Position numbers and translations under genes: made by a program. Below, one piece after another: positions 1 through 64,000 of a DNA stretch of 64,000 nucleotides (its first letter is position 1; the number at the start of each line of letters is the position of its first letter). Below the pieces are notes generated by a model. That model was given only the letters and a program-made list of their open reading frames with translations. It was not told the origin of the DNA and did not search any database. The DNA lies in sequence record SRR20825019_3098; one strand, given 5' to 3'.

Positions 1-109
1 CCCTTGAGGGAGGCCAGGAGGGTGACATTTGTATTGAAAGAAAAAAGCATGGACTTTGAGACTTGTGACATCCGGACAGTGAAGAAGAACAACCTCTTTT
101 GAACACCCC

Positions 110-820
110 TCATTTATTTTTACCCACCCAATTGAAAAACGCCTTTTTATAAGTTTCTCCGATCGGAATTTCTTTGTCATCAATAAACACGCGATTGCCT
201 TCAATGGAATTGATTTTATCCAGACGAACAATGTATGACTTATGAATTCGCATGAAATTCTTGTGAGATAATTTCGCTTCAATGTCCTTGAGATTCTCTA
301 AAACAACCAACTTTTCTGACACTAAATGAATCAGGATATAATCTTTTAACCCTTCGATATAAAGCAAGTCATCGCTTTGCACCATAACTAATTTGCCATC
401 TGTTTTCACGAAGAAAAAGTCGTTTTCAATCGCTGGGGCTTCGGGAAAGTGAGATTGTGCTCTTACTGCGCTTTCGTAGAAGGTGTTGAACGAAATCGGC
501 TTCATTAAATAATCGATGACGCTATGTTTGTAACCTTCCAAGGCATATTGATCGTAAGCAGTTGTCAAAATAACCTTGCATTTATTCTGGAGGATTTTCA
601 TAAATTGAATTCCGTCGATGTCGGGCATTTGGATATCCAAAAACAAGAGGTCAATGTTTTCTTCACGGAGTGTTTCAAAAGCGGAAATAGCATCAGTTGT
701 GGAACCAACATACTCCAGAAAATCAACTTTTTTCACGTACTCTCTGAGTAGATCGAGCGCCAAAGGTTCATCGTCAATCAAGAAACAGCGGATGGGTTTA
801 GAAAGGTTTTTTTCAGGCAT
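110..820 (-). CDS. LytTR-family response regulator
   Basis: Receiver motifs (IDDEPLA, FLDIQMP, TTAY, YLMKP) plus a C-terminal LytTR domain (LYIEGLKDY, FMRIHKSYIV); overlaps the kinase gene. Confidence 0.95.
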   Translation of the reverse strand: MPEKNLSKPIRCFLIDDEPLALDLLREYVKKVDFLEYVGSTTDAISAFETLREENIDLLFLDIQMPDIDGIQFMKILQNKCKVILTTAYDQYALEGYKHSVIDYLMKPISFNTFYESAVRAQSHFPEAPAIENDFFFVKTDGKLVMVQSDDLLYIEGLKDYILIHLVSEKLVVLENLKDIEAKLSHKNFMRIHKSYIVRLDKINSIEGNRVFIDDKEIPIGETYKKAFFNWVGKNK

Positions 821-1844
821 AGTGAATGGTAAGAATTACAGAAAAAACAGCATTGTGCTCGCTAATTTCTAAGGAATGTTTGCCCGGATATAAAAGCTCT
901 AACCTTCGCTTTACATTCTTTAAACCAATTCCTGGAGTGCTATCTTTTTGCTTGGTCATCATTTTATTATGGGTCTCAAAAATGAGCATTTTATCCGTTG
1001 ATTCTAACGTAATCTTAAACGGAAATTCAGGATCGCAGACGTCTCCATGTTTAAAGCCATTTTCAACCATGGGAATTAGCAACAGTGATGGAATTAAAGT
1101 TCCGTTGTTTGCGATGGATTGCTCTACAGCGATGTTTGTTTGTTTTCCTGTTCGCAATGATTCTAGCTCGATAAGGCTCTCGATGTAGTTCATTTCGTTT
1201 GTCAACAGCGTGTTCTCATTTTCGGACTCCTTCAAAATGTAGCGATGCAACGCACTGAATTTTTCAATGGCAAAGAGGGCTTTGTCGGATTTTTGATAAA
1301 CGAGAGAGTAGATGTTATTCAGACTATTAAACACAAAATGCGGATTGATCTGGGTCTTTAAAAAGCTGATTTCAGCGGCTTGTTTCTCTTGCAAAAGTTG
1401 TTTTTTTTCCTTTTGAGAATCTACATAATTGGCGAGTAACCAAAGCACAATGCTCATAAAAATAGGAGAGCTTGCATAATACAAATTGTCGAACACATAA
1501 TAAGAAATACTGATACCGTCCTTGTAATTTCCTACTCCAGAGAAATAACGATAAATAACTTCTTCTACGAGGTATCTAAACCCAATAAAGAATAGAAACA
1601 GACCAACCATTGAAAGAATCACCCATAGGAATTGGTTCTTTTTTAAAAAACGAGGAATTATGAAAAAGTAGTTGAGGTAAAACGTGCTCATGCTCACCAA
1701 TAGAATAGAATACATGAGCGGATGTAAAAACACCTCGGAGGCCGTTACCTGACCTTCATTCACAAATTGGTTCGCAGCGGTAGAAATAAACGATGCATAC
1801 ACCCAATAAATAAAATGCAAAATGAAAATGGTTGTTCGACTCAT
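813..1844 (-). CDS. LytS/YehU-type membrane sensor histidine kinase
   Basis: N-terminal TM helices, LKTQINPHFVFNSLNNIY H-box, VENGFKHG, GIGLKNVKRRL; start placed at ATG 1844 because a TAACTTTG box lies at 1865-1872. Confidence 0.93.
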   Translation of the reverse strand: MSRTTIFILHFIYWVYASFISTAANQFVNEGQVTASEVFLHPLMYSILLVSMSTFYLNYFFIIPRFLKKNQFLWVILSMVGLFLFFIGFRYLVEEVIYRYFSGVGNYKDGISISYYVFDNLYYASSPIFMSIVLWLLANYVDSQKEKKQLLQEKQAAEISFLKTQINPHFVFNSLNNIYSLVYQKSDKALFAIEKFSALHRYILKESENENTLLTNEMNYIESLIELESLRTGKQTNIAVEQSIANNGTLIPSLLLIPMVENGFKHGDVCDPEFPFKITLESTDKMLIFETHNKMMTKQKDSTPGIGLKNVKRRLELLYPGKHSLEISEHNAVFSVILTIHYA

Positions 1845-1900
1845 TGAGAGAAATATTGATCTGTCAAAGTTATCATTCAAATTGAATCCGATAAAAAATC

Positions 1901-1963
1901 TTCTACAAACACCGAATTATATCCGATGAACAGGTTGTCGGACTTTTTTCGGAGTTGGTCTAT
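1901..1963. promoter_or_regulatory. Two oppositely oriented pairs of LytTR-type direct repeats (21-bp period) in a divergent promoter
   Basis: ttctacaaac(1901)/tccgatgaac(1922) and ggttgtcgga(1933)/gttggtctat(1954). Confidence 0.55.
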
Positions 1964-2024
1964 TAAAATTCTGTTTCCGAAAGAGAAAACGGACATTCGA
2001 TCATTCGTTTACAAATTGATAGTT

Positions 2025-4451
2025 ATGAAGCCAATTAGAAAGGTGTTTTTTAGAGAATCGATGAGGTTATATGTTCTTGGCGTGATGTTGTTTTTTTCCT
2101 TGAGTGCGGCAGCGCAACTTAAGGTAAGCGGAACGGTAGTATCTCAAACGGAAGAACCGTTGTCTTTTGTAAAAGTGGTTCTGCTTCAAAGCGACTCTAC
2201 CGTGAAGGTTGGAACGACAGCCAATTTGGAGGGAAAGTTTGAGTTGAATGTGGAAAAAGGAAGCTACATTCTTCAAGTGAGAGAGGTATCTGAAACTGTT
2301 TATTCGCAGGTGTTGATTGTGGATGAAACAATGGATCTGGGAACGATCAAAACGCATGTGAATAGTCAAGAACTCGGAGAGATTGAGGTTTCTGTAAAAA
2401 AGCAACTAATTGTGCGAAAAGTAGACCGCTTGATTTTTAATGTCGAAAACTCCATTGCGGCGCGTGGTGGAGATGCGCTCGATGCACTTCGAATTACACC
2501 TGGAGTAAAAGTTCAAAACGACGTTATTTCCATTATCGGTAAAAGTGCCGTTCGTGTGATGATCAACGATCGCTTGATTCAATTGTCAAATGATGATTTA
2601 GTGAATTTTTTAAAGACAATCTCGTCAGACAATATTGCTAAAATTGAAGTCATAACCACGCCGCCAGCCCAATACGCCGCAGATGGAAATAGTGGTCTCA
2701 TCAACATCGTTTTAATCAACGCGAAAAGAGATCGATGGAATGCTGGAGTTGGAGCCTCTGCAACACAACGAACGTATCTCGGCGGGGCAGTGAACGGAAA
2801 TTTCAACTTCAACAAGAACAAATTTACGTTTCAAACATCTTTGAGTTTAGGGAATTCTACAAAGGAAATAACCGATAGAAATAACACCCTTTATCCCATG
2901 GAAGTTTGGAGCACGCGGAGTCCAAGAAAAGTGGATTACGATTATTCAAGTGTTCAAACAGGGCTAGATTATAAGTTTAACTCGAAATGGAAAGCGGGTG
3001 TTCAATATATGGGAAGCTTTTCAGATGTGAAAATTGGAGCGAACTCACGTACTCAGCGAACAGATGTAAACGATGGATCAATGATTTCTCAAATTGAGTC
3101 CTTTTCAATCTCGAAGGAAAAACCAACGATGCATTCTGGAAATTTTCACGCCGTTTTCACACCAGATTCAATGGATACAAAGATTTCCTTTGACGCCGAT
3201 TACTTTAGGTTCGAGAGTCTTGAAGACAGAGCATTTTCTGGAAATTATTTGGACGCAAATTCCAATGTTACAGAGGGGTCTTACTTTGCACTTCAGAGCG
3301 GAAACAACAATAGACTGGATAACTATTCGGGAAGAATAGATGTGGAAATCCCTAGAAAATGGGGAGTGCTTAGTTTTGGAACGAAGTATTCTCAATCGGA
3401 AACAAATAATATTCTAGAGCTTTACAATACCTCCACTGGAGAGCCAATTCTTGATGAACAGCAATCGAACACATTTAACTATTTAGAAAAAAATGGAGCC
3501 CTTTATGTTTCTTTTTCAAAGGAATTGAATGCAAAATGGGCCATTCAAGCTGGTTTGCGATCAGAATTAACGGAAACGACGGGTTATTCTGCTAATTACG
3601 ATCAAACAACGATCAACAATTATAACAAATTTTTTCCAACAGCCTATGTAAGTTATGCGCCAAACGAGAGTCACTTCTTGTCAATGAGTTATGGACGACG
3701 AATTAACCGCCCAAATTACGAGCAGCTAAACCCATTTCGTTGGTACGATAGTCCATTTGTCTATGGTGAAGGAAATCCTTTTCTCAAACCTTCTTTCTCG
3801 GACAATTTGGAGCTGAATCACTCCTATAAAAACTTCAACACGAATGTTTTCTTTTCCTTGATGACGAATGGATTTGACCAATTCGGAATTGTGAATCCTC
3901 AAACGAACAACACGAATTACCTCGTGCTCAATTTTTACGATTCGCGAACGGTGGGATTCTCAGAAAGCTACATTTTCGAAAAACTAAAATGGTGGACAAG
4001 TACCAATTCATTTGATATCTCCTATTCGGTAACAACGTCGGATTTTGCTTCTGCACAAAGGCGAACGGAAGGATTTCAATCTTCCATTTCAACGGACAAT
4101 AATTTTGTGTTAAACAAAAAGAAAACACTTCAACTCAATGTAAGTTATTGGCACAGCTTCGCTGGGGTTTGGAATGTATTTGAGTTTTTGCCGTCCAGTT
4201 CATTTTCAGCGAGTTTGAAATATGCTATGCTCGATAATAAACTACAGTTCACAATCTCGGCAACAGATATTTTTAAAGCCGACATCTTTCGAGCGGAATC
4301 CTTGAGTAATGGAATTGTTCAGAAGTACGCTAATTACTATGACAATCGAATGGTTCGATTCTCTGTTCGCTATTCTTTTGGGTCTAAATTATTGAAGGTT
4401 GAGAAAAACAACTTTGGGAATGAAGAAGAGCAAAACAGAGTTGGTAATTAG
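2025..4451 (+). CDS. TonB-dependent-like outer membrane beta-barrel protein (carboxypeptidase-regulatory-like N-domain, plug, OMP_b-brl_3-type barrel)
   Basis: Signal peptide, DRLIFNV..GGDALDAL..TPGV plug, IEVITTPPAQYAADG, RINRPNY..LNPF, GNPFLKP, C-terminal YSFG; start is 2025 or 2061. Confidence 0.88.
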   Translation: MKPIRKVFFRESMRLYVLGVMLFFSLSAAAQLKVSGTVVSQTEEPLSFVKVVLLQSDSTVKVGTTANLEGKFELNVEKGSYILQVREVSETVYSQVLIVDETMDLGTIKTHVNSQELGEIEVSVKKQLIVRKVDRLIFNVENSIAARGGDALDALRITPGVKVQNDVISIIGKSAVRVMINDRLIQLSNDDLVNFLKTISSDNIAKIEVITTPPAQYAADGNSGLINIVLINAKRDRWNAGVGASATQRTYLGGAVNGNFNFNKNKFTFQTSLSLGNSTKEITDRNNTLYPMEVWSTRSPRKVDYDYSSVQTGLDYKFNSKWKAGVQYMGSFSDVKIGANSRTQRTDVNDGSMISQIESFSISKEKPTMHSGNFHAVFTPDSMDTKISFDADYFRFESLEDRAFSGNYLDANSNVTEGSYFALQSGNNNRLDNYSGRIDVEIPRKWGVLSFGTKYSQSETNNILELYNTSTGEPILDEQQSNTFNYLEKNGALYVSFSKELNAKWAIQAGLRSELTETTGYSANYDQTTINNYNKFFPTAYVSYAPNESHFLSMSYGRRINRPNYEQLNPFRWYDSPFVYGEGNPFLKPSFSDNLELNHSYKNFNTNVFFSLMTNGFDQFGIVNPQTNNTNYLVLNFYDSRTVGFSESYIFEKLKWWTSTNSFDISYSVTTSDFASAQRRTEGFQSSISTDNNFVLNKKKTLQLNVSYWHSFAGVWNVFEFLPSSSFSASLKYAMLDNKLQFTISATDIFKADIFRAESLSNGIVQKYANYYDNRMVRFSVRYSFGSKLLKVEKNNFGNEEEQNRVGN

Positions 4452-4467
4452 TTGTTTGAAGCAAAAA

Positions 4468-4493
4468 TCCCCGCTATTGATCAATAACGGGGA
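4468..4493. terminator. Hairpin between convergent genes (probable bidirectional terminator)
   Basis: tccccg-ctattgatcaataa-cgggga with an A-run before it and a T-rich tract after. Confidence 0.7.
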
Positions 4494-4521
4494 ACGATTT
4501 TATTTTTCTCGACATTCTAAG

Positions 4522-5409
4522 CTACACTCCTAGGCCTTTTTGAAGAGCTGTCATATATTCGAAGTATTGATCCTTAATGGATGAGTAAACCCAGATAAAA
4601 CCGCCTCCGATATCCTGTGGAGAATGGTTCGGGCTGCCAGTCCAGCAAGCTTCAGGCACCGAGTATGATCCACCAGTTGTCCAAATTTTAAACAAATTCT
4701 CAACATCTTGAGGACTGCATGTTGTTTGTGGAAGAGCACAATTGTTGCAACTACCAGCAACGATGGGAACACTAAGATCTAGCCAGTCTCCGGGATTTAT
4801 TGACTTTCCACCGGCATAACATTGTAGGTTTAACCAGCTCACAGTTCCTCCGTTGATTTGGACATAATGTACCCAATTACTCCACTCAGTTTTCGAACCA
4901 TAAGGAGCAGCGGTAACTTTCAGTCCAACTTGGGTCGCAACGGGAACGATTGTATATATTGGCGAGCTTGCAGAATAATCACGTGCTTCATAATCTAAAT
5001 CTATTCCGTCAAATCCAAGGGTGTTTTTAATGAAACTAAGTATTTTTTGTGCTGCACTCGGATTGCTCTTGATAAGATTATTCATGAATTCACATCCGCT
5101 AGTAGAGAAGGAAATATAGATTTCTTGAACGTTTCCGCCACGCAAATCGAGAAGTGTTTTACTCCATTCAAGACTTCCAATATAGTCTCCCGAAATGTCA
5201 AATACAGGGTTTGAGGAATCATTAAATACTAATTGTTCAGGGTTGGTAGCACTTTGGTTAAGTAAGGATAAAATTGGGCTAGTCAAAGGGCTATTATGCA
5301 GTGTTTTAATCGTCTCTGGAATTTGGGAGTTTCCTTGAGGATACAGCGAGTTTCCAATGTAGAGAGCAATTCTTTTGTTGTTCATAATACGAGTTGTTTT
5401 ATTATTCAT
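4522..5409 (-). CDS. GH18-like (chitinase/ENGase-fold) glycoside hydrolase without signal peptide
   Basis: FDGIDLDYE matches DxxDxDxE; WLNLQCY; C-terminal GGGFIW; start is 5409 or 5385. Confidence 0.75.
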   Translation of the reverse strand: MNNKTTRIMNNKRIALYIGNSLYPQGNSQIPETIKTLHNSPLTSPILSLLNQSATNPEQLVFNDSSNPVFDISGDYIGSLEWSKTLLDLRGGNVQEIYISFSTSGCEFMNNLIKSNPSAAQKILSFIKNTLGFDGIDLDYEARDYSASSPIYTIVPVATQVGLKVTAAPYGSKTEWSNWVHYVQINGGTVSWLNLQCYAGGKSINPGDWLDLSVPIVAGSCNNCALPQTTCSPQDVENLFKIWTTGGSYSVPEACWTGSPNHSPQDIGGGFIWVYSSIKDQYFEYMTALQKGLGV

Positions 5410-5506
5410 TGTGGGTAGTGTAAAACGGGTTATCAGATGTAACCCAGTTGCAAACATCAATAATTCAGTGGATAGCAAAGGAAGTGAAAATACCTTTTTT
5501 AAAAAA

Positions 5507-5528
5507 CGAGTAGAAATACGAGTGATGA
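5507..5528 (-). promoter_or_regulatory. Putative activator site (tcatcactcgtatttctactcg) shared with the region upstream of the 26074 gene
   Basis: 15/16 match to 25875-25890; CGTRTTTCTAC core also at 25995-26005. Confidence 0.55.
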
Positions 5529-5578
5529 ACAGAATAGAATTTGTATTCTATTTTGACAGATTCAATTAATTTTGGAGC

Positions 5579-6046
5579 ATGAAATACCGAATGCTTACAA
5601 CGGAAGAAATGGACATCTTTGATGAGGATTTCAAACATTTTCTAATTACCAATGGAGTTTCAAATGAAACATGGTTGGAATTGAATGAAAAAAACGTTGA
5701 AGGAGCAGCACAATTAGTGGAAATTTTCTCAGATTCCGTACTTCAAAAGGTATATGAGAAAGTGAGGTTTATTGAACATCGTTCAAAAGGAGCTTGTATG
5801 GTTTTTAAACTCGAATCGGAAGAAATAGAGCTTATTTCCATTTCTGCAAAAAATGAAACTGTTGATTTATCAACGCCAGAATCAATTCACGATGCCTTGG
5901 TGAACCAACCGAATTCACTTACAGTTTTCAAAACGAAGAAACATTATTCGAAAGAAAGAGAGCAGGAGATCCATACCATGCTCGAACAAGGCTGTGTGAA
6001 CTCAAGTGAAGCGTTTTGGGTTTTATTGGAAAAGGTAGTGGATTAA
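5579..6046 (+). CDS. Conserved Bacteroidota hypothetical protein (DUF6495-like)
   Basis: MKYRMLT.EE...F..FL.NG....W N-terminus; TAATTTTG box at 5567-5574. Confidence 0.7.
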   Translation: MKYRMLTTEEMDIFDEDFKHFLITNGVSNETWLELNEKNVEGAAQLVEIFSDSVLQKVYEKVRFIEHRSKGACMVFKLESEEIELISISAKNETVDLSTPESIHDALVNQPNSLTVFKTKKHYSKEREQEIHTMLEQGCVNSSEAFWVLLEKVVD

Positions 6047-6048
6047 AT

Positions 6049-7563
6049 CTATTGTTTCACGACTCTGTGAAAGCTCGTCCCTTCCGAAGATTCTATAGTT
6101 AAATAGTACATTCCCGTTGGAAAGCTTTGAAGATCAAGAATGTGAATTGACCCATTGAATTGAAGATCACGAAGAACTTCCTGACCTCGACTGTCGGTTA
6201 TATGAAGCAAATCGTCTTTTTCTAAATTGTTTAAATAGAAAATTCCGTCAGATGGATTTGGATGAATTCTGATTTCAGATCCGCTTGTTGAGTATTTACT
6301 TCGTGTAAATTTTGCAATCCAACCATCCGTTTTTCCTTCTAGTCCGTGTACAATACCATCTACGGAGTTCGTTGCGCCACCAAAAACGAGCTCGTCAGCA
6401 TCTGTTAAATAAACAGCTTCGATTCTATCAAAACCAGCGTCTCCGAATAAAGTAACCTCCGAGATTGTATTGTTTTCAATGGATGCTACCCAAATGTCGG
6501 TGTTTCCCTTGGAAAGTGAATTTCCGATTGAAATAGAGTTGGTTGTTCCAGCAATAATTACTTGACCTAACGAATTTTGATAGAGGGCTCCAGAAAAATC
6601 GCTGCCTGCGCTGCCAATCGTTTGAGACCAATTGAGTGTTCCTTCTAAAGAAACTTCCAATACCCAAGCGTCTGAAAAACCGGCATTCTCTACGATATCG
6701 ATATCCTTTGAAAAAGTATTTCCTGCGATGAGCAAGTTTCCGTTCGCGGCTAAGATAATGTCGGAACTGTAATCTGCTGCAAATCCACCAAAATTTTCAG
6801 ACCAAATAACCTGTCCTGTTTGTGAAAGTCGAAGGAGAGAAATATCAAAATCGCCGTAATTTTGGAGAATGTCTCTATCGTATGAAGAAGAATGACCTAA
6901 AATGATAATTTCTTCAGAAGGCAATTCAATTAATGTGGATGCGCGGTCTTCATCGTTTCCACCAATATTTCTTTGCCAAAAGATTGTTCCATCAGGATTC
7001 ACATCGATTAACCACATATCGAACTGACCGTAATTAGAGGTTAAATCACCAGATTCTGATCGTGAATCTCCGAACAAGAGAAAGTGCCCATTTTTTCGCT
7101 CAATAAGTGATGTTGGAAGGTCTATAAACTCACCACCGTAGGATTTTGTCCACTCCAAATTACCATTTAAGTTTAATTTAAAGAGGTAGAAATCATCATA
7201 CCCTTTGTTTCCAGAAAAGTATCCATTTTGCGAATCAGATGCCGCAAGTACAAGCAGGTTGTTGTCAGAAGAAACAATAAGGTCGATTCCTCTATCATTG
7301 CTCTCTCCTGCGAAAATTTTAGTCCAAGTGATTTGTCCGTCTGAAGTCATTTTGGAAACAAACATGTCATAACCTGTGAGAGAATTCTCAGACTGGATAG
7401 TTCCAGTTACGTAGTAGTTTCCGTCTGCGTCTGTATCAATTGCCGTAATCTCATCATCGCCGTGTCCACCAATTGTTTCCTGCCAAAGTATTCTTCTCTC
7501 TTGCGCCGAAATGCTCGATGAAAACATCGCCAGCAAAACAAGAAGAGTTAACAATTTGGACAT
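6049..7563 (-). CDS. T9SS type-A cargo with repeated W-x(3-4)-GG-x3-D beta-propeller-type units
   Basis: Signal peptide, about 7 repeats, C-terminal IHPNPS...GMYYLTI sorting domain. Confidence 0.85.
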   Translation of the reverse strand: MSKLLTLLVLLAMFSSSISAQERRILWQETIGGHGDDEITAIDTDADGNYYVTGTIQSENSLTGYDMFVSKMTSDGQITWTKIFAGESNDRGIDLIVSSDNNLLVLAASDSQNGYFSGNKGYDDFYLFKLNLNGNLEWTKSYGGEFIDLPTSLIERKNGHFLLFGDSRSESGDLTSNYGQFDMWLIDVNPDGTIFWQRNIGGNDEDRASTLIELPSEEIIILGHSSSYDRDILQNYGDFDISLLRLSQTGQVIWSENFGGFAADYSSDIILAANGNLLIAGNTFSKDIDIVENAGFSDAWVLEVSLEGTLNWSQTIGSAGSDFSGALYQNSLGQVIIAGTTNSISIGNSLSKGNTDIWVASIENNTISEVTLFGDAGFDRIEAVYLTDADELVFGGATNSVDGIVHGLEGKTDGWIAKFTRSKYSTSGSEIRIHPNPSDGIFYLNNLEKDDLLHITDSRGQEVLRDLQFNGSIHILDLQSFPTGMYYLTIESSEGTSFHRVVKQ

Positions 7564-7658
7564 ATTAGATAAGATTAAAGAAATGATTAGTTAACAATTT
7601 AGTAACATTGAATGAACTTTCCAAATATTTCGATCATTTTCTCTTGTATCTTTGTCTT

Positions 7659-8267
7659 GTGAAAGAGGAATTGATACGTCGTTTTGGAGAACATCGAGTG
7701 CATGATGTTCCTGTTGGTGAAGGAGAAATCCCTCTTTTGATGCTAGATTTGGAGCTTCAATCGCCAGTAAATGTGCTAGTTACGAATGGTTTGAGAGACT
7801 ATCGTATGCCTGTTTCTGAGAAATGGCAGGGACGAGAATCTACGGAGCTATTTTTCTGTTTACCAAGCTATTGGGACTGGGAGGAAATGGATAATCCACG
7901 TACAAATTGGATATTTCCATGGATTCAACGACTAACAAAATTTGTTCAAGAAAAGGAAACATGGTTTGGTCCAGGTCACACAATGCCTTGCGGAGCAGAA
8001 ATGAATTCACTGTCTGAAACAATGCTTCAGAATCATTTCTTTTTAATGGATCCAATTCTTTTGGAAAATGAGCTCGCACCAATCCAAGTTGGTGATAAGA
8101 AGGTGCATTTTTTAGCCATTGTCCCTATTTTTTCGGACGAGTTGGATTACAAACATTCCAAAGGCACAAACAAATTGATTCAAAAATTGATTCAAAAAGG
8201 AGTGTCGGAAAAACTCGATGATTTTAGAGCAAGCTCACTAAAGAGTAAGTGGAGATTACGCCGCTAA
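7659..8267 (+). CDS. Suppressor-of-fused (SUFU) domain protein
   Basis: VTNGL..Y.MP, TELF, W..PWIQRL, TWFGPGHT, FLAIVPIF.DELDYK; GTG start inferred from TATCTTTG at 7647-7654. Confidence 0.82.
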   Translation: MKEELIRRFGEHRVHDVPVGEGEIPLLMLDLELQSPVNVLVTNGLRDYRMPVSEKWQGRESTELFFCLPSYWDWEEMDNPRTNWIFPWIQRLTKFVQEKETWFGPGHTMPCGAEMNSLSETMLQNHFFLMDPILLENELAPIQVGDKKVHFLAIVPIFSDELDYKHSKGTNKLIQKLIQKGVSEKLDDFRASSLKSKWRLRR

Positions 8268-8411
8268 TCTTAATAGTTCGATTACATCCAGTTAATTTTC
8301 GGGGCTAATATTAAAAATCCTCAACAAAGACTTAATAGAACAACGTTGATCGTTTAATCGGTTTAGTTCAATGTCTTCAGACCTTTGCGTAAAATTTTAA
8401 TACGCAAGCGA

Positions 8412-11400
8412 ATGAAAAGAAAGTTACTAGTTGTAGTTGGGTTGATTCTGGCAAATCAAGCAACCGCGCAAATCGGGTTTGATCCTGAAATCGAGTTTGA
8501 ACTTATTCCAGATGTTGTCGTAGTACCATCTTCTCCTCTTCAAAGCCAAGTGGTTTTCATCGGTGGACATGATACTGTACAAACAACGGCCACTTATGGC
8601 AATCCTGCTGGAGCCTATCCTGCTAAACAATGGCATGATTTCATCGGATTTACTCCCGATACGGATCCAGGAACACAAGACCTTGGATGGATTTCTGTAA
8701 ACCATGAGATGGTTTCGAGTGATGCAAACATTGGCGATGGTGGTGGAATGACGGTGTTCAAAATTCGTCGTGATGCCGAAACAGATTCTATAATAATAGT
8801 AGAGCAAACCTTGGCGGATGGAAGAACAGGGAAATTCTTCAACGTTGATTTTGCAAATACAGTGGGTGAAACAGGAATGAACTGTGGAGGAATTGTATCA
8901 GAAGTAGATGGAAGAATCTGGACAGCAGAAGAATGGTTTAGAGAGAATAACGCATCTATCTTCGATAACGGAAATGGTGTATTGGACACAATGGATGTAA
9001 CAATTGCTGGATCTGGAATTTCTATCGCGGATGGTGAAACAATCAAGAAGTACGAAAATTTCAACTGGATGGTGGAAATTGATCCACGTGAAGCAAAAGC
9101 GATCAGAAAACAATACAACTGGGGGCGTCAACCGTTCGAAGGTGGTGTGGTAATGCCAGACAATCAAACAGTGTATACTGGAGCAGATGACACTCCTGGA
9201 ATTTTGACAAAGTTTATCGCCGATACTCCTGGAGATTTTACGCAAGGTCAACTTTTTGCATACAGACAAGATGATCAACACTTGCGCCTTTCACATAAAA
9301 GCTCAGTAGTTGATGCATTCTCTGAAATTTCAGCGTATGATTCAATCAACCAAAGAATCTATTCAACGAATAGCGATCAAGAAGGATTATTAGTGCTTTC
9401 TGTTACTGCCAACGGATTAGATAGCCTTGATTTTATCGATCTCAGCATGTACGGATCTCCAACTTCAGTGGCTGTTGCGAATGGAATAGTGGCTGTTGCC
9501 GTTCCAGATGCGATTGCACAGAATAACGGACAAGTAATTTTCCTTGATAATGCATTTACAGTTCTGAATACAGTAACAGTTGGTGCATTGCCAGATATGG
9601 TAACATTCACACCAAATGGCGATTACGTGTTGGTAGCCAACGAAGGTGAACCAAACAATGATTACACTGTAGATCCTGAAGGTTCTGTATCTATCATCGA
9701 TATTTCTGGAGGAATTGCTTCAGCAACAGTTCAAACGGCTGGTTTCGGAGCATTCACAATTGGATCACTTACGGATGTTAGAATTTTTGGAAACGGAACA
9801 ACAAACGTTGCTGCTGATCTTGAGCCTGAGTACATCGCGGTGAATGGAGCTTCTACAACGGCATACATTTCACTTCAAGAAAACAATGCAATCGCAGTAC
9901 TTGATATTGCTACGGCGACAATTACAAGCATATTCGGATTGGGATATAAAGATTTGGGAGACCCAGCGAATTACATTGATGGAACGGATGATGACGGTCT
10001 TCAAGGAAATTTTAAAGATTGGGACAACGTATATGGAATGTATCAACCAGATGCCATTACGATTGTAAACATTGGAGGAACGGAATACTTGCTTACAGCG
10101 AATGAAGGAGATTCACGCGATTATTCAGCGTATTCAGAAGAAGCGCGCGTTTCTGACATAGTACTCGACCCAACAGTATTCCCAAATGCAGCAATCATGC
10201 AACTGGATGAAGAGCTTGGAAGATTGAAAATCACGACTTCACAAGGAGACATTGACAATGATGGTGATTATGACGAACTCTACACGTATGGAGGGCGCTC
10301 ATTCTCTATCTGGGACCTCAGTGGAAACTTAATTTTCGATAGTGGAAATGAATTCGGGTCTATTCTAGCAAATAACTTTTCTGGCAATTATGCTACTAAT
10401 CGTGATGATGACAAAGGTTCTGAACCAGAATCAATTGCGGTTACGCAAATGGGAGGAAAGATGTTTGCTTTTATTGGGTTGGAAAGAGCCGCTGGAGTGA
10501 TGGTGTACGACATCACGAATCCTGCAAATGCATTCTTTGTGAATTATTTCAACCACAATGGAGTAGATCAAAGTCCTGAGGGATTACTTGTGATTAACGG
10601 TTCAAACAGTCCTTCTGGAAAACCAATGTTGATTTCAACAAACGAAGCGGACGGAAGTTATTTTGGATCAGTTTCAGCATACAACATCAATGGTTTTGAT
10701 GGAGAAAAATGGATTGCAATGGACAATGCTTCTTTCGATAAAATGCTTGATTTCAAAGAACAAGCAATTAACGCAGGAGCAACAATGTTTGACCGTTTAG
10801 AGTGGGTGGCATACAATCAGCAAGATGGAAATGTATACATCACAGAAACAGGGTTGGATAAGCCAGCACAATCATGGAACGACGATGCCATTCGAGGTGG
10901 AGTTGTAGCTCAACACCATGAAGACAGAGCGACAGCTCAAGGAACAACAGTGAAATCGTCAAACTATGTAGATTACTACGGACGTGTTCTTCAATTGGAT
11001 GTTACAAATGATGAGATTTCAGTAGCATTGGCTGCAGGACCTGAATTCAATAGCCAATCTGAAGTGTCGATTTCAAACTATCCTTCTGTTCACCTTTCAA
11101 ATCCTGATGGGTTAACATTCATGACCGTTGGATCGAAAACATACATGGTGATTTGTGAAGATTTGAATGGAACGTCTTATGGAAGAATGCCAGCAGGAAT
11201 CAGCAATCGCTCATGTGAAATGTTCATTTTAGACATGGACATCGTTACACCAGAATTGAATGACCTTGTGAGAATTGCACAAGTACCAGTTGGAGCTGAA
11301 ATCACAGGGGCAAGAGCAACTCCAGATGGAAAAACATTGTTCTTCAACTCGCAACATCCAAGCAGCACGAATCCATTCCCATACAACAACTCATTAACAA

Positions 11401-11663
11401 TCGCAGTAACAGGTTGGGATAAACTAGGAGATGTTGGATTAGAGGAAAATGCAGAAAACAACAATGGATTCAACGTATATCCAAACCCAACATCGCGCTT
11501 TATTTATTTCGATAAAGTGACTGACGTAGCATTGTACGACATGCACGGAAAGTTGATGCTTGTGGAAAGAAACACAAATATGATTGATATTTTGAATGTT
11601 GCTCCAGGAACGTATTTTTTGAAAAATGCTGAAGGACAAACGAAAAAATTGATCATTCAATAG
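8412..11663 (+). CDS. phoX: PhoX-family (DUF839) alkaline phosphatase with a nested choice-of-anchor-I domain and T9SS type-A CTD
   Basis: PhoX motifs VNHE, NCGG, WTAEE, GRQPFEG ... DRLEW, NPDGL, ICED, EITG, NSQHP; insert motifs GALPDMVTF, ANEGEP, LEPEY, YQPDAI, ANEGDSR, GGRSFSI, DDKGSEPE, GLER, SPEGL; C-terminal YPNP. Confidence 0.85.
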   Translation: MKRKLLVVVGLILANQATAQIGFDPEIEFELIPDVVVVPSSPLQSQVVFIGGHDTVQTTATYGNPAGAYPAKQWHDFIGFTPDTDPGTQDLGWISVNHEMVSSDANIGDGGGMTVFKIRRDAETDSIIIVEQTLADGRTGKFFNVDFANTVGETGMNCGGIVSEVDGRIWTAEEWFRENNASIFDNGNGVLDTMDVTIAGSGISIADGETIKKYENFNWMVEIDPREAKAIRKQYNWGRQPFEGGVVMPDNQTVYTGADDTPGILTKFIADTPGDFTQGQLFAYRQDDQHLRLSHKSSVVDAFSEISAYDSINQRIYSTNSDQEGLLVLSVTANGLDSLDFIDLSMYGSPTSVAVANGIVAVAVPDAIAQNNGQVIFLDNAFTVLNTVTVGALPDMVTFTPNGDYVLVANEGEPNNDYTVDPEGSVSIIDISGGIASATVQTAGFGAFTIGSLTDVRIFGNGTTNVAADLEPEYIAVNGASTTAYISLQENNAIAVLDIATATITSIFGLGYKDLGDPANYIDGTDDDGLQGNFKDWDNVYGMYQPDAITIVNIGGTEYLLTANEGDSRDYSAYSEEARVSDIVLDPTVFPNAAIMQLDEELGRLKITTSQGDIDNDGDYDELYTYGGRSFSIWDLSGNLIFDSGNEFGSILANNFSGNYATNRDDDKGSEPESIAVTQMGGKMFAFIGLERAAGVMVYDITNPANAFFVNYFNHNGVDQSPEGLLVINGSNSPSGKPMLISTNEADGSYFGSVSAYNINGFDGEKWIAMDNASFDKMLDFKEQAINAGATMFDRLEWVAYNQQDGNVYITETGLDKPAQSWNDDAIRGGVVAQHHEDRATAQGTTVKSSNYVDYYGRVLQLDVTNDEISVALAAGPEFNSQSEVSISNYPSVHLSNPDGLTFMTVGSKTYMVICEDLNGTSYGRMPAGISNRSCEMFILDMDIVTPELNDLVRIAQVPVGAEITGARATPDGKTLFFNSQHPSSTNPFPYNNSLTIAVTGWDKLGDVGLEENAENNNGFNVYPNPTSRFIYFDKVTDVALYDMHGKLMLVERNTNMIDILNVAPGTYFLKNAEGQTKKLIIQ

Positions 11664-11704
11664 TCCAATACTCTACAACTACCAATTAAACTAATCGCTA
11701 CATA

Positions 11705-11732
11705 AATCCCGGGAGCCTGAGCTCTCGGGATT
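11705..11732 (+). terminator. Intergenic stem-loop with a weak U-tract between phoX and the di-heme gene
   Basis: aatcccgggagc-ctga-gctctcgggatt. Confidence 0.6.
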
Positions 11733-11754
11733 GATTAGTTAAAAGAAGTAAACA

Positions 11755-13665
11755 ATGAAAAAAGGAATACTCTTAATTTTTGCTGGACTCATCGGAGCAC
11801 TTTTGTCCGTTCAACAATGGAAAAACGATCCATTGGTGAATGAATTACCAGTGGTTTCTGTGAGAAAAATGCTGGCGAACGAATTGAAAGTGCTAACGAC
11901 TCAGGTAGATCAACTGAAAGCCACAGATTGGGAAAATACATCCCAAGTTGAAAAACGCTTCGCTGAGGTTCGAACAACATTTAAACAAGTAGAATTTCTC
12001 TTGGCCTATCTCGATCCAGAGTTGTTTAATCAAAACCTGAATGGAGCGCCACTTCCAAAGTTGATGAAGAATGTGGCGGATGTTCAAATCATTCAACCGA
12101 AAGGATTACAGCGTATGCAAGAATTGGTGTATGAGGAAAAACTTGATAAAAAGGAATTGTTGGATCAATTGGACAAGTTTGGATTTCACATTTCGAAAAT
12201 TTCTGAAGGGATGCTTACCAGACAAATTTCCGACCCTGTTGTATTTGAGTCTATTCGTTTCGGATTAATTCGCATTTTTTCATTGGGTGTTACGGGATTC
12301 GATTCTCCCGCGAATACTGAATATGCTTTGGAAGAAAACGCACGATCTCTGGAAGGAATGCAGAAAGTTGTGAATTACTATTCTCCGTATTTAGAAGAAA
12401 CGATAAAAGCAGAATTGGATCGACTTTTTTCAAATGGAATTGCCCAATTAAGAACAAACGATTTTGATTCATTTAATCGATTAGCGTTTTTAACCGAGGT
12501 CATTAACCCTCTTTGGAAATTGACATTAGAAGCCCAACAAAAGCTAAACGTGGAACTTCCGCATCAACGAAATGTGTTGCCAACGGCAGTGAACTATCAA
12601 GCGGATAATATTTTTGCGAATAACTTTATCGACGTTTCTTATTATGCGGATTTTATCAATGCAGAAAAACAGCAAGAAGCGATAGAATTAGGGCGATTTT
12701 TGTTTTTCGATCCTATTTTGTCTGCGAATAATCAACGTGCATGCGCCTCGTGTCATCAACCAGAGAAAGCATTCACCGACGGATTTCCAACAAGTCTAAA
12801 CACGGACCGTAAAACACCAGGCTTGCGAAACGCACCAACACTCCTAAACAGTATTATTTCCGCAGATTATTTCTATGATTTGCGAGCAGATCGACTTTCA
12901 CAGCAGATGGATCACGTGGTGTTCAATCCAACAGAATTCAACACGGATTACGGTAAAATTATCGCGAAATTGAAACAGTCGGAAGAATACACGGAATTAT
13001 TCTCGAAGATCTACGGGAACGAGGGAATCACAAAAAATTCAGTAACCAACGCGGTTGCCAATTATGTTGGATCGCTTTATGGATATAACTCTGTGATGGA
13101 TCAATACGTGCGGAATGAACTTCCAAAAATTCAACCAAGTGTAGAAAGAGGATTTAATCTCTTCGCCGGAAAAGCGGGTTGTGCGACGTGTCATTTTATG
13201 CCAACATTTAGCGGAACAGTTCCTCCGAATTTTGAAGAATCTGAAACAGAAGTCCTTGGAGTTCCTAATAAGTCGAAAGCGCCTTTTTCGCTCGATTCGG
13301 ATTTGGGAAGGTATGCAGGAAACAATGCAAAAGAGCGCGTAGAGTTTTATAAAGGTTCGTTCAAAACACCTACACTCAGAAACATTGAGTTAACAGGACC
13401 ATACATGCACAACGGAGTTTATCAAACACTCGAAGAAGTTGTAGAATTCTACAATAATGGTGGCGGAATTGGTCTTGGATTCGACGTCCCTTTCCAAACA
13501 TTGCCAGGAGATTCGCTTCACCTGACGAAAAGAGAGCAACGCGATTTAATTCAGTTTATGAAAGCACTCACGGATACTTCGGGCATGACTTACAAACCCA
13601 CAAGGCTTCCTTCATTTCCAGAAAGCACACAGTTAAACAAACGAAAAATCGGCGGAGAGTATTAG
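11755..13665 (+). CDS. Di-heme cytochrome c peroxidase/MauG-family protein with a helical (imelysin-like) N-terminal domain
   Basis: LGRFLFFDPILS, CASCH, RNAPTL, RGFNLF.GKAGCATCH, FKTPTLRNI, PYMHNG; N-terminal membrane anchor; GLQ..QE and GVTGFD motifs. Confidence 0.9.
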   Translation: MKKGILLIFAGLIGALLSVQQWKNDPLVNELPVVSVRKMLANELKVLTTQVDQLKATDWENTSQVEKRFAEVRTTFKQVEFLLAYLDPELFNQNLNGAPLPKLMKNVADVQIIQPKGLQRMQELVYEEKLDKKELLDQLDKFGFHISKISEGMLTRQISDPVVFESIRFGLIRIFSLGVTGFDSPANTEYALEENARSLEGMQKVVNYYSPYLEETIKAELDRLFSNGIAQLRTNDFDSFNRLAFLTEVINPLWKLTLEAQQKLNVELPHQRNVLPTAVNYQADNIFANNFIDVSYYADFINAEKQQEAIELGRFLFFDPILSANNQRACASCHQPEKAFTDGFPTSLNTDRKTPGLRNAPTLLNSIISADYFYDLRADRLSQQMDHVVFNPTEFNTDYGKIIAKLKQSEEYTELFSKIYGNEGITKNSVTNAVANYVGSLYGYNSVMDQYVRNELPKIQPSVERGFNLFAGKAGCATCHFMPTFSGTVPPNFEESETEVLGVPNKSKAPFSLDSDLGRYAGNNAKERVEFYKGSFKTPTLRNIELTGPYMHNGVYQTLEEVVEFYNNGGGIGLGFDVPFQTLPGDSLHLTKREQRDLIQFMKALTDTSGMTYKPTRLPSFPESTQLNKRKIGGEY

Positions 13666-14969
13666 CTACGAATGCGTTTTCTGTAAGATAAAGCGCGATC
13701 CTTTAACTCCAAGACGCGCGGAGTTATTGTGCGAATTAAGAGAACCGTCCAGATCCAAAGTAAGGGATAAAAAACCATATTGAAACGGTCGCCTTGCCAG
13801 AAAGAAATGGAAGAAGTGATGTTGATATACCACACAGTTCCTGCGCAGAAAATAAGAGGAATATTCATTTTTCGAATAAATAAAAGCGAAATGAAGCTAA
13901 GCCAAAAAATGAACGACTGTGAGTTCCGGTTCTGAGTGATTGTGCGGTTGAACATTGAATCAGCTCGTTGTTGTGTTTTAATAACAGGATGGTACAATTT
14001 TACGCCACTGTAAGGATATGAACCGCCATAAGTGTTTTCACTCTGGTTCGTTTTGATACATTTATAAGTGAGTTTGGGATGTTTTAACACTTTACTTTTG
14101 AGATCATCACTTCCGAGTTGAGCTCTTTCGCGGTTGGACAAGGCCCAAATTTCGTTATTTCTTACTGCGACTACATCAGTAATTTCCTGTCCGGTAATTT
14201 CCGCTTCGATCTGCGCTCCAGCATACAAATACCAAGTAATACTATCAATATAAGAGGGTTTGAAGTTTCCATATTCGCTCTTCATCCATGCGCACTGAAC
14301 AATAAGCAACAGAACAGCAGCAGAAAACCAAACGTTTCGAAGAGCTTGCCCACGGTATTTTATGAGTGCAAAGAGGATGGAAAGTAAAGCGAGGTAGTAA
14401 AATCCTGGTCGAATTAAGACGAGTAAGACAAGCACAGCCACACCCGTTAAGAAATAGCTAGCGTTTTTCGTTTTAGCAAAGCGCGAAAAGAGATAAACAA
14501 TAGCTACCAATCCAAAAGCGGTGAGGATTTCGGTGAGTACCAGAAATATGAAACCATAAAAGCTGAAAAGAATAAAAAGTGCGCAGGTTAAAATGAAGGG
14601 GAGAATAGACCGATCAAACCATTGTTCAAGCGTTTTAAAACACAACAGAAGCATCGCTAACCAAGCAAAAACATTGAGCGTAATCCCCCAATTAACATAG
14701 TCATGCGTATCCATGTCCATGAACAAATTGGGCAGGCCAAGAAGAAAAGCATAGCCTAACGGACGAGTGTAATGAGGCGTAAACTCCTTAAACAACATAT
14801 CGGATGCGTCAATGTATGAAATCGAATCCGGAGGAATAAAGGAAGTGCTAAACATCACCTGGGAAAACCCAAACATGGAATATACCAAATAGAGAAAACC
14901 AATTCCAAGAAGCAGAAGTGCTATGGAAAGACCATGACGTTTTAACACTGTTTGGAATAAACCGTTCAT
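13662..14969 (-). CDS. Polytopic membrane protein, GT-C fold (ArnT/PMT-like) glycosyltransferase candidate
   Basis: About 10 TM helices, PDSISY loop after TM1, RPLGY, LTE, LIRP, GDRF. Confidence 0.55.
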   Translation of the reverse strand: MNGLFQTVLKRHGLSIALLLLGIGFLYLVYSMFGFSQVMFSTSFIPPDSISYIDASDMLFKEFTPHYTRPLGYAFLLGLPNLFMDMDTHDYVNWGITLNVFAWLAMLLLCFKTLEQWFDRSILPFILTCALFILFSFYGFIFLVLTEILTAFGLVAIVYLFSRFAKTKNASYFLTGVAVLVLLVLIRPGFYYLALLSILFALIKYRGQALRNVWFSAAVLLLIVQCAWMKSEYGNFKPSYIDSITWYLYAGAQIEAEITGQEITDVVAVRNNEIWALSNRERAQLGSDDLKSKVLKHPKLTYKCIKTNQSENTYGGSYPYSGVKLYHPVIKTQQRADSMFNRTITQNRNSQSFIFWLSFISLLFIRKMNIPLIFCAGTVWYINITSSISFWQGDRFNMVFYPLLWIWTVLLIRTITPRVLELKDRALSYRKRIRS

Positions 14970-15024
14970 TAGTTTGAGTAGTGAATGAAGCACTAAAGTT
15001 AACGAATGGTATCTTAGTAAAAAA

Positions 15025-16011
15025 CTATTGAACGAGTTGTCCAATATACAATTGTGCAATTTGAACCGCATTTGTTGCTGCTCCTTTGCGCAAGTTATCC
15101 GCTACAATCCATAGGTTGAGCGTATTTGGTTGACTTTCATCTCTTCTGATTCTGCCCACGAAAACGTCGTCTTTTCCTTCCGCATATTTCGGCATCGGAT
15201 AGCTGTTCGTTGTTGGGTCGTCTTTCAACGTAATTCCACTTTGAGCATGCAAGAGCGCGCGTACTTCGTTCAAATCAAAATCTTCTTCGAATTCAATATT
15301 TACCGATTCTGAATGTCCACCAACCACGGGAACACGAACCGCAGTTGCAGTTACATTGATATTCGGATCGAGAATTTTCTTCGTTTCATTTGTAAGCTTC
15401 ATCTCCTCTTTCGTATATCCATTTTCTAAAAATGAATCACAATGAGGGATACAATTTTTGTCGATTGGATAAGGATAGGCCATTTCACCAGAAGTTCCAT
15501 TGCGCTCATTTTCCATTTGAGTGGTTGCTTTCACGCCCGTTCCTGTGATAGACTGATAAGTAGAAACAACAACGCGTTTTACTTTGTAACGCTCATGTAA
15601 CGGTTTCAATGTCAAAACCAATTGGATGGTGCTGCAATTCGGATTGGCAATAATTTTGTCTTCTGGAGTCAATAAATGACCGTTAATTTCAGGAACGATT
15701 AATTTTTTCGTTGGGTCCATTCTCCACGCAGAAGAGTTGTCGATAACAACAGTTCCAGCTTCCGCAAATTTTGGAGCCCATTCGAGCGAAGTTTCTCCGC
15801 CTGCAGAAAATATAGCAAGATCAGGGCGCATTTCAACCGCAGTTGACAATCCAACGATCGTGTATTCAAGTCCACCGAAGTCTAACTTTTTCCCAATTGA
15901 TTTTTCTGATGCCACTGGAATTAGTTCCGTGATCGGAAAATTGTGTTCTCTCAACACTTTTAGCATAACATTCCCTACCATCCCGGTAGCTCCAACAACA
16001 GCAACTCTCAT
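15025..16011 (-). CDS. asd: Aspartate-semialdehyde dehydrogenase
   Basis: VVGATGMVG, IDNSSAWR, IANPNCSTIQ, ATAVRVPV.GHSE, DNLRKGAATNAVQI. Confidence 0.97.
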   Translation of the reverse strand: MRVAVVGATGMVGNVMLKVLREHNFPITELIPVASEKSIGKKLDFGGLEYTIVGLSTAVEMRPDLAIFSAGGETSLEWAPKFAEAGTVVIDNSSAWRMDPTKKLIVPEINGHLLTPEDKIIANPNCSTIQLVLTLKPLHERYKVKRVVVSTYQSITGTGVKATTQMENERNGTSGEMAYPYPIDKNCIPHCDSFLENGYTKEEMKLTNETKKILDPNINVTATAVRVPVVGGHSESVNIEFEEDFDLNEVRALLHAQSGITLKDDPTTNSYPMPKYAEGKDDVFVGRIRRDESQPNTLNLWIVADNLRKGAATNAVQIAQLYIGQLVQ

Positions 16012-16083
16012 AGATATTGACTTAGAAGATTCAAAATTGTACAACACAAAATTAGTATATTTACCTTCATTGACATGGATACT

Positions 16084-18654
16084 ATGCGGCACATTTTAAC
16101 CTTAGTTGTTATTTTAACACATACACTACTTTTTTCACAGGTTTCTGACGATTTTTCCGACGGAGATTTTACGAATGGAACAGCTTGGTCAGGCACAAAC
16201 GGGGACTACAGCGTTAGTGCGGCATTTGAATTGCAGTTGACAAGTGCAGCCGCAAATACCTCTTATCTTTCAACACCACATTTATTAAGTTCATTGGACG
16301 ATAAAGAATGGAGATTCAAAACGAGGCAGACGTTTTCTCCTTCGGGGAGTAATTATGGACGAATTTATTTAGCCGCAGCGAGCGCAGATTTGAGTACCAA
16401 CCCAGACGGTTTTTATCTTCAACTAGGAGAAGCGGGTTCTGCCGATGCAGTGCGTTTAATCAAGCGTGAACTGGGAGTAAACACAGAAATAATTGCAGCT
16501 ACTTCAGGTCAAATTGCAACGAGCTTTTCAATAGGAATTCAAGTGGTAAGAGATAACACAGGGTTGTGGTCTCTGTCGATTGATCCAAGTGGTGGATCGG
16601 CTTACGTATTAGAAGGAACGGGCACAGAAGCAACAAACTTGCTTGGAACACACGTTGGAATGTTGCAGACCTACACAATCAGTAATGCCAATAGCTTTTT
16701 CTACGATAATGTTTATGTTGGGGACGAAATTCTAGATCTCACACCACCCGTTTTAGTTTCCGCAACAGCCATAAATCCAAACTTAATTGACGTGCTTTTT
16801 GACGAAACTTTGGATCAAATTTCTGCTGAAAACGCTGCAAATTATGATATTCAACCTTTTCTATCAGCAAGTTCTGTGACCTTAGATGGAATCAATCCTG
16901 CACTTGTTCACATTGTACCAACGTCAGCGTTAACGAACGGTTCAACATATACCCTTTTTTCAACGGGGATTGCTGATGTTGCTGGTAACGTTTCTGCTCA
17001 ACAATCGGTGCAATTTGGCTTCTTCATTCCTGAATTACCTTCCCCTGGAGATGTAATAATCAACGAGTTTATGTGCGACCCGACGCCAGTTCTTGGACTT
17101 CCGTCTATTGAGTTTGTTGAAATCTATAACAGAAGTTCAAAGGTATTTGACGTTACTGGATGGAAACTAGGAGATGCTTCCTCGGATGGAACAGTCACTG
17201 CAGAATGGCTCCTCCCTGGAAATTATCTAGTGCTCACAGCAACAGCTAATGTGGATTCATTTGCGGTGGCAACGGCAGTCACGAGTTTTCCAAGTCTGAA
17301 CAATGCCGGTGATGCGATTATTTTAAGAGACAATAACGGAGTTAAATTGGATAGCATTAGTTACACGCTAGATTGGTACAACGATGATCTCAAAGAAGAC
17401 GGCGGATATACAATCGAGCGAATTAATCCAAACGATCCGTGTTCTGACATTCTGAATTGGTCGGGAAGTACTCACCCATCTGGTGGAACGCCTGGAAGCG
17501 TAAACTCAGTTAATAATATCACTCCAGATACACAAGCACCGTCGATAAGTCAACTCATTGCGCTCCCACCAAATTACCTAGAAGTGTATTATTCGGAAGG
17601 AATGGACTCGCTTTCCTTGGCAAATGCTGTTATTACAGTTAGTCCTACATTATCAGTGGCTAACAATTACGTTTTGAGTGCGTTTGCGGATAAGCATATT
17701 TTAGAATTTGGAGAAACAATTGCTGGATCACAAGCGTACACCATCGAGCTTCAGAACATTGCCGATTGTTGGCTAAACACGACAACACTAACGGGTACTT
17801 TTGCACTTCCTGAAGATCCAGTGGTTGGAGATATAATCATTAATGAAATTCTGTTTAATCCAGTGAATGGAGGATCAGATTGGGTGGAAGTCTACAATAC
17901 TTCTTCTAAGCTAATCAACCTTAAAAACTGGCAACTTGCTAATTTTGATGACGATACGATTAGTAATATCAAACAATTTACAGGTAATTTCTTACTGTAT
18001 CCGGGTTCTTATGCGGTCTTTGGAAAAGATTCCGCGCAGATTTTACAACATTATCCAGCGGCTGTTCCTGGTCGTTTTGCCCAAATGGATCTCCCAACGT
18101 ATTCAAATGATTCTGGAACAGTTTATCTCATGTTCAACAACCTACAAATGGATCATGTTTCCTACCAAGATGATTGGCATTTTAAATTGCTTGATAGTGA
18201 TGACGGCGTTTCTTTAGAGCGTTTGGAACCTACAGGAAAGTCGAACGACAAAAACAATTGGCATTCTGCGGCAGAAGCAATCGGTTTTGCAACACCGGGA
18301 AGAGTAAATTCTCAATATTTCCCAGCTATTTCTAACGGTGAATTTAGCTTTACAAGTACTACAATTTCACCCGATAATGATGGTTATGAAGATGTTCTTC
18401 AAATCAATTATCGATTAGAAAGTTCGGGTTATGTCGGCACATTCACTGTTTACGACGATCGCGGAAGAATGGTTGTAAAAGTAATTGAGTCGGAATTACT
18501 CGGCGCAAGCGGAAGTTTTGTTTGGGATGGATTACGAGAAAATCAAACAAAGGCATCCATTGGAACGTATGTTGGCGTGTTTGAAGCCTTCGATTTAGCC
18601 AACGGAATTGTGTTTGCTCAAAGAAAAGCATTCGTGGTTGCTGGAAAACTATAA
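16084..18654 (+). CDS. Secreted protein with two lamin-tail domains, Ig-like domains and a FlgD/T9SS-like C-terminus
   Basis: Signal peptide; two IINE....P...E/DWVE.YN and LxN(D/A)G..I.L units; SPDNDGYED..WDG C-terminus. Confidence 0.8.
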   Translation: MRHILTLVVILTHTLLFSQVSDDFSDGDFTNGTAWSGTNGDYSVSAAFELQLTSAAANTSYLSTPHLLSSLDDKEWRFKTRQTFSPSGSNYGRIYLAAASADLSTNPDGFYLQLGEAGSADAVRLIKRELGVNTEIIAATSGQIATSFSIGIQVVRDNTGLWSLSIDPSGGSAYVLEGTGTEATNLLGTHVGMLQTYTISNANSFFYDNVYVGDEILDLTPPVLVSATAINPNLIDVLFDETLDQISAENAANYDIQPFLSASSVTLDGINPALVHIVPTSALTNGSTYTLFSTGIADVAGNVSAQQSVQFGFFIPELPSPGDVIINEFMCDPTPVLGLPSIEFVEIYNRSSKVFDVTGWKLGDASSDGTVTAEWLLPGNYLVLTATANVDSFAVATAVTSFPSLNNAGDAIILRDNNGVKLDSISYTLDWYNDDLKEDGGYTIERINPNDPCSDILNWSGSTHPSGGTPGSVNSVNNITPDTQAPSISQLIALPPNYLEVYYSEGMDSLSLANAVITVSPTLSVANNYVLSAFADKHILEFGETIAGSQAYTIELQNIADCWLNTTTLTGTFALPEDPVVGDIIINEILFNPVNGGSDWVEVYNTSSKLINLKNWQLANFDDDTISNIKQFTGNFLLYPGSYAVFGKDSAQILQHYPAAVPGRFAQMDLPTYSNDSGTVYLMFNNLQMDHVSYQDDWHFKLLDSDDGVSLERLEPTGKSNDKNNWHSAAEAIGFATPGRVNSQYFPAISNGEFSFTSTTISPDNDGYEDVLQINYRLESSGYVGTFTVYDDRGRMVVKVIESELLGASGSFVWDGLRENQTKASIGTYVGVFEAFDLANGIVFAQRKAFVVAGKL

Positions 18655-18711
18655 TCCCCGTTTTTGAGTTGTATCTTTTTAAGATTTTTTCGTTTGTATA
18701 AAAAGCAAGCT

Positions 18712-19194
18712 ATGAAATCTTTCCTTTTCTCTTTCGCGTTTTGCTCCATCTTTTTCTCCTCTTCTGCCCAACAATATACAACGGCAATTGGATTGAAAGG
18801 GTCTGTATCAAACCTTGATGTTGCCGGAGCAGATTTTAGTATTAAACACTTCTTTAATTCACCAAATGCTATGGAAGCAAATTTGGGATTTTCGCGAAAT
18901 TATGTTTGGTTACAAGGACTTTATGTCCATAACACGCGAATGAGAAAAGATTTCGAATGGTATTATGGACTCGGAGGTGATTTTGGGTATTGGAATAGAA
19001 ACTACGCACATTACAATAATCGAAGAGAATATGAAGGGTTTTGGCTAGGCGCGGATGCCAATGTGGGCCTCGAATACACGTTCGATTCCTTCCCAATAAA
19101 TGTCTCATTAGACGTTGGACCAACCTTTCGTGTAATTCCTTATGTAAAATTAGGTGTAATGTCAGGATTTGCTATTAGATTTGCACTAAAATAG
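18712..19194 (+). CDS. Small outer-membrane beta-barrel protein
   Basis: Signal peptide, Y.TAIGLK, WYYGLGG, GLEYTF..FPIN.SLD, C-terminal IRF. Confidence 0.7.
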   Translation: MKSFLFSFAFCSIFFSSSAQQYTTAIGLKGSVSNLDVAGADFSIKHFFNSPNAMEANLGFSRNYVWLQGLYVHNTRMRKDFEWYYGLGGDFGYWNRNYAHYNNRREYEGFWLGADANVGLEYTFDSFPINVSLDVGPTFRVIPYVKLGVMSGFAIRFALK

Positions 19195-19197
19195 TGT

Positions 19198-20445
19198 ATG
19201 CTCGCCCCAGGTGCTAAAGGTTGGATTTCAAAGTATTTTGACTTAGTCGAAAAAAGCGAAATTAAAGTATCGATTCGCAACTATGAAGGATTGAGTAATT
19301 TCAAACATTTACACCTTACGTTCTCCCGCTCAGGAATTATTTTCGGACTTCCCACAAGAGCAATTTTTGCAAATAAGTTAGATACAGCAAATTGGACAAC
19401 CGAGGAGAAATTGAAGTTATTACTCTTCGAATCCATGTTGTTCACGTATTTAAAAGCCGGTGAGAAACTCGATAAAGATGCATTTGTATCTTCAGTACTG
19501 TCCTTTTACGGAAAACATAATGGTCGTTCGATAATGAAAACCATGACTTTTTTCCTGAAAGAATCGAATGAGGAAAAGGTCGAAAGTATTTTTGCCAAAC
19601 GAATAGATATCAAATTAAATTTATTTGAAAACAAGTGGTGGGTGAATAGTTTGACCAATCTATTTGTGTACTTAGATGTGATTCTTTATAACGATTTTCT
19701 TAAAACACACTCCGAAGATACGATTGAGCAATACAGCGACTTTGCACAGAATGCACTAACAGCAATCACACTTTCTTCTTATGCCGATGGGATCATTGAC
19801 GATCTTGAAAGGGATATGTTCAATCATTTCTTGGCGTCGGCAAATTTAGCAGAGGAACAGAGAGATTTAGCCATTGATAAATTTAAAAAAGGAGCTTCCT
19901 TTGAAGACTTAAGTCCTTTTGTTAAGAATCATTGGCTTCTTAAAAGGTTTTTGCTCGATGTAGCTATTCTCACGGCATATTCTTCGTTGCATACCGAACA
20001 ATCCGAGATTGACTTTATTGAGGACTTTAGAAAGTTTTTGGATATTCCTAAGATTGAAGTAGACCAAACGATTATGTTTCTGGAGAATTTCATTATCGAA
20101 AACAAGGAACAAACAGCATTCTTGAAAGATTCACCTTCTTATGAAAAGGTATATTCAAGATTGACAGAGAGGTGGAGAAAAATACTCCTTAGAAATAAGG
20201 ATAAACTTACATTGGAACTAAAGGAAAGTAAGGAGCTTGTGGCGTTGATAAAGAAGTCAATGACAGAGGAACTTACACCTGAAGAGAAGGAAAAAGTGAA
20301 ACAGCAATCCAAGGATATCTTAAAGTCCATGCCAGCCTTCGCTGTGTTCCTTATTCCAGGCGGAACTATTCTATTGCCTATGATGATGAAAATTCTTCCT
20401 GACCTGCTACCATCAGCCTTTAAAGACAATGAAATAGAAGATTAG
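19198..20445 (+). CDS. LETM1-like / TerB-like domain protein
   Basis: PGAKGWI N-terminus, ADG.IDD.E TerB-like segment, C-terminal DILKSMP.FAVFLIPGG.ILLP...LLPSAF. Confidence 0.75.
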   Translation: MLAPGAKGWISKYFDLVEKSEIKVSIRNYEGLSNFKHLHLTFSRSGIIFGLPTRAIFANKLDTANWTTEEKLKLLLFESMLFTYLKAGEKLDKDAFVSSVLSFYGKHNGRSIMKTMTFFLKESNEEKVESIFAKRIDIKLNLFENKWWVNSLTNLFVYLDVILYNDFLKTHSEDTIEQYSDFAQNALTAITLSSYADGIIDDLERDMFNHFLASANLAEEQRDLAIDKFKKGASFEDLSPFVKNHWLLKRFLLDVAILTAYSSLHTEQSEIDFIEDFRKFLDIPKIEVDQTIMFLENFIIENKEQTAFLKDSPSYEKVYSRLTERWRKILLRNKDKLTLELKESKELVALIKKSMTEELTPEEKEKVKQQSKDILKSMPAFAVFLIPGGTILLPMMMKILPDLLPSAFKDNEIED

Positions 20446-20583
20446 CCAATCGACTAAAGGCAGAAATGTTATATTTTTCACGGGAAATCATTTTAATTTA
20501 TTGTTAATCAACTGGTTGTGATCAATTACTAAATTGGTTTAGCTTGTATCCGCTATACGTTAAAAATTCAAGCGTAGCACAAT

Positions 20584-20614
20584 TATCATCGACTAAATAG
20601 TGTATTTCATCGAC
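20584..20614 (+). promoter_or_regulatory. Direct repeat TCATCGAC with 21-bp period (LytTR-type box)
   Basis: tcatcgac at 20586 and 20607; a related atcgactaaa at 20449. Confidence 0.6.
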
Positions 20615-20656
20615 GAATAGCCTATAATTGTAAGATAAACTTCAAAACTACTTATT

Positions 20657-22303
20657 TTGAGATCCATATCCGTAATAGCGTTTTTCGTGTGCTTACCAAT
20701 GTTAAACTTCGCTCAACATAATTTCGAGTTTTACAACAACGGATCTATCGTTACAGTTCAAGCGGGTGCGGAACTGCATGTTTGGGGTGACTTTTACGCA
20801 CAAGGAGCAGCAGGCACATTGAATAATAATGGATTGATTAAAGTTCAAGGACACAGTTATTCAGACAACAATTTCCAACAGAGGGGAACAGGAACCTTTC
20901 GAATTCAAAACTCAAATATTAACATTGGAGAAACTCAATTAATCTCGGGAAGCTACGCCGTTCGAGGAGGGCAGGCACAAATTGGGGTGAATGATGGATC
21001 ATTTTATAATCTTGAATTAGCAAACGACCAAGGAATAGTCTACTTGATGGGAACTGGTTCCGTTGCGGATGTTCGAAATTCTGTAAACTTCTTTTTTGGC
21101 TCGATTCAAAACAGGATCATCACACACGATATTGGACTTGGGATTCCAGTAAACGGAAGCGGATATTCGGCGGTTTTTGGGATGATGAATCCCACAGCAG
21201 GAAATGCAAATTTCTTAAATAATACAGTCTCACTGAATGGAAACATGAGTGGATTAGACGCTGGATATGTACAAGGAAATTTGAGAAGAGCAATTAATCC
21301 AGCGGGGGGAGTATATGGTTTTGTGCTAGGGCTTGAGCCCGCAACGGTTGGCGCACAGCGAGGAATTCAGTATTCACTGATGGATTTCGACGCGAATAAC
21401 TACGATGTGGTTAGAGGATATTTTCAGTCGGGATTAGATAATTCGTTTGTTCCTGCCGTCGAGTGTTCAGGATTTTTAATGAACTATTTCGGAGGAGTAG
21501 ATCATGGTCAATGGATTTACAATGATCAATCTGGAAGTGGAGCAGGTGTGTATGAAGTGCGGGTTTGGCCGCAAGACGATAACTTAACTCCTCAAACTGT
21601 TTGGCTCATTAGCAAAGACAATAGCATTCAGGGCACAGCAGACGATTGTGGTCCAAGTCCTGTTGGTCTTGATCGCGCAGGGTTTAATGGCTTTAGTCAA
21701 TTTGGTGTAGTTGGATCCACAGATTTCTTCTTACCTGTTGAGTTGATTGATATTAGTGCAACTGGAGTAGAAGATCACATAACGGTGACTTGGAACGTAG
21801 CGAGTGAATTGAATGTAAGTCACTATGAATTAGAACGCTCTGAGGATGGTCAAAATTATGAGTATGTGACATCCAAAAATGCTGCGGGAACTACATCTTC
21901 AGCACAGTCGTATACGCATAACGACTATGACGTTCGCTACTTTACGCAATACTTTTACCGAGCAAAAAGCATAGACACTGATGGAGGCATAGAAATTACT
22001 CCAGTCGTTGCTGCCTCGATCCAAAACTCATCGGCTGCATTCGATGAAAATGCGGTAGTAGTCTTTCCGAACCCAACGTCCGATGATTTTGCAATCAGCA
22101 TTCAATCGGCAATGGAAAGAAACATAAACGTGAAGCTTTATAACGCAATAGGTCAACTTATTGAAGCACAAGAAATACACCTACAAGAAGGAAATACTCT
22201 CCTGAAGTGTTCACTGCAAGACAGAGCATACGGAATGTACTTGTTGGAAATAAGAGACACACAAACCAATCAATCAATCACAAAACGAATAATCAAACAA
22301 TGA
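20657..22303 (+). CDS. T9SS type-A secreted protein
   Basis: Signal peptide, LPVEL..ASELN..YELERS Ig/FN3-like module, FPNP...GMYLLEI CTD. Confidence 0.87.
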   Translation: MRSISVIAFFVCLPMLNFAQHNFEFYNNGSIVTVQAGAELHVWGDFYAQGAAGTLNNNGLIKVQGHSYSDNNFQQRGTGTFRIQNSNINIGETQLISGSYAVRGGQAQIGVNDGSFYNLELANDQGIVYLMGTGSVADVRNSVNFFFGSIQNRIITHDIGLGIPVNGSGYSAVFGMMNPTAGNANFLNNTVSLNGNMSGLDAGYVQGNLRRAINPAGGVYGFVLGLEPATVGAQRGIQYSLMDFDANNYDVVRGYFQSGLDNSFVPAVECSGFLMNYFGGVDHGQWIYNDQSGSGAGVYEVRVWPQDDNLTPQTVWLISKDNSIQGTADDCGPSPVGLDRAGFNGFSQFGVVGSTDFFLPVELIDISATGVEDHITVTWNVASELNVSHYELERSEDGQNYEYVTSKNAAGTTSSAQSYTHNDYDVRYFTQYFYRAKSIDTDGGIEITPVVAASIQNSSAAFDENAVVVFPNPTSDDFAISIQSAMERNINVKLYNAIGQLIEAQEIHLQEGNTLLKCSLQDRAYGMYLLEIRDTQTNQSITKRIIKQ

Positions 22304-24153
22304 AACAACTATTAAAACGATCGATCATTCTCTCAAGTTTCCTAGTTGCGTTTTCCGCGTTTGGACAAAATGTGGGAATCGGAACAAATACGCCAGACCC
22401 AAGTGCAAAGCTTCATATTCTTGATGCCAATAGGGGTTTACTAATTCCAAATGTATCACTTGTCAATATAGTCATCCCAGCGCCTGTTACAACTCCTGCA
22501 ACTGGATTGCTCGTTTGGAATACCAATGGTGCAGTTGTCGGTGGTTCGGGAGTAGGGTTTTACTATTGGAATGGTACTCAGTGGCTTCGATTATCAACGG
22601 GAGTAGCAACTAATGATTGGGAACTGCTTGGAAACACAGGAACCAATGAAGCAGTCAACTTTGTAGGAACAACTGACGCGCAAGATTTGGTGTTTAGAAC
22701 CAATGCCACGGAGAACATGAGAGTCAACACCAACGGAAATGTTGGAATTGGTACAACAAGTGATATTGCAAGGTTGTTCACATCCACACCAGCAGCTGAC
22801 GCAACAACGGCCTATGGAATCTACAATGAGCACACTGGAAGTGCCGCAGGAGTAGTCTACGGAATCCGATCTAACAATTACAGCGCAACAAACTCAACTA
22901 AGTATGGAATCTACAATATTGTAAACGCCACAGGAACAGGAGCGAGGTATGGATTTCTTAATTACACTTATTTGAATTCAGCGTCTAATTCACCATCGTA
23001 TGGAGTTTACAATTACTCAAATACACAGGGTTCGGCAAGTTGTTACGGGATTTATAATTACGTAACAACATCTACTGCGACAGGATCCCAATATGGTCAG
23101 CAAAATTATGTATATCTGAATCCAGCGTCTACAGCAAATAATTACGGCGAATTAACGTATGTGGATTATTCCAATGGAACGCGCTATGGTGAATCAAAAT
23201 CCTTAGCGACGAATTCTACGGTAACGGGAATTGTTTACGGAGACTATAATCTAATCAACGGAAGTGGTAATGATGTAATTTATGGACTTTATGCAGACGT
23301 GTCTAACGTAGGTTCTGGAGCGCATTATGGAGTTTACTCAGATGTTCCAGGTGGAGCGAACTGCTACTCTGGTATGTTTTACGAAGGAAACTTTGTGGCA
23401 AACGAGGTTGGTGGTGATTATGACTTCAGAGTGGAATCAGACACAAGGGTTTTTGGTTTGTGGCTCGATGCCAATGAAAACCTTGTGAGATTTGGTACAG
23501 GAAGCACAGCCAGCGATTATCAGAATGGTACAGTGATAGGCGCAATTACGGTTGACTACGTAGTGGATTTTGATGCTGGTGGAGCAACAGGAACGGCCGT
23601 TGGAATAGGTTCCATCGAGTATTTGTTAGACGGAAGCTCCGAGACAACGATTAATAATAGATTCTCGCCAGCCGTTGACGATTTATATGATCTAGGGTCT
23701 GCAGCGTTGAGATGGGATGACGTTTATGCAACAAACGGAACAATTGTAACTTCTGATGAACGTGAAAAACAGGACATTGTGCCAATGAGCTATGGTTTAA
23801 AAGAAATTATGCAGTTAAAACCAGTAACCTACAAATGGAAAAAATCGCACGTAGGTTCAACGACAATGACGGATGACCAGAAAGAGTTAAAGTTGGGACT
23901 TATCGCTCAGGAAGTTCAACAAGTTCTTCCAGAAGTGGTGCAAACGCATGATTGGAAACCGGTTAGTGAAGAAGATCCAACGAATTATGTCTTAGCTCCG
24001 CTGGAACGACTCGGAATGAGCTACCATGAAATAATTCCAGTTTTGATAAAGGCAACGCAGGAACAGCAAGCCATTATTGAAGATCAAAACAAGAAAATGG
24101 AAGAGATGAGAACTGAACTCGATGAACTTAAAAAGCTTATTTTAAATAAGTAG
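22300..24153 (+). CDS. Signal-peptide-bearing fibre protein with YG-repeats and a C-terminal peptidase S74 intramolecular chaperone domain
   Basis: NVGIGT repeats, GLLIP, TSDEREK, LKPVTYKW, GLIAQEVQQVLPEVV, C-terminal coiled coil; ATGA overlap with the upstream gene. Confidence 0.85.
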   Translation: MKQLLKRSIILSSFLVAFSAFGQNVGIGTNTPDPSAKLHILDANRGLLIPNVSLVNIVIPAPVTTPATGLLVWNTNGAVVGGSGVGFYYWNGTQWLRLSTGVATNDWELLGNTGTNEAVNFVGTTDAQDLVFRTNATENMRVNTNGNVGIGTTSDIARLFTSTPAADATTAYGIYNEHTGSAAGVVYGIRSNNYSATNSTKYGIYNIVNATGTGARYGFLNYTYLNSASNSPSYGVYNYSNTQGSASCYGIYNYVTTSTATGSQYGQQNYVYLNPASTANNYGELTYVDYSNGTRYGESKSLATNSTVTGIVYGDYNLINGSGNDVIYGLYADVSNVGSGAHYGVYSDVPGGANCYSGMFYEGNFVANEVGGDYDFRVESDTRVFGLWLDANENLVRFGTGSTASDYQNGTVIGAITVDYVVDFDAGGATGTAVGIGSIEYLLDGSSETTINNRFSPAVDDLYDLGSAALRWDDVYATNGTIVTSDEREKQDIVPMSYGLKEIMQLKPVTYKWKKSHVGSTTMTDDQKELKLGLIAQEVQQVLPEVVQTHDWKPVSEEDPTNYVLAPLERLGMSYHEIIPVLIKATQEQQAIIEDQNKKMEEMRTELDELKKLILNK

Positions 24154-24168
24154 TAACAACAACAAATG

Positions 24169-24197
24169 AAATCCTGCGAATTGCTCGCGGGATTTTT
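24169..24197 (+). terminator. Rho-independent terminator
   Basis: aaatcctgcga-attgc-tcgcgggattttt. Confidence 0.75.
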
Positions 24198-24285
24198 GGG
24201 TTTTTGGTCAACCGATGAATACAAAATTAAATGACCACACACAATTGGTGAATTAGATTATCGTGTAAAGTCGTAATTTAGGACA

Positions 24286-25851
24286 ATGAAGAATTGGCTT
24301 TTATTTCTCGGTTTCGTGTCTCTAAGCGCGATATCAACCGCACAACAAACCCAGATAGTTTTTTTTAAAGATAAAAAGCTCGATCAAACGGCAGTTCTGC
24401 CAACGGAAAGAGCATTGATCAGAAGAGCAAAAAACAATGTGGCTACGGACAATTATGATTTGCCAATTAACCCAGATTATCTTTCGGAGCTTTCCAACTA
24501 CGGAAAAATTATACAAACGTCTCGTTGGTTAAATGCCGTGCGATTTGAAACAGAAATTTCTGCCGAATTGTTGTCAGAGAAATGCTCGTTTATAGACAGA
24601 ATTCAATCCATTAAGCCAAGTGAAAAGAGCATTATTAGCGATGAAAAATGGAAAGTAGGCACACAAGAGAAGGCCTTGAATTATGGTTGGTCGGATACAC
24701 AAATTCGGCAAATTAATCTTCCTTGCTTACATGATGAGGGATATACAGGAAGTAATGTTTACCTCGCTATTTTAGACGCTGGATTTAATGGAATGGATAC
24801 CGTTTCGTATTTCGATTCGGTCTATCTGGAGAACCGCATTTTGGATCAATTTGATTATGTTGGAGGTGGCTCCGTATACAATTATAGTGGACATGGAACG
24901 GCGGTAGCGTCGTGCATCGTTGGAGAAAAAGTGGGCGTTAACGCTTACATTGGAACAGCACCGGATGTGGATTTAGCCTTATTTGTAACCGAAGATGTAT
25001 CGTCTGAAACGCAACTCGAGGAATTTAATTTAGTGGCGGCGCTTGAAAGATGCGATTCTATCGGTGTTGAGGTAGTGAACATTTCTCTCGGATATGTAGA
25101 TTTTGATGATTCAACAACGAATTATACCTACCCAGATTTGGACGGTCAAACGACCATTTCTTCTATTGGAGCGCGGGTTGCGGCTTCGAAAGGAATTATA
25201 GTAGTAAGCTCCGCAGGAAATGGTGGTCCTGGTAAAATATCTACACCGTGTGATGCTGACAGTATCTTGTGTGTTGGGGCGATCGATGGTTTCGAAAACT
25301 GGGCGTGGTTTTCTTCGTTGGGTCCGTCGTATGATGGTCGCGTTAAACCTGATGTGGCTGCCAGAGGTGGAGGTTCTTGGGTAATTCATCAAGATGGATT
25401 TCTTGGGCAAAGCAACGGAACGTCATTCTCTAGTCCAATTATGGCCGGTGCAACGGCTTGTTTAGTGCAGGCAAATCCAACGAAAACAGCTCAGGAAATC
25501 ATTCAAAGTATTCGAGAAAGTGCTAATCAGTTTTCTTCTCCAGACACCTTACTCGGGTATGGAATTCCGGATTTTTGCGCACCTTTCGCTGGATTAATCC
25601 CAAATTCTTCTGAAGCGATTTCTATTTTTCCAAATCCTACAAATGGGTTGATTTATGTAAAGGGAATTAATTCTGATGCGGTCGATTATGAAGTATTGAA
25701 CGAACTAGGACAAGTGATAATCAACGGTCGAGGATTGGAAGTAAATGGCACTCTTCAACTAGAAATGGGAAATTTGGAAGCTGGTTGGTATACTCTCAAA
25801 ATATATTCAAATGGCAATCATTTTCTTGAGAGAGTGATCATTCAGCATTAA
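24286..25851 (+). CDS. S8 (subtilisin-like) serine peptidase with T9SS CTD
   Basis: ILDAG, HGT, SAGN, GTSFSSP, FPNP CTD. Confidence 0.93.
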   Translation: MKNWLLFLGFVSLSAISTAQQTQIVFFKDKKLDQTAVLPTERALIRRAKNNVATDNYDLPINPDYLSELSNYGKIIQTSRWLNAVRFETEISAELLSEKCSFIDRIQSIKPSEKSIISDEKWKVGTQEKALNYGWSDTQIRQINLPCLHDEGYTGSNVYLAILDAGFNGMDTVSYFDSVYLENRILDQFDYVGGGSVYNYSGHGTAVASCIVGEKVGVNAYIGTAPDVDLALFVTEDVSSETQLEEFNLVAALERCDSIGVEVVNISLGYVDFDDSTTNYTYPDLDGQTTISSIGARVAASKGIIVVSSAGNGGPGKISTPCDADSILCVGAIDGFENWAWFSSLGPSYDGRVKPDVAARGGGSWVIHQDGFLGQSNGTSFSSPIMAGATACLVQANPTKTAQEIIQSIRESANQFSSPDTLLGYGIPDFCAPFAGLIPNSSEAISIFPNPTNGLIYVKGINSDAVDYEVLNELGQVIINGRGLEVNGTLQLEMGNLEAGWYTLKIYSNGNHFLERVIIQH

Positions 25852-26073
25852 AGAGACGCGATTTTATATTGGAATCATCACTCGTGTTTCAAGATGTTCA
25901 CAGCCAACTTCTTGACGGAGTCATATAAGAATCTAAGCGATTCATTAGAGTCATTTATTAACAGGTGGAAGGATTCCCCCAATTCTGTAAATCGCGTGTT
26001 TCTACGTATATAATAAAGCTCGTATCACCTTATATTTGTTTTCAAACAATCTATTCACTTAAAACATCTTAAA

Positions 26074-26493
26074 ATGTCAGAATCAGTAACACAATTTGAT
26101 TTAGTACTCACGGAGCAATTACGAGGAGAACAAGTATTAAACAATCCATCATGCCATTTTAGCTATAACTGGGATTTTGGAACCAATATGGGCTTGGCAC
26201 ACATTCACTCGATTAATGGGTCACCAGTAAATATTACACTTCATCCACTAGGAATAGCTGGAGCGTTAGATTTTATGTCAGACATCGAGCCTACGAGATA
26301 CACAGTGAATGCAAGCAACGATGACAGTATTGCGCTTGTTGAAGTAGTGATCAACAGAGTTATTCTTGATTTGGATGCAAAAGGGCAAAACCCGCAAGCA
26401 GCAATCATGTTCAACATAGATGGATCTAGCCTTGAGGCTACGAAAGGATTTAGTGGGGCGAGTGCTGAACGATCACTTCCTGCAGTAGATTAA
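26074..26493 (+). CDS. Orphan 139-aa beta-rich protein, no signal peptide
   Basis: Clean ORF with TATATTTG box (26031-26038), AT-rich leader and downstream terminator. Confidence 0.75.
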   Translation: MSESVTQFDLVLTEQLRGEQVLNNPSCHFSYNWDFGTNMGLAHIHSINGSPVNITLHPLGIAGALDFMSDIEPTRYTVNASNDDSIALVEVVINRVILDLDAKGQNPQAAIMFNIDGSSLEATKGFSGASAERSLPAVD

Positions 26494-26511
26494 TTATTCT
26501 AATCATTTAAG

Positions 26512-26552
26512 GAAAATCGCTTTGTTAGTATACTAAGCGATTTTCTTTTTTT
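26512..26552 (+). terminator. Rho-independent terminator (possibly bidirectional)
   Basis: gaaaatcgctt...aagcgattttc followed by T7. Confidence 0.8.
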
Positions 26553-26571
26553 CTATTTTTTGAAGACTTTT

Positions 26572-27975
26572 TTACAAGCACTTCAATCCATTTAGCCAAT
26601 CTGTAATTGCTTTTAAAGCAATAGGAGAAAATGTTTCCTCAAGATCATCATATTCTGTTACCATGCACTTTTCGCATGTTTGAAATAGGTGATTCACTCC
26701 TTCTACGATTTCTATTTTTGATTTCCGTTTAGATTTTTTGGAAAGAAGTTTTTTAAACGCTTCCTGATTAGAATGTGGTGGAACTTGAATGTCTTCACTT
26801 CCATTAAGTGCAAGTATGGGAACCGTAATTTTTGGGAGATAATCACTCGCTTGAAAGCGCACAAACTCTCGACCCCATTCAGAATTTATGAAACTTGCGT
26901 TGCCCATAGTAAATGAGAACTTATTGGTCTCCTGCTTATATTTTTCGGGTGCTTGATCGTATTTTGCACCAAGAAAATCTGTTAATGCCTTGCCTGCCTC
27001 CTTATACTCAAGGGAATCAATAATATCGCACATTCCGATAAAAACAGATTTATTCCACTTGCACGTTTCCTCTGGTTCGCCTTCTTTTTTGGGGATGAGG
27101 TATTGTTGTTCAATAAGCACCTCTCTGCCACTTGTGCCGATAGAAGCTAGCTCAATAACAAAGTCAACATGTTGATTTCTACTAGCAGCGATCAACGCAT
27201 GCACTCCGCCTTCCGAGTGTCCAGCAATTCCAATGGGGTTTTTTGGGAAGTTTTTCGAAAGATCATTCACCCATGACTCTGCGTCACTTGCAAAGTCGTC
27301 TAAGGTTGCTTTATTGTACGCACCTGTACTTTCTCCTACACCTCGGTCGTCGAAACGTAAACAACCAATTCCTTGTCTTGCTAAATAGTCCGCGATCACT
27401 AAAAAGGGCTTGTGTCCCATTAACTCGCTATTTCTATTCTGCGGCCCTGATCCAGAGGCTAAAACAACAATTGGAGTTCGTTTGTTGAATTTTAAGGGCA
27501 TCGTTAATTCTCCGTGCAGTTCAATATCGCCATTGGTTACAAAGAGTGATTCTCTTGAATATGGAAGGTTTTCAGCCGTTAAATCCGGTTCTTGCGGACG
27601 GTTTATTTTGATTTTTTCGGTGACCTCACGGTGAAATACAACTTCCCATTTCACATCGCGTTGAGTCATTTTTCCGTTAATGGTGTTGCTCTTTTGCGAA
27701 TAAGATCCTTCGTAGGACAAATCGATATCTGACCAACGAAATAACAGCGAGGAATCAGTAACGGTTGAAGAACTCATTTTCTGACGGGTAAATTTCCCTT
27801 CCGGATCGGTCAAAAAAACTATTGTTTCTGAATTGCTAACTTCTACGTCCATCTCCACCGAAATACTGCTCCCCATAATGGCAAATGAAGCGTACCATTT
27901 GCCTTCGAGTTGCGCATAACTCGAGAGCGAACCAAAGAGGAAAGTGAGAAAAAGAATGCGTTTAATTAATAACAT
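26572..27975 (-). CDS. Secreted alpha/beta hydrolase
   Basis: Signal peptide, SGSGPQNR, DDRGVGES, GHSEGG nucleophile elbow, GSEDIQV, NHLFQ. Confidence 0.9.
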   Translation of the reverse strand: MLLIKRILFLTFLFGSLSSYAQLEGKWYASFAIMGSSISVEMDVEVSNSETIVFLTDPEGKFTRQKMSSSTVTDSSLLFRWSDIDLSYEGSYSQKSNTINGKMTQRDVKWEVVFHREVTEKIKINRPQEPDLTAENLPYSRESLFVTNGDIELHGELTMPLKFNKRTPIVVLASGSGPQNRNSELMGHKPFLVIADYLARQGIGCLRFDDRGVGESTGAYNKATLDDFASDAESWVNDLSKNFPKNPIGIAGHSEGGVHALIAASRNQHVDFVIELASIGTSGREVLIEQQYLIPKKEGEPEETCKWNKSVFIGMCDIIDSLEYKEAGKALTDFLGAKYDQAPEKYKQETNKFSFTMGNASFINSEWGREFVRFQASDYLPKITVPILALNGSEDIQVPPHSNQEAFKKLLSKKSKRKSKIEIVEGVNHLFQTCEKCMVTEYDDLEETFSPIALKAITDWLNGLKCL

Positions 27976-28015
27976 AGAGTTCTTTTTTGATAAAAAGGAA
28001 ATGAGAATGTTCTTC

Positions 28016-29128
28016 TTACGAGAGCAATTGATCAAAAATACGGCAATTCTCGGTGGTATTGAAATGCGAAGAAACCCATTCTTGACGCTGCTGAAATTCG
28101 GAAGGTGGAAGTTGAATTTGCATGAGTCGTTCTAATTCCATCAACCATTGTTCTACCGATTCTGCTTTCACACATAAATCATCGGCAAAACTTCCTTCGA
28201 TCATTAATTGATTGGCCAAAATATGTCCCGAAGTAAGCAATGAATGCATCAACTTTAACTTTACACCAGTTCCTTGATCGGTGCGCATAAGGTGAACCTG
28301 TGCTGATTCGAGAATTTCAGACAATTCCTCTTGTGAAGGGTTGACATAAAGTGTCACATTAGAAGACAATAGAAGCTTTTTGAGTTCTTCTGAAGGATTT
28401 TTCCCCGCAACGACAATGCGTGATGACGTGTTAGGAACCAGGTGATTTAAAAGCCAATTGACGGCACGTTCATTTTCAGGAACCGACAAATTTCCGTGAA
28501 AAAGAGCGAATGGTTCCGTTGTTTTTTGAGTCGAAAATTCAACGGGTCCAATGCACGGAGGTAACAGATAACAGGATGATTGATACTGAGAAAAGTAATC
28601 TCTGTCCGACGGTTTTATTGCTAAAATGTGAGTTGACTTACTAAGTGCGACTTCATATTTCTTAAGTTTTTTGGCTTCGCTTAAGTAAAATCGCTTCTTC
28701 CAACCCAACGTGTCCTGCGCGAGTCGTTCATAGTAATGGTGTTCAATATTATGTGTACGAACAATTTTAATTCGGTCTTTCAACTCAGGATGATCGAGAA
28801 AAAATGTAGTATGTAATCCTTCGAAAAGAATCGGCGAGTCGTCTAGTAAAAGTCGAGCAAGAAGTTGTTGAGATTTCCGCGTTTGAACAATAAAAGGTAG
28901 TGGATTAATCCAATCAAACAACGTTTTTTTACGTTTGTAGTAGAACACATTTTTGGTCAAATTTTCCAATTCCTTCGGGTTTCCTCGACCATATTCATAG
29001 CAGTGAAGATTGATTTCATAACCCAATTCAGCCAAAGCACGAATGCGATGATAAATATCCACAGCTCCGCCATAATCCGCTGGGAAAGGAACATCTAGGG
29101 AGATAATATGAATGGATTTAGGAGACAT
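28016..29128 (-). CDS. GT-B glycosyltransferase (GT4-like)
   Basis: DVPFPADYGG, FEGLH, HNIEH.YY, TGVKLKL. Confidence 0.85.
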   Translation of the reverse strand: MSPKSIHIISLDVPFPADYGGAVDIYHRIRALAELGYEINLHCYEYGRGNPKELENLTKNVFYYKRKKTLFDWINPLPFIVQTRKSQQLLARLLLDDSPILFEGLHTTFFLDHPELKDRIKIVRTHNIEHHYYERLAQDTLGWKKRFYLSEAKKLKKYEVALSKSTHILAIKPSDRDYFSQYQSSCYLLPPCIGPVEFSTQKTTEPFALFHGNLSVPENERAVNWLLNHLVPNTSSRIVVAGKNPSEELKKLLLSSNVTLYVNPSQEELSEILESAQVHLMRTDQGTGVKLKLMHSLLTSGHILANQLMIEGSFADDLCVKAESVEQWLMELERLMQIQLPPSEFQQRQEWVSSHFNTTENCRIFDQLLS

Positions 29129-30236
29129 TTGGATAAATTTCAGCGAGAACCTCAGTTTCTTTTTCCCAGTTTTCAATTTTAGACGAAGAAAGACAATTTT
29201 CTTTATATCGAGCGAGTCTTTCCGAATCGTTCAAAAGCGAGTTAATTTCTGCAGCTAAATTTTCCACGGTGAGTGGTTCCACGATAGTTCCGATGTCGAA
29301 GCGCCTCACCACAGCTGCCACTTCTTTTATTTCCGTTGAAATCACAGCCGTTTGTGTATGCATATAATCGAACACCTTGTTGGGAAGCGAAAATGCATAA
29401 TTCAAGCTCGTTGGTTTGTCTAGAGTGAGTCCAAGATCAGCATGAAAAGTATAGTTCATCATTTCCAAGTAGGGTTTTTTTCCTACAAACCAGACCTTAT
29501 CCGAAAGCTGATTTTCTTCGACATACTTTTTCAAGAAGGGAACCACGTCTCCGTCGCCAACAATGAGCAAAAGCGCATCTATTATCCGCATAGCTTCTAC
29601 TGCTTCTTCTGCTCCACGATCGATGTTTATTCCAGCGCCTTGAAGAACAATTAGCGATTTGTTTTCGGGTAATTCAAGTTCTTTTTTTGTGCGAATATTA
29701 TTCGGTTTCCAAAGTGGAGAAATGTTTCGCACGACCTTAATTTCCTTACCATATTTCTCGCGATAAATCTCAGCAATTGAATTATTTACGGTGTAAACAG
29801 ACTGCAATTTTGGGAAAATCCACTCTTCGATCCGCAGCCAAACCTTTCTTACTTTTGGGCGATTGAGTAGTTCTGGAACCTCCGTAAAATATTCGTGAGA
29901 ATCATAAACCAAGCGACACTTTCGCTTGAATTTTGAAGCAAGATAATTCGCCAGAAGCGTGTCCAAATCGTTTGAAACAAGTACGTCCGCTTTTCGAAAG
30001 ATTAAAGTGAAGAATAATCGAAGATTGTAAACCGCATAAAATTTCGCTCCAGTTTCGAAGAGCAATTTCATTCGCTTTGTGCGATAGACGCGCTCAGGCA
30101 TCGGTAGACTGTTTTTTCGCTTTCTTCCAACTAAAAGAACGTCGTACCCTTGGGCCACCAAAAATGTGCAAACTTTATGCACCCGTTGATCCGTGTACAA
30201 GTCATTCGTAACCGAAACGATCGCCTTTTTTGCCAT
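29118..30236 (-). CDS. Glycosyltransferase family 4
   Basis: NDL.TDQRV, YDSHEYF, RGAEE, SLPNKVFDY. Confidence 0.9.
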   Translation of the reverse strand: MAKKAIVSVTNDLYTDQRVHKVCTFLVAQGYDVLLVGRKRKNSLPMPERVYRTKRMKLLFETGAKFYAVYNLRLFFTLIFRKADVLVSNDLDTLLANYLASKFKRKCRLVYDSHEYFTEVPELLNRPKVRKVWLRIEEWIFPKLQSVYTVNNSIAEIYREKYGKEIKVVRNISPLWKPNNIRTKKELELPENKSLIVLQGAGINIDRGAEEAVEAMRIIDALLLIVGDGDVVPFLKKYVEENQLSDKVWFVGKKPYLEMMNYTFHADLGLTLDKPTSLNYAFSLPNKVFDYMHTQTAVISTEIKEVAAVVRRFDIGTIVEPLTVENLAAEINSLLNDSERLARYKENCLSSSKIENWEKETEVLAEIYPNVS

Positions 30237-30279
30237 TATTCAAAAGTAGGATAAATGATTGGGTTTAGAAAGCCTTAAC

Positions 30280-30306
30280 TGTGGGCTGAGGTTCTCGAAG
30301 CCCACA
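30280..30306. repeat. REP-like extragenic palindrome
   Basis: tgtgggct-gaggttctcga-agcccaca directly downstream of mfd. Confidence 0.5.
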
Positions 30307-30316
30307 AAAGAAAGTG

Positions 30317-33300
30317 TTACTCAAAAATAGCTTCCAAGACTTTTTGAGCATCATCTAATGACTCAATATCCGAATAAATAATCCTTAATCGATCATTTTT
30401 TTCGCTCATTTTCACCTCAGAAGAGTGCTTTTGCAAGTAGCTCAAAATCTTCGTAAAAACAGGTGATTCGTAAAACTTCGACTGAGGATTTGCAATGAAG
30501 TAACCGATCATTTTTCCACCTTTCAGCACTAATTTTTCGAGACCTAGTTCTTGGGCTAACCATCGGAGCTCAAAAGAAGCAATCAATGAATGGACTTGTT
30601 CCGGAACCGGACCAAAACGATCGGCCAATTCTTTTACAAATTGATCTAGCTCTGCTTTGTTCTTAAGATTATCCATGTCCTGATACAAACTCAAGCGTTC
30701 AGAAACATTATTCACATAGGTATCAGGAATCCGAACTTCCAAATCCGTTTCAAGAATACAATCTTTCACGAAGGAAGTCAACTGATCCGTATTTCGTTCT
30801 TCAAAAAGTTCTTTAAATTCTGATTCACGAAGCTCATCAATCGCCTCGTTGAGGATTTTTTGATACATCTCAAAACCGATGTCAGAAATGAATCCGCTTT
30901 GTTCACCTCCAAGCAAATTTCCTGCGCCACGAATGTCGAGGTCCTTCATAGCGATATTGAACCCTGAGCCGAGATCTGAGAATTGAACCAATGCTTCCAA
31001 TCGCTTTCTGGCTTCGGAAGTCATCATAAGTGGAGAAGGAGCAATTAAATAGCAAAAACCTTTGGCATTTGATCTTCCCACACGACCACGTAATTGATGT
31101 AAATCACTGATTCCGAAGTTTTGTGCGTTATTGATGAGAATCGTATTGGCATTTGAAATATCAATTCCAGATTCTACAATCGTTGTAGCGATAAGTACAT
31201 CAAATTCGTGATTGATGAAGCCCATCATGATTTTTTCAAGCTGCTTTCCTTCCATCTGTCCATGACCGATTCCTACACGAATCCCAGGGCAAAGACGTTG
31301 GATCAATCCAGCAATATCCTTAATGTTTTCTAGGCGATTATGAACGAAAAACACTTGTCCCCCGCGACTTGCTTCGTACGCAATTGCATCACGAATAAGT
31401 TCTTCATCGAACTGGATGATTTCCGTTAGTACGGGTCTCCGGTTCGGTGGCGGTGTGTTGATGATACTTAAATCACGCGCTCCCATTAGCGAAAACTGCA
31501 AGGTTCTCGGAATCGGTGTTGCGGTTAAGGTCAATGTGTCCACCGTAGCGCGCAGGGTTTTTAACTTATCTTTTACGGATACGCCAAATTTCTGCTCCTC
31601 ATCGATAATGATAAGTCCAAGTTGTTTGAATTTCACACGTGCACTCGCAATCGCATGTGTTCCAATCAGAATATCGATTTCGCCATCCGCTAATTTTCTA
31701 AGCGTTTCGGTCGTGTCTTTAGCAGATTTAAATCGATTGATATAATCTACATTACACGGAAATCCTTTTAAACGTTCTTTGAAGCTGCGGTAATGTTGCA
31801 TCGAAAGAATGGTCGTTGGAACGAGTATGGCGACTTGTTTGCTATCGGCAACAGCTTTAAATGCTGCACGCACGGCAATCTCAGTTTTACCAAAGCCAAC
31901 GTCTCCACAAATCAATCGATCCATCGGAGTGCTAGATTCCATATCCTCTTTCACCGCGATGGTTGCTTTTAGCTGATCGGGAGTGTCTTCGTACATAAAA
32001 GAAACTTCCAGCTCATTCTGAAGGTAGGAATCTGGAGAAAAAGCAAATCCAGGTTGACTTTTTCGTTGAGCGTATAATTTTATCAAATCGAAGGCGAGTT
32101 CTTTAATTCGCTTCTTCGTTTTATTCTTAAGGTTCGACCAAGCGGCGGAACCGAGTTTGTTTATTTTAGGAGCGGCTCCATCCTTTCCTGTAAATTTGGA
32201 AATGCGATGTAAAGAGTGAATTCCGACATAAAGTACGTCATTGTCACGGTAAATTAATCGAATCGCTTCTTGTTGTTTACCATTTACATCGATGGTTTCA
32301 AGTCCTGAGAACTTCCCAACACCGTGATCGATGTGCGTTACATAGTCGCCGCTTTGTAGGTTGTAAAGTTCTTTTAATGTAAGCGCTTGTTTTGCCTGAC
32401 GGAAGCCTTCTTTAAGCCTGAATCGATGGTAACGCTCAAAAAGTTGATGATCGGTATAACAAACCAACTTTAGATCAGGAGCGATAAATCCTTCGGAAAA
32501 TGAAAAGTGCATTGGTTCAAAATGAACGTCTTCATTTACATCGTGGAAGATTTGCTCTAAACGATCAATTTGTTTTGGTTGATTTGAGAAAATAAGGTTT
32601 GTAAATCCATTTGATGAATGTGCGACCAAATCCTCAGAAAGTAAATCAAAGTTTTTATTGAAACTCGGTTGCGGTTTAAAATTAAAATGAATTTTTTTAC
32701 CCGCTTTGAAGTGAAAATCGACTCCAAATTCAACCGTTGTCATTTGATTCAAAGAGGCCGAAAGATCCGTTGGATGTAAAAACAAATCTGATGGTAAAGT
32801 GGGCTTGATCTCTGACGATAAAGCATCATAAATTTTGACTGCTTTCTTGTATTCCGCATCTAAATCAGCAACAGATTTTTCGAGTGAATCGATCCAAATG
32901 GTGGCCGATTCACCAGCTAATTGAAGAAAAGAAGCGTTCTCAGCCAACATCATCGAGCCTTGAACATTCGGTACGATATTGAAGAACTGATGTTTATTTA
33001 TCGAGAGTTGAGTGCTTGCGTCAAACGTTCGAATACTTTCTACATCATCGCCAAAAAATTCTATTCGATAGGGTTCATCATTCGAAAAAGAGAACACATC
33101 CACAATTCCTCCGCGGATGGAAAATTGACCAGGCTCATAAACGAAATCTACCCGATCAAAATTCAAGTCTAACAATGTTTCATTAATGAAATCGATGGAG
33201 TAATTCTTACCAACTTCAAGTTTTAAGGTGTACTTGTGAAGGTTTTTTTGTGAAGGAATTCGCTCAAAGAGTGCTTTCGGATATGTAACGATCCAAACGT

Positions 33301-33655
33301 TTTTTCCATTAGAAATTTTCTCCAGAACTTCTGCTCGCGCTACAACATTTGCATTGTCTGTTTTCTCAATTTCGTAAGGAACACGATAAGAAGCAGGATA
33401 AAAAAGTATATGCTGCTGCTCGGCAGTGTATAAACCTTGTAGGTCGTTTAGAAAATAAGCAGCTTGCTCTTTGTCGTGAAGAATAAAAATATGATTTCCG
33501 GGAGCTTGTTGTGCAACAACAGACGCACAAGCAGCTTTGGAAGAGCCAACGAGTCCTGTCCAATGAATTTTACTCCCAATTATTTGAAGCTCATTTGCAG
33601 TTTCATCAATCTCACCAATGCGAGAAAAAGCTTTTTTGAAATCGTCTAACTGCAT
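30317..33655 (-). CDS. mfd: Transcription-repair coupling factor
   Basis: UvrB-homology region, HIDHGVG (RID), GDVGFGKTE, DEEQKFG, QLRGRVGR, TRCF C-terminus. Confidence 0.97.
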   Translation of the reverse strand: MQLDDFKKAFSRIGEIDETANELQIIGSKIHWTGLVGSSKAACASVVAQQAPGNHIFILHDKEQAAYFLNDLQGLYTAEQQHILFYPASYRVPYEIEKTDNANVVARAEVLEKISNGKNVWIVTYPKALFERIPSQKNLHKYTLKLEVGKNYSIDFINETLLDLNFDRVDFVYEPGQFSIRGGIVDVFSFSNDEPYRIEFFGDDVESIRTFDASTQLSINKHQFFNIVPNVQGSMMLAENASFLQLAGESATIWIDSLEKSVADLDAEYKKAVKIYDALSSEIKPTLPSDLFLHPTDLSASLNQMTTVEFGVDFHFKAGKKIHFNFKPQPSFNKNFDLLSEDLVAHSSNGFTNLIFSNQPKQIDRLEQIFHDVNEDVHFEPMHFSFSEGFIAPDLKLVCYTDHQLFERYHRFRLKEGFRQAKQALTLKELYNLQSGDYVTHIDHGVGKFSGLETIDVNGKQQEAIRLIYRDNDVLYVGIHSLHRISKFTGKDGAAPKINKLGSAAWSNLKNKTKKRIKELAFDLIKLYAQRKSQPGFAFSPDSYLQNELEVSFMYEDTPDQLKATIAVKEDMESSTPMDRLICGDVGFGKTEIAVRAAFKAVADSKQVAILVPTTILSMQHYRSFKERLKGFPCNVDYINRFKSAKDTTETLRKLADGEIDILIGTHAIASARVKFKQLGLIIIDEEQKFGVSVKDKLKTLRATVDTLTLTATPIPRTLQFSLMGARDLSIINTPPPNRRPVLTEIIQFDEELIRDAIAYEASRGGQVFFVHNRLENIKDIAGLIQRLCPGIRVGIGHGQMEGKQLEKIMMGFINHEFDVLIATTIVESGIDISNANTILINNAQNFGISDLHQLRGRVGRSNAKGFCYLIAPSPLMMTSEARKRLEALVQFSDLGSGFNIAMKDLDIRGAGNLLGGEQSGFISDIGFEMYQKILNEAIDELRESEFKELFEERNTDQLTSFVKDCILETDLEVRIPDTYVNNVSERLSLYQDMDNLKNKAELDQFVKELADRFGPVPEQVHSLIASFELRWLAQELGLEKLVLKGGKMIGYFIANPQSKFYESPVFTKILSYLQKHSSEVKMSEKNDRLRIIYSDIESLDDAQKVLEAIFE

Positions 33656-33663
33656 GAATAAGT

Positions 33664-34668
33664 TTACTGTAAATGAGACATCGCCTCTTCAACCATTTTA
33701 CGAGATCCTATAAATAAAGGAATTCGTTGGTGTAAGCGAGTCGGTTGAATGGATAATACACGTTCTTTACCAGTTGTTGCTAATCCTCCCGCTTGCTCAG
33801 CAATGAATGCTAAAGGATTCCCTTCGTACAGCAAGCGCAATTTACCTTCAGGATCAACAGTGGTTGCTGGGTAAATATAAATTCCTCCTTTGATCAAGTT
33901 TCTGTGGAAATCTGCGACTAGCGAACCGATGTATCTTCCAGAATAAGGACGACTAGCTCCAGGCAAAATTTCTTGGCAATTTGTTTGAATGTATTCTTTG
34001 ATTCCTGGATGACAAATATTGATGTTTCCTTCGTTCATGGCATACATTCGTCCAGTTTCTGGCATTTTCATGTTTGGATGAGAAAGACAAAACTCGCCGA
34101 TAAAAGGATCTAAGGTAAATCCATTTACTCCTTTTCCAGTAGAGAAAACGAGCATCGTTGATGATCCATATAAAACGTATCCAGCACCAACTTGTTCATG
34201 TCCAGCTTGAAGCATGTCCTCCAATGTAGCTTCTGTGCCTATTTCGCTTTTTCGACGATAGATAGAAAAAATAGTTCCGATTGAAACGTTTACATCTATA
34301 TTGGATGATCCGTCTAACGGGTCGAATAGAACAACGTATTTTCCTTTGCGCGAAAATTCTGATTCGAAGGACATAAAATCGTCGTTTTCTTCAGAGGCAA
34401 TTCCGCACACTTCACCACCAGCTTTGAACATATTAATGAACTGACGGTCGGCGATAACATCAAGTTTTTGTTGTTCTTCTCCTTGCACGTTCGTATTACC
34501 TTCAGAACCCAAAAAGTTTTCAAGCAATCCTGCGCGACGCACATCTTTACTCACCACTTTGGATGCTACAGCGATATCATTCAGTAATCGAGAAAGCTCT
34601 CCCGAAGCATAGGGAAAATCTGCTTGGCGATCCATAATAAACTCGTGAAGGGTAATTAATTTAGACAT
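33664..34668 (-). CDS. fbp: Fructose-1,6-bisphosphatase class 1
   Basis: [37 protein letters not shown]. Confidence 0.97.
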
Positions 34669-34750
34669 GTCGAAGATATTTGCTGCAAATATCGCTAAAA
34701 TGAATTAGTTGATCGCCCCAACAGGTGAACGAAATCCAATTTTAGGCAAT

Positions 34751-34784
34751 AAAAAAGCCGATCTCACAATGTAAGATCGGCTTT
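34751..34784 (-). terminator. Rho-independent terminator of the 34803-36635 gene
   Basis: aaaaaagccgatct...agatcggctttc. Confidence 0.8.
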
Positions 34785-34802
34785 CTTTAAAAGAATGTAT
34801 TC

Positions 34803-36635
34803 TTATTTCTTAACGAATTTCTTCGTCATTTTCGCTTCGTTTGTAACGATAGTTACATAGTAAACTCCAGATTCAAATGACGCAGATGCCAAAGAAACTT
34901 GGTGACCTCCGTTCGTTTGAACACCTTCGTTCAATGTAGAAATAACTTTACCAGTTACATCCATTACTTCGATAGTTACGTCAGACGCATTACCAAGTGA
35001 ATAGTTAATTGTAACGTTGTCTTGAGTTGGGTTTGGATAGATGTTCAATCCGTTGATCGCTTGGTTCTCAGTAATAGATACATAAGGATCAGTGTGTAAA
35101 CCAACCATAACCGCTCTTGGACCAGTTAAAGAGAATAATGAGTTAGATCCGTCAAATCCTAAAACGATTCCTTGTTGAACAGGCTGAGCTGTAGCAAAAC
35201 GAACGTTGTTGTTAGGTGAAGTAGCGTTACCATTGTGACAAGCAACAACTAATAAATCATCTCCAGCGAAAACATCAAGAACTGATAATAAAGGAACTTT
35301 AATTCTTGTACCGTTGTTTCCAGCAGTAATTGGAGTAAAGTCAGTTGCTTCTTGGAAGATATAATCTGTTCCATCGAAACGGTAAATTTCAGCAAAGAAA
35401 TCTTGACCTACGTTAGTAGCAGTTGTTGCCAAACGAACGTATACATCAGTAATGTGATCGTCAGCCATAATTTCCATTACGTTACCGATTTTCAAAGACT
35501 GACCAGCTTGTCCACCCAATGCACCAATAGAAGAAACTACAACATCGTTATGAACGCTGTATTCGTTTAATGTGATGTCAAAAGCATCAACAAGTGAGTT
35601 GTCTACTGGGAAACCGTCAACTTCAGTCATAACGAAGTTATACCCAAGGTTGTACGTTAAAGCAGCAGCAGCAGATGGCAAGAAAGTAGTTGAAGTAACC
35701 AAAGAATCCATAGATCCTGGAGCCAAAGTTCCAGTTGGAGATGCAAAAGTACCACCACCGTTGTCAGCAGTTACAACTAATCCAACACCAGTTGAGCTAT
35801 TAGCACCATCACTTCTTACTTCACCAGAGAAAGTAATGTCAGTTTGTTGCCATACAGGAACATTGTAGTAAGGAATCTCAAGAGCTCCACTTACCATAAT
35901 GCTTGACAATGCGTGAAGATCATTCAATTGGCTTTCAGTGATAACAACGTCATCAACTTGCCAGAAGTAATGGCTTGTTCCTCCACCACCTTCCCAATTG
36001 AATCGGAATTGGAAGTTACTCAAGTTTCCTGCATTTGCAGCTAAAAATGAATCTAGGTTAATTTTAACCAAACGAGTTCCAGAAGCAACGTTTGCACCAC
36101 TACCGAAAAAGTTAGCTTGGATTGGTGTAACATTTGTAAATCCATCTACAGTTAACTCAACTATTGGGTTAAATGCATTTTCACAACATGTTCTGTAAGA
36201 ATGTTGGAATGCAAGAACTGCATTTGAAATTCCTGACATGTCAACAGTTGGAGAAGCGATTGCTCCAGACCAGTTAGTGTAAGGAGTCGCAGGGTTTGCA
36301 CCGTCAGCATCAAACATCAAGAAACCGTTTGCAGCAGTTGTTGATGTAATAACTTGAGCAGGTGTAGAGAATGTTCCATTTGGACCATCTAAATCAAGTG
36401 TCCAAATAGCACCATCCGTACCCATTGCTGTCCAAGAAGCTAAACTTCCAGCAGGAAATGTTTCGCTAAAAATGATGTCTCCAGCAGCTTTTGAAAAGTT
36501 GTGGTAAGATACTGGACTGTAATCAGAAGAAGTTGGAACTTCTTCCGCATCCATTTGATTCATTGTTCGAGTTGTAACTTGAGCATTAGCGCCGAAAGCA
36601 GCTAGTCCCATTGCAACCAAGTAAATTTTTTTCAT
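34803..36635 (-). CDS. T9SS type-A secreted protein with a MAM/cleaved-adhesin-like jelly-roll domain
   Basis: Signal peptide, SPTVD....LAF, FQFRF.W..YFWQVDDV, YPNP...GVYYV CTD; TATATTTG box upstream. Confidence 0.85.
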   Translation of the reverse strand: MKKIYLVAMGLAAFGANAQVTTRTMNQMDAEEVPTSSDYSPVSYHNFSKAAGDIIFSETFPAGSLASWTAMGTDGAIWTLDLDGPNGTFSTPAQVITSTTAANGFLMFDADGANPATPYTNWSGAIASPTVDMSGISNAVLAFQHSYRTCCENAFNPIVELTVDGFTNVTPIQANFFGSGANVASGTRLVKINLDSFLAANAGNLSNFQFRFNWEGGGGTSHYFWQVDDVVITESQLNDLHALSSIMVSGALEIPYYNVPVWQQTDITFSGEVRSDGANSSTGVGLVVTADNGGGTFASPTGTLAPGSMDSLVTSTTFLPSAAAALTYNLGYNFVMTEVDGFPVDNSLVDAFDITLNEYSVHNDVVVSSIGALGGQAGQSLKIGNVMEIMADDHITDVYVRLATTATNVGQDFFAEIYRFDGTDYIFQEATDFTPITAGNNGTRIKVPLLSVLDVFAGDDLLVVACHNGNATSPNNNVRFATAQPVQQGIVLGFDGSNSLFSLTGPRAVMVGLHTDPYVSITENQAINGLNIYPNPTQDNVTINYSLGNASDVTIEVMDVTGKVISTLNEGVQTNGGHQVSLASASFESGVYYVTIVTNEAKMTKKFVKK

Positions 36636-36708
36636 AATACATGTTTAATTTCAACCTCAAATATAAAGTATTTGTTCAAATATCTTTTTACCGTTAACTC
36701 ATTGATAG

Positions 36709-37470
36709 CTACAAGTCTCTTAAAAAAGGTAACATTTCACGAATCTTTTTGAGATTTTCCGTTTTTATAACAAACGATCGAATGCTTTCATTGGTTGGGA
36801 GAGACTCAAAATTTCCTGCAGGATCAATGATCATTGATGCTCCCGAATACTCAAATCCAAGTCCGTCTGTTCCGAATCTGTTCACCCCCGCCACAAAAGA
36901 TTGATTTTCGATGGCGCGTGCTTTGAGTAATGCGTTCCAATGTTCAACGCGTTTTTCTGGCCAGTTTGCCACATAAAGAAGCAGGTCATATTTAGGTGTT
37001 CCGTCAACTAGTTCGTTCCGTGAAATTTCTGGAAATCTCAGGTCGTAACAAATTTGAAGTTGAATTTTCCAACCAAGATAATCGAGTACTGTAGAATTTT
37101 CCCCTGCTTGAAAATGAAGATGTTCTTCCGCCATAGAAAAACACTTGCGTTTATCATAAGTGGTAATCGTTCCGTTTGGCTCTACAAAAACACCACGATT
37201 GAAGAATGAACCATTTTCTGAAATCATTAATGAAGTATAAACAGCTCCGTTTTTCTGAAGAGCGATTTTTTTTAACCATTGGATACTGTCGCCAGCCATA
37301 GTTTCAACAAGCGAGGTATTCATGGTAAAACTCGTATTGAACATCTCGGGAAGCAAAATAAGATCGGTGTTTTCGACGTCGGAGAGAAGGGTGGAATAAT
37401 TAGCGAAATTGGCTTCTTTATCTTCCCATTTTTGATCGGCTTGAACGAGTGTGATAGTTAGATCGCGCAT
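36709..37470 (-). CDS. yafV: Nitrilase-family omega-amidase (YafV-like)
   Basis: LPEMF, YDKR, ICYDLRFP, ANWP, ARAIENQ. Confidence 0.85.
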   Translation of the reverse strand: MRDLTITLVQADQKWEDKEANFANYSTLLSDVENTDLILLPEMFNTSFTMNTSLVETMAGDSIQWLKKIALQKNGAVYTSLMISENGSFFNRGVFVEPNGTITTYDKRKCFSMAEEHLHFQAGENSTVLDYLGWKIQLQICYDLRFPEISRNELVDGTPKYDLLLYVANWPEKRVEHWNALLKARAIENQSFVAGVNRFGTDGLGFEYSGASMIIDPAGNFESLPTNESIRSFVIKTENLKKIREMLPFLRDL

Positions 37471-38594
37471 AATTTTTTTGTTGCATTTAACAATGTCGCT
37501 TCATCTTTTGCAAAACAAAAGCGAACAACATGTTGATCAAATTGATTTTCATTGAATACAGAAACTGGAATTGCTGCAACGCCACAATCAGTGGTTAACC
37601 ATCGGCAAAAATCAACATCTGAGAGTCCAGAAATTTCAGTGTACTTTGCGAGTTGGAAATAAGTTCCTTCGCAAGGAAGTAACTCGAATCGACTTTGTTT
37701 CATGTTTTCGCGGAAAAAGTCCCTTTTAGAAGCATAAAAGGCACCAAGCGAGGAAACGTCTATTTTGTCCAAATACTTTGTGAGTGTGGCTTGGGCTAAA
37801 CTGTTCACCGAAAAAACATTGAACTGATGAATTTTTTTAATTTCTGTCATCAATTGTTCCGGAGCTATCAGGTAGCCCATTTTCCATCCTGTTATATGAA
37901 ATGTTTTTCCGAAAGATGAAACAATAATGGAACGATCTTGAAGCGAAGGAAGTTGATTAACTGAGATGTGTTTTTGCTCAAACGTGATGAATTCATACAC
38001 TTCATCGGAGAGAATGATTAGGTTTTTCCATCGACTTGCCAATTGTTCAAGTTCGGCGAAATCCTCTCTAGACCAAACCCTTCCTGAAGGATTGTGAGGG
38101 TTATTAATAACAATCATCCGCGTTTTTGCATTGACTGCAGCATGAATTTTTTCCCAATCTGGAAGAAAGGCTGAAGACAATGGAACGTGAATCGCTTTTC
38201 CGCCTGCAATCGTGATCGCTGGATCATAACAATCGTAGCTTGGATCGAGAATCACAACTTCGTCATTGGGATGAATCAGTGCCTGAATGGCTGTAAAAAT
38301 GGCTTGCGTTGCTCCCGCAGTGACGAGTAACTCATTGTGCGCAATAACAGATCTATCGTAGCTCTTTTGAATTAGTTGAGCTATTTTTTCCAGCAAAAAA
38401 GGTGAGCCGGGCATTGGCATGTATTGGTGAACATTTTCACGAGCCGTTTCCTCGAGCAGATTAAGCAAAATTGGATCTACAGGGAAATTTGGAAAACCTT
38501 GAGAGAGATTAATGGCTCCAGTTTCGGCAGCTAATTTCGACATTACGGTAAAAATAGTCGTCCCAACATTGGGGAGTTTTGATTGAATTTCCAT
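37458..38594 (-). CDS. ybdL: PLP-dependent methionine aminotransferase (YbdL-like)
   Basis: SKLPNVGTTIFTVMS, INLSQGFP, SDEVYE, SFGKTFHITGWK. Confidence 0.9.
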   Translation of the reverse strand: MEIQSKLPNVGTTIFTVMSKLAAETGAINLSQGFPNFPVDPILLNLLEETARENVHQYMPMPGSPFLLEKIAQLIQKSYDRSVIAHNELLVTAGATQAIFTAIQALIHPNDEVVILDPSYDCYDPAITIAGGKAIHVPLSSAFLPDWEKIHAAVNAKTRMIVINNPHNPSGRVWSREDFAELEQLASRWKNLIILSDEVYEFITFEQKHISVNQLPSLQDRSIIVSSFGKTFHITGWKMGYLIAPEQLMTEIKKIHQFNVFSVNSLAQATLTKYLDKIDVSSLGAFYASKRDFFRENMKQSRFELLPCEGTYFQLAKYTEISGLSDVDFCRWLTTDCGVAAIPVSVFNENQFDQHVVRFCFAKDEATLLNATKKLCAI

Positions 38595-38630
38595 AGTTAG
38601 TAAAGTTAGTTTTTTTGTACATTCGGTGCC

Positions 38631-38879
38631 ATGGTTAGAATTCTACTTTTCGCGCTTGTGCTTGCAGGCTGTTCGTCTGAACAAACTCCATTTTGTAAAT
38701 GCATTGAATCTGGGGATGCTCTCAGTCAATATTCGTCAAAGCTGTTTAAGAAAGAAGTCACGTCTGAAGACGAAGTAATAATGACTGAACTTCGAGCTCA
38801 GAAAGATAAAGATTGTAAGGCGTTTGAGAATATGACGGATGATAAAATTCAGGAGTTGAAAAAGGAGTGTGAATATTAA
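38631..38879 (+). CDS. Small Cys-containing lipoprotein
   Basis: Lipobox LAGC, CKC plus two further Cys. Confidence 0.65.
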   Translation: MVRILLFALVLAGCSSEQTPFCKCIESGDALSQYSSKLFKKEVTSEDEVIMTELRAQKDKDCKAFENMTDDKIQELKKECEY

Positions 38880-38891
38880 CTATTCCCAAGT

Positions 38892-39209
38892 ATGATAACA
38901 TTTGTTTTTATTTTTTTCGTTTTTAGATGGGTGAGTTCACTAGCGGTCCAAAGTGGAAAGAATAGTTGGCTCTACGGAATTTTTGGCATCATTGTTTATT
39001 ACATTTCTGCTTGGGTGTTCGGATTCATTCTGAAGTTACTATGGATAGCTGGAATTTTCGATTATAGTACCTTGACGGCTACTATAGTTGGAGTTCTGTT
39101 CGGAATTTTGAGCGTTTGGATCTTCAGGGGTATTCTAAAATCGATCTGGAAAAAAGAAGCCTTGCGTACACCCAGCACCGAGTTGCTGGATGATGCAAGC
39201 AATTTCTAG
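38892..39209 (+). CDS. Small membrane protein (3 TM)
   Basis: Hydrophobic helices and an ELLD tail; 12-bp gap from the upstream ORF. Confidence 0.6.
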   Translation: MITFVFIFFVFRWVSSLAVQSGKNSWLYGIFGIIVYYISAWVFGFILKLLWIAGIFDYSTLTATIVGVLFGILSVWIFRGILKSIWKKEALRTPSTELLDDASNF

Positions 39210-39230
39210 TAAAGTAGTCGTAAAAGGGAA

Positions 39231-40490
39231 CTAGTTGATTTTAGCCAACGATTGTCCAATATCTCGGATCAAGTCTTCATAATTTTCAACCCCAATAGAA
39301 AGTCGAACTAGTTTTTCTGTAATATTCATCGCTGCTTTTTCATCAGGATTTACATCTGCATGAGTCATAGTTTGAGGGTGCTCTGCCAAACTTTCTGTCC
39401 CACCTAGTGAGACAGCCAATGTTATCAATTGGAGGTTATTCAAGAATGTAAACGCTTCTGCTTCGCCGCCTTTCACGTCGAAAGCGATCATCGCTCCAAA
39501 GGATGAAAATTGTCGTTTAATTATCGCCTTTTCGTTCTCTGTTCCCGTTTTTGCAAGGTTTCCGAGATAGTAGACATTTTCTACCAAAGGATGATTATTC
39601 AAGTATTCCGCAACTTTTTCCGCGTTAAGTGCTTGTTGGTCCATTCGCACTTTGAGTGTTTCTAAACTTCTCATCAATAACCAACCTGTCCAAGGACCAG
39701 CCATGTTTCCAAGGAAAGTACGAAGCCCTTTTATTCGTCCTATTATTGCTTTGGAGCCAAGACACGCACCTGCGATAACATCCGAGTGACCACCAATGTA
39801 TTTTGTAGCTGAATACAAAACCAAATCTGCTCCATGCTTTAAAGGATGTTGCCAAATCGGTCCCATGTACGTGTTGTCCACCGAAAGAATAACGTCTTTT
39901 TCCGGAGTTGTGAAATGCTGCTTGATTCGTGCACACATCTCAATATCAATTAATGCATTTGTCGGATTCGCAGGCGTTTCAATGTGAATCATTGTTAGTC
40001 GATCTCCTTTCCCACTAGCTTTTATGCGCTCAATAATCTCTTCTTCCGTGTCTCCAGCCATAAATCCAACCGCCTCAATTTTTAGTTTTTTGAGAAAGTG
40101 ATTGATGAAATGATCTGTTCCACCGTAAACGGGTTTACTGTAGAGGAGCAAATCTCCGGGAGCCATAAATTCCATCATTGCAGTGGAAATTGCGGACATT
40201 CCACTCTCGAAAACGGCACAATCTTCTGCTTTATCCCATAAACAAAGACGATTTTCAAGAATCTCCAAATCAGGATTGTTGAGTCGACTGTAGATTAAAC
40301 CGAGCTCTTCGTCTTGTCCCTTTTCTCTTAAACCGTAGGCGACCTCGAAGAATCGCTTTCCTTCCTCTGCACTGTTAAAAACAAAAGTGGAAGTTTGAAA
40401 AATGGGGCATTTGAGTGCGCCCTCAGAGAGTGATGGTTTGTAGCCGTAACTCATCATTAAACTTTCTGGCTTAAAATCGGAATAATTCAT
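39231..40490 (-). CDS. Cys/Met-metabolism PLP enzyme (methionine gamma-lyase / cystathionine gamma-synthase family)
   Basis: PIFQTSTF, YSRLNNP, SGMSAI, ETPANPT, SATKYIGGHSD, SLGGTESL. Confidence 0.92.
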   Translation of the reverse strand: MNYSDFKPESLMMSYGYKPSLSEGALKCPIFQTSTFVFNSAEEGKRFFEVAYGLREKGQDEELGLIYSRLNNPDLEILENRLCLWDKAEDCAVFESGMSAISTAMMEFMAPGDLLLYSKPVYGGTDHFINHFLKKLKIEAVGFMAGDTEEEIIERIKASGKGDRLTMIHIETPANPTNALIDIEMCARIKQHFTTPEKDVILSVDNTYMGPIWQHPLKHGADLVLYSATKYIGGHSDVIAGACLGSKAIIGRIKGLRTFLGNMAGPWTGWLLMRSLETLKVRMDQQALNAEKVAEYLNNHPLVENVYYLGNLAKTGTENEKAIIKRQFSSFGAMIAFDVKGGEAEAFTFLNNLQLITLAVSLGGTESLAEHPQTMTHADVNPDEKAAMNITEKLVRLSIGVENYEDLIRDIGQSLAKIN

Positions 40491-40626
40491 GTGTGAAATT
40501 TTATCAAACGTATTTAATTTTCTTTAATGTGCTTTTAGAGTAGTAGATATAACTATCATTTGGTTATTTTGCAGAATGAAAATCTTTCTTTTGAAAGAAT
40601 GCATTGATGAATTAGAAAAAGTATCT

Positions 40627-41079
40627 ATGGAATTGAAAATTGATGAGATCGATCGCATGATTTTAATGCTTCTTTCGGACAACGCTAAATTGGCAAATAA
40701 GGAAATTGCGGATAAAATAGGATTGTCCGTTACGCCAACCTACGAGCGAATTCGAAGACTTGAACGAAGCGGAGTGATCAAGCGTTATCGCGCAGTGCTT
40801 GACAACAAATTATTGGGTAAGGAACTGCACGTTCATTGTCACATTACACTAAAAAATCACACGACTGAATCGATTCTTGAATTTGAAGAAAAAATTGTTG
40901 CACTTGATGAGGTTGTTGCATGCTACAATATTGCAGGAGACTACGATTACACACTTTATGTGGAAATAGAAAATATGGATGCATATCACGAGTTCGTTCG
41001 GAAAACACTCACGTCAATTCAAAACATTGGGAATATCCAAAGTGCCTTCGTAATGAAGACCATGAAAAGTGTTAATTGA
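40627..41079 (+). CDS. Lrp/AsnC transcriptional regulator
   Basis: IDEIDRMIL HTH, ERIRRLE..GVI, GDYDY; divergent from the PLP lyase gene. Confidence 0.93.
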   Translation: MELKIDEIDRMILMLLSDNAKLANKEIADKIGLSVTPTYERIRRLERSGVIKRYRAVLDNKLLGKELHVHCHITLKNHTTESILEFEEKIVALDEVVACYNIAGDYDYTLYVEIENMDAYHEFVRKTLTSIQNIGNIQSAFVMKTMKSVN

Positions 41080-42379
41080 ATACTTCGTCTAACGCATCTT
41101 TAAATGCCTCAGAAGCAACAGCTAAATACTCTTTGGTGTGTGCAGTTGAGATAAATCCAACTTCGTAACCGCTCGGTCCGATATAAACTCCTCTTTCGAG
41201 TAAAGCGCTGAATAATTCACTGAATTGACTCATGTTTGGATCAATTTGATCTGCTTTTTGAACCCGTTTTTTTCCAGCAAAGGACAACCAGAAAATGGAA
41301 CCAACGGTTACCAATTCAAAATCGTAACCTTTCGCCAACGCATGGGTATTTATGTCGTTTACAAACCATTGAGTTCGCTCCAACTGGTCCTCGTAAAAAC
41401 CAGGCTTGGCACATTCGGTCAATTGAGCAATTCCCGCGGCCATAGCAACTGGGTTTCCAGATAATGTTCCCGCTTGATAAACAGGTCCATCTGGAGAAAC
41501 GTGTACCATAATTTCAGCACGAGCGCCATAAGCACCAACTGGAAGACCACCACCAATAATTTTACCGTAGGTAATGATGTCAGGTGTAATTCCGTACAAT
41601 TCGGCAGCGCCATTAAAACCAACTCTGAATCCAGAAATCACTTCATCAAAAAAGAGCAAAACACCATAAGATGTACACAATTCTCGGAGTGAAGTTAAGA
41701 ACGATTTATCCTGTAGGAGTAATCCGTTATTTGCTGGGATTGGTTCGATAATCGCACAAGCAAGTTCATCAGCGTATTCTTCAAAACAAGTTTTGAGCGC
41801 GTCGAGATCGTTTAAGGGAAGAACAAGAGTTTCATTCGCGTACTCCTCAGGAACACCGGCGCTAGAAGACGTTCCGAAAGTTACCAATCCGCTTCCTGCT
41901 TTCACGAGCATTGAATCTACGTGACCGTGATAGCAGCCTTCAAATTTTAGGACTTTTTTCTTTCCTGTAAATCCGCGAGCCAATCGAAGAGCAGACATCA
42001 CTGCTTCTGTTCCTGAACTCACAAATCGAAGTTTATCTATAAATGGATTCCGCGAGAGAATGATTTCTGCAAGCTCGTTTTCCAGTCGAGTTGGTGCTCC
42101 GAAAGTAGTTCCGTTTTTCATCGTTTCAACTACTTTCTCGAAAACCGCAGGATGATTATGCCCTAAAATAAGCGGTCCCCAACTACAGCAAAAATCAATA
42201 AACTGATTTCCATCCTCGTCCCAAATATGGCAGCCATCTCCTTTTTTCATAAAAATGGGAGATCCTTGAACTGACCTAAATGCACGAACAGGAGAATTTA
42301 CTCCGCCAGGAAAATAGGTTTTAGCTGTTTCAAAAAGTTTTTCTGAGGTTGATCGGTCAATTTTTGTTGTTGTGCTCAT
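41072..42379 (-). CDS. hemL: Glutamate-1-semialdehyde 2,1-aminomutase
   Basis: PGGVNSPVRAF, SGTEA, YHGH, FDEVISGFR, GKIIGGG, YQAGTLSGNP. Confidence 0.97.
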   Translation of the reverse strand: MSTTTKIDRSTSEKLFETAKTYFPGGVNSPVRAFRSVQGSPIFMKKGDGCHIWDEDGNQFIDFCCSWGPLILGHNHPAVFEKVVETMKNGTTFGAPTRLENELAEIILSRNPFIDKLRFVSSGTEAVMSALRLARGFTGKKKVLKFEGCYHGHVDSMLVKAGSGLVTFGTSSSAGVPEEYANETLVLPLNDLDALKTCFEEYADELACAIIEPIPANNGLLLQDKSFLTSLRELCTSYGVLLFFDEVISGFRVGFNGAAELYGITPDIITYGKIIGGGLPVGAYGARAEIMVHVSPDGPVYQAGTLSGNPVAMAAGIAQLTECAKPGFYEDQLERTQWFVNDINTHALAKGYDFELVTVGSIFWLSFAGKKRVQKADQIDPNMSQFSELFSALLERGVYIGPSGYEVGFISTAHTKEYLAVASEAFKDALDEVFN

Positions 42380-42582
42380 ATTCTGCGTGATCCAATTGTG
42401 TGCTCAAAGTTAATAAAGTATTCGCTTACGCTTAAGACGAGAAACACATAAAAAAGCCTAAAATAGGCAGTAATTGGAACCTCGAAAGAAGGATTATTTA
42501 GTTAGATGGGCGGGAATGTTCTGAGAAGAAGGCTGTTAACAGCTCATTAACACAAAGCTATAGAAGGTCTTCATATCTTGGC

Positions 42583-44442
42583 ATGATGAAGCGGAATCTG
42601 CTTATAATTCTATTTTCGATTGTTTGTTTTTCTACAGAAGCACAGATAAAGTATGGTGAGGTTAAACTGAATGATTCAACATTTATCTACTACTTTGATT
42701 TTTTCAATGATCAACGATCGTTTGAATGGGACACCGTGCCCAAGAATTTTAACTTCGACAACTATCGATTCTACTTTAAAAATAATTCTGAAGATACGTT
42801 GTGGTGCGGTCGCGTTACCACAGGTGATGGCCGCGTAACCTATCACTACGCGGGGCACCAACAAATGATACTACCGAATGAGTATTTCATTATTAAACCG
42901 ATGCATAACGGTTCTATTCAGTATAGAAATTGGAAATTTAGTCGTTCAGTTTCTATGACGGCTTTGAATATGAATGATTCGGTGATGGTAAGTAGTCACA
43001 GGTATAACGGATTTTATTCAAAAGACACTGTTTTGGTGAATCAACCGCGGATAAAACTAGATGAACCGTTAAACCCTTATCCAGATGGGTTGGAAACGAG
43101 AATAAAACAAGAACGCTATCAACAGCGCGTTCAGGAAAATGAAGAACGGAAGGCTCAACGGAAGTTAGAGTGGAAGCAAAAGTCAGATTCCATTCAACTG
43201 GCGAAAGGAATTGCTCCAAAAAGTAACACAGAAACAAACCTTACTGGCGATTCAATTCAAAAGACACAATTCAAGACAAAACGTCCCATAAATAAAGAGT
43301 TCTACCTGCGACTTACGTATAGAGGAAGAGAATTGGATTCAACGGATCAGGTTTTTTTCGAGCAATCAAACGACTTAGTTCGTCCGGAGAAGTTGACGAA
43401 GGAAGGTTCCAAAAAGCGTTATTTAGTGCCGAATTCCGACAGCCTGGAACAAATAAGAATAGTAGTGAAGAATGTCCACGGAAAGACCCTTTTTTCCGAA
43501 AAAATCGATGCTGATTTGGGACCGTATATCACATTGAATATTGAGGTTTCAGGTTTTTCAGGCAGGTATTCTCCGTATGATCCCGAGCTAAAAGAAAAGA
43601 CGCTTCGTGAAGCGGAAGAAAAGCTAGTCAAACAGAAATTCACGATCTCAATTGTTTCCGAAAAGGTGAAGAATATCACAAATGAATGTGAATTTCAAGT
43701 GTTCCAAGACGGAAAATGGGTGGACGCTCAGATGAGTTACCTTGAATCGGGCATAGGATTTTTCAACTATTCAACGGTGGTCGACGATTATCGAAAACAG
43801 ATAAGATGGAAACTGAAAACAGCAGATTCATGGATCGAAGATTGGTTGTACTTGAAGAGGTATTCACACCAACTATTTAGCGATCCAGAGTTAGTAAATA
43901 TGTATGGATTAACAGGGCGATACAATGTAGAGATGTTGAAAAACGAATACCGATTTGAGCACTCCTATTCCAGCAGAGATGTATTTGCGAGTGGAACCTC
44001 ATTTTTAGATTCGGTAACAAGCGTATTCCGCTGGTACGGAATCCCTTATAATGGGGTGAATCATGAAAGCATTAAAATTTCTAAAAGTGAGGATTTGGCA
44101 AGGACAAGACGCGCATTAAGAAAGCATTTTGGAGACGTTGATTTGTTGCCTCTTGTGAAGGGATACAATAAAACTGATTGGCTCTGTGGTGATATCCGGA
44201 TAGAGTTTTTACCTGAAGTTACGAATGAGGAAGCAACTAAATTATTGAGGAGTTTGGGATATCGCGACTTTTATGTGGGTAGCACTAAAAGTTATGAGGG
44301 ACGAATCATTGGAGCAATTCAGATCAATACTGTTTCAGCACTTGATTTTTATGGACCATTAGAGAAATTGTACCAATCAAAAGAACTCTATTCTTTAAAA
44401 CTCAATACCTGCGGGATTGCAATAGAGGATGTTCCTGATTAA
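42583..44442 (+). CDS. Exported hypothetical protein
   Basis: 619-aa ORF with signal peptide, a degenerate DUF1573-like segment and a charged coiled coil. Confidence 0.65.
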   Translation: MMKRNLLIILFSIVCFSTEAQIKYGEVKLNDSTFIYYFDFFNDQRSFEWDTVPKNFNFDNYRFYFKNNSEDTLWCGRVTTGDGRVTYHYAGHQQMILPNEYFIIKPMHNGSIQYRNWKFSRSVSMTALNMNDSVMVSSHRYNGFYSKDTVLVNQPRIKLDEPLNPYPDGLETRIKQERYQQRVQENEERKAQRKLEWKQKSDSIQLAKGIAPKSNTETNLTGDSIQKTQFKTKRPINKEFYLRLTYRGRELDSTDQVFFEQSNDLVRPEKLTKEGSKKRYLVPNSDSLEQIRIVVKNVHGKTLFSEKIDADLGPYITLNIEVSGFSGRYSPYDPELKEKTLREAEEKLVKQKFTISIVSEKVKNITNECEFQVFQDGKWVDAQMSYLESGIGFFNYSTVVDDYRKQIRWKLKTADSWIEDWLYLKRYSHQLFSDPELVNMYGLTGRYNVEMLKNEYRFEHSYSSRDVFASGTSFLDSVTSVFRWYGIPYNGVNHESIKISKSEDLARTRRALRKHFGDVDLLPLVKGYNKTDWLCGDIRIEFLPEVTNEEATKLLRSLGYRDFYVGSTKSYEGRIIGAIQINTVSALDFYGPLEKLYQSKELYSLKLNTCGIAIEDVPD

Positions 44443-44560
44443 CGATTACGTTTGGTAAACAACTAAATCCGTTTATTCTGAGTAATCTTTCACAATCCCA
44501 TGGGAGTATAGTTCCTATTCGTTTCCTTATCTTTGAGGAAATTAAATTGAACAGTCCCGA

Positions 44561-45838
44561 ATGGAATATCAGAATACATTAGCGTTTGCCCAAATGATGG
44601 ATGAAAAAGATCCGTTAAAGTCGTTTCGAAATCAATTTTTGTTTCCCTCTTTTCATGAAGAACAAGTGGTTTATTTCACTGGGAATTCGCTCGGATTGCA
44701 ACCAAAAGCGGTCAGAGAATATATCGGTGAGGAATTAGATGCTTGGGCAAAGTACGGTGTAGAGGGACATTTTTTAGCAGATCGACCATGGTTTTCTTAT
44801 CATGAGAATTTGACTCAAAAGGCAGCAAATGTAGTTGGCGCAAAACCAGAAGAAGTGGTCATCACACATTCGTTGACAACAAACTTGCACTTATTAATGG
44901 TTTCGTTTTATGTTCCTCAGGGAAAGCGAACGAAAATTTTGTGCGAAGCAAAAGCGTTTCCAAGTGATCAGTATGCATTGGAGTCTCAAGTGAAATTTCA
45001 TGGTTTAGAGCTTTCTGAACATTTAGTAGAAGTTGCACCAAGAGAAGGAGAAGACTTAATTCGCGAGGAAGATATTTTATCTCAAATCGAAGGGTTGGGT
45101 GATGAGCTCGCGTTAATAATGATCGGTGGTGTGAATTACTATACTGGACAGTTGTTCGATATGGAAACGATTACAAAAGCGGGTCATGCAGTTGGCGCAA
45201 AAGTAGGATTTGATTTAGCACATGCAGCTGGAAATATCAACCTGAGATTACACGACTGGGGTGTGGATTTCGCTGCGTGGTGTGGATACAAGTATTTGAA
45301 CTCTTCTCCAGGCGGTGTGTCTGGAATGTTCGTGCACGAAAGACATGCGAACAACCCAAAATTGCCGCGTTTTGCGGGTTGGTGGGGACACGATAAAGAA
45401 ACACGTTTTCTCATGGAACCTGGATTTAAACCAATGCACGGAGCAGAAGGATGGCAATTGAGCAACGCGCCCGTTTTGGGAATGGCTGCACATTTGGCTT
45501 CATTGGATTTGTTCGAGGAAGCTGGGATGGATAGAATTGGTGAAAAACGGGATATCTTAACGGCTTATTTAGAATTTGTCATTGATGATATTTCAGAAAG
45601 AAATAAAGACAGAGCGTCGTTTGAATTAATCACACCAAGAGATAAAAAGAAACGAGGAGCGCAACTTTCTATTCAAGCAAAGGGACAAGGAAAAGCCTTG
45701 TTTGATGAGTTAACACGTTTGGGAGTTATCGCCGATTGGAGGGAGCCAAATGTTGTGAGAATCGCACCAGCGCCTCTTTACAATTCTTTTGAAGATTGCT
45801 ATTGGTTTGGGGTGCGGCTGGAAAAAGCAATTCAGTAA
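44561..45838 (+). CDS. kynU: Kynureninase
   Basis: YFTGNSLGLQP, FDLAHAAGN, WCGYKYLN, GWWGH, SNAP, APAPLYN. Confidence 0.96.
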   Translation: MEYQNTLAFAQMMDEKDPLKSFRNQFLFPSFHEEQVVYFTGNSLGLQPKAVREYIGEELDAWAKYGVEGHFLADRPWFSYHENLTQKAANVVGAKPEEVVITHSLTTNLHLLMVSFYVPQGKRTKILCEAKAFPSDQYALESQVKFHGLELSEHLVEVAPREGEDLIREEDILSQIEGLGDELALIMIGGVNYYTGQLFDMETITKAGHAVGAKVGFDLAHAAGNINLRLHDWGVDFAAWCGYKYLNSSPGGVSGMFVHERHANNPKLPRFAGWWGHDKETRFLMEPGFKPMHGAEGWQLSNAPVLGMAAHLASLDLFEEAGMDRIGEKRDILTAYLEFVIDDISERNKDRASFELITPRDKKKRGAQLSIQAKGQGKALFDELTRLGVIADWREPNVVRIAPAPLYNSFEDCYWFGVRLEKAIQ

Positions 45839-45847
45839 TCAAACAAG

Positions 45848-46075
45848 ATGGAAGTAACGGGAATTGGAATCGATACATTAATCCGACTGAAATATTCGGG
45901 TGCGGAAAGTGATCTGTCATTGTACATTTCACTGGCAATTCAAACGGGTGCTGTGCTCGTAGGTGGAATTGTGCTTTGGAGAATGAGCGCTCGACTTCAT
46001 TCCAAAAAGGTAGCAAGTAGATCAAGAAATACTTATTTCGAGACTCAGTATTCGAAAGGGTGGAAAAGAAAATAA
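45848..46075 (+). CDS. Small single-TM protein within the kynU-kmo operon
   Basis: Fills the gap with 9- and 3-bp spacers; one TM helix followed by a basic tail. Confidence 0.6.
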   Translation: MEVTGIGIDTLIRLKYSGAESDLSLYISLAIQTGAVLVGGIVLWRMSARLHSKKVASRSRNTYFETQYSKGWKRK

Positions 46076-46078
46076 ATT

Positions 46079-47425
46079 ATGAGTCAGGAAAAAAGTGCAA
46101 TAATTGTTGGAGCTGGATTGGTTGGGTCACTCTGGGCAGTCTATCTCTCAAAAGCAGGATATAAAGTCACGATTTACGAACGAAGATCAGACATTAGAAA
46201 GGCCGAAATTTCCGCAGGAAAGTCAATAAACTTGGCGCTGTCAGTGCGCGGATGGACAGCTCTTGACGGCGTTGGCGTTGGAGATGAAATTCGCAAGATG
46301 GCCATTCCTATGCACGGACGAATGATGCACAGTGAAGAAGGAGAATTGACGTTTCAGCCTTATGGTAAAGAAGGAGAAGCGATTTATTCAATCTCGCGCG
46401 GTGGAGTGAATGCCAAAATGATGGACATTGCGGAAACGGAAGGAAACGCAGAAATCCATTACAACGAGCAGTGCGTCAATATCGATATGGAGAAAGGAAT
46501 TATTTTCCTAAAAAACACGATTTCAGGAGAAACTTCTCAAGCCCAGGCGGATGTTATTTTTGCTTGCGATGGAGCGTTTTCAGCGGTTCGTTACAAAGGA
46601 ATGCAGAAATTGGATCGTTTCGATTTTAGCCAAGACTTTATCGATGATGGGTACCGTGAAATCTTACTTCCAGCAAATCCCGACGGAACACATAAAATTG
46701 AAAAAAACGCACTTCATATCTGGCCACGTGGACGGTTTATGTTAATCGCCCTGCCGAATGATGACGGTTCGTATACATGTACGCTCTTTATGCCGTTCGA
46801 AGGAGAAGGGAATTCCTTCAAGAACCTGACGTCAAAGGAAAAAGTAATTGATTTCTTTAAAACAACCTTCCCCGATTTCTACGAAATGATGCCTGAAATT
46901 GGTGACGTTTGGGAAGATCATCCACTTTCGTCATTGGCAATAATGCGTTCTTACCCATGGCATCATGGAAAAACAGCAATGATGGGAGACGCGGCACATG
47001 CAACAGTTCCATTTTATGGTCAGGGAATGAACGGTGGCTTCGAAGATTGTACGGTAATGTGGCAATTGATGCAAAAGCACAATGAAAACTGGGAAGCCGT
47101 GTTTGAAGAATACAGTAAAGTACGCAAACCAGATGGTGACGCTTTACAGGATTTATCGTTGTACAATTATCATGTAATGCGCGATTTTGTAGCCGATCCA
47201 ATGTTCTTATTGAGAAAGAAAATCGAAGCGAAGTTTTCTAAGCTGTATCCAGAAAAGTGGTTGCCGTTATATTCACAAGTAACGTTTAGTAATATTCGTT
47301 ACAGTGACGCATTGAAAAATGGAAAAAAACAGTCGAAAATAATGGATCGGGTGATGAAAATGTCCGATATTGAACAAAAATGGGACTCAGAAGAGGTCAT
47401 CAACAAAATTTTGGAACAATTATGA
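46079..47425 (+). CDS. kmo: Kynurenine 3-monooxygenase
   Basis: GAGLVG, SINLALS.RG, ALHIWPR, GDAAHA.VPFYGQGMN, PLYSQVTFS. Confidence 0.95.
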   Translation: MSQEKSAIIVGAGLVGSLWAVYLSKAGYKVTIYERRSDIRKAEISAGKSINLALSVRGWTALDGVGVGDEIRKMAIPMHGRMMHSEEGELTFQPYGKEGEAIYSISRGGVNAKMMDIAETEGNAEIHYNEQCVNIDMEKGIIFLKNTISGETSQAQADVIFACDGAFSAVRYKGMQKLDRFDFSQDFIDDGYREILLPANPDGTHKIEKNALHIWPRGRFMLIALPNDDGSYTCTLFMPFEGEGNSFKNLTSKEKVIDFFKTTFPDFYEMMPEIGDVWEDHPLSSLAIMRSYPWHHGKTAMMGDAAHATVPFYGQGMNGGFEDCTVMWQLMQKHNENWEAVFEEYSKVRKPDGDALQDLSLYNYHVMRDFVADPMFLLRKKIEAKFSKLYPEKWLPLYSQVTFSNIRYSDALKNGKKQSKIMDRVMKMSDIEQKWDSEEVINKILEQL

Positions 47426-48321
47426 AGTGGATTTTAGCAATTACCGGTCTACTCGTTTCTTTTGGAATGAACGCACAAAGAGATTTAACACCTTCAAAGA
47501 AAGGAGATGCTTTTGGCGCACGTGATTTCCGTAATTTGAGAAGTACTGGACTCCAGTTTCAACTTGGGCCAACGTACATGTTTACGAAGAAAAAAACGGA
47601 AGAAGGATCTTTTGATGGATCGTCGAGGGGAAACTATTTGATCGAACCAGACGGAAGAATAGGCGGTTACCTAGAATTGGGATTGGCACATTTTCCTAAA
47701 AAACGGTCGAAACTTTCGTTAGCGCTAAAAACGGTTCTTGTAAGCTATTACGATTGGGGAGTTGGCTTCAAATATCTTGGAGGAAAGGAAAAAACAACGG
47801 TCAATTATACTGACGTTCTCGGAAATGTAGTTTCAACCGATGAAGGAGAAGGAAAATTCTATAATGGATTTCTTTATGGTCGTTTCAGCGTTCACAAGAA
47901 CATTCATTTTGGAGGCAAGAAGAATTTCTTCCTAGATAATTCTCTTGGGGTGAATATTGATTATAACATTTTGAGAGCAGATGAAACTTCGGATTATCAC
48001 ACGAATTACACAACTATTTTTGCTTCTGAATTGAAATATCATAATCCAACAGTTGCGCAGCTTCATTATGGGTTGGGCTTCGGATTTCGCTTGAAACGAG
48101 GAACATATTTCATTCCAGGAGTTCGCACGCCAATTTTGGGAATCTATGAGTGGAACAGCGGTCGTCCTTCACTTGATTGGTTCTCGTCACGCTATCACCC
48201 CGTACTATTCCATTTGAAAATCATTAATCTGTTCGAGAAAAAGAACAAAAGTGGATGTCCACCAGTTGACGGAAACGAAGATGACAAGAAGAGAAATAAA
48301 GAGTTCATGCAAGGGAATTAA
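47422..48321 (+). CDS. Exported, probably outer-membrane beta-barrel hypothetical protein
   Basis: Signal peptide and amphipathic beta strands; ATGA overlap with kmo. Confidence 0.65.
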   Translation: MKWILAITGLLVSFGMNAQRDLTPSKKGDAFGARDFRNLRSTGLQFQLGPTYMFTKKKTEEGSFDGSSRGNYLIEPDGRIGGYLELGLAHFPKKRSKLSLALKTVLVSYYDWGVGFKYLGGKEKTTVNYTDVLGNVVSTDEGEGKFYNGFLYGRFSVHKNIHFGGKKNFFLDNSLGVNIDYNILRADETSDYHTNYTTIFASELKYHNPTVAQLHYGLGFGFRLKRGTYFIPGVRTPILGIYEWNSGRPSLDWFSSRYHPVLFHLKIINLFEKKNKSGCPPVDGNEDDKKRNKEFMQGN

Positions 48322-48323
48322 TT

Positions 48324-48677
48324 ATGAAGAAGATTTATCATTTATCGAGTTGCAATACCTGTCAGAAAATAATTCAGCAAATCAAACCTGGATCGGATGT
48401 TGAATTACAGGATATAAAAGTGGAGAATATTGATGCGAAAACATTGGATTTTTTGAAAGAAAAATTAGGTTCTTATGAAGCATTATTTTCGAAAAGAGCG
48501 ATGAAGTATCGCTCAATGGGTTTGAATGAAATGGATTTATCCGAAGCTGATTACCGCAAGTATATGCTGGAAGAATACACATTTCTTAAACGACCATTTA
48601 TGATCAACGAAGATGAGGTGTTCATTGGAAATGCCAAGAAAACCGTTGAAGAGGCAGTCGCGTCATTTAATAAGTAG
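48324..48677 (+). CDS. ArsC/Spx-family protein
   Basis: CNTC, LKRPF. Confidence 0.88.
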   Translation: MKKIYHLSSCNTCQKIIQQIKPGSDVELQDIKVENIDAKTLDFLKEKLGSYEALFSKRAMKYRSMGLNEMDLSEADYRKYMLEEYTFLKRPFMINEDEVFIGNAKKTVEEAVASFNK

Positions 48678-48682
48678 TGATC

Positions 48683-48898
48683 ATGAGAAAGCATTATATT
48701 TTGTTGTCCGCACTTTGCCTGATTTTAGCGGCATGTGCAACTCCAGAGAAATCGTTAGATGGATCTATGGCAGCTAATGGCTCAGATTCTTTGAGTGTTG
48801 AAAAGAAGGATTCTGTAAGAAAAGATGTGAGAGGGGAGGAACTTTTTGCTCCAAAGGGAACAACGTTAGCTCCCAAGAGTAAAAAGAAAAATCTGTAA
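48683..48898 (+). CDS. Small lipoprotein
   Basis: Lipobox LAAC, operonic position. Confidence 0.55.
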   Translation: MRKHYILLSALCLILAACATPEKSLDGSMAANGSDSLSVEKKDSVRKDVRGEELFAPKGTTLAPKSKKKNL

Positions 48899-48935
48899 AA
48901 AGGGATCTCGCTCTTAGTTCGATTAATTACACACT

Positions 48936-49877
48936 ATGCCCTCTCTTTTTCGTGCGCATTTCGCACTTTTTCTGGTGAATGCTCTTTACGGCGCGAGTCA
49001 TGTGATCGCGAAAGGCGTTATGCCGAATTATCTAACTCCGAATGTCTTTATTTTGCTCAGAGCAGCTGGAGCAACATTCCTCTTTTGGGTGGTTAAATCT
49101 CTTTTTGTTAGAGAGAAGGTAGCTAGAAAGGATTTGCTTTTACTCGCTACGTGCGGGTTATTTGGCGTTACAATTAATCAACTCTGTTTTTTTCATGGAT
49201 TGAATTTGTCGTCGTCGATTAACTCCGGAATTATCATGACCGTAAACCCGATTTTGGTTGTGATTCTATCGTTTTTTCTTCTCAAGGAATCAATCACATG
49301 GCGCAAATCGATGGGAATTACCCTGGGCGCTCTTGGAGCCATTTTACTTACGTTAACTGCAGGAACGGGAACGGGAGATTCCATGATTGGCGACATCTTT
49401 TTATTCATCAACGCGGCGAGTTATGCCGTTTATTTGGTCATCGCAAAACCGCTGATGAAAAAATATAGCCCGCTTACGGTCATCACCTATGTCTTTTCAT
49501 TCGGATTGATTTTTATTCTTTGTTATCCACCAACAATTCTCGAATTTGTCACAACAGACTTTACTGTTTTACCAACGGGAATCGTACTGAAAATAATCTA
49601 CGTGGTAGTTGGAGTGACCTTTCTAACGTATCTTTTAACCATGTACGGGCTCAAATATTTGTCAGCGTCAGTTTCTAGCGCGTACATCTATTTACAACCA
49701 ATGCTCGTTATGCTTTTTGCCGTTTTATTAAGCTGGATGGAGCTTGCCGACGATTATACAGATACCATTACTTGGGAAAAAGTTGGGTATATGTTCCTTA
49801 TTTTCTTCGGGGTGTTTCTTACCTCATCATCGAGTTTTTCTAAAAAAAATCAGCCGAAATCGTTAAAGCACAGTTAG
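48936..49877 (+). CDS. DMT/EamA-family transporter
   Basis: 10 TM helices in two EamA repeats, YIYLQP. Confidence 0.92.
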   Translation: MPSLFRAHFALFLVNALYGASHVIAKGVMPNYLTPNVFILLRAAGATFLFWVVKSLFVREKVARKDLLLLATCGLFGVTINQLCFFHGLNLSSSINSGIIMTVNPILVVILSFFLLKESITWRKSMGITLGALGAILLTLTAGTGTGDSMIGDIFLFINAASYAVYLVIAKPLMKKYSPLTVITYVFSFGLIFILCYPPTILEFVTTDFTVLPTGIVLKIIYVVVGVTFLTYLLTMYGLKYLSASVSSAYIYLQPMLVMLFAVLLSWMELADDYTDTITWEKVGYMFLIFFGVFLTSSSSFSKKNQPKSLKHS

Positions 49878-50084
49878 TGGATTAAGCAATTCATGTGCTC
49901 TTCTTGATTAATCGAATTTACCAGTGCTTGTGGTTAAAAGAACCACGAAGATGCAGCGTTTTTGCTATTTCTGGTATCTGAAATATAGAAGCAGTGAGTT
50001 TAATCTAATATGACTAACCAAGGAAGAGGAAGAACGCGAAAGAGAACGTGAAGAAGAGAAGTAACTGTAATACAAAAAGACTAA

Positions 50085-53066
50085 ATGAAAATACGATTCG
50101 TCATTTCAATAATATTACTTTTCCTTACAATAACATTTGCAACTCAGGGACAAACACCTGATGAGTGGACTTGGATGTCAGGAACTAGCTCAATTGGGGC
50201 ACCTGTATATGGAACAAAGGGCATTGCCGCACAAGGAAATACACCAGGCGGCGTGTATGAAGCGGCGTGTTGGAAGGGTTTGAATGGAAACCTTTGGATG
50301 TACGGAGGAGGTAGTCGCCATGATATGTGGAAATACGATGTTTCAACAAACCTGTGGACATGGGTTCATGGACCTGGAACACCAACAGCAATACCCGTAT
50401 ATGGAACACAAGGAGTGGCTGGACCGAATGTACTACCTGGTGAGACAGACGCAGGATTACAAGCATCTTGGATCGATACAAATGGAGATTTATGGCTGTT
50501 TTGCAATAGCGGTGGGAGTATTATGAATAATTATTCCATGTGGAAATACTCTATTTCGTTAAATCAATGGACTTGGGTACACGGTAATATTCCGTACAAT
50601 TTAGGATCGCAGGGAATATCTGATCCTATGAATAATCCCGCAGCGTATGAAAGTCCAACTTCTTGGATAGCTGATGACGGTTCCTTTTGGCTATTCGAAG
50701 GATTCAGTAGCAGAATGTGGAAGTTTAACCCTGTTTCAAACGAATGGACATGGATGCATGGTTCTTGTCCGACTCCTTTAAGTATGGTTTTTTGTTCTCC
50801 AGGATATTTTGGAACAACGGGCGTTTATGCGTCAACTAACGAGCCTCCTTCTGGTCACGCTTTTCGCTCTTGGAAATCGGACGATGGAACATTTTATCTA
50901 TTTAAGAATCAAACGATGTGGCAGTTTGATCCGTCGATAAATCAATGGCGAAGAGTTACTGAACCCAACTCGGTTTCTGCCACTTTTGGAGCAGAATGCA
51001 TATTCAGCGCATGGAATCATCCAGGAGAACAAGATTTTGAGCAAAGAGCATCTTGGAAGGATGCGTGTAATCGTTTTTATAGCTACGATGGTCGCTATGG
51101 ATACCTTTGGTGTTTTGATCCTGCGACGAATCAGTTTGCAAAGGTGTGGCAAAGTTCTTGGGCTTCTGGCAACTCTAATCCAACCGCTGCGGTTTCAACG
51201 TATGGAACAATAGGAGTGTCGGCCACAACAAACGAACCTGGACTTGGCTATGGAGAACCATCTTGGACGGATAATAACGGAACTTTTTGGATGCTTTCAG
51301 ATGACAATCAAATACGTAATGCTCTTTGGCGTTTTGTACCAGACGCTTCGTGTTTGGGAGGAGCTGTGGTTGCCAATTTCACCCCAAGTCCCAATCAAGG
51401 CTGTGGTCCATTAATGGTGAATTTTGTACCTCAGGAAATATCGAGTAGCCTAACTTATTTCTGGGATTTTGGAGATGTTTCAAGTATCACAGATACGAGC
51501 ACGCAAGCAACACCTTCGTATACATTTACTACGCCTGGATCGTACTCCGTTCAACTTATTATGAACGGAACGTCCAATTGTGGTTCAGGAACGGACACAG
51601 TAGAAATGATTATTACAGTAACTGATCCTCCACAATTAGCGCTGACGTCAGATACAACCATCTGCTCTGGAGAAAGTGTTTCATTAACCGCAAGTGGCGC
51701 AAGTACTTATGTTTGGACTCCTTCCGCTGGATTGAATTCAACAGTGGGAGCATCAGTGCTTGCCACGCCAACTGTTTCTACGCTGTATTATGTAACTGGA
51801 ACTGTTTCTGGTTGTTCTTCAATAGATTCAGTGGAAGTGGGAATAGCTTCTCCTCCTCAACTTTCGGTGTCGGATGTAAGCATTTGCGTGGGAGATTCCG
51901 CCGACCTTCTGGTTTCTGGAGCGCACACATATCTTTGGTCACCTTCCGCAGGATTGAATACAACAACAGGTTCAAGTGTGATAGCAAACCCGACAGTTAC
52001 AACAAACTACTTCGTAACAGGAACAGATACAATCACAGGATGTTCATCAACAGAGCAATTAACAGTTAGTTTGGACGTAGTTAATGTGAGTGCAAGTTCT
52101 ACCACGATTTGTATGAACGTGCCGTTTGCAACCGGAACGCTCACCGCGAGTGGGGCAGATACTTATAGTTGGTTTCCACCGACAAACTTGAGTAGTACTA
52201 CAGGAAGCACAGTAACAACTGCAGCAAACAGTACAACTACGTATTCAGTAATAGGTACAACACTAAATGGATGTGTAGATACGGCTGAAACCATCGTCAC
52301 AGTTGTTCCTTATTTTAATGTATCAGTGAATTCCGCAGATATTTGTGAAGGAGAAATGGCGACTTTAACAGCCAGTGGTGCGAATACTTATGTTTGGTCT
52401 CCCGCTAGTGGATTAAACCTCACCACGGGAACAGAAGTGAATAGTTCTCCAGCGACCACAACGACGTACACAGTATTGGGACAAGTGGATAATTGTGTAG
52501 ATACAGCCTACGCAATCGTTACTGTGCATCCTCTTCCAACCGCGAATGTGAGTGCAAATCCGAATCCAGTGAGTTCATCAGAACCTGAAGTTGTGTTGAG
52601 TACCAACGCCATGGGGAATTCAGTAGCGTGGTACTATGCAGGCACGTTAATTTCAAATTTGGAGGAGTTTACCCATGAGTTTCCAGCAGCTCAACCTGGG
52701 AATTATCAAATTCAACTAGTGCTGACCAACGATGTAGGCTGTACAGACACGGCGTGGATAACATTGGTGATTCAAGAGGAAATTATATTCTACGTGCCAA
52801 ATGCTTTTTCACCAGATGGCAATGAATTTAACCCTGTATTTAAGCCAATAATTTCTTCAGGAATTGATTTGTCGAGCTACTCCTTGGTGATTTTTGATCG
52901 TTGGGGCGAATTAGTTTTTGAGACGAACGACGCAAATGATTCTTGGGATGGAACTTACAAGGGAAGAAAATGCCCAGATGGCGCCTACACTTGGAAGATA
53001 AACTTCGGGTCGAAATACAACGATGCAAATTTTGAACACGTTGGACACGTCAGTTTGCTGAAGTAG
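50085..53066 (+). CDS. T9SS type-B (gliding-motility CTD) surface protein with Kelch-like, PKD and Ig-like repeats
   Basis: WTW..G / LW..GG repeats, WDFGD PKD, ICxG..LTASGA.TY.W repeats, YVPNAFSPDG..IFDRWG..WDGTY CTD. Confidence 0.9.
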   Translation: MKIRFVISIILLFLTITFATQGQTPDEWTWMSGTSSIGAPVYGTKGIAAQGNTPGGVYEAACWKGLNGNLWMYGGGSRHDMWKYDVSTNLWTWVHGPGTPTAIPVYGTQGVAGPNVLPGETDAGLQASWIDTNGDLWLFCNSGGSIMNNYSMWKYSISLNQWTWVHGNIPYNLGSQGISDPMNNPAAYESPTSWIADDGSFWLFEGFSSRMWKFNPVSNEWTWMHGSCPTPLSMVFCSPGYFGTTGVYASTNEPPSGHAFRSWKSDDGTFYLFKNQTMWQFDPSINQWRRVTEPNSVSATFGAECIFSAWNHPGEQDFEQRASWKDACNRFYSYDGRYGYLWCFDPATNQFAKVWQSSWASGNSNPTAAVSTYGTIGVSATTNEPGLGYGEPSWTDNNGTFWMLSDDNQIRNALWRFVPDASCLGGAVVANFTPSPNQGCGPLMVNFVPQEISSSLTYFWDFGDVSSITDTSTQATPSYTFTTPGSYSVQLIMNGTSNCGSGTDTVEMIITVTDPPQLALTSDTTICSGESVSLTASGASTYVWTPSAGLNSTVGASVLATPTVSTLYYVTGTVSGCSSIDSVEVGIASPPQLSVSDVSICVGDSADLLVSGAHTYLWSPSAGLNTTTGSSVIANPTVTTNYFVTGTDTITGCSSTEQLTVSLDVVNVSASSTTICMNVPFATGTLTASGADTYSWFPPTNLSSTTGSTVTTAANSTTTYSVIGTTLNGCVDTAETIVTVVPYFNVSVNSADICEGEMATLTASGANTYVWSPASGLNLTTGTEVNSSPATTTTYTVLGQVDNCVDTAYAIVTVHPLPTANVSANPNPVSSSEPEVVLSTNAMGNSVAWYYAGTLISNLEEFTHEFPAAQPGNYQIQLVLTNDVGCTDTAWITLVIQEEIIFYVPNAFSPDGNEFNPVFKPIISSGIDLSSYSLVIFDRWGELVFETNDANDSWDGTYKGRKCPDGAYTWKINFGSKYNDANFEHVGHVSLLK

Positions 53067-53180
53067 AATCCCGAAAAAAACAAAATCGTTTGTTTCCATT
53101 TGGCGAGGCTGAATAAAGATAGAACAACCCAAAACCCCTAAAAGTGGAAATTCCTGAGTAAATTTGCACAAAATCTTTGT

Positions 53181-54047
53181 ATGTTAAAATCAATGACCGG
53201 CTTTGGAAAAGCAACTGGCAGTTTCCAATCTAAAAAAGTATCCGTTGAAATCAGATCACTCAATAGTAAATCACTGGATTTGAATGCTCGGATAGCGCAA
53301 CAGTACAAAGAATTAGAACCAGAAATTCGCAAGAGTATTGCTGATAAACTTACGCGCGGAAAGATTGATATTTCTGTAAACATTGATAGTATCGGAGAAC
53401 AGAAATCAGTATCGATCAATAAAGAATTGGCTGCGTCGTATTTCAGCGAGCTTAAGCAGTTAAGCGAAATGATCGGTGAGAAAACAGAAGATTACTTGCC
53501 ACTTTTACTCAGAATGCCAGATATTTTCGATCATGAAAAGGAAGAACTTTCTGTGGAAGAGAAGAAATGGGTGTTGGACCTTGTAAATCAGGCGGCATCA
53601 AGTTTAAATGATTTCAGAAGAAAAGAAGGAGAAGAGCTAGAAAAAGAGTTCGGACTTAGAATTTCTGAAATCCGCAGTTTTCTAGAAGAAATTCCTAAGT
53701 ACGAGAATCAGCGAATAGAAGTGATTCGTGAGCGGATGAAAAAGGGCTTGGAAGACATGCAAAAAGGTACGTATGATGACAATCGTTTTGAGCAAGAAAT
53801 GATTTTCTATATGGAGAAATTGGATGTTTCGGAAGAGAAAATGCGTTTAGCAAATCACTTAGATTACTTTGATAAAACAATGAAATTAGCCGATAGCGGG
53901 AAGAAGCTGGGCTTTATTTCCCAGGAAATAGGAAGAGAGATCAATACACTTGGAAGTAAGAGTAATCATGCAGAAATGCAAGTTCTTGTAATAGGAATGA
54001 AAGATTGCCTCGAGAAAATAAAAGAACAAATCCTAAACACTTTGTAG
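53181..54047 (+). CDS. yicC: YicC/YloC-family endoribonuclease
   Basis: SMTGFG, RGK, GKKLGFISQEIGREINTLGSK. Confidence 0.95.
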   Translation: MLKSMTGFGKATGSFQSKKVSVEIRSLNSKSLDLNARIAQQYKELEPEIRKSIADKLTRGKIDISVNIDSIGEQKSVSINKELAASYFSELKQLSEMIGEKTEDYLPLLLRMPDIFDHEKEELSVEEKKWVLDLVNQAASSLNDFRRKEGEELEKEFGLRISEIRSFLEEIPKYENQRIEVIRERMKKGLEDMQKGTYDDNRFEQEMIFYMEKLDVSEEKMRLANHLDYFDKTMKLADSGKKLGFISQEIGREINTLGSKSNHAEMQVLVIGMKDCLEKIKEQILNTL

Positions 54048-54067
54048 GTTTTAGCGTAGACGGAATT

Positions 54068-54649
54068 ATGGAATCTCAGAAATCAGGTAAATGTGTCATT
54101 TTTTCGGCTCCATCTGGTGCTGGTAAGACAACCATTGTACATCACCTTATTAAACAAAATCTTGGACTAGAATTTTCTGTTTCTGCGTGCAGTAGAGATC
54201 CGCGTCCAAATGAACAAGACGGTCAAGATTATCATTTTTTAGGAGTTCAAGGCTTCAAAGAGAAAATTGAACAAGAAGCTTTTCTCGAATGGGAAGAGGT
54301 GTACACGAACAATTTTTATGGAACGTTAAAGTCTGAGATTGAGCGAATTTGGGCAAATGGAAAGACGGTAATTTTCGATGTGGATGTAATTGGCGGACTT
54401 AACTTGAAGAAAATTTTTCAGGATTCAGCATTTGCCGTTTTTGTGAAACCGCCTAGTTATGAAGAATTGGAAAAAAGACTCCGAAACCGAAGCACAGAGA
54501 CGGAGGATAAAATTCGACAACGCATGAGCAAGGCTAAAAAGGAACTTTCTTTCGCACCAGAATTCGATTATACATTGGTAAACGACGATCTCGCTACGGC
54601 ATGTCAAACGGCAGAAGACCTCATTCGTAAATTCCTCAGCGAAAAATGA
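54068..54649 (+). CDS. gmk: Guanylate kinase
   Basis: APSGAGKTT, SVSA.SR.PR, YGTL, DVDV.G. Confidence 0.96.
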   Translation: MESQKSGKCVIFSAPSGAGKTTIVHHLIKQNLGLEFSVSACSRDPRPNEQDGQDYHFLGVQGFKEKIEQEAFLEWEEVYTNNFYGTLKSEIERIWANGKTVIFDVDVIGGLNLKKIFQDSAFAVFVKPPSYEELEKRLRNRSTETEDKIRQRMSKAKKELSFAPEFDYTLVNDDLATACQTAEDLIRKFLSEK

Positions 54650-55248
54650 AAATCGGACTGTATTTTGGCTCGTTCAACCCCATTCACGTTGGTCACCTGA
54701 TCATCGCGAATTACATGGCCGATTATACAGATTTAGACCAAATTTGGTTGGTGGTATCGCCGCATAATCCTCATAAGGAAAAGAAATCCCTCTTGGCGGA
54801 TCATCATCGATTGGCATTGGTGCGTGAAGCAATAGAAGGAAATCCTAACCTCAAGGCAAGCGACGTTGAGTTTTCACTTCAGAAACCAAGTTACACGGCA
54901 ACAACATTAACTTATCTCAAGGAAATGCACCCGACGTACGAATTTTCGTTGCTGATGGGAGAAGATAATTTGAGAACATTTCACAAATGGTTCAACTATG
55001 AAATGATTATTGAGAATCACAAAATGTACGTTTATCCAAGAGCACTGACCGCTCAAGAAGTGAAAACAGAACAATCTGCCCAGCATTCTTTAGAAAACAC
55101 AGAGAATGTGATTTTTTGCAATGAAGCTCCAGTAATGAATGTTTCGTCGAGCTTTATTCGAAATGCGATTAAGGAAGGAAAAGACGTTCGTTATTTGGTC
55201 ACGGAGAATGTGTTCAAATACATGGACGAAATGAATTTCTATAAGTAG
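54646..55248 (+). CDS. nadD: Nicotinate-nucleotide adenylyltransferase
   Basis: GSFNPIHVGH, GEDNL..FHKW, SSSFIR. Confidence 0.96.
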   Translation: MKIGLYFGSFNPIHVGHLIIANYMADYTDLDQIWLVVSPHNPHKEKKSLLADHHRLALVREAIEGNPNLKASDVEFSLQKPSYTATTLTYLKEMHPTYEFSLLMGEDNLRTFHKWFNYEMIIENHKMYVYPRALTAQEVKTEQSAQHSLENTENVIFCNEAPVMNVSSSFIRNAIKEGKDVRYLVTENVFKYMDEMNFYK

Positions 55249-55271
55249 GCTGGCTTAGCGTTGAGTTGAAA

Positions 55272-55300
55272 GTTGGCGCGGATTTTCAATCCGTGACAAC
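55272..55300. repeat. REP-like imperfect palindrome between convergent nadD and scoB
   Basis: gttg-g-cgcggatt-ttc-aatccgtg-a-caac. Confidence 0.5.
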
Positions 55301-55306
55301 ATACTC

Positions 55307-55963
55307 TCACAAAACCATCTCAGGCACGTTGTCTGGAATCACCAATTCGCCTTCAGTCGAAGCAATAATATGCTCCACACTTACACCAGGTGCGCGCTCA
55401 ACTAAATGGAATTTTCCGTCTTTAATCTCAAGAACAGCCAAGTCGGTAACCACCTTTTTCACGCAAGCAACACCCGTTAATGGGAGAGAGCAGTTTGAAA
55501 GAATTTTACTTTCTCCAGCTTTATTGGTGTGCATCATCGCAACGATAATATTCTCAGCAGAAGCTACTAAATCCATTGCGCCGCCCATTCCTTTTACCAT
55601 TTTCCCTGGGATTTTCCAGTTGGCAATATCTCCCGTTTGAGAAACTTCCATTGCTCCCAAAACGGTGAGTTGAACATGTTGTCCACGGATCATCGCGAAT
55701 GAAGTTGCTGAATCAAAGAATACAGCCCCTTTGTTTGCGGTAATTGTCTGTTTTCCAGCATTGATTAGATCTGCATCCTCGTCTCCATCAAAAGGAAACG
55801 GACCCATTCCTAGAATCCCATTTTCTGATTGAAATTCTACTTCAATACCTGTTGGAATGTAGTTTGCTACAAGGGTTGGAATTCCAATCCCCAAGTTCAC
55901 GTACCAACCGTTTCGAAGTTCCTGAGCAATACGTTTTGCAATTCCTATTTTATCTAATGCCAT
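55307..55963 (-). CDS. scoB: 3-oxoacid CoA-transferase subunit B
   Basis: VNLGIGIPT, QSENG, GMGGAMDL. Confidence 0.95.
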   Translation of the reverse strand: MALDKIGIAKRIAQELRNGWYVNLGIGIPTLVANYIPTGIEVEFQSENGILGMGPFPFDGDEDADLINAGKQTITANKGAVFFDSATSFAMIRGQHVQLTVLGAMEVSQTGDIANWKIPGKMVKGMGGAMDLVASAENIIVAMMHTNKAGESKILSNCSLPLTGVACVKKVVTDLAVLEIKDGKFHLVERAPGVSVEHIIASTEGELVIPDNVPEMVL

Positions 55964-55993
55964 GTTGAATGTGTTTAATCTACGTACTTGAAA

Positions 55994-56692
55994 TTAAGTT
56001 CTTGGTCGAACGGTTCTTTGCTCAATGCGTTTTTCGAATCGATCTCCCTGAAAAATTCGCTGAACAAAAATTCCAGGAGTGTGAATCTCGTTTGGATCTA
56101 ATTCTCCCGCTGGAACCAGTTCTTCAACTTCGGCAATGGTTATTTTTCCTGCCATCGCCATCATTGGGTTGAAATTTCGCGCCGTTGCTTTGAAAATCAA
56201 GTTTCCCTCTGTATCTCCTTTCCACGCTTTCACAATTGCGAAATCCGCTGTGAGTGCCATTTCCAAGATGTGAGGTTTTCCATTGAATTCGCGTACTTCT
56301 TTTCCTTCAGCTACTTCTGTTCCGTAGCCAGCAGGAGTGAAAAATGCAGGAATTCCGGCACCTCCAGCGCGACATCTTTCAGCCAACGAACCTTGTGGAA
56401 TTAAATCAACTTCCAATTCTCCAGAAAGCATTTGACGTTCAAATTCATCATTCTCACCAACGTAAGAACTAATCATTTTCTTGATTTGCTTCCCTTGTAA
56501 TAACAAGCCAAGACCGAAATCATCTACTCCAGCATTGTTTGAAATACATGTCAATCCGTTCACGCCCATTTTTACAAGATGTGCGATTGAGTTTTCGGGA
56601 ATTCCACATAAACCAAAGCCACCGAGCATCAAGGTCATATTGTCCTCAATACCAATAAGTGCTTCTTCTACGTTTTTTACTACTTTGTTCAT
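55994..56692 (-). CDS. scoA: 3-oxoacid CoA-transferase subunit A
   Basis: [29 protein letters not shown]. Confidence 0.95.
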
Positions 56693-56698
56693 ATCGTT

Positions 56699-59119
56699 TT
56701 AAATTCCAAATGGATTAGTATGGTCTGTACCACCGCCATTATCACCGTTACAATTGAATAATTCGGGGTCATATCCAATCGGTTGTTCAAAGTCGGCGAC
56801 GGAAATTTTCAATTCCTTGTCCTTATATACTTGTTGCATGTAATAGCCATAAATCGGCAACGCCATTCGTGCCCCTTGTCCCCAAGTCATAGACCTGAAA
56901 CGAACTTGCTTATCTTCTCCACCGGCCCAAACGCCTGTTACAAGATCGGGAGTAAGTCCCATAAACCAACCATCCGAGTTTCCTTGTGTTGTTCCTGTTT
57001 TACCTGCTGTTGGAGCCGTAATTCCTCCCCACTTTGGTGACCATTTTAGACTCGTACTTGTTCCAAATTGTACAACGCCTTTCATCATTTTAAGTGTTTC
57101 AAAAGCAATGCTCGGATTCAATACTTCGCGCATGTGTGGTTCAGCGGAATAAATGACATTTCCATTTCTATCTTCTATCCGCAACACAGTCATTGGTCGA
57201 ATGAACATTCCTTCATTAACAATCATTGCTTGCGCTCCTGTTATTTTAAGTAAAGAAATGTCTGGTGTTCCAAGACAAATAGATGGAGAAACTAAGCTTT
57301 CAGGAATGTCGATATCCATAGCAGACATCATTTTCGAGATGGTTTGCGGTCCTGAACAGGCTCCCATTTTAGACATAACGAACACTGTACCTGGGTTATT
57401 TGAAGCTGCCAAACAACCAGCAACGGTTGAATTAGCCGCAACAGTACCTGCAGGACACCATCTTTTACCTCCTTCATAGCAAGGGTCTACGCAATATGAT
57501 CCAGCTGGAATATCAGTACAAGGTTTCACAACACCCATAGCCATAGCTGTTGAGTAAACAAAAGGCTTTATCGTTGATCCAACTTGTCGACTTCCTTGCG
57601 CAACCTGATCATACGCGAAATGATTAAAATCAGCACCTCCAACCCATGCCTTTACGAAGCCAGTTGCAGGTTCTATAGAAACAAGTCCAGCACGAATGAG
57701 GTTTTTATAGTAACGAATCGAATCGTTTGGAGTCATAATGGTGTCTTTGTCTCCTTCCCAAGAAAATACGCGCATGGGAATAGGTTTATTAAACGAAGCC
57801 ATTATTTCCTTCTCTGAAGCTCCAGTGCGGTCCATCTGGTAGTATCGCTCTGAGTTTTTGCGCGAACGATTCATGATATTCTCTATCGTTTCATCAGAAA
57901 TTTTTTCTCCATTATACGATTCTGCAAATGGATAGCGCTTGGTGGACTCGTTGTTTTTAGAAAACGCAGGTTGTAAGTCTTCTTTCAAATGCTTTCTAAC
58001 GGCGATTTCAGCATACTCCTGTAATGTAACGTTAAGCGTTGTGTAGATTTTCAGACCGTCCTTATATATATTATACGCCGTTCCGTCTTTCTTTTTGTAT
58101 TTCAACGTTCCATCTTCTTTCTTTTCGCTCAAAAGTGTTTTTAAATCTTTACGAAGTGATTCTCTGAAATGTGGTGCAATTCCTTCCTTGTGATCTACCG
58201 TTTGATAATTCGTAGGAATTGGCAATTTGCTCAGGGAATCGTATTCAGCTTGCGTGATATAGGTAGAAAGTGCTTTGTTTTTGGCATTGGAATTTTTCAA
58301 CCATTGTCCAAGAACAGTGTTTCTTCTCAGAACAGCACGCGAACTATCTGCAACTCTATCCGCACCAGGAAGGCGGGTTTGATATTTATATGGGTTATAT
58401 AAACTTGGATTTTTACACATTCCAACGAGCATTGCTGCTTCGTTTTTATCTAATTCGGACGGTTTTTTGTTGAAATAGACTTTTGCCGCATTTTCAATTC
58501 CCACGGCGTTATAGAGAAAATCAAATTGATTGAGGTACATAGTGATGATTTCCTCTTTCGTATAGCGTTTTTCTAGTCGAACGGCAATAATGTTTTCACG
58601 TACTTTTTCATTGATTCTGCGTTCCCATTTACCTTCTTTTTTGGTGTCTTCTTTTCCTTCTGCCAACAATTGATCAACTCGCTCGCGTTCTTGAAGTGTA
58701 AAAAGCAACTTTGCTAACTGTTGAGAAATGGTAGACGCCCCACCGTCGCTTCCCATTCCTTTTAAGGCACGGGCAATACCGATGTAGTCAATTCCTGAGT
58801 GCTCTATAAAACGCTCATCCTCCGTAGCGATTAGTGCATCGAGAACATAAGGAGAAATGTCGCGGTATTTGACAGGTGTTCGGTTAACGCTCCAATAGCG
58901 ACCTAATTCCGTTTTTCCGTCATCCGCTAGAACAACAGAAGCGAGTAATTCTGGAGGGTTTTCAAGTACTTCTACCGAAGGCATTAGTTCTTCGTCTTGA
59001 CTCATAACGAGGTAGAAGAGAATTAGCACAGGGAGAAATGATCCCACCCAAAGTGCGATATTCAGGTACTTCTTTGTGCGGTCTGTAAACTGCAATTTTT
59101 GGTTCTTTTCTTTGCTCAT
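56699..59119 (-). CDS. mrcA: Class A penicillin-binding protein (PBP1A)
   Basis: EDERF..H.G, GASTISQQL, STIK, SNN, KTGT. Confidence 0.92.
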   Translation of the reverse strand: MSKEKNQKLQFTDRTKKYLNIALWVGSFLPVLILFYLVMSQDEELMPSVEVLENPPELLASVVLADDGKTELGRYWSVNRTPVKYRDISPYVLDALIATEDERFIEHSGIDYIGIARALKGMGSDGGASTISQQLAKLLFTLQERERVDQLLAEGKEDTKKEGKWERRINEKVRENIIAVRLEKRYTKEEIITMYLNQFDFLYNAVGIENAAKVYFNKKPSELDKNEAAMLVGMCKNPSLYNPYKYQTRLPGADRVADSSRAVLRRNTVLGQWLKNSNAKNKALSTYITQAEYDSLSKLPIPTNYQTVDHKEGIAPHFRESLRKDLKTLLSEKKEDGTLKYKKKDGTAYNIYKDGLKIYTTLNVTLQEYAEIAVRKHLKEDLQPAFSKNNESTKRYPFAESYNGEKISDETIENIMNRSRKNSERYYQMDRTGASEKEIMASFNKPIPMRVFSWEGDKDTIMTPNDSIRYYKNLIRAGLVSIEPATGFVKAWVGGADFNHFAYDQVAQGSRQVGSTIKPFVYSTAMAMGVVKPCTDIPAGSYCVDPCYEGGKRWCPAGTVAANSTVAGCLAASNNPGTVFVMSKMGACSGPQTISKMMSAMDIDIPESLVSPSICLGTPDISLLKITGAQAMIVNEGMFIRPMTVLRIEDRNGNVIYSAEPHMREVLNPSIAFETLKMMKGVVQFGTSTSLKWSPKWGGITAPTAGKTGTTQGNSDGWFMGLTPDLVTGVWAGGEDKQVRFRSMTWGQGARMALPIYGYYMQQVYKDKELKISVADFEQPIGYDPELFNCNGDNGGGTDHTNPFGI

Positions 59120-59209
59120 GGCTGACTTTGATAAGGTAAAAATAAAGAATATCTCGTTGCTTCGGAGTGTATTAACATCAATTAAGAAGGATTCTTCAGG
59201 AAAAGGGTG

Positions 59210-60607
59210 TTAATTAAGCACATCCTTTCGCTGACTATCCAACTTCAAAAGAATAAACATCATAATGGAGAATGACATCATAGAAGAACCTCCTGAGCTA
59301 AAAAATGGTAGTGGAATTCCAATAACAGGGGCAAATCCGATGTTCATTCCTAAATTGACTGCAAAATGATAGAACAAAACGGTAGCGACTGAATAGGCAT
59401 AAATTCGATTAAAGGCGGAGCGCTGTCGCTCTGCAATGGCGACAATTCTCAAGAGCATGAAGGTATAAAGAGTCACTAAAAGGATGCTTCCTGCAAATCC
59501 CCATTCTTCCGCAAAGGGACAGAAAATAAAGTCGGTATCACTTTCTGGAACGTGATTGCTTCGCATTGTGGAAACGGAAGCTTGTCGGTATCCTTTTCCG
59601 AAAAACCCACCAGACCCAACGGCTGCCATTGCACGGTTTCTGTTGTAATCATCTCCATCTTGATCTTCACGCAAACCTAAAACTAGCTCAATTCGTTCTT
59701 TTTGGTGTTCGGGTAAACTTTCGAATCCAATATGAACGGAAGCTGTAAGTCCAGCCGAAAGTGCGAATGCAATAATCGCAACGGCCGCTGCTCGTTTACG
59801 ATCTCTTCTGGCAAAGATCCAACGCATGAGGAAGTAACCGATGAGACATATAAGAAGAAGAGCAAAAAACACTTTCCAATACCCAGAGAAGTCTTTACCT
59901 GCAAAGAAGCTTGTTTGAAAGGTTTCTCCTCCGAAAATCAGCGTGGTTACACACAGGAAAACAATCACAAAAAAAATGGGAATAAAGTGCGTTCCTACCC
60001 ACGTTTCTTTAAACTTCACTCCGGGAATTAAGTTGACGACCTTCAGTATAATTGGATCGAATGTTACACCTTCGCGGTACATCACGAAAAGAAATGCGGT
60101 AAAGACGATGAATGTTCCAGCATCTGGCTGCAATAGAATGAGCACCATTGGAAGAATCAGAATTCCCAGTGAAATTAAAACCGTTTGGACATTTTGCTGT
60201 TTGACATTCAAGGATCCCAAAAAGCGTGAGAGTAGAATTGCAGTACCGATTTTCGCAAACTCTCCCGGCTGAATTCCCATGGATCCAACGCCAAGCCAAG
60301 CACGAGCTCCATTGATTGGCTTTGTGAATAGTACAATGACGAGCAGAAAGATAGTCGCGCCGTAGATCGGCAGGGCGAATTTTCGGTAGATATCAGAGTC
60401 TATCAGGAATACAAGCAGTCCCAAAAACAATGAAATACATAACCAAACGACCTGTTTTCCATAGCGCTGAGAGAAGTCGAACAAATTTGGATGCTCAGGG
60501 TCGTAGGCAACGGAATATACTGTAGTAAGTCCCATCGCTAACAAAAGAATGTAAACGATGAATAAGGGCCAATCGAAGCTCCCTGTTATGGATTGATTTG
60601 CTCTCAT
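59210..60607 (-). CDS. rodA: Rod shape-determining SEDS protein RodA
   Basis: QPGEFAK, QPDAGT, TDFIF, GIPLPFFS.GGS. Confidence 0.95.
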   Translation of the reverse strand: MRANQSITGSFDWPLFIVYILLLAMGLTTVYSVAYDPEHPNLFDFSQRYGKQVVWLCISLFLGLLVFLIDSDIYRKFALPIYGATIFLLVIVLFTKPINGARAWLGVGSMGIQPGEFAKIGTAILLSRFLGSLNVKQQNVQTVLISLGILILPMVLILLQPDAGTFIVFTAFLFVMYREGVTFDPIILKVVNLIPGVKFKETWVGTHFIPIFFVIVFLCVTTLIFGGETFQTSFFAGKDFSGYWKVFFALLLICLIGYFLMRWIFARRDRKRAAAVAIIAFALSAGLTASVHIGFESLPEHQKERIELVLGLREDQDGDDYNRNRAMAAVGSGGFFGKGYRQASVSTMRSNHVPESDTDFIFCPFAEEWGFAGSILLVTLYTFMLLRIVAIAERQRSAFNRIYAYSVATVLFYHFAVNLGMNIGFAPVIGIPLPFFSSGGSSMMSFSIMMFILLKLDSQRKDVLN

Positions 60608-62484
60608 TCAACTAACCAATCAGAAAGTTTGGCGTCTAGGATTCGTTGTTCCTTCGCTTTATCTTTTATTTCGCCGTTCAAGTATTTCTCAACCATTAGG
60701 CTCGCGGTTGGTGCGGCCCATGTTCCACCGCCTCCACCTGTATTCTCAATAAAGCAGGCGATCGCAATTTTAGGTTGATTCATAGGCGCAAACGCAATAA
60801 ATACAGAGTGATTTTTTTGCTTCACACCGCGAATGTAATTTTCTACTGTTCCTGTTTTACCGCACATCGTAATACCGTCAATTCGTGCGAGTCGTGCCGT
60901 TCCTCCAGCTTCGTGCACTACTTTTCTCATTCCTTCCAATACAGGAGAAAAATATTTCGGATCAACCATGGTTTTTCTCTTCACACGATACTGTGGAAGT
61001 GGCCCGCTGTCTCCAATTGATTTAACGAAGTGCGGAGTATAGAACCATCCTCGGTTGGCCATAATTGCGGCAATATTAGCCAATTGCAGAGGCGTAATTT
61101 GCACCTCTCCTTGTCCAATTGAAATGGAACGAATGGTAGAGAATTTCCATTGGTGGTGACCATACCATTTGTCGTAGTACTTTGGATCTGGGATAACTCC
61201 AGCGCGGAGTCCCGTAATGTCCGTTCCTAACTTTTCACCCAACCCGAAGCTGTGCATGTATTCCGCCCATTTTGCTAATCCAATTTCCGCATCTGCGAAG
61301 TCGCTTTTCTTTTTCCCTTGTTGAATAATTCTTCTAGTTACTGCGTAGAAATAAGGATTACACGAAAACTGAACGGCTTGAGAAACATTTTGCGCATTTG
61401 GATGGTTATGGCAACCTACAACGCTTTTGTTACAAGGAAATCCACTGTCTTCGGTGATTACACCTTCTTGCATTCCAATTAATGATTGGAGCAACTTAAA
61501 AGTTGATCCAGGCATGTATTCAGATGCCAATGGACGTGGGAAAAGAGGTTTGTTCGGATCTTTTAAAAGAGCAGGGTAGTTTTCGTCAATCTTCTTCTTT
61601 CCAACGAGTAAGTTTGGATCAAAACTCGGTGAGGAGACAAGTGCTAGAATTTCTCCAGTTGCGGGTTCAATCGCCACAATACATCCTTTTTTATTCGCGA
61701 GCAGCTTTTCACCATACGCTTGGAGTTCAACATCTAATCCCAAATGAATAGGGTCGGCTTGAACGGCTGTGGTATCGTATTTTCCGTTTTCGAAGGACCC
61801 GATGGCATTTTGTCTTGCTGAAGTTACGATGTAGCGAACTCCTTTTCTACCTCTAAATTCTTTTTCATAGAAACGCTCAATCCCTGTTCGTCCAATGTGA
61901 TGTCCGTTTCGATAGAATGGATCGGCGTCTTTTTCTTCTTTGGTAACCTCATTCAAATAGCCCAAAATGTTAGAACCATTTTGATAAGGATAGTTCCGCA
62001 TACTTGCTACTTCCTCATAAAACCCGTCGAAATCGGTTAGTCTTGGAGCAATTTTCGCCATTTCATCCTGACTTAATTCTTTTAGAAATGGGTAGGCGCG
62101 TTCCTTTTGATAGTTTTGATCTTTTTTACCCGTATGTGGATTGTCATAGTACCCCTCACCTTCAACGATGGCGTGATAGCGGTCTTTGAATTGTTGGGGT
62201 GTAATTCCAATTAATTGACAGAATGCAGAAGTATCTAATCCCTTGAAGTCAACTTCTCGCATCATGAGATTGTAATACGTTTTATTCTCAACAATCTTTT
62301 TACCATTACGGTCGAATACAACAGCTCTTGGAGGAGTTATTTCTCTTCTTTTCTCAGCAATTTGTTGTGCTCTTACCTTCCATGAGTCATCTACCACTTG
62401 CATGTAGAATAACTTAAAAGCATAGAGAATTCCCGTTAGCGCAAAGATGGATATAATGACATATTTCCGTGAATCAAACTTCAT
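60604..62484 (-). CDS. mrdA: Penicillin-binding protein 2
   Basis: PGSTFK, SCN, GKTGT; position in the mre operon. Confidence 0.95.
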   Translation of the reverse strand: MKFDSRKYVIISIFALTGILYAFKLFYMQVVDDSWKVRAQQIAEKRREITPPRAVVFDRNGKKIVENKTYYNLMMREVDFKGLDTSAFCQLIGITPQQFKDRYHAIVEGEGYYDNPHTGKKDQNYQKERAYPFLKELSQDEMAKIAPRLTDFDGFYEEVASMRNYPYQNGSNILGYLNEVTKEEKDADPFYRNGHHIGRTGIERFYEKEFRGRKGVRYIVTSARQNAIGSFENGKYDTTAVQADPIHLGLDVELQAYGEKLLANKKGCIVAIEPATGEILALVSSPSFDPNLLVGKKKIDENYPALLKDPNKPLFPRPLASEYMPGSTFKLLQSLIGMQEGVITEDSGFPCNKSVVGCHNHPNAQNVSQAVQFSCNPYFYAVTRRIIQQGKKKSDFADAEIGLAKWAEYMHSFGLGEKLGTDITGLRAGVIPDPKYYDKWYGHHQWKFSTIRSISIGQGEVQITPLQLANIAAIMANRGWFYTPHFVKSIGDSGPLPQYRVKRKTMVDPKYFSPVLEGMRKVVHEAGGTARLARIDGITMCGKTGTVENYIRGVKQKNHSVFIAFAPMNQPKIAIACFIENTGGGGGTWAAPTASLMVEKYLNGEIKDKAKEQRILDAKLSDWLVE

Positions 62485-62996
62485 GTTTCTCGGCGTTTAC
62501 GAATGAAGAGATATTGAAGTAAAACACAGACAACGAAAGACATTGGAACACTCAACGCTGTCTTTTTGAGAACAAAGAGCATCTCATTTAATTTGAACAT
62601 TTCGAGCATGAAAAACCAGAAATGATGGATCAAAAGAAGTAAACCGAATGATTTAAGAAACCACGACAGTCCCATTTGATGAACATTGGCTTCTTCCATT
62701 TGCTCATATCCGTCTCGTGGAGCAAACACTTTAAAAATCATTGGTCGGAAATAAGACACAACCAGCAACGAGGAAGCATGAAGTCCATAAGTGTCTGAGA
62801 AAGAGTCGATGCTTAGACCAAGTGCAAATGCAATCATTAACGAGAGGAGAATATTGATGTCTACGGGTAAAAGCGCGATAAAAAGCGGGTAGATCATCAA
62901 TTGTGTTCCCCATCCAATTTCCACCTGGTTCAGAATAAGTACCTGAACTAGCACAAAAAATATGAAACGAACTCCGTGTTTAATAATAGTATTCAT
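62481..62996 (-). CDS. mreD: Rod shape-determining protein MreD
   Basis: Hydrophobic, GL.ID.F..TYGLHA; position between mreC and mrdA. Confidence 0.88.
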   Translation of the reverse strand: MNTIIKHGVRFIFFVLVQVLILNQVEIGWGTQLMIYPLFIALLPVDINILLSLMIAFALGLSIDSFSDTYGLHASSLLVVSYFRPMIFKVFAPRDGYEQMEEANVHQMGLSWFLKSFGLLLLIHHFWFFMLEMFKLNEMLFVLKKTALSVPMSFVVCVLLQYLFIRKRRET

Positions 62997-63847
62997 TCTT
63001 CGATTCTGTCTTCAGGGATGGATGCTTCGATTTTCTCACGCTCGTCAAGAAGAATATTCTTGATCACGTAAACATATTGTACAGAGCGAAGATTCTCTGA
63101 AAGTTTAACGGTAATGTCCCACAATGGTTGACCTTCTACAACGGTAGATTTTTCTACTTTACCAACGGGTAATCCTTTCGGGAAAATATTTGCCCCACCG
63201 CGAGTAACTACGTTTGACCATTTTTTTATTTCTGTATCATTCGAAACTCCACTCATATTTGCTCGCCTCGCGTTTACACCGTCCCATTTTAGGAGGCCAG
63301 GCTCGCCTGTTTTCTCAATCATAACGTCTACGTTCAAATCTTTCGTAAGACATGATTTTACAACGGAGAAGTGTTCACTAACATTGTGGATGACACCAAC
63401 AATTCCTTTGTCCGAGATAACGCCCATTCCTCGTTTAACGCCTTCCTTACTCCCGATATTCAAGGTAAAGTAGTTGTCTCTACGATGAAAAGTAGATTTG
63501 ATTACCATCGCTGGCATGTAGGTGAAGTATTGTATGTTCTCCGAACTTGGATGATCTACAGTGTCGACATAGTCTCGCGTACTTACAACCAACTTATTTT
63601 GTTGAAGTTGTTCTCTTAGTCGAATGTTTTCCTCCTGTAATTTTCTATTGCTTTCATTCAGCCCGAAATGCTTCGTTAAATCATTTCTCCAAGAAAGCAC
63701 CGTTCCAGAGACATTGGAAGCTGTGGTCAAATATTGTGACCGAGGAAAAACGCTGAAAGAGAAGTAGATAGTTAATGCAAAGCCCTGCAGGAGCGCAAAA
63801 AACAAGAGCACTCTAAACCGACGAATAAAAGCAAGGAAATTTCGCAT
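62993..63847 (-). CDS. mreC: Rod shape-determining protein MreC
   Basis: TM helix plus coiled coil (L.EEN..L), GV..GMGV, FPKGLPVG. Confidence 0.94.
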   Translation of the reverse strand: MRNFLAFIRRFRVLLFFALLQGFALTIYFSFSVFPRSQYLTTASNVSGTVLSWRNDLTKHFGLNESNRKLQEENIRLREQLQQNKLVVSTRDYVDTVDHPSSENIQYFTYMPAMVIKSTFHRRDNYFTLNIGSKEGVKRGMGVISDKGIVGVIHNVSEHFSVVKSCLTKDLNVDVMIEKTGEPGLLKWDGVNARRANMSGVSNDTEIKKWSNVVTRGGANIFPKGLPVGKVEKSTVVEGQPLWDITVKLSENLRSVQYVYVIKNILLDEREKIEASIPEDRIEE

Positions 63848-63966
63848 GTGCAAAAGTAAGAAAAAGCATACGTTTACATCACTATCAATGACAGATGAAT
63901 GAACCGTTCATTGTGAATTATCGTAAATACTTCCGTTTTCAACAAAGAAGCAGCAAAATGTGCTGA

Positions 63967-64000
63967 TTAATCTCGAATCAAGAATTGGAAACGATCGATG
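63967..64000 (-). CDS. mreB: 3' end of MreB (partial, window edge)
   Basis: Reverse strand reads IDRFQFLIRD*, resembling a Bacteroidota MreB C-terminus, upstream of mreC. Confidence 0.6.
   Translation of the reverse strand, partial: IDRFQFLIRD

What the first reader, a model, noticed from the sequence alone, without database searches (positions are those of the whole stretch)
8412..11663. PhoX with a whole second beta-propeller (choice-of-anchor I) nested inside it
Seen: PhoX N-half motifs (VNHE, NCGG, TAEE, GRQPFEG, KFIAD) stop at LFAYRQD (~9270). About 470 aa of an unrelated domain follow (GALPDMVTF, ANEGEP, LEPEY, YQPD, ANEGD, GGRSFSI, DDKGSEPE, GLER, SPEGL; ~9280-10695). PhoX then resumes at KWI (DRLEW, NPDGL, ICED, EITG, QHP), and a T9SS CTD ends the protein. 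Known: PhoX is an Fe/Ca six-bladed propeller, and choice-of-anchor-I domains occur in proteins annotated as atypical alkaline phosphatases/nucleotidases. Inference: this is a loop insertion rather than a tandem fusion, giving a secreted enzyme with two propellers and possibly two phosphoester-hydrolysing sites.
Basis: partly seen in the sequence, partly recalled or inferred. Interest (0 to 1): 0.8.

Follow-up and report, generated by a model that had tools for sequence, protein, structure and literature searches.

The report
Phosphatase propeller nested inside PhoX
A secreted phosphate-scavenging enzyme (PhoX) of an uncultured marine-type Bacteroidota bacterium carries a whole second seven-bladed propeller domain, of the little-understood MSP130/choice-of-anchor I family, spliced into one of its hairpin turns, an unpublished but widespread layout that may give two phosphate-releasing heads on one protein.

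Summary
One ORF (8412-11663, +, 1083 aa) has a Sec signal peptide, a PhoX N-half (aa 21-288), a complete choice-of-anchor I (COA-I) domain (aa 289-764), a PhoX C-half (aa 765-1010) and a T9SS sorting domain. Insert-less PhoX relatives (63-68% identical) align to the flanks with a single clean gap. The insert replaces a hairpin turn.

AlphaFold2 models the whole protein confidently (pLDDT 88.6, pTM 0.85), and the insert is an intact seven-bladed propeller. Misassembly is excluded: 23 species-level MAG genomes carry the complete layout, and contigs from a second study bridge both junctions.

The COA-I inserts form one clade, while insert-less PhoX branch among the nested ones (AU p 0.013). That fits one gain followed by clean losses or recombination. 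Some relatives carry a lamin-tail domain inside the insert, a triple nest.

A MauG-like di-haem gene follows phoX in 70 of 70 loci.

PhoX active-site residues on both flanks are invariant, as are the COA-I family's acidic and basic residues. Whether COA-I is a second catalytic site (my odds about 0.5) or an accessory Ca/substrate-binding module is untested.

I found no paper on this layout. This scan had already noted the lamin-tail variant on other DNA. Verdict: a new variant of a known kind.

The parts
8412..11663 (+). Whole gene: nested PhoX / choice-of-anchor I / T9SS cargo (1083 aa plus stop)
   Evidence: ORF, translation, domains. Homologues begin at this ATG.
8412..8471 (+). Sec-type signal peptide (aa 1-20, MKRKLLVVVGLILANQATAQ). 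It has no twin-arginine motif.
   Evidence: Read from the sequence. The model shows helix 4-20 at low pLDDT. The cleavage site is inferred.
8472..9275 (+). PhoX N-half (aa 21-288). It carries NCGG (C158), TAEE, GRQPFEGG (E243) and GADD (D259), and ends in strand 275-284.
   Evidence: PF05787 profile positions 158-273. Alignment to insert-less PhoX. Mapping to the P. fluorescens PhoX chain.
9276..10703 (+). Inserted choice-of-anchor I / MSP130-type seven-bladed beta-propeller (aa 289-764)
   Evidence: NF038117 at 511.6 bits over 1-458/458. PF22494 E 3.9e-106. AF2 of the insert alone gives pLDDT 90.8, pTM 0.92. Best structural match is YncE, Z 32.2, tied with other 7-bladed propellers.
10704..11441 (+). 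PhoX C-half (aa 765-1010). It carries DRLEW (R795), NPDGL, CEDLNG, GAEITG and QHP.
   Evidence: PF05787 profile positions 301-514. phmmer to 3zwu/4amf gives E 2.6e-8.
11475..11660 (+). T9SS type A C-terminal sorting domain (aa 1022-1083)
   Evidence: PF18962 at 37.1 bits (cut-off 27). TIGR04183 at 35.2 bits (cut-off 23).
11755..13665 (+). MauG/MbnH-like di-haem enzyme gene (636 aa, CASCH and CATCH motifs, ~300-aa N-terminal extension). It is the conserved partner of phoX.
   Evidence: PF03150 E 3.4e-42. MbnH and MauG models score 177 and 161 bits, both below their cut-offs. It lies directly downstream in 70 of 70 loci. No terminator-like site lies between the two genes.

Best explanation
What it is: one gene encodes a Sec-exported, T9SS-secreted phosphate-scavenging protein in which a complete choice-of-anchor I (MSP130-type) seven-bladed propeller is spliced into a beta-hairpin turn of a PhoX alkaline phosphatase.

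The PhoX head:
- The two PhoX flanks rejoin into one Fe/Ca-dependent propeller.
- Its active site draws residues from both flanks: C158, E243 and D259 from the N-half, R795 from the C-half.
- It is probably matured in the periplasm with the help of the co-transcribed MauG-like di-haem enzyme. This step is inferred.

The insert:
- It hangs on two connectors of 7 residues or fewer.
- By strand parity it leaves the PhoX propeller on the active-site face. This is inferred.
- My committed reading is that the insert is itself a divalent-cation (Ca) dependent, iron-independent phosphoesterase of the 'atypical alkaline phosphatase' (PhoAaty) kind. The protein would then have two heads with different metal needs or substrate ranges.

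Confidence by step: the nested architecture is shown. Catalysis by the PhoX head is strongly inferred. Catalysis by the COA-I head is inferred, at about even odds.

History: the insert was gained once in a Flavobacteriales PhoX lineage and later lost cleanly, or recombined out, in some branches.
For: Architecture:
- Split PF05787 hits flank a full-length COA-I hit.
- Five insert-less PhoX-CTD proteins, 63-68% identical, align with one clean gap.
- A profile of 21 uninterrupted PhoX aligns continuously to P. fluorescens PhoX (4amf/3zwu, E 1.4e-27) across the junction. The site falls in a hairpin loop.

Fold:
- The full model has pLDDT 88.6 and pTM 0.85. The 10-residue blocks holding the junctions score 93-95. 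Strand 275-284 precedes the insert and strand 767-770 follows it.
- In the full model, residues 288-762 match 7-bladed propellers (YncE Z 31.8, rmsd 2.4 over 294 residues).

Not an artefact:
- Of the 80 best loci from species-representative genomes, 13 are nested, 10 are nested with an extra lamin-tail domain and 3 are cut-off nested forms.
- Contig pieces from a run of a second study bridge both junctions with no differences.

PhoX head intact:
- C158, E243, D259 and R795 align to chain positions 179, 273, 292 and 385 of 3zwu. They are invariant in the nested set (A3) and in nested plus plain forms (A1). R795 is also invariant across 69 sequences.
- R385 and D292 are named as PhoX active-site residues in PMC11098088 (passage).
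- The MauG-like gene is kept downstream in 22 of 22 nested loci and 48 of 48 plain loci.
- In F. johnsoniae the PhoX_like/MauG_like pair is induced 12.5- and 9.6-fold on phosphate depletion (PMC8115612, table passage).

Insert under selection:
- 52 columns are invariant across 8 nested and 24 stand-alone COA-I sequences plus the window. They are mostly D/E/R/K in repeated NEG[ED], EPE and PD motifs.

Link of COA-I to phosphate ester hydrolysis:
- NCBI names a COA-I-only cyanobacterial protein 'alkaline phosphatase' (P0198, 52% identical to the insert).
- An Atlas cluster made up of PF22494 proteins is auto-named 'Predicted alkaline phosphatase'.
- PF22494 rings in the Synechococcus elongatus control genome.
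- Among 25 long COA-I proteins, 8 carry 5'-nucleotidase_C, 6 Phytase-like, 2 Metallophos, 1 PhoA, 1 PhoX and 1 EEP.
- Tandem COA-I-PhoX fusions also exist (23 of 268 fetched proteins).
- PhoAaty enzymes hit cyanobacterial putative phosphatases and 'marine animals', carry a GPI anchor and share D/E-rich and PD motifs (PMC4548154, section 14 and passages).
- Recombinant PhoAaty ACAAP is activated by Ca, Mg and Mn but not Zn (PMC6723241, abstract).

History:
- The COA-I inserts form one clade (FastTree support 0.988).
- The PhoX flanks of nested forms fall in three clades interleaved with plain forms.
- Holding the nested forms together costs 100.5 lnL units, p-AU 0.0128.
Against: - No enzymatic test exists for any bacterial COA-I domain in what I read. 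The only paper I found that treats the COA-I/MSP130 domain structurally proposes Ca2+ binding, not catalysis, and says even that is untested (PMC11878542, passages).
- That PhoAaty enzymes belong to PF22494 was not tested directly here. No PhoAaty sequence was available to me.
- Fusion to five unrelated phosphoesterase folds is also what an accessory binding module would show.
- Fold searches gave only generic seven-bladed propellers. They gave no hydrolase-specific match.
- I could not read model coordinates. So the clustering of the conserved COA-I residues, the orientation of the two heads and the PhoX fold of the flanks were not measured. The fold lists were filled by the insert.
- The AU test group was named after the tree had been seen, and the model was LG+G4 on a quick tree.
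Confidence: 0.5

Rival explanations
1. The architecture is the same, but the COA-I insert is not catalytic. It is an accessory module that binds Ca2+, mineral or particle surfaces, or anionic organophosphate polymers. It holds the PhoX head on its substrate or feeds it calcium, much as binding modules serve glycoside hydrolases.
For: - MSP130/COA-I proteins are predicted Ca2+ binders with no proposed enzyme activity (PMC11878542, passages).
- COA-I is joined to at least five unrelated phosphoesterase families and to PhoX both in tandem and nested. That is typical of a portable helper module.
- Relatives add a lamin-tail domain inside COA-I, another module usually read as a binding domain (that reading is recalled, not from a call).
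- The closest folds are non-enzymatic or generic propellers such as YncE and WD40 proteins.
- The insert has been lost cleanly in some lineages while PhoX and its MauG-like partner stay.
Against: - 52 columns are invariant between nested and stand-alone COA-I sequences. They are mostly charged residues in repeated motifs on successive blades, a pattern more usual for a metal-dependent active site than for a binding surface.
- Stand-alone COA-I proteins are annotated as alkaline phosphatases.
- If PhoAaty is this family, a purified recombinant member is active (PMC6723241, abstract).
Confidence: 0.38
2. The insertion has turned PhoX into a scaffold. The split PhoX no longer works, and the protein functions only through the COA-I domain.
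For: A 476-residue insertion in a propeller blade could disturb folding. The Pfam scores of the two halves are modest (27.6 and 67.5 bits).
Against: - Uninterrupted relatives also score low against PF05787 (P0080 97.4 bits). This subfamily is simply distant from the model.
- C158, E243, D259, R795 and many other PhoX columns are invariant in nested forms.
- The flanks are 63-68% identical to plain PhoX.
- The MauG-like partner is kept in 22 of 22 nested loci.
- The flanks are modelled with pLDDT mostly 88-96.
Confidence: 0.07
3. Assembly chimera or frameshift artefact joining two genes.
For: None found. The window appears to be a metagenome-derived contig (no genome is held for it).
Against: - The frame is open throughout.
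- The same layout occurs in 64 full-length proteins among the 268 fetched and in 23 complete loci of named MAGs, including a closed Fluviicola chromosome.
- Contigs from 4 runs of 2 studies match with no differences, and independent pieces bridge both junctions.
- Base composition is even across the gene.
Confidence: 0.01

Closest known systems
Uninterrupted Bacteroidota T9SS PhoX with its MauG-like partner (e.g. P0080, P0101; loci L039 Putridiphycobacter roseus, L040 Crocinitomix algicola; F. johnsoniae Fjoh_2478/Fjoh_2477, PMC8115612)
   Same: - Same PhoX subfamily, 63-68% identical over both flanks.
- Same Sec signal and T9SS CTD.
- Same downstream MauG-like gene.
- Phosphate-starvation induction of the pair is published for Flavobacterium.
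   Different: These proteins are ~604-617 aa. They have a 2-4 residue hairpin turn where the window's protein carries a 476-residue propeller.
Pseudomonas fluorescens PhoX (PDB 3zwu, 4amf, 4alf), the Fe/Ca alkaline phosphatase
   Same: - Homologous over profile positions 148-510 (E 1.4e-27).
- C179, E273, D292 and R385 equivalents are conserved.
   Different: - It is only distantly related.
- Classical PhoX is described as predicted to use Tat export (PMC11098088, passage), whereas this protein has a Sec-type signal plus T9SS.
- The Pseudomonas loop at the insertion site is ~15 residues.
- That the cofactor is two Fe and three Ca is my recollection of Yong et al. 2014. The paper was not held.
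Choice-of-anchor I family (NF038117 / PF22494), which includes metazoan MSP130 proteins
   Same: - Full-length match, 1-458 of 458.
- Seven-bladed propeller, as described for MSP130 (PMC11878542, abstract).
- All family-invariant residues are kept.
   Different: Family members usually stand at the N-terminus followed directly by a sorting or anchor signal. Here the domain is internal, inside another domain, and the anchor signal follows the host domain.
Tandem COA-I-PhoX fusions (e.g. P0075, P0079, P0087; ~1110-1150 aa)
   Same: The same two families sit in one secreted protein. Their COA-I domains are the near sister group of the nested inserts.
   Different: The domains are in series, with COA-I first and then an uninterrupted PhoX. 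Their PhoX units form a separate clade.
Atypical alkaline phosphatases PhoAaty of phytoplankton and cyanobacteria (PMC4548154, PMC6723241)
   Same: - Ca/Mg/Mn-activated, Zn-independent phosphatases with D/E-rich and Pro-Asp motifs.
- Their BLAST relatives are cyanobacterial putative phosphatases and marine animals.
- This is consistent with COA-I/MSP130.
   Different: Membership of PhoAaty in PF22494 was not tested here. Those enzymes are stand-alone and GPI-anchored or secreted, not nested.
Multi-propeller proteins DDB1 / CPSF160 / SF3b130
   Same: They are the best whole-model Foldseek hits (E ~1e-17), and they are proteins built of several propellers.
   Different: TM-scores are 0.10-0.25 and identity is 8-10%. 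This is a resemblance of domain type only, with no homology or shared function implied.

Membership tests
PhoX alkaline phosphatase (Pfam PF05787) | Profile match above the curated cut-off | tested here: met
   83.5 bits against a cut-off of 24, in two stretches covering profile positions 158-273 and 301-514.
PhoX alkaline phosphatase (Pfam PF05787) | Active-site residues equivalent to P. fluorescens C179, E273, D292 and R385 | tested here: met
   C158, E243, D259 and R795 align to those chain positions and are invariant. R385 and D292 are named in PMC11098088. C179 and E273 as ligands are recalled.
PhoX alkaline phosphatase (Pfam PF05787) | Single six-bladed propeller formed by the PhoX sequence | tested here: inconclusive
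   The flanks are modelled at high pLDDT and are 63-68% identical to uninterrupted PhoX. The fold-search lists were filled by the insert, so PhoX structures were not compared.
PhoX alkaline phosphatase (Pfam PF05787) | Fe/Ca-dependent phosphomonoesterase activity | not testable with these tools
   Needs enzyme assays and metal analysis.
Choice-of-anchor I (NCBIfam NF038117, Pfam PF22494) | Full-length profile match above the cut-off | tested here: met
   511.6 bits against 300, model positions 1-458 of 458. PF22494 at 356 bits against 32.
Choice-of-anchor I (NCBIfam NF038117, Pfam PF22494) | Seven-bladed beta-propeller | tested here: met
   AF2 pLDDT 90.8, pTM 0.92. VIA Z 32.2 to YncE, with many 7-bladed propellers at Z 29-32.
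Choice-of-anchor I (NCBIfam NF038117, Pfam PF22494) | Sorting or anchor signal at the protein's C-terminus (the meaning of the family name is recalled) | tested here: met
   A T9SS type A CTD is present, but it is separated from the COA-I domain by the PhoX C-half.
Atypical alkaline phosphatase PhoAaty | Four conserved motifs of Lin et al. 2015; homology to characterised members (ACAAP, S. elongatus PhoA) | not tested
   No PhoAaty sequence was available. The motifs are shown only in a figure and supplement. The links are indirect.
T9SS type A sorting domain (TIGR04183 / PF18962) | C-terminal profile match above the cut-off | tested here: met
   35.2 bits against 23, and 37.1 bits against 27, at residues 1022-1083.
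MauG / MbnH di-haem enzymes (for the neighbouring gene 11755-13665) | Two CxxCH haem motifs and a CCP_MauG domain; equivalog-level score | tested here: inconclusive
   CASCH and CATCH are present. PF03150 E 3.4e-42. TIGR04039 scores 177 bits against 363 and TIGR03791 scores 161 against 444. It belongs to the superfamily but to neither named equivalog.

The most novel reading that the evidence does not exclude
The choice-of-anchor I / MSP130 domain is itself a Ca-dependent, iron-free phosphoesterase, the same family as the 'atypical' alkaline phosphatases of phytoplankton. This protein would then be a natural two-site enzyme in which an Fe/Ca head (PhoX) and a Ca-only head sit on one rigid two-strand tether on the same face. 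That would hedge phosphate scavenging against iron scarcity, or pass diester-to-monoester products between the sites. It would also give the first biochemical function to the MSP130 proteins of animal biomineralisation, which would then be phosphatases like the tissue-nonspecific alkaline phosphatase of bone.
Probability: 0.3. Interest if true: 0.8.

Novelty: new variant of a known kind. Interest (0 to 1): 0.6.

Why it matters
- PhoX is a major route of organic-phosphorus recycling, and its iron requirement is thought to couple the P and Fe cycles. A widespread PhoX form in uncultured marine and freshwater Flavobacteriales that carries a second, possibly iron-independent, phosphatase-linked propeller would change how phoX gene counts in metagenomes are read.
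- The nesting gives a strong genomic clue to the unknown biochemical role of the COA-I/MSP130 family.
- For protein evolution it is a rare natural case of a whole propeller inserted in a propeller. In relatives a third domain sits inside the second. The insert was gained once and apparently removed cleanly several times, which makes it a ready-made system for studying tolerance to domain insertion.
- The invariable MauG-like partner of Sec/T9SS-exported PhoX points to an unstudied maturation step for the Fe/Ca cofactor.

Tried and rejected
- Own-genome searches were not possible, because no genome is held for the window.
- Foldseek on the whole model returned only multi-propeller proteins (DDB1, CPSF160) at TM 0.10-0.25, which is uninformative.
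- VIA-align on the whole model listed only matches to the insert. PhoX structures did not appear among the 50 rows, so the flank fold was not tested that way.
- Foldseek and VIA on the insert alone gave generic seven-bladed propellers within about 1-3 Z units of each other. No specific solved relative or hydrolase stood out.
- Sequence search of the PDB found only P. fluorescens PhoX for the C-half, plus a weak YVTN S-layer hit for the insert (E 0.007).
- Psip1 was considered as the identity of the insert and rejected. It is described as having no conserved domain and a PhoX-like six-bladed fold (PMC11098088, passages).
- Yong et al. 2014 could not be read.
- Literature searches for 'choice-of-anchor I' (2 papers, neither on PhoX), MSP130+PhoX (1 irrelevant paper), PhoX+cytochrome c peroxidase (4 papers by listing, none opened), MSP130+alkaline phosphatase (1 irrelevant paper) and PhoX with domain-insertion terms (4 irrelevant papers) found no description of the nested layout.
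- No RNA holder was listed among the sequencing runs, so nothing can be said on expression of this gene.
- The promoter and terminator scan gave fewer sites than shuffles and nothing between phoX and the MauG-like gene.
- I did not run complex prediction. The report does not rest on a separate binding claim.
- Supplementary files (PhoAaty motif alignments, the Flavobacterium PhoX residue figure) were closed and may hold the motif letters that would link PhoAaty to COA-I.


Full report
**The observation**

The window holds one uninterrupted ORF on the + strand, 8385/8412..11663. All homologues begin at the ATG at 8412, which gives 1083 residues.

Pfam finds PhoX (PF05787) in two pieces:
- residues 152-273 match profile positions 158-273;
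- residues 762-983 match profile positions 301-514.

Between the two pieces lies a choice-of-anchor I domain (PF22494, residues 299-747, E 3.9e-106). A T9SS sorting domain lies at residues 1022-1082. NCBIfam's NF038117 matches over its whole length, 1-458 of 458, at 511.6 bits against a cut-off of 300. GC content is even across the gene.

**Insertion, not tandem fusion**

A search of 5.8 billion proteins returned both nested relatives and insert-less PhoX-CTD proteins of ~604-617 aa. Five of the insert-less proteins, aligned with five nested ones, are 63-68% identical to the window's protein over the flanks. They show one clean gap of ~476 residues between '...Y.YK.D.P' and '.KW[VI]...'. The insert is therefore aa 289-764 (window 9276-10703).

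A profile of 21 uninterrupted PhoX aligns continuously to P. fluorescens PhoX (4amf/3zwu, E 1.4e-27). This places the site in a hairpin loop, about positions 326-340 of the 4amf chain.

**Structure**

AlphaFold2 on a 69-sequence alignment gives mean pLDDT 88.6 and pTM 0.85. The 10-residue blocks that hold the junctions score 93-95. Strand 275-284 is followed after 7 residues by the first strand of the insert (292-300). The last strand of the insert (753-760) is followed after 6 residues by PhoX strand 767-770.

The insert modelled alone gives pLDDT 90.8 and pTM 0.92. It matches seven-bladed propellers only generically: E. coli YncE at Z 32.2, rmsd 2.3 over 294 residues, tied with WD40 proteins. 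Foldseek gives WDR5 and similar proteins at 8-12% identity.

In the full model, residues 288-762 give the same matches. Those matches filled the list, so the flanks were never compared with PhoX structures. Their PhoX fold rests on homology and on model confidence.

From the alternation of strands 242-247, 253-258, 266-272 and 275-284, with E243 and D259 at one end, I infer that the insert leaves the PhoX propeller on its active-site face. I could not check this on coordinates.

**Not an artefact, and how common it is**

I classified the fetched proteins with the window's four segments.
- By domain order, of 268 proteins: 51 PhoXN-COAI-PhoXC-CTD, 16 with the COA-I hit split in two, 44 plain PhoX (39 with CTD, 5 without), 23 tandem COA-I-PhoX, 7 tandem PhoX-PhoX-CTD, and many with COA-I only.
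- With stricter coverage rules, of 126 PhoX units: 41 simple nested, 23 nested with a further insert, 37 plain, 16 in multi-PhoX proteins and 9 tandem COA-I-PhoX.

In one genome per species (GTDB), 397 relatives were confirmed. The 80 best loci were:
- 13 nested (L001-L012, L025);
- 10 nested with an extra domain (L013-L021, L023);
- 3 nested but cut by a contig end (L022, L024, L043);
- 1 tandem (L067);
- 52 plain;
- 1 undetermined (L047).

All nested loci are MAGs, mostly labelled Crocinitomicaceae, Fluviicola, Brumimicrobium, Salibacteraceae, Parvicellaceae or Flavobacteriales. One is a closed Fluviicola chromosome. The cultured Putridiphycobacter roseus and Crocinitomix algicola have the plain form.

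Contigs of four public runs from two studies hold the stretch without differences. Three of them carry it on a 77,878-base contig and may be the window's own source. The fourth, from another study, has separate pieces that bridge both junctions, 9183-9577 and 9573-10802.

**Further nesting**

In P0022 and its kin (~1280 aa) a lamin-tail domain (PF00932, residues 472-584) lies inside the COA-I domain, which lies inside PhoX. The site corresponds to a poorly structured loop of the insert, about aa 451-468 of the window's protein. P0131 and P0155 look like one COA-I nested in another at the same loop.

**History**

In a tree of the C-terminal 290 columns of COA-I (222 rows), all nested inserts form one clade (support 0.988). 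That clade also takes in seven rows my script had labelled 'alone'; most or all of these look like cut-off nested genes. Its nearest neighbours are three stand-alone proteins, then the tandem COA-I-PhoX clade.

In trees of the PhoX flanks, the nested forms fall in three clades with plain PhoX between them. This holds with FastTree on 126 rows and with IQ-TREE on 54 rows chosen from them. Forcing the 24 nested rows together costs 100.45 log-likelihood units, p-AU 0.0128.

The caveats are that I named the group after seeing the tree, that this was a quick LG+G4 search, and that 72 of the 126 rows were left out to save time.

The simplest reading is one insertion followed by several precise losses, or exchange of the central segment by recombination.

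**The PhoX head**
- C158 (NCGG), E243 (GRQPFEGG), D259 (GADD) and R795 (DRLEW) align with positions 179, 273, 292 and 385 of the 3zwu chain.
- R385 and D292 are named as active-site residues in PMC11098088 (passage). C179 and E273 as ligands are from my memory of Yong et al. 2014, which was not held.
- All four are invariant in nested and plain relatives. R795 is also invariant in 69 sequences.
- The active site therefore needs both flanks.
- The signal peptide has no twin arginine, whereas PhoX is described as predicted to use the Tat pathway (PMC11098088, passage).

**The partner gene**

The next gene (11755-13665) has two CxxCH motifs and a CCP_MauG domain (E 3.4e-42). It scores 177 bits on the MbnH model and 161 bits on the MauG model, both far below their cut-offs. 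No terminator-like site separates it from phoX.

A homologue lies directly downstream of phoX in 70 of 70 loci that have at least 1 kb of 3' DNA: 12 of 12 nested, 10 of 10 nested plus lamin-tail, and 48 of 48 plain. Ten loci were left out as cut short.

In Flavobacterium johnsoniae the PhoX_like/MauG_like pair (Fjoh_2478/2477) rises 12.5- and 9.6-fold on phosphate depletion (PMC8115612, table passage).

I infer that a Sec-exported PhoX must build its oxidised Fe/Ca centre in the periplasm and that the di-haem enzyme helps. This is untested.

**What the insert does**

Evidence pointing towards phosphate-ester chemistry:
- 52 columns are invariant between the window's insert, 8 other nested inserts and 24 stand-alone COA-I proteins. 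Most are D, E, R or K in recurring NEG[ED], EPE and PD motifs.
- NCBI names a cyanobacterial COA-I-only protein 'alkaline phosphatase' (P0198).
- An Atlas cluster of PF22494 proteins is auto-named 'Predicted alkaline phosphatase'.
- PF22494 is found in the Synechococcus elongatus control genome.
- Of 25 long COA-I proteins that I picked from the 150 best representatives, 8 carry a 5'-nucleotidase C domain, 6 a phytase-like domain, 2 Metallophos, 1 PhoA, 1 PhoX and 1 EEP.
- The 'atypical' alkaline phosphatases (PhoAaty) of phytoplankton hit cyanobacterial putative phosphatases and marine animals, are GPI-anchored and share D/E and Pro-Asp motifs (PMC4548154, section 14 and passages).
- A purified recombinant PhoAaty is activated by Ca, Mg and Mn but not Zn (PMC6723241, abstract).

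Evidence against a catalytic insert:
- The link between PhoAaty and PF22494 was not tested directly.
- The MSP130 literature proposes only Ca2+ binding (PMC11878542, abstract and passages).
- Promiscuous fusion to unrelated phosphoesterases also suits an accessory module.

I put a catalytic second head at about 0.5 and an accessory module at about 0.4.

**Genome copy number**

In three genomes with the nested gene (G001-G003) it is the only COA-I domain. There is no second close PhoX. Only a distant ~31-35% match exists elsewhere in each genome.

**Novelty**

The layout is frequent in sequence databases, under names such as 'choice-of-anchor I family protein', 'DUF839 domain-containing protein' or 'secreted PhoX family phosphatase'. 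None of my literature searches found it described. This scan had already reported the lamin-tail variant on other DNA with the same reading (e1-1478132).

I class it as a new variant of a known kind. It is of moderate to high interest for phosphorus-cycle enzymology, for the unknown function of MSP130/COA-I proteins and for domain-insertion evolution.

Noticed in passing
window 11755-13665; loci L001-L080: A MauG/MbnH-like di-haem gene with a ~300-aa N-terminal extension follows phoX in 70 of 70 loci with enough 3' DNA, whether PhoX is nested or plain. It belongs to neither the MauG nor the MbnH equivalog. Its role for PhoX is unstudied.
   Followed up: partly
P0022, P0027 and kin; loci L013-L021, L023: Triple nesting: a lamin-tail domain sits inside the COA-I propeller, which sits inside PhoX (~1280 aa). 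P0041 has a ~170-aa insert at the same loop with no Pfam hit.
   Followed up: partly
P0131, P0155: These proteins appear to have one choice-of-anchor I domain nested inside another, at the same loop that takes the lamin-tail domain. That suggests an insertion hot spot.
   Followed up: no
P0069, P0073, P0076, P0126, P0127 (about 1130-1230 aa); P0122-P0124 (1631-2257 aa): Tandem PhoX-PhoX-CTD proteins, and longer proteins with three or four PhoX units that include partial repeats. The longest may be repeat-assembly artefacts.
   Followed up: no
window 5579-8267; loci L001, L004, L007, L009-L012: Upstream synteny is kept in close relatives of the nested form but is not seen next to plain PhoX loci: DUF6495, then a T9SS-CTD repeat protein (minus strand), then a SUFU-domain protein, then phoX.
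   Followed up: no
window 16075-18654: Another T9SS cargo, with two lamin-tail domain stretches, a Big_5 domain and a CHU_C sorting domain, lies 2.4 kb downstream.
   Followed up: no
window 13662-15071 (minus strand): A 469-aa ORF converges on the MauG-like gene and overlaps it by 4 bases. It has no Pfam or NCBIfam match.
   Followed up: no
L009, L021, L024, L056: The MAG records are labelled Henriciella pelagia, Chitinophaga pinensis and Hyphobacterium, but they carry this Flavobacteriales-type T9SS phoX locus. L009 is the window's closest relative at 81% identity. The taxonomic labels of these bins look unreliable.
   Followed up: no
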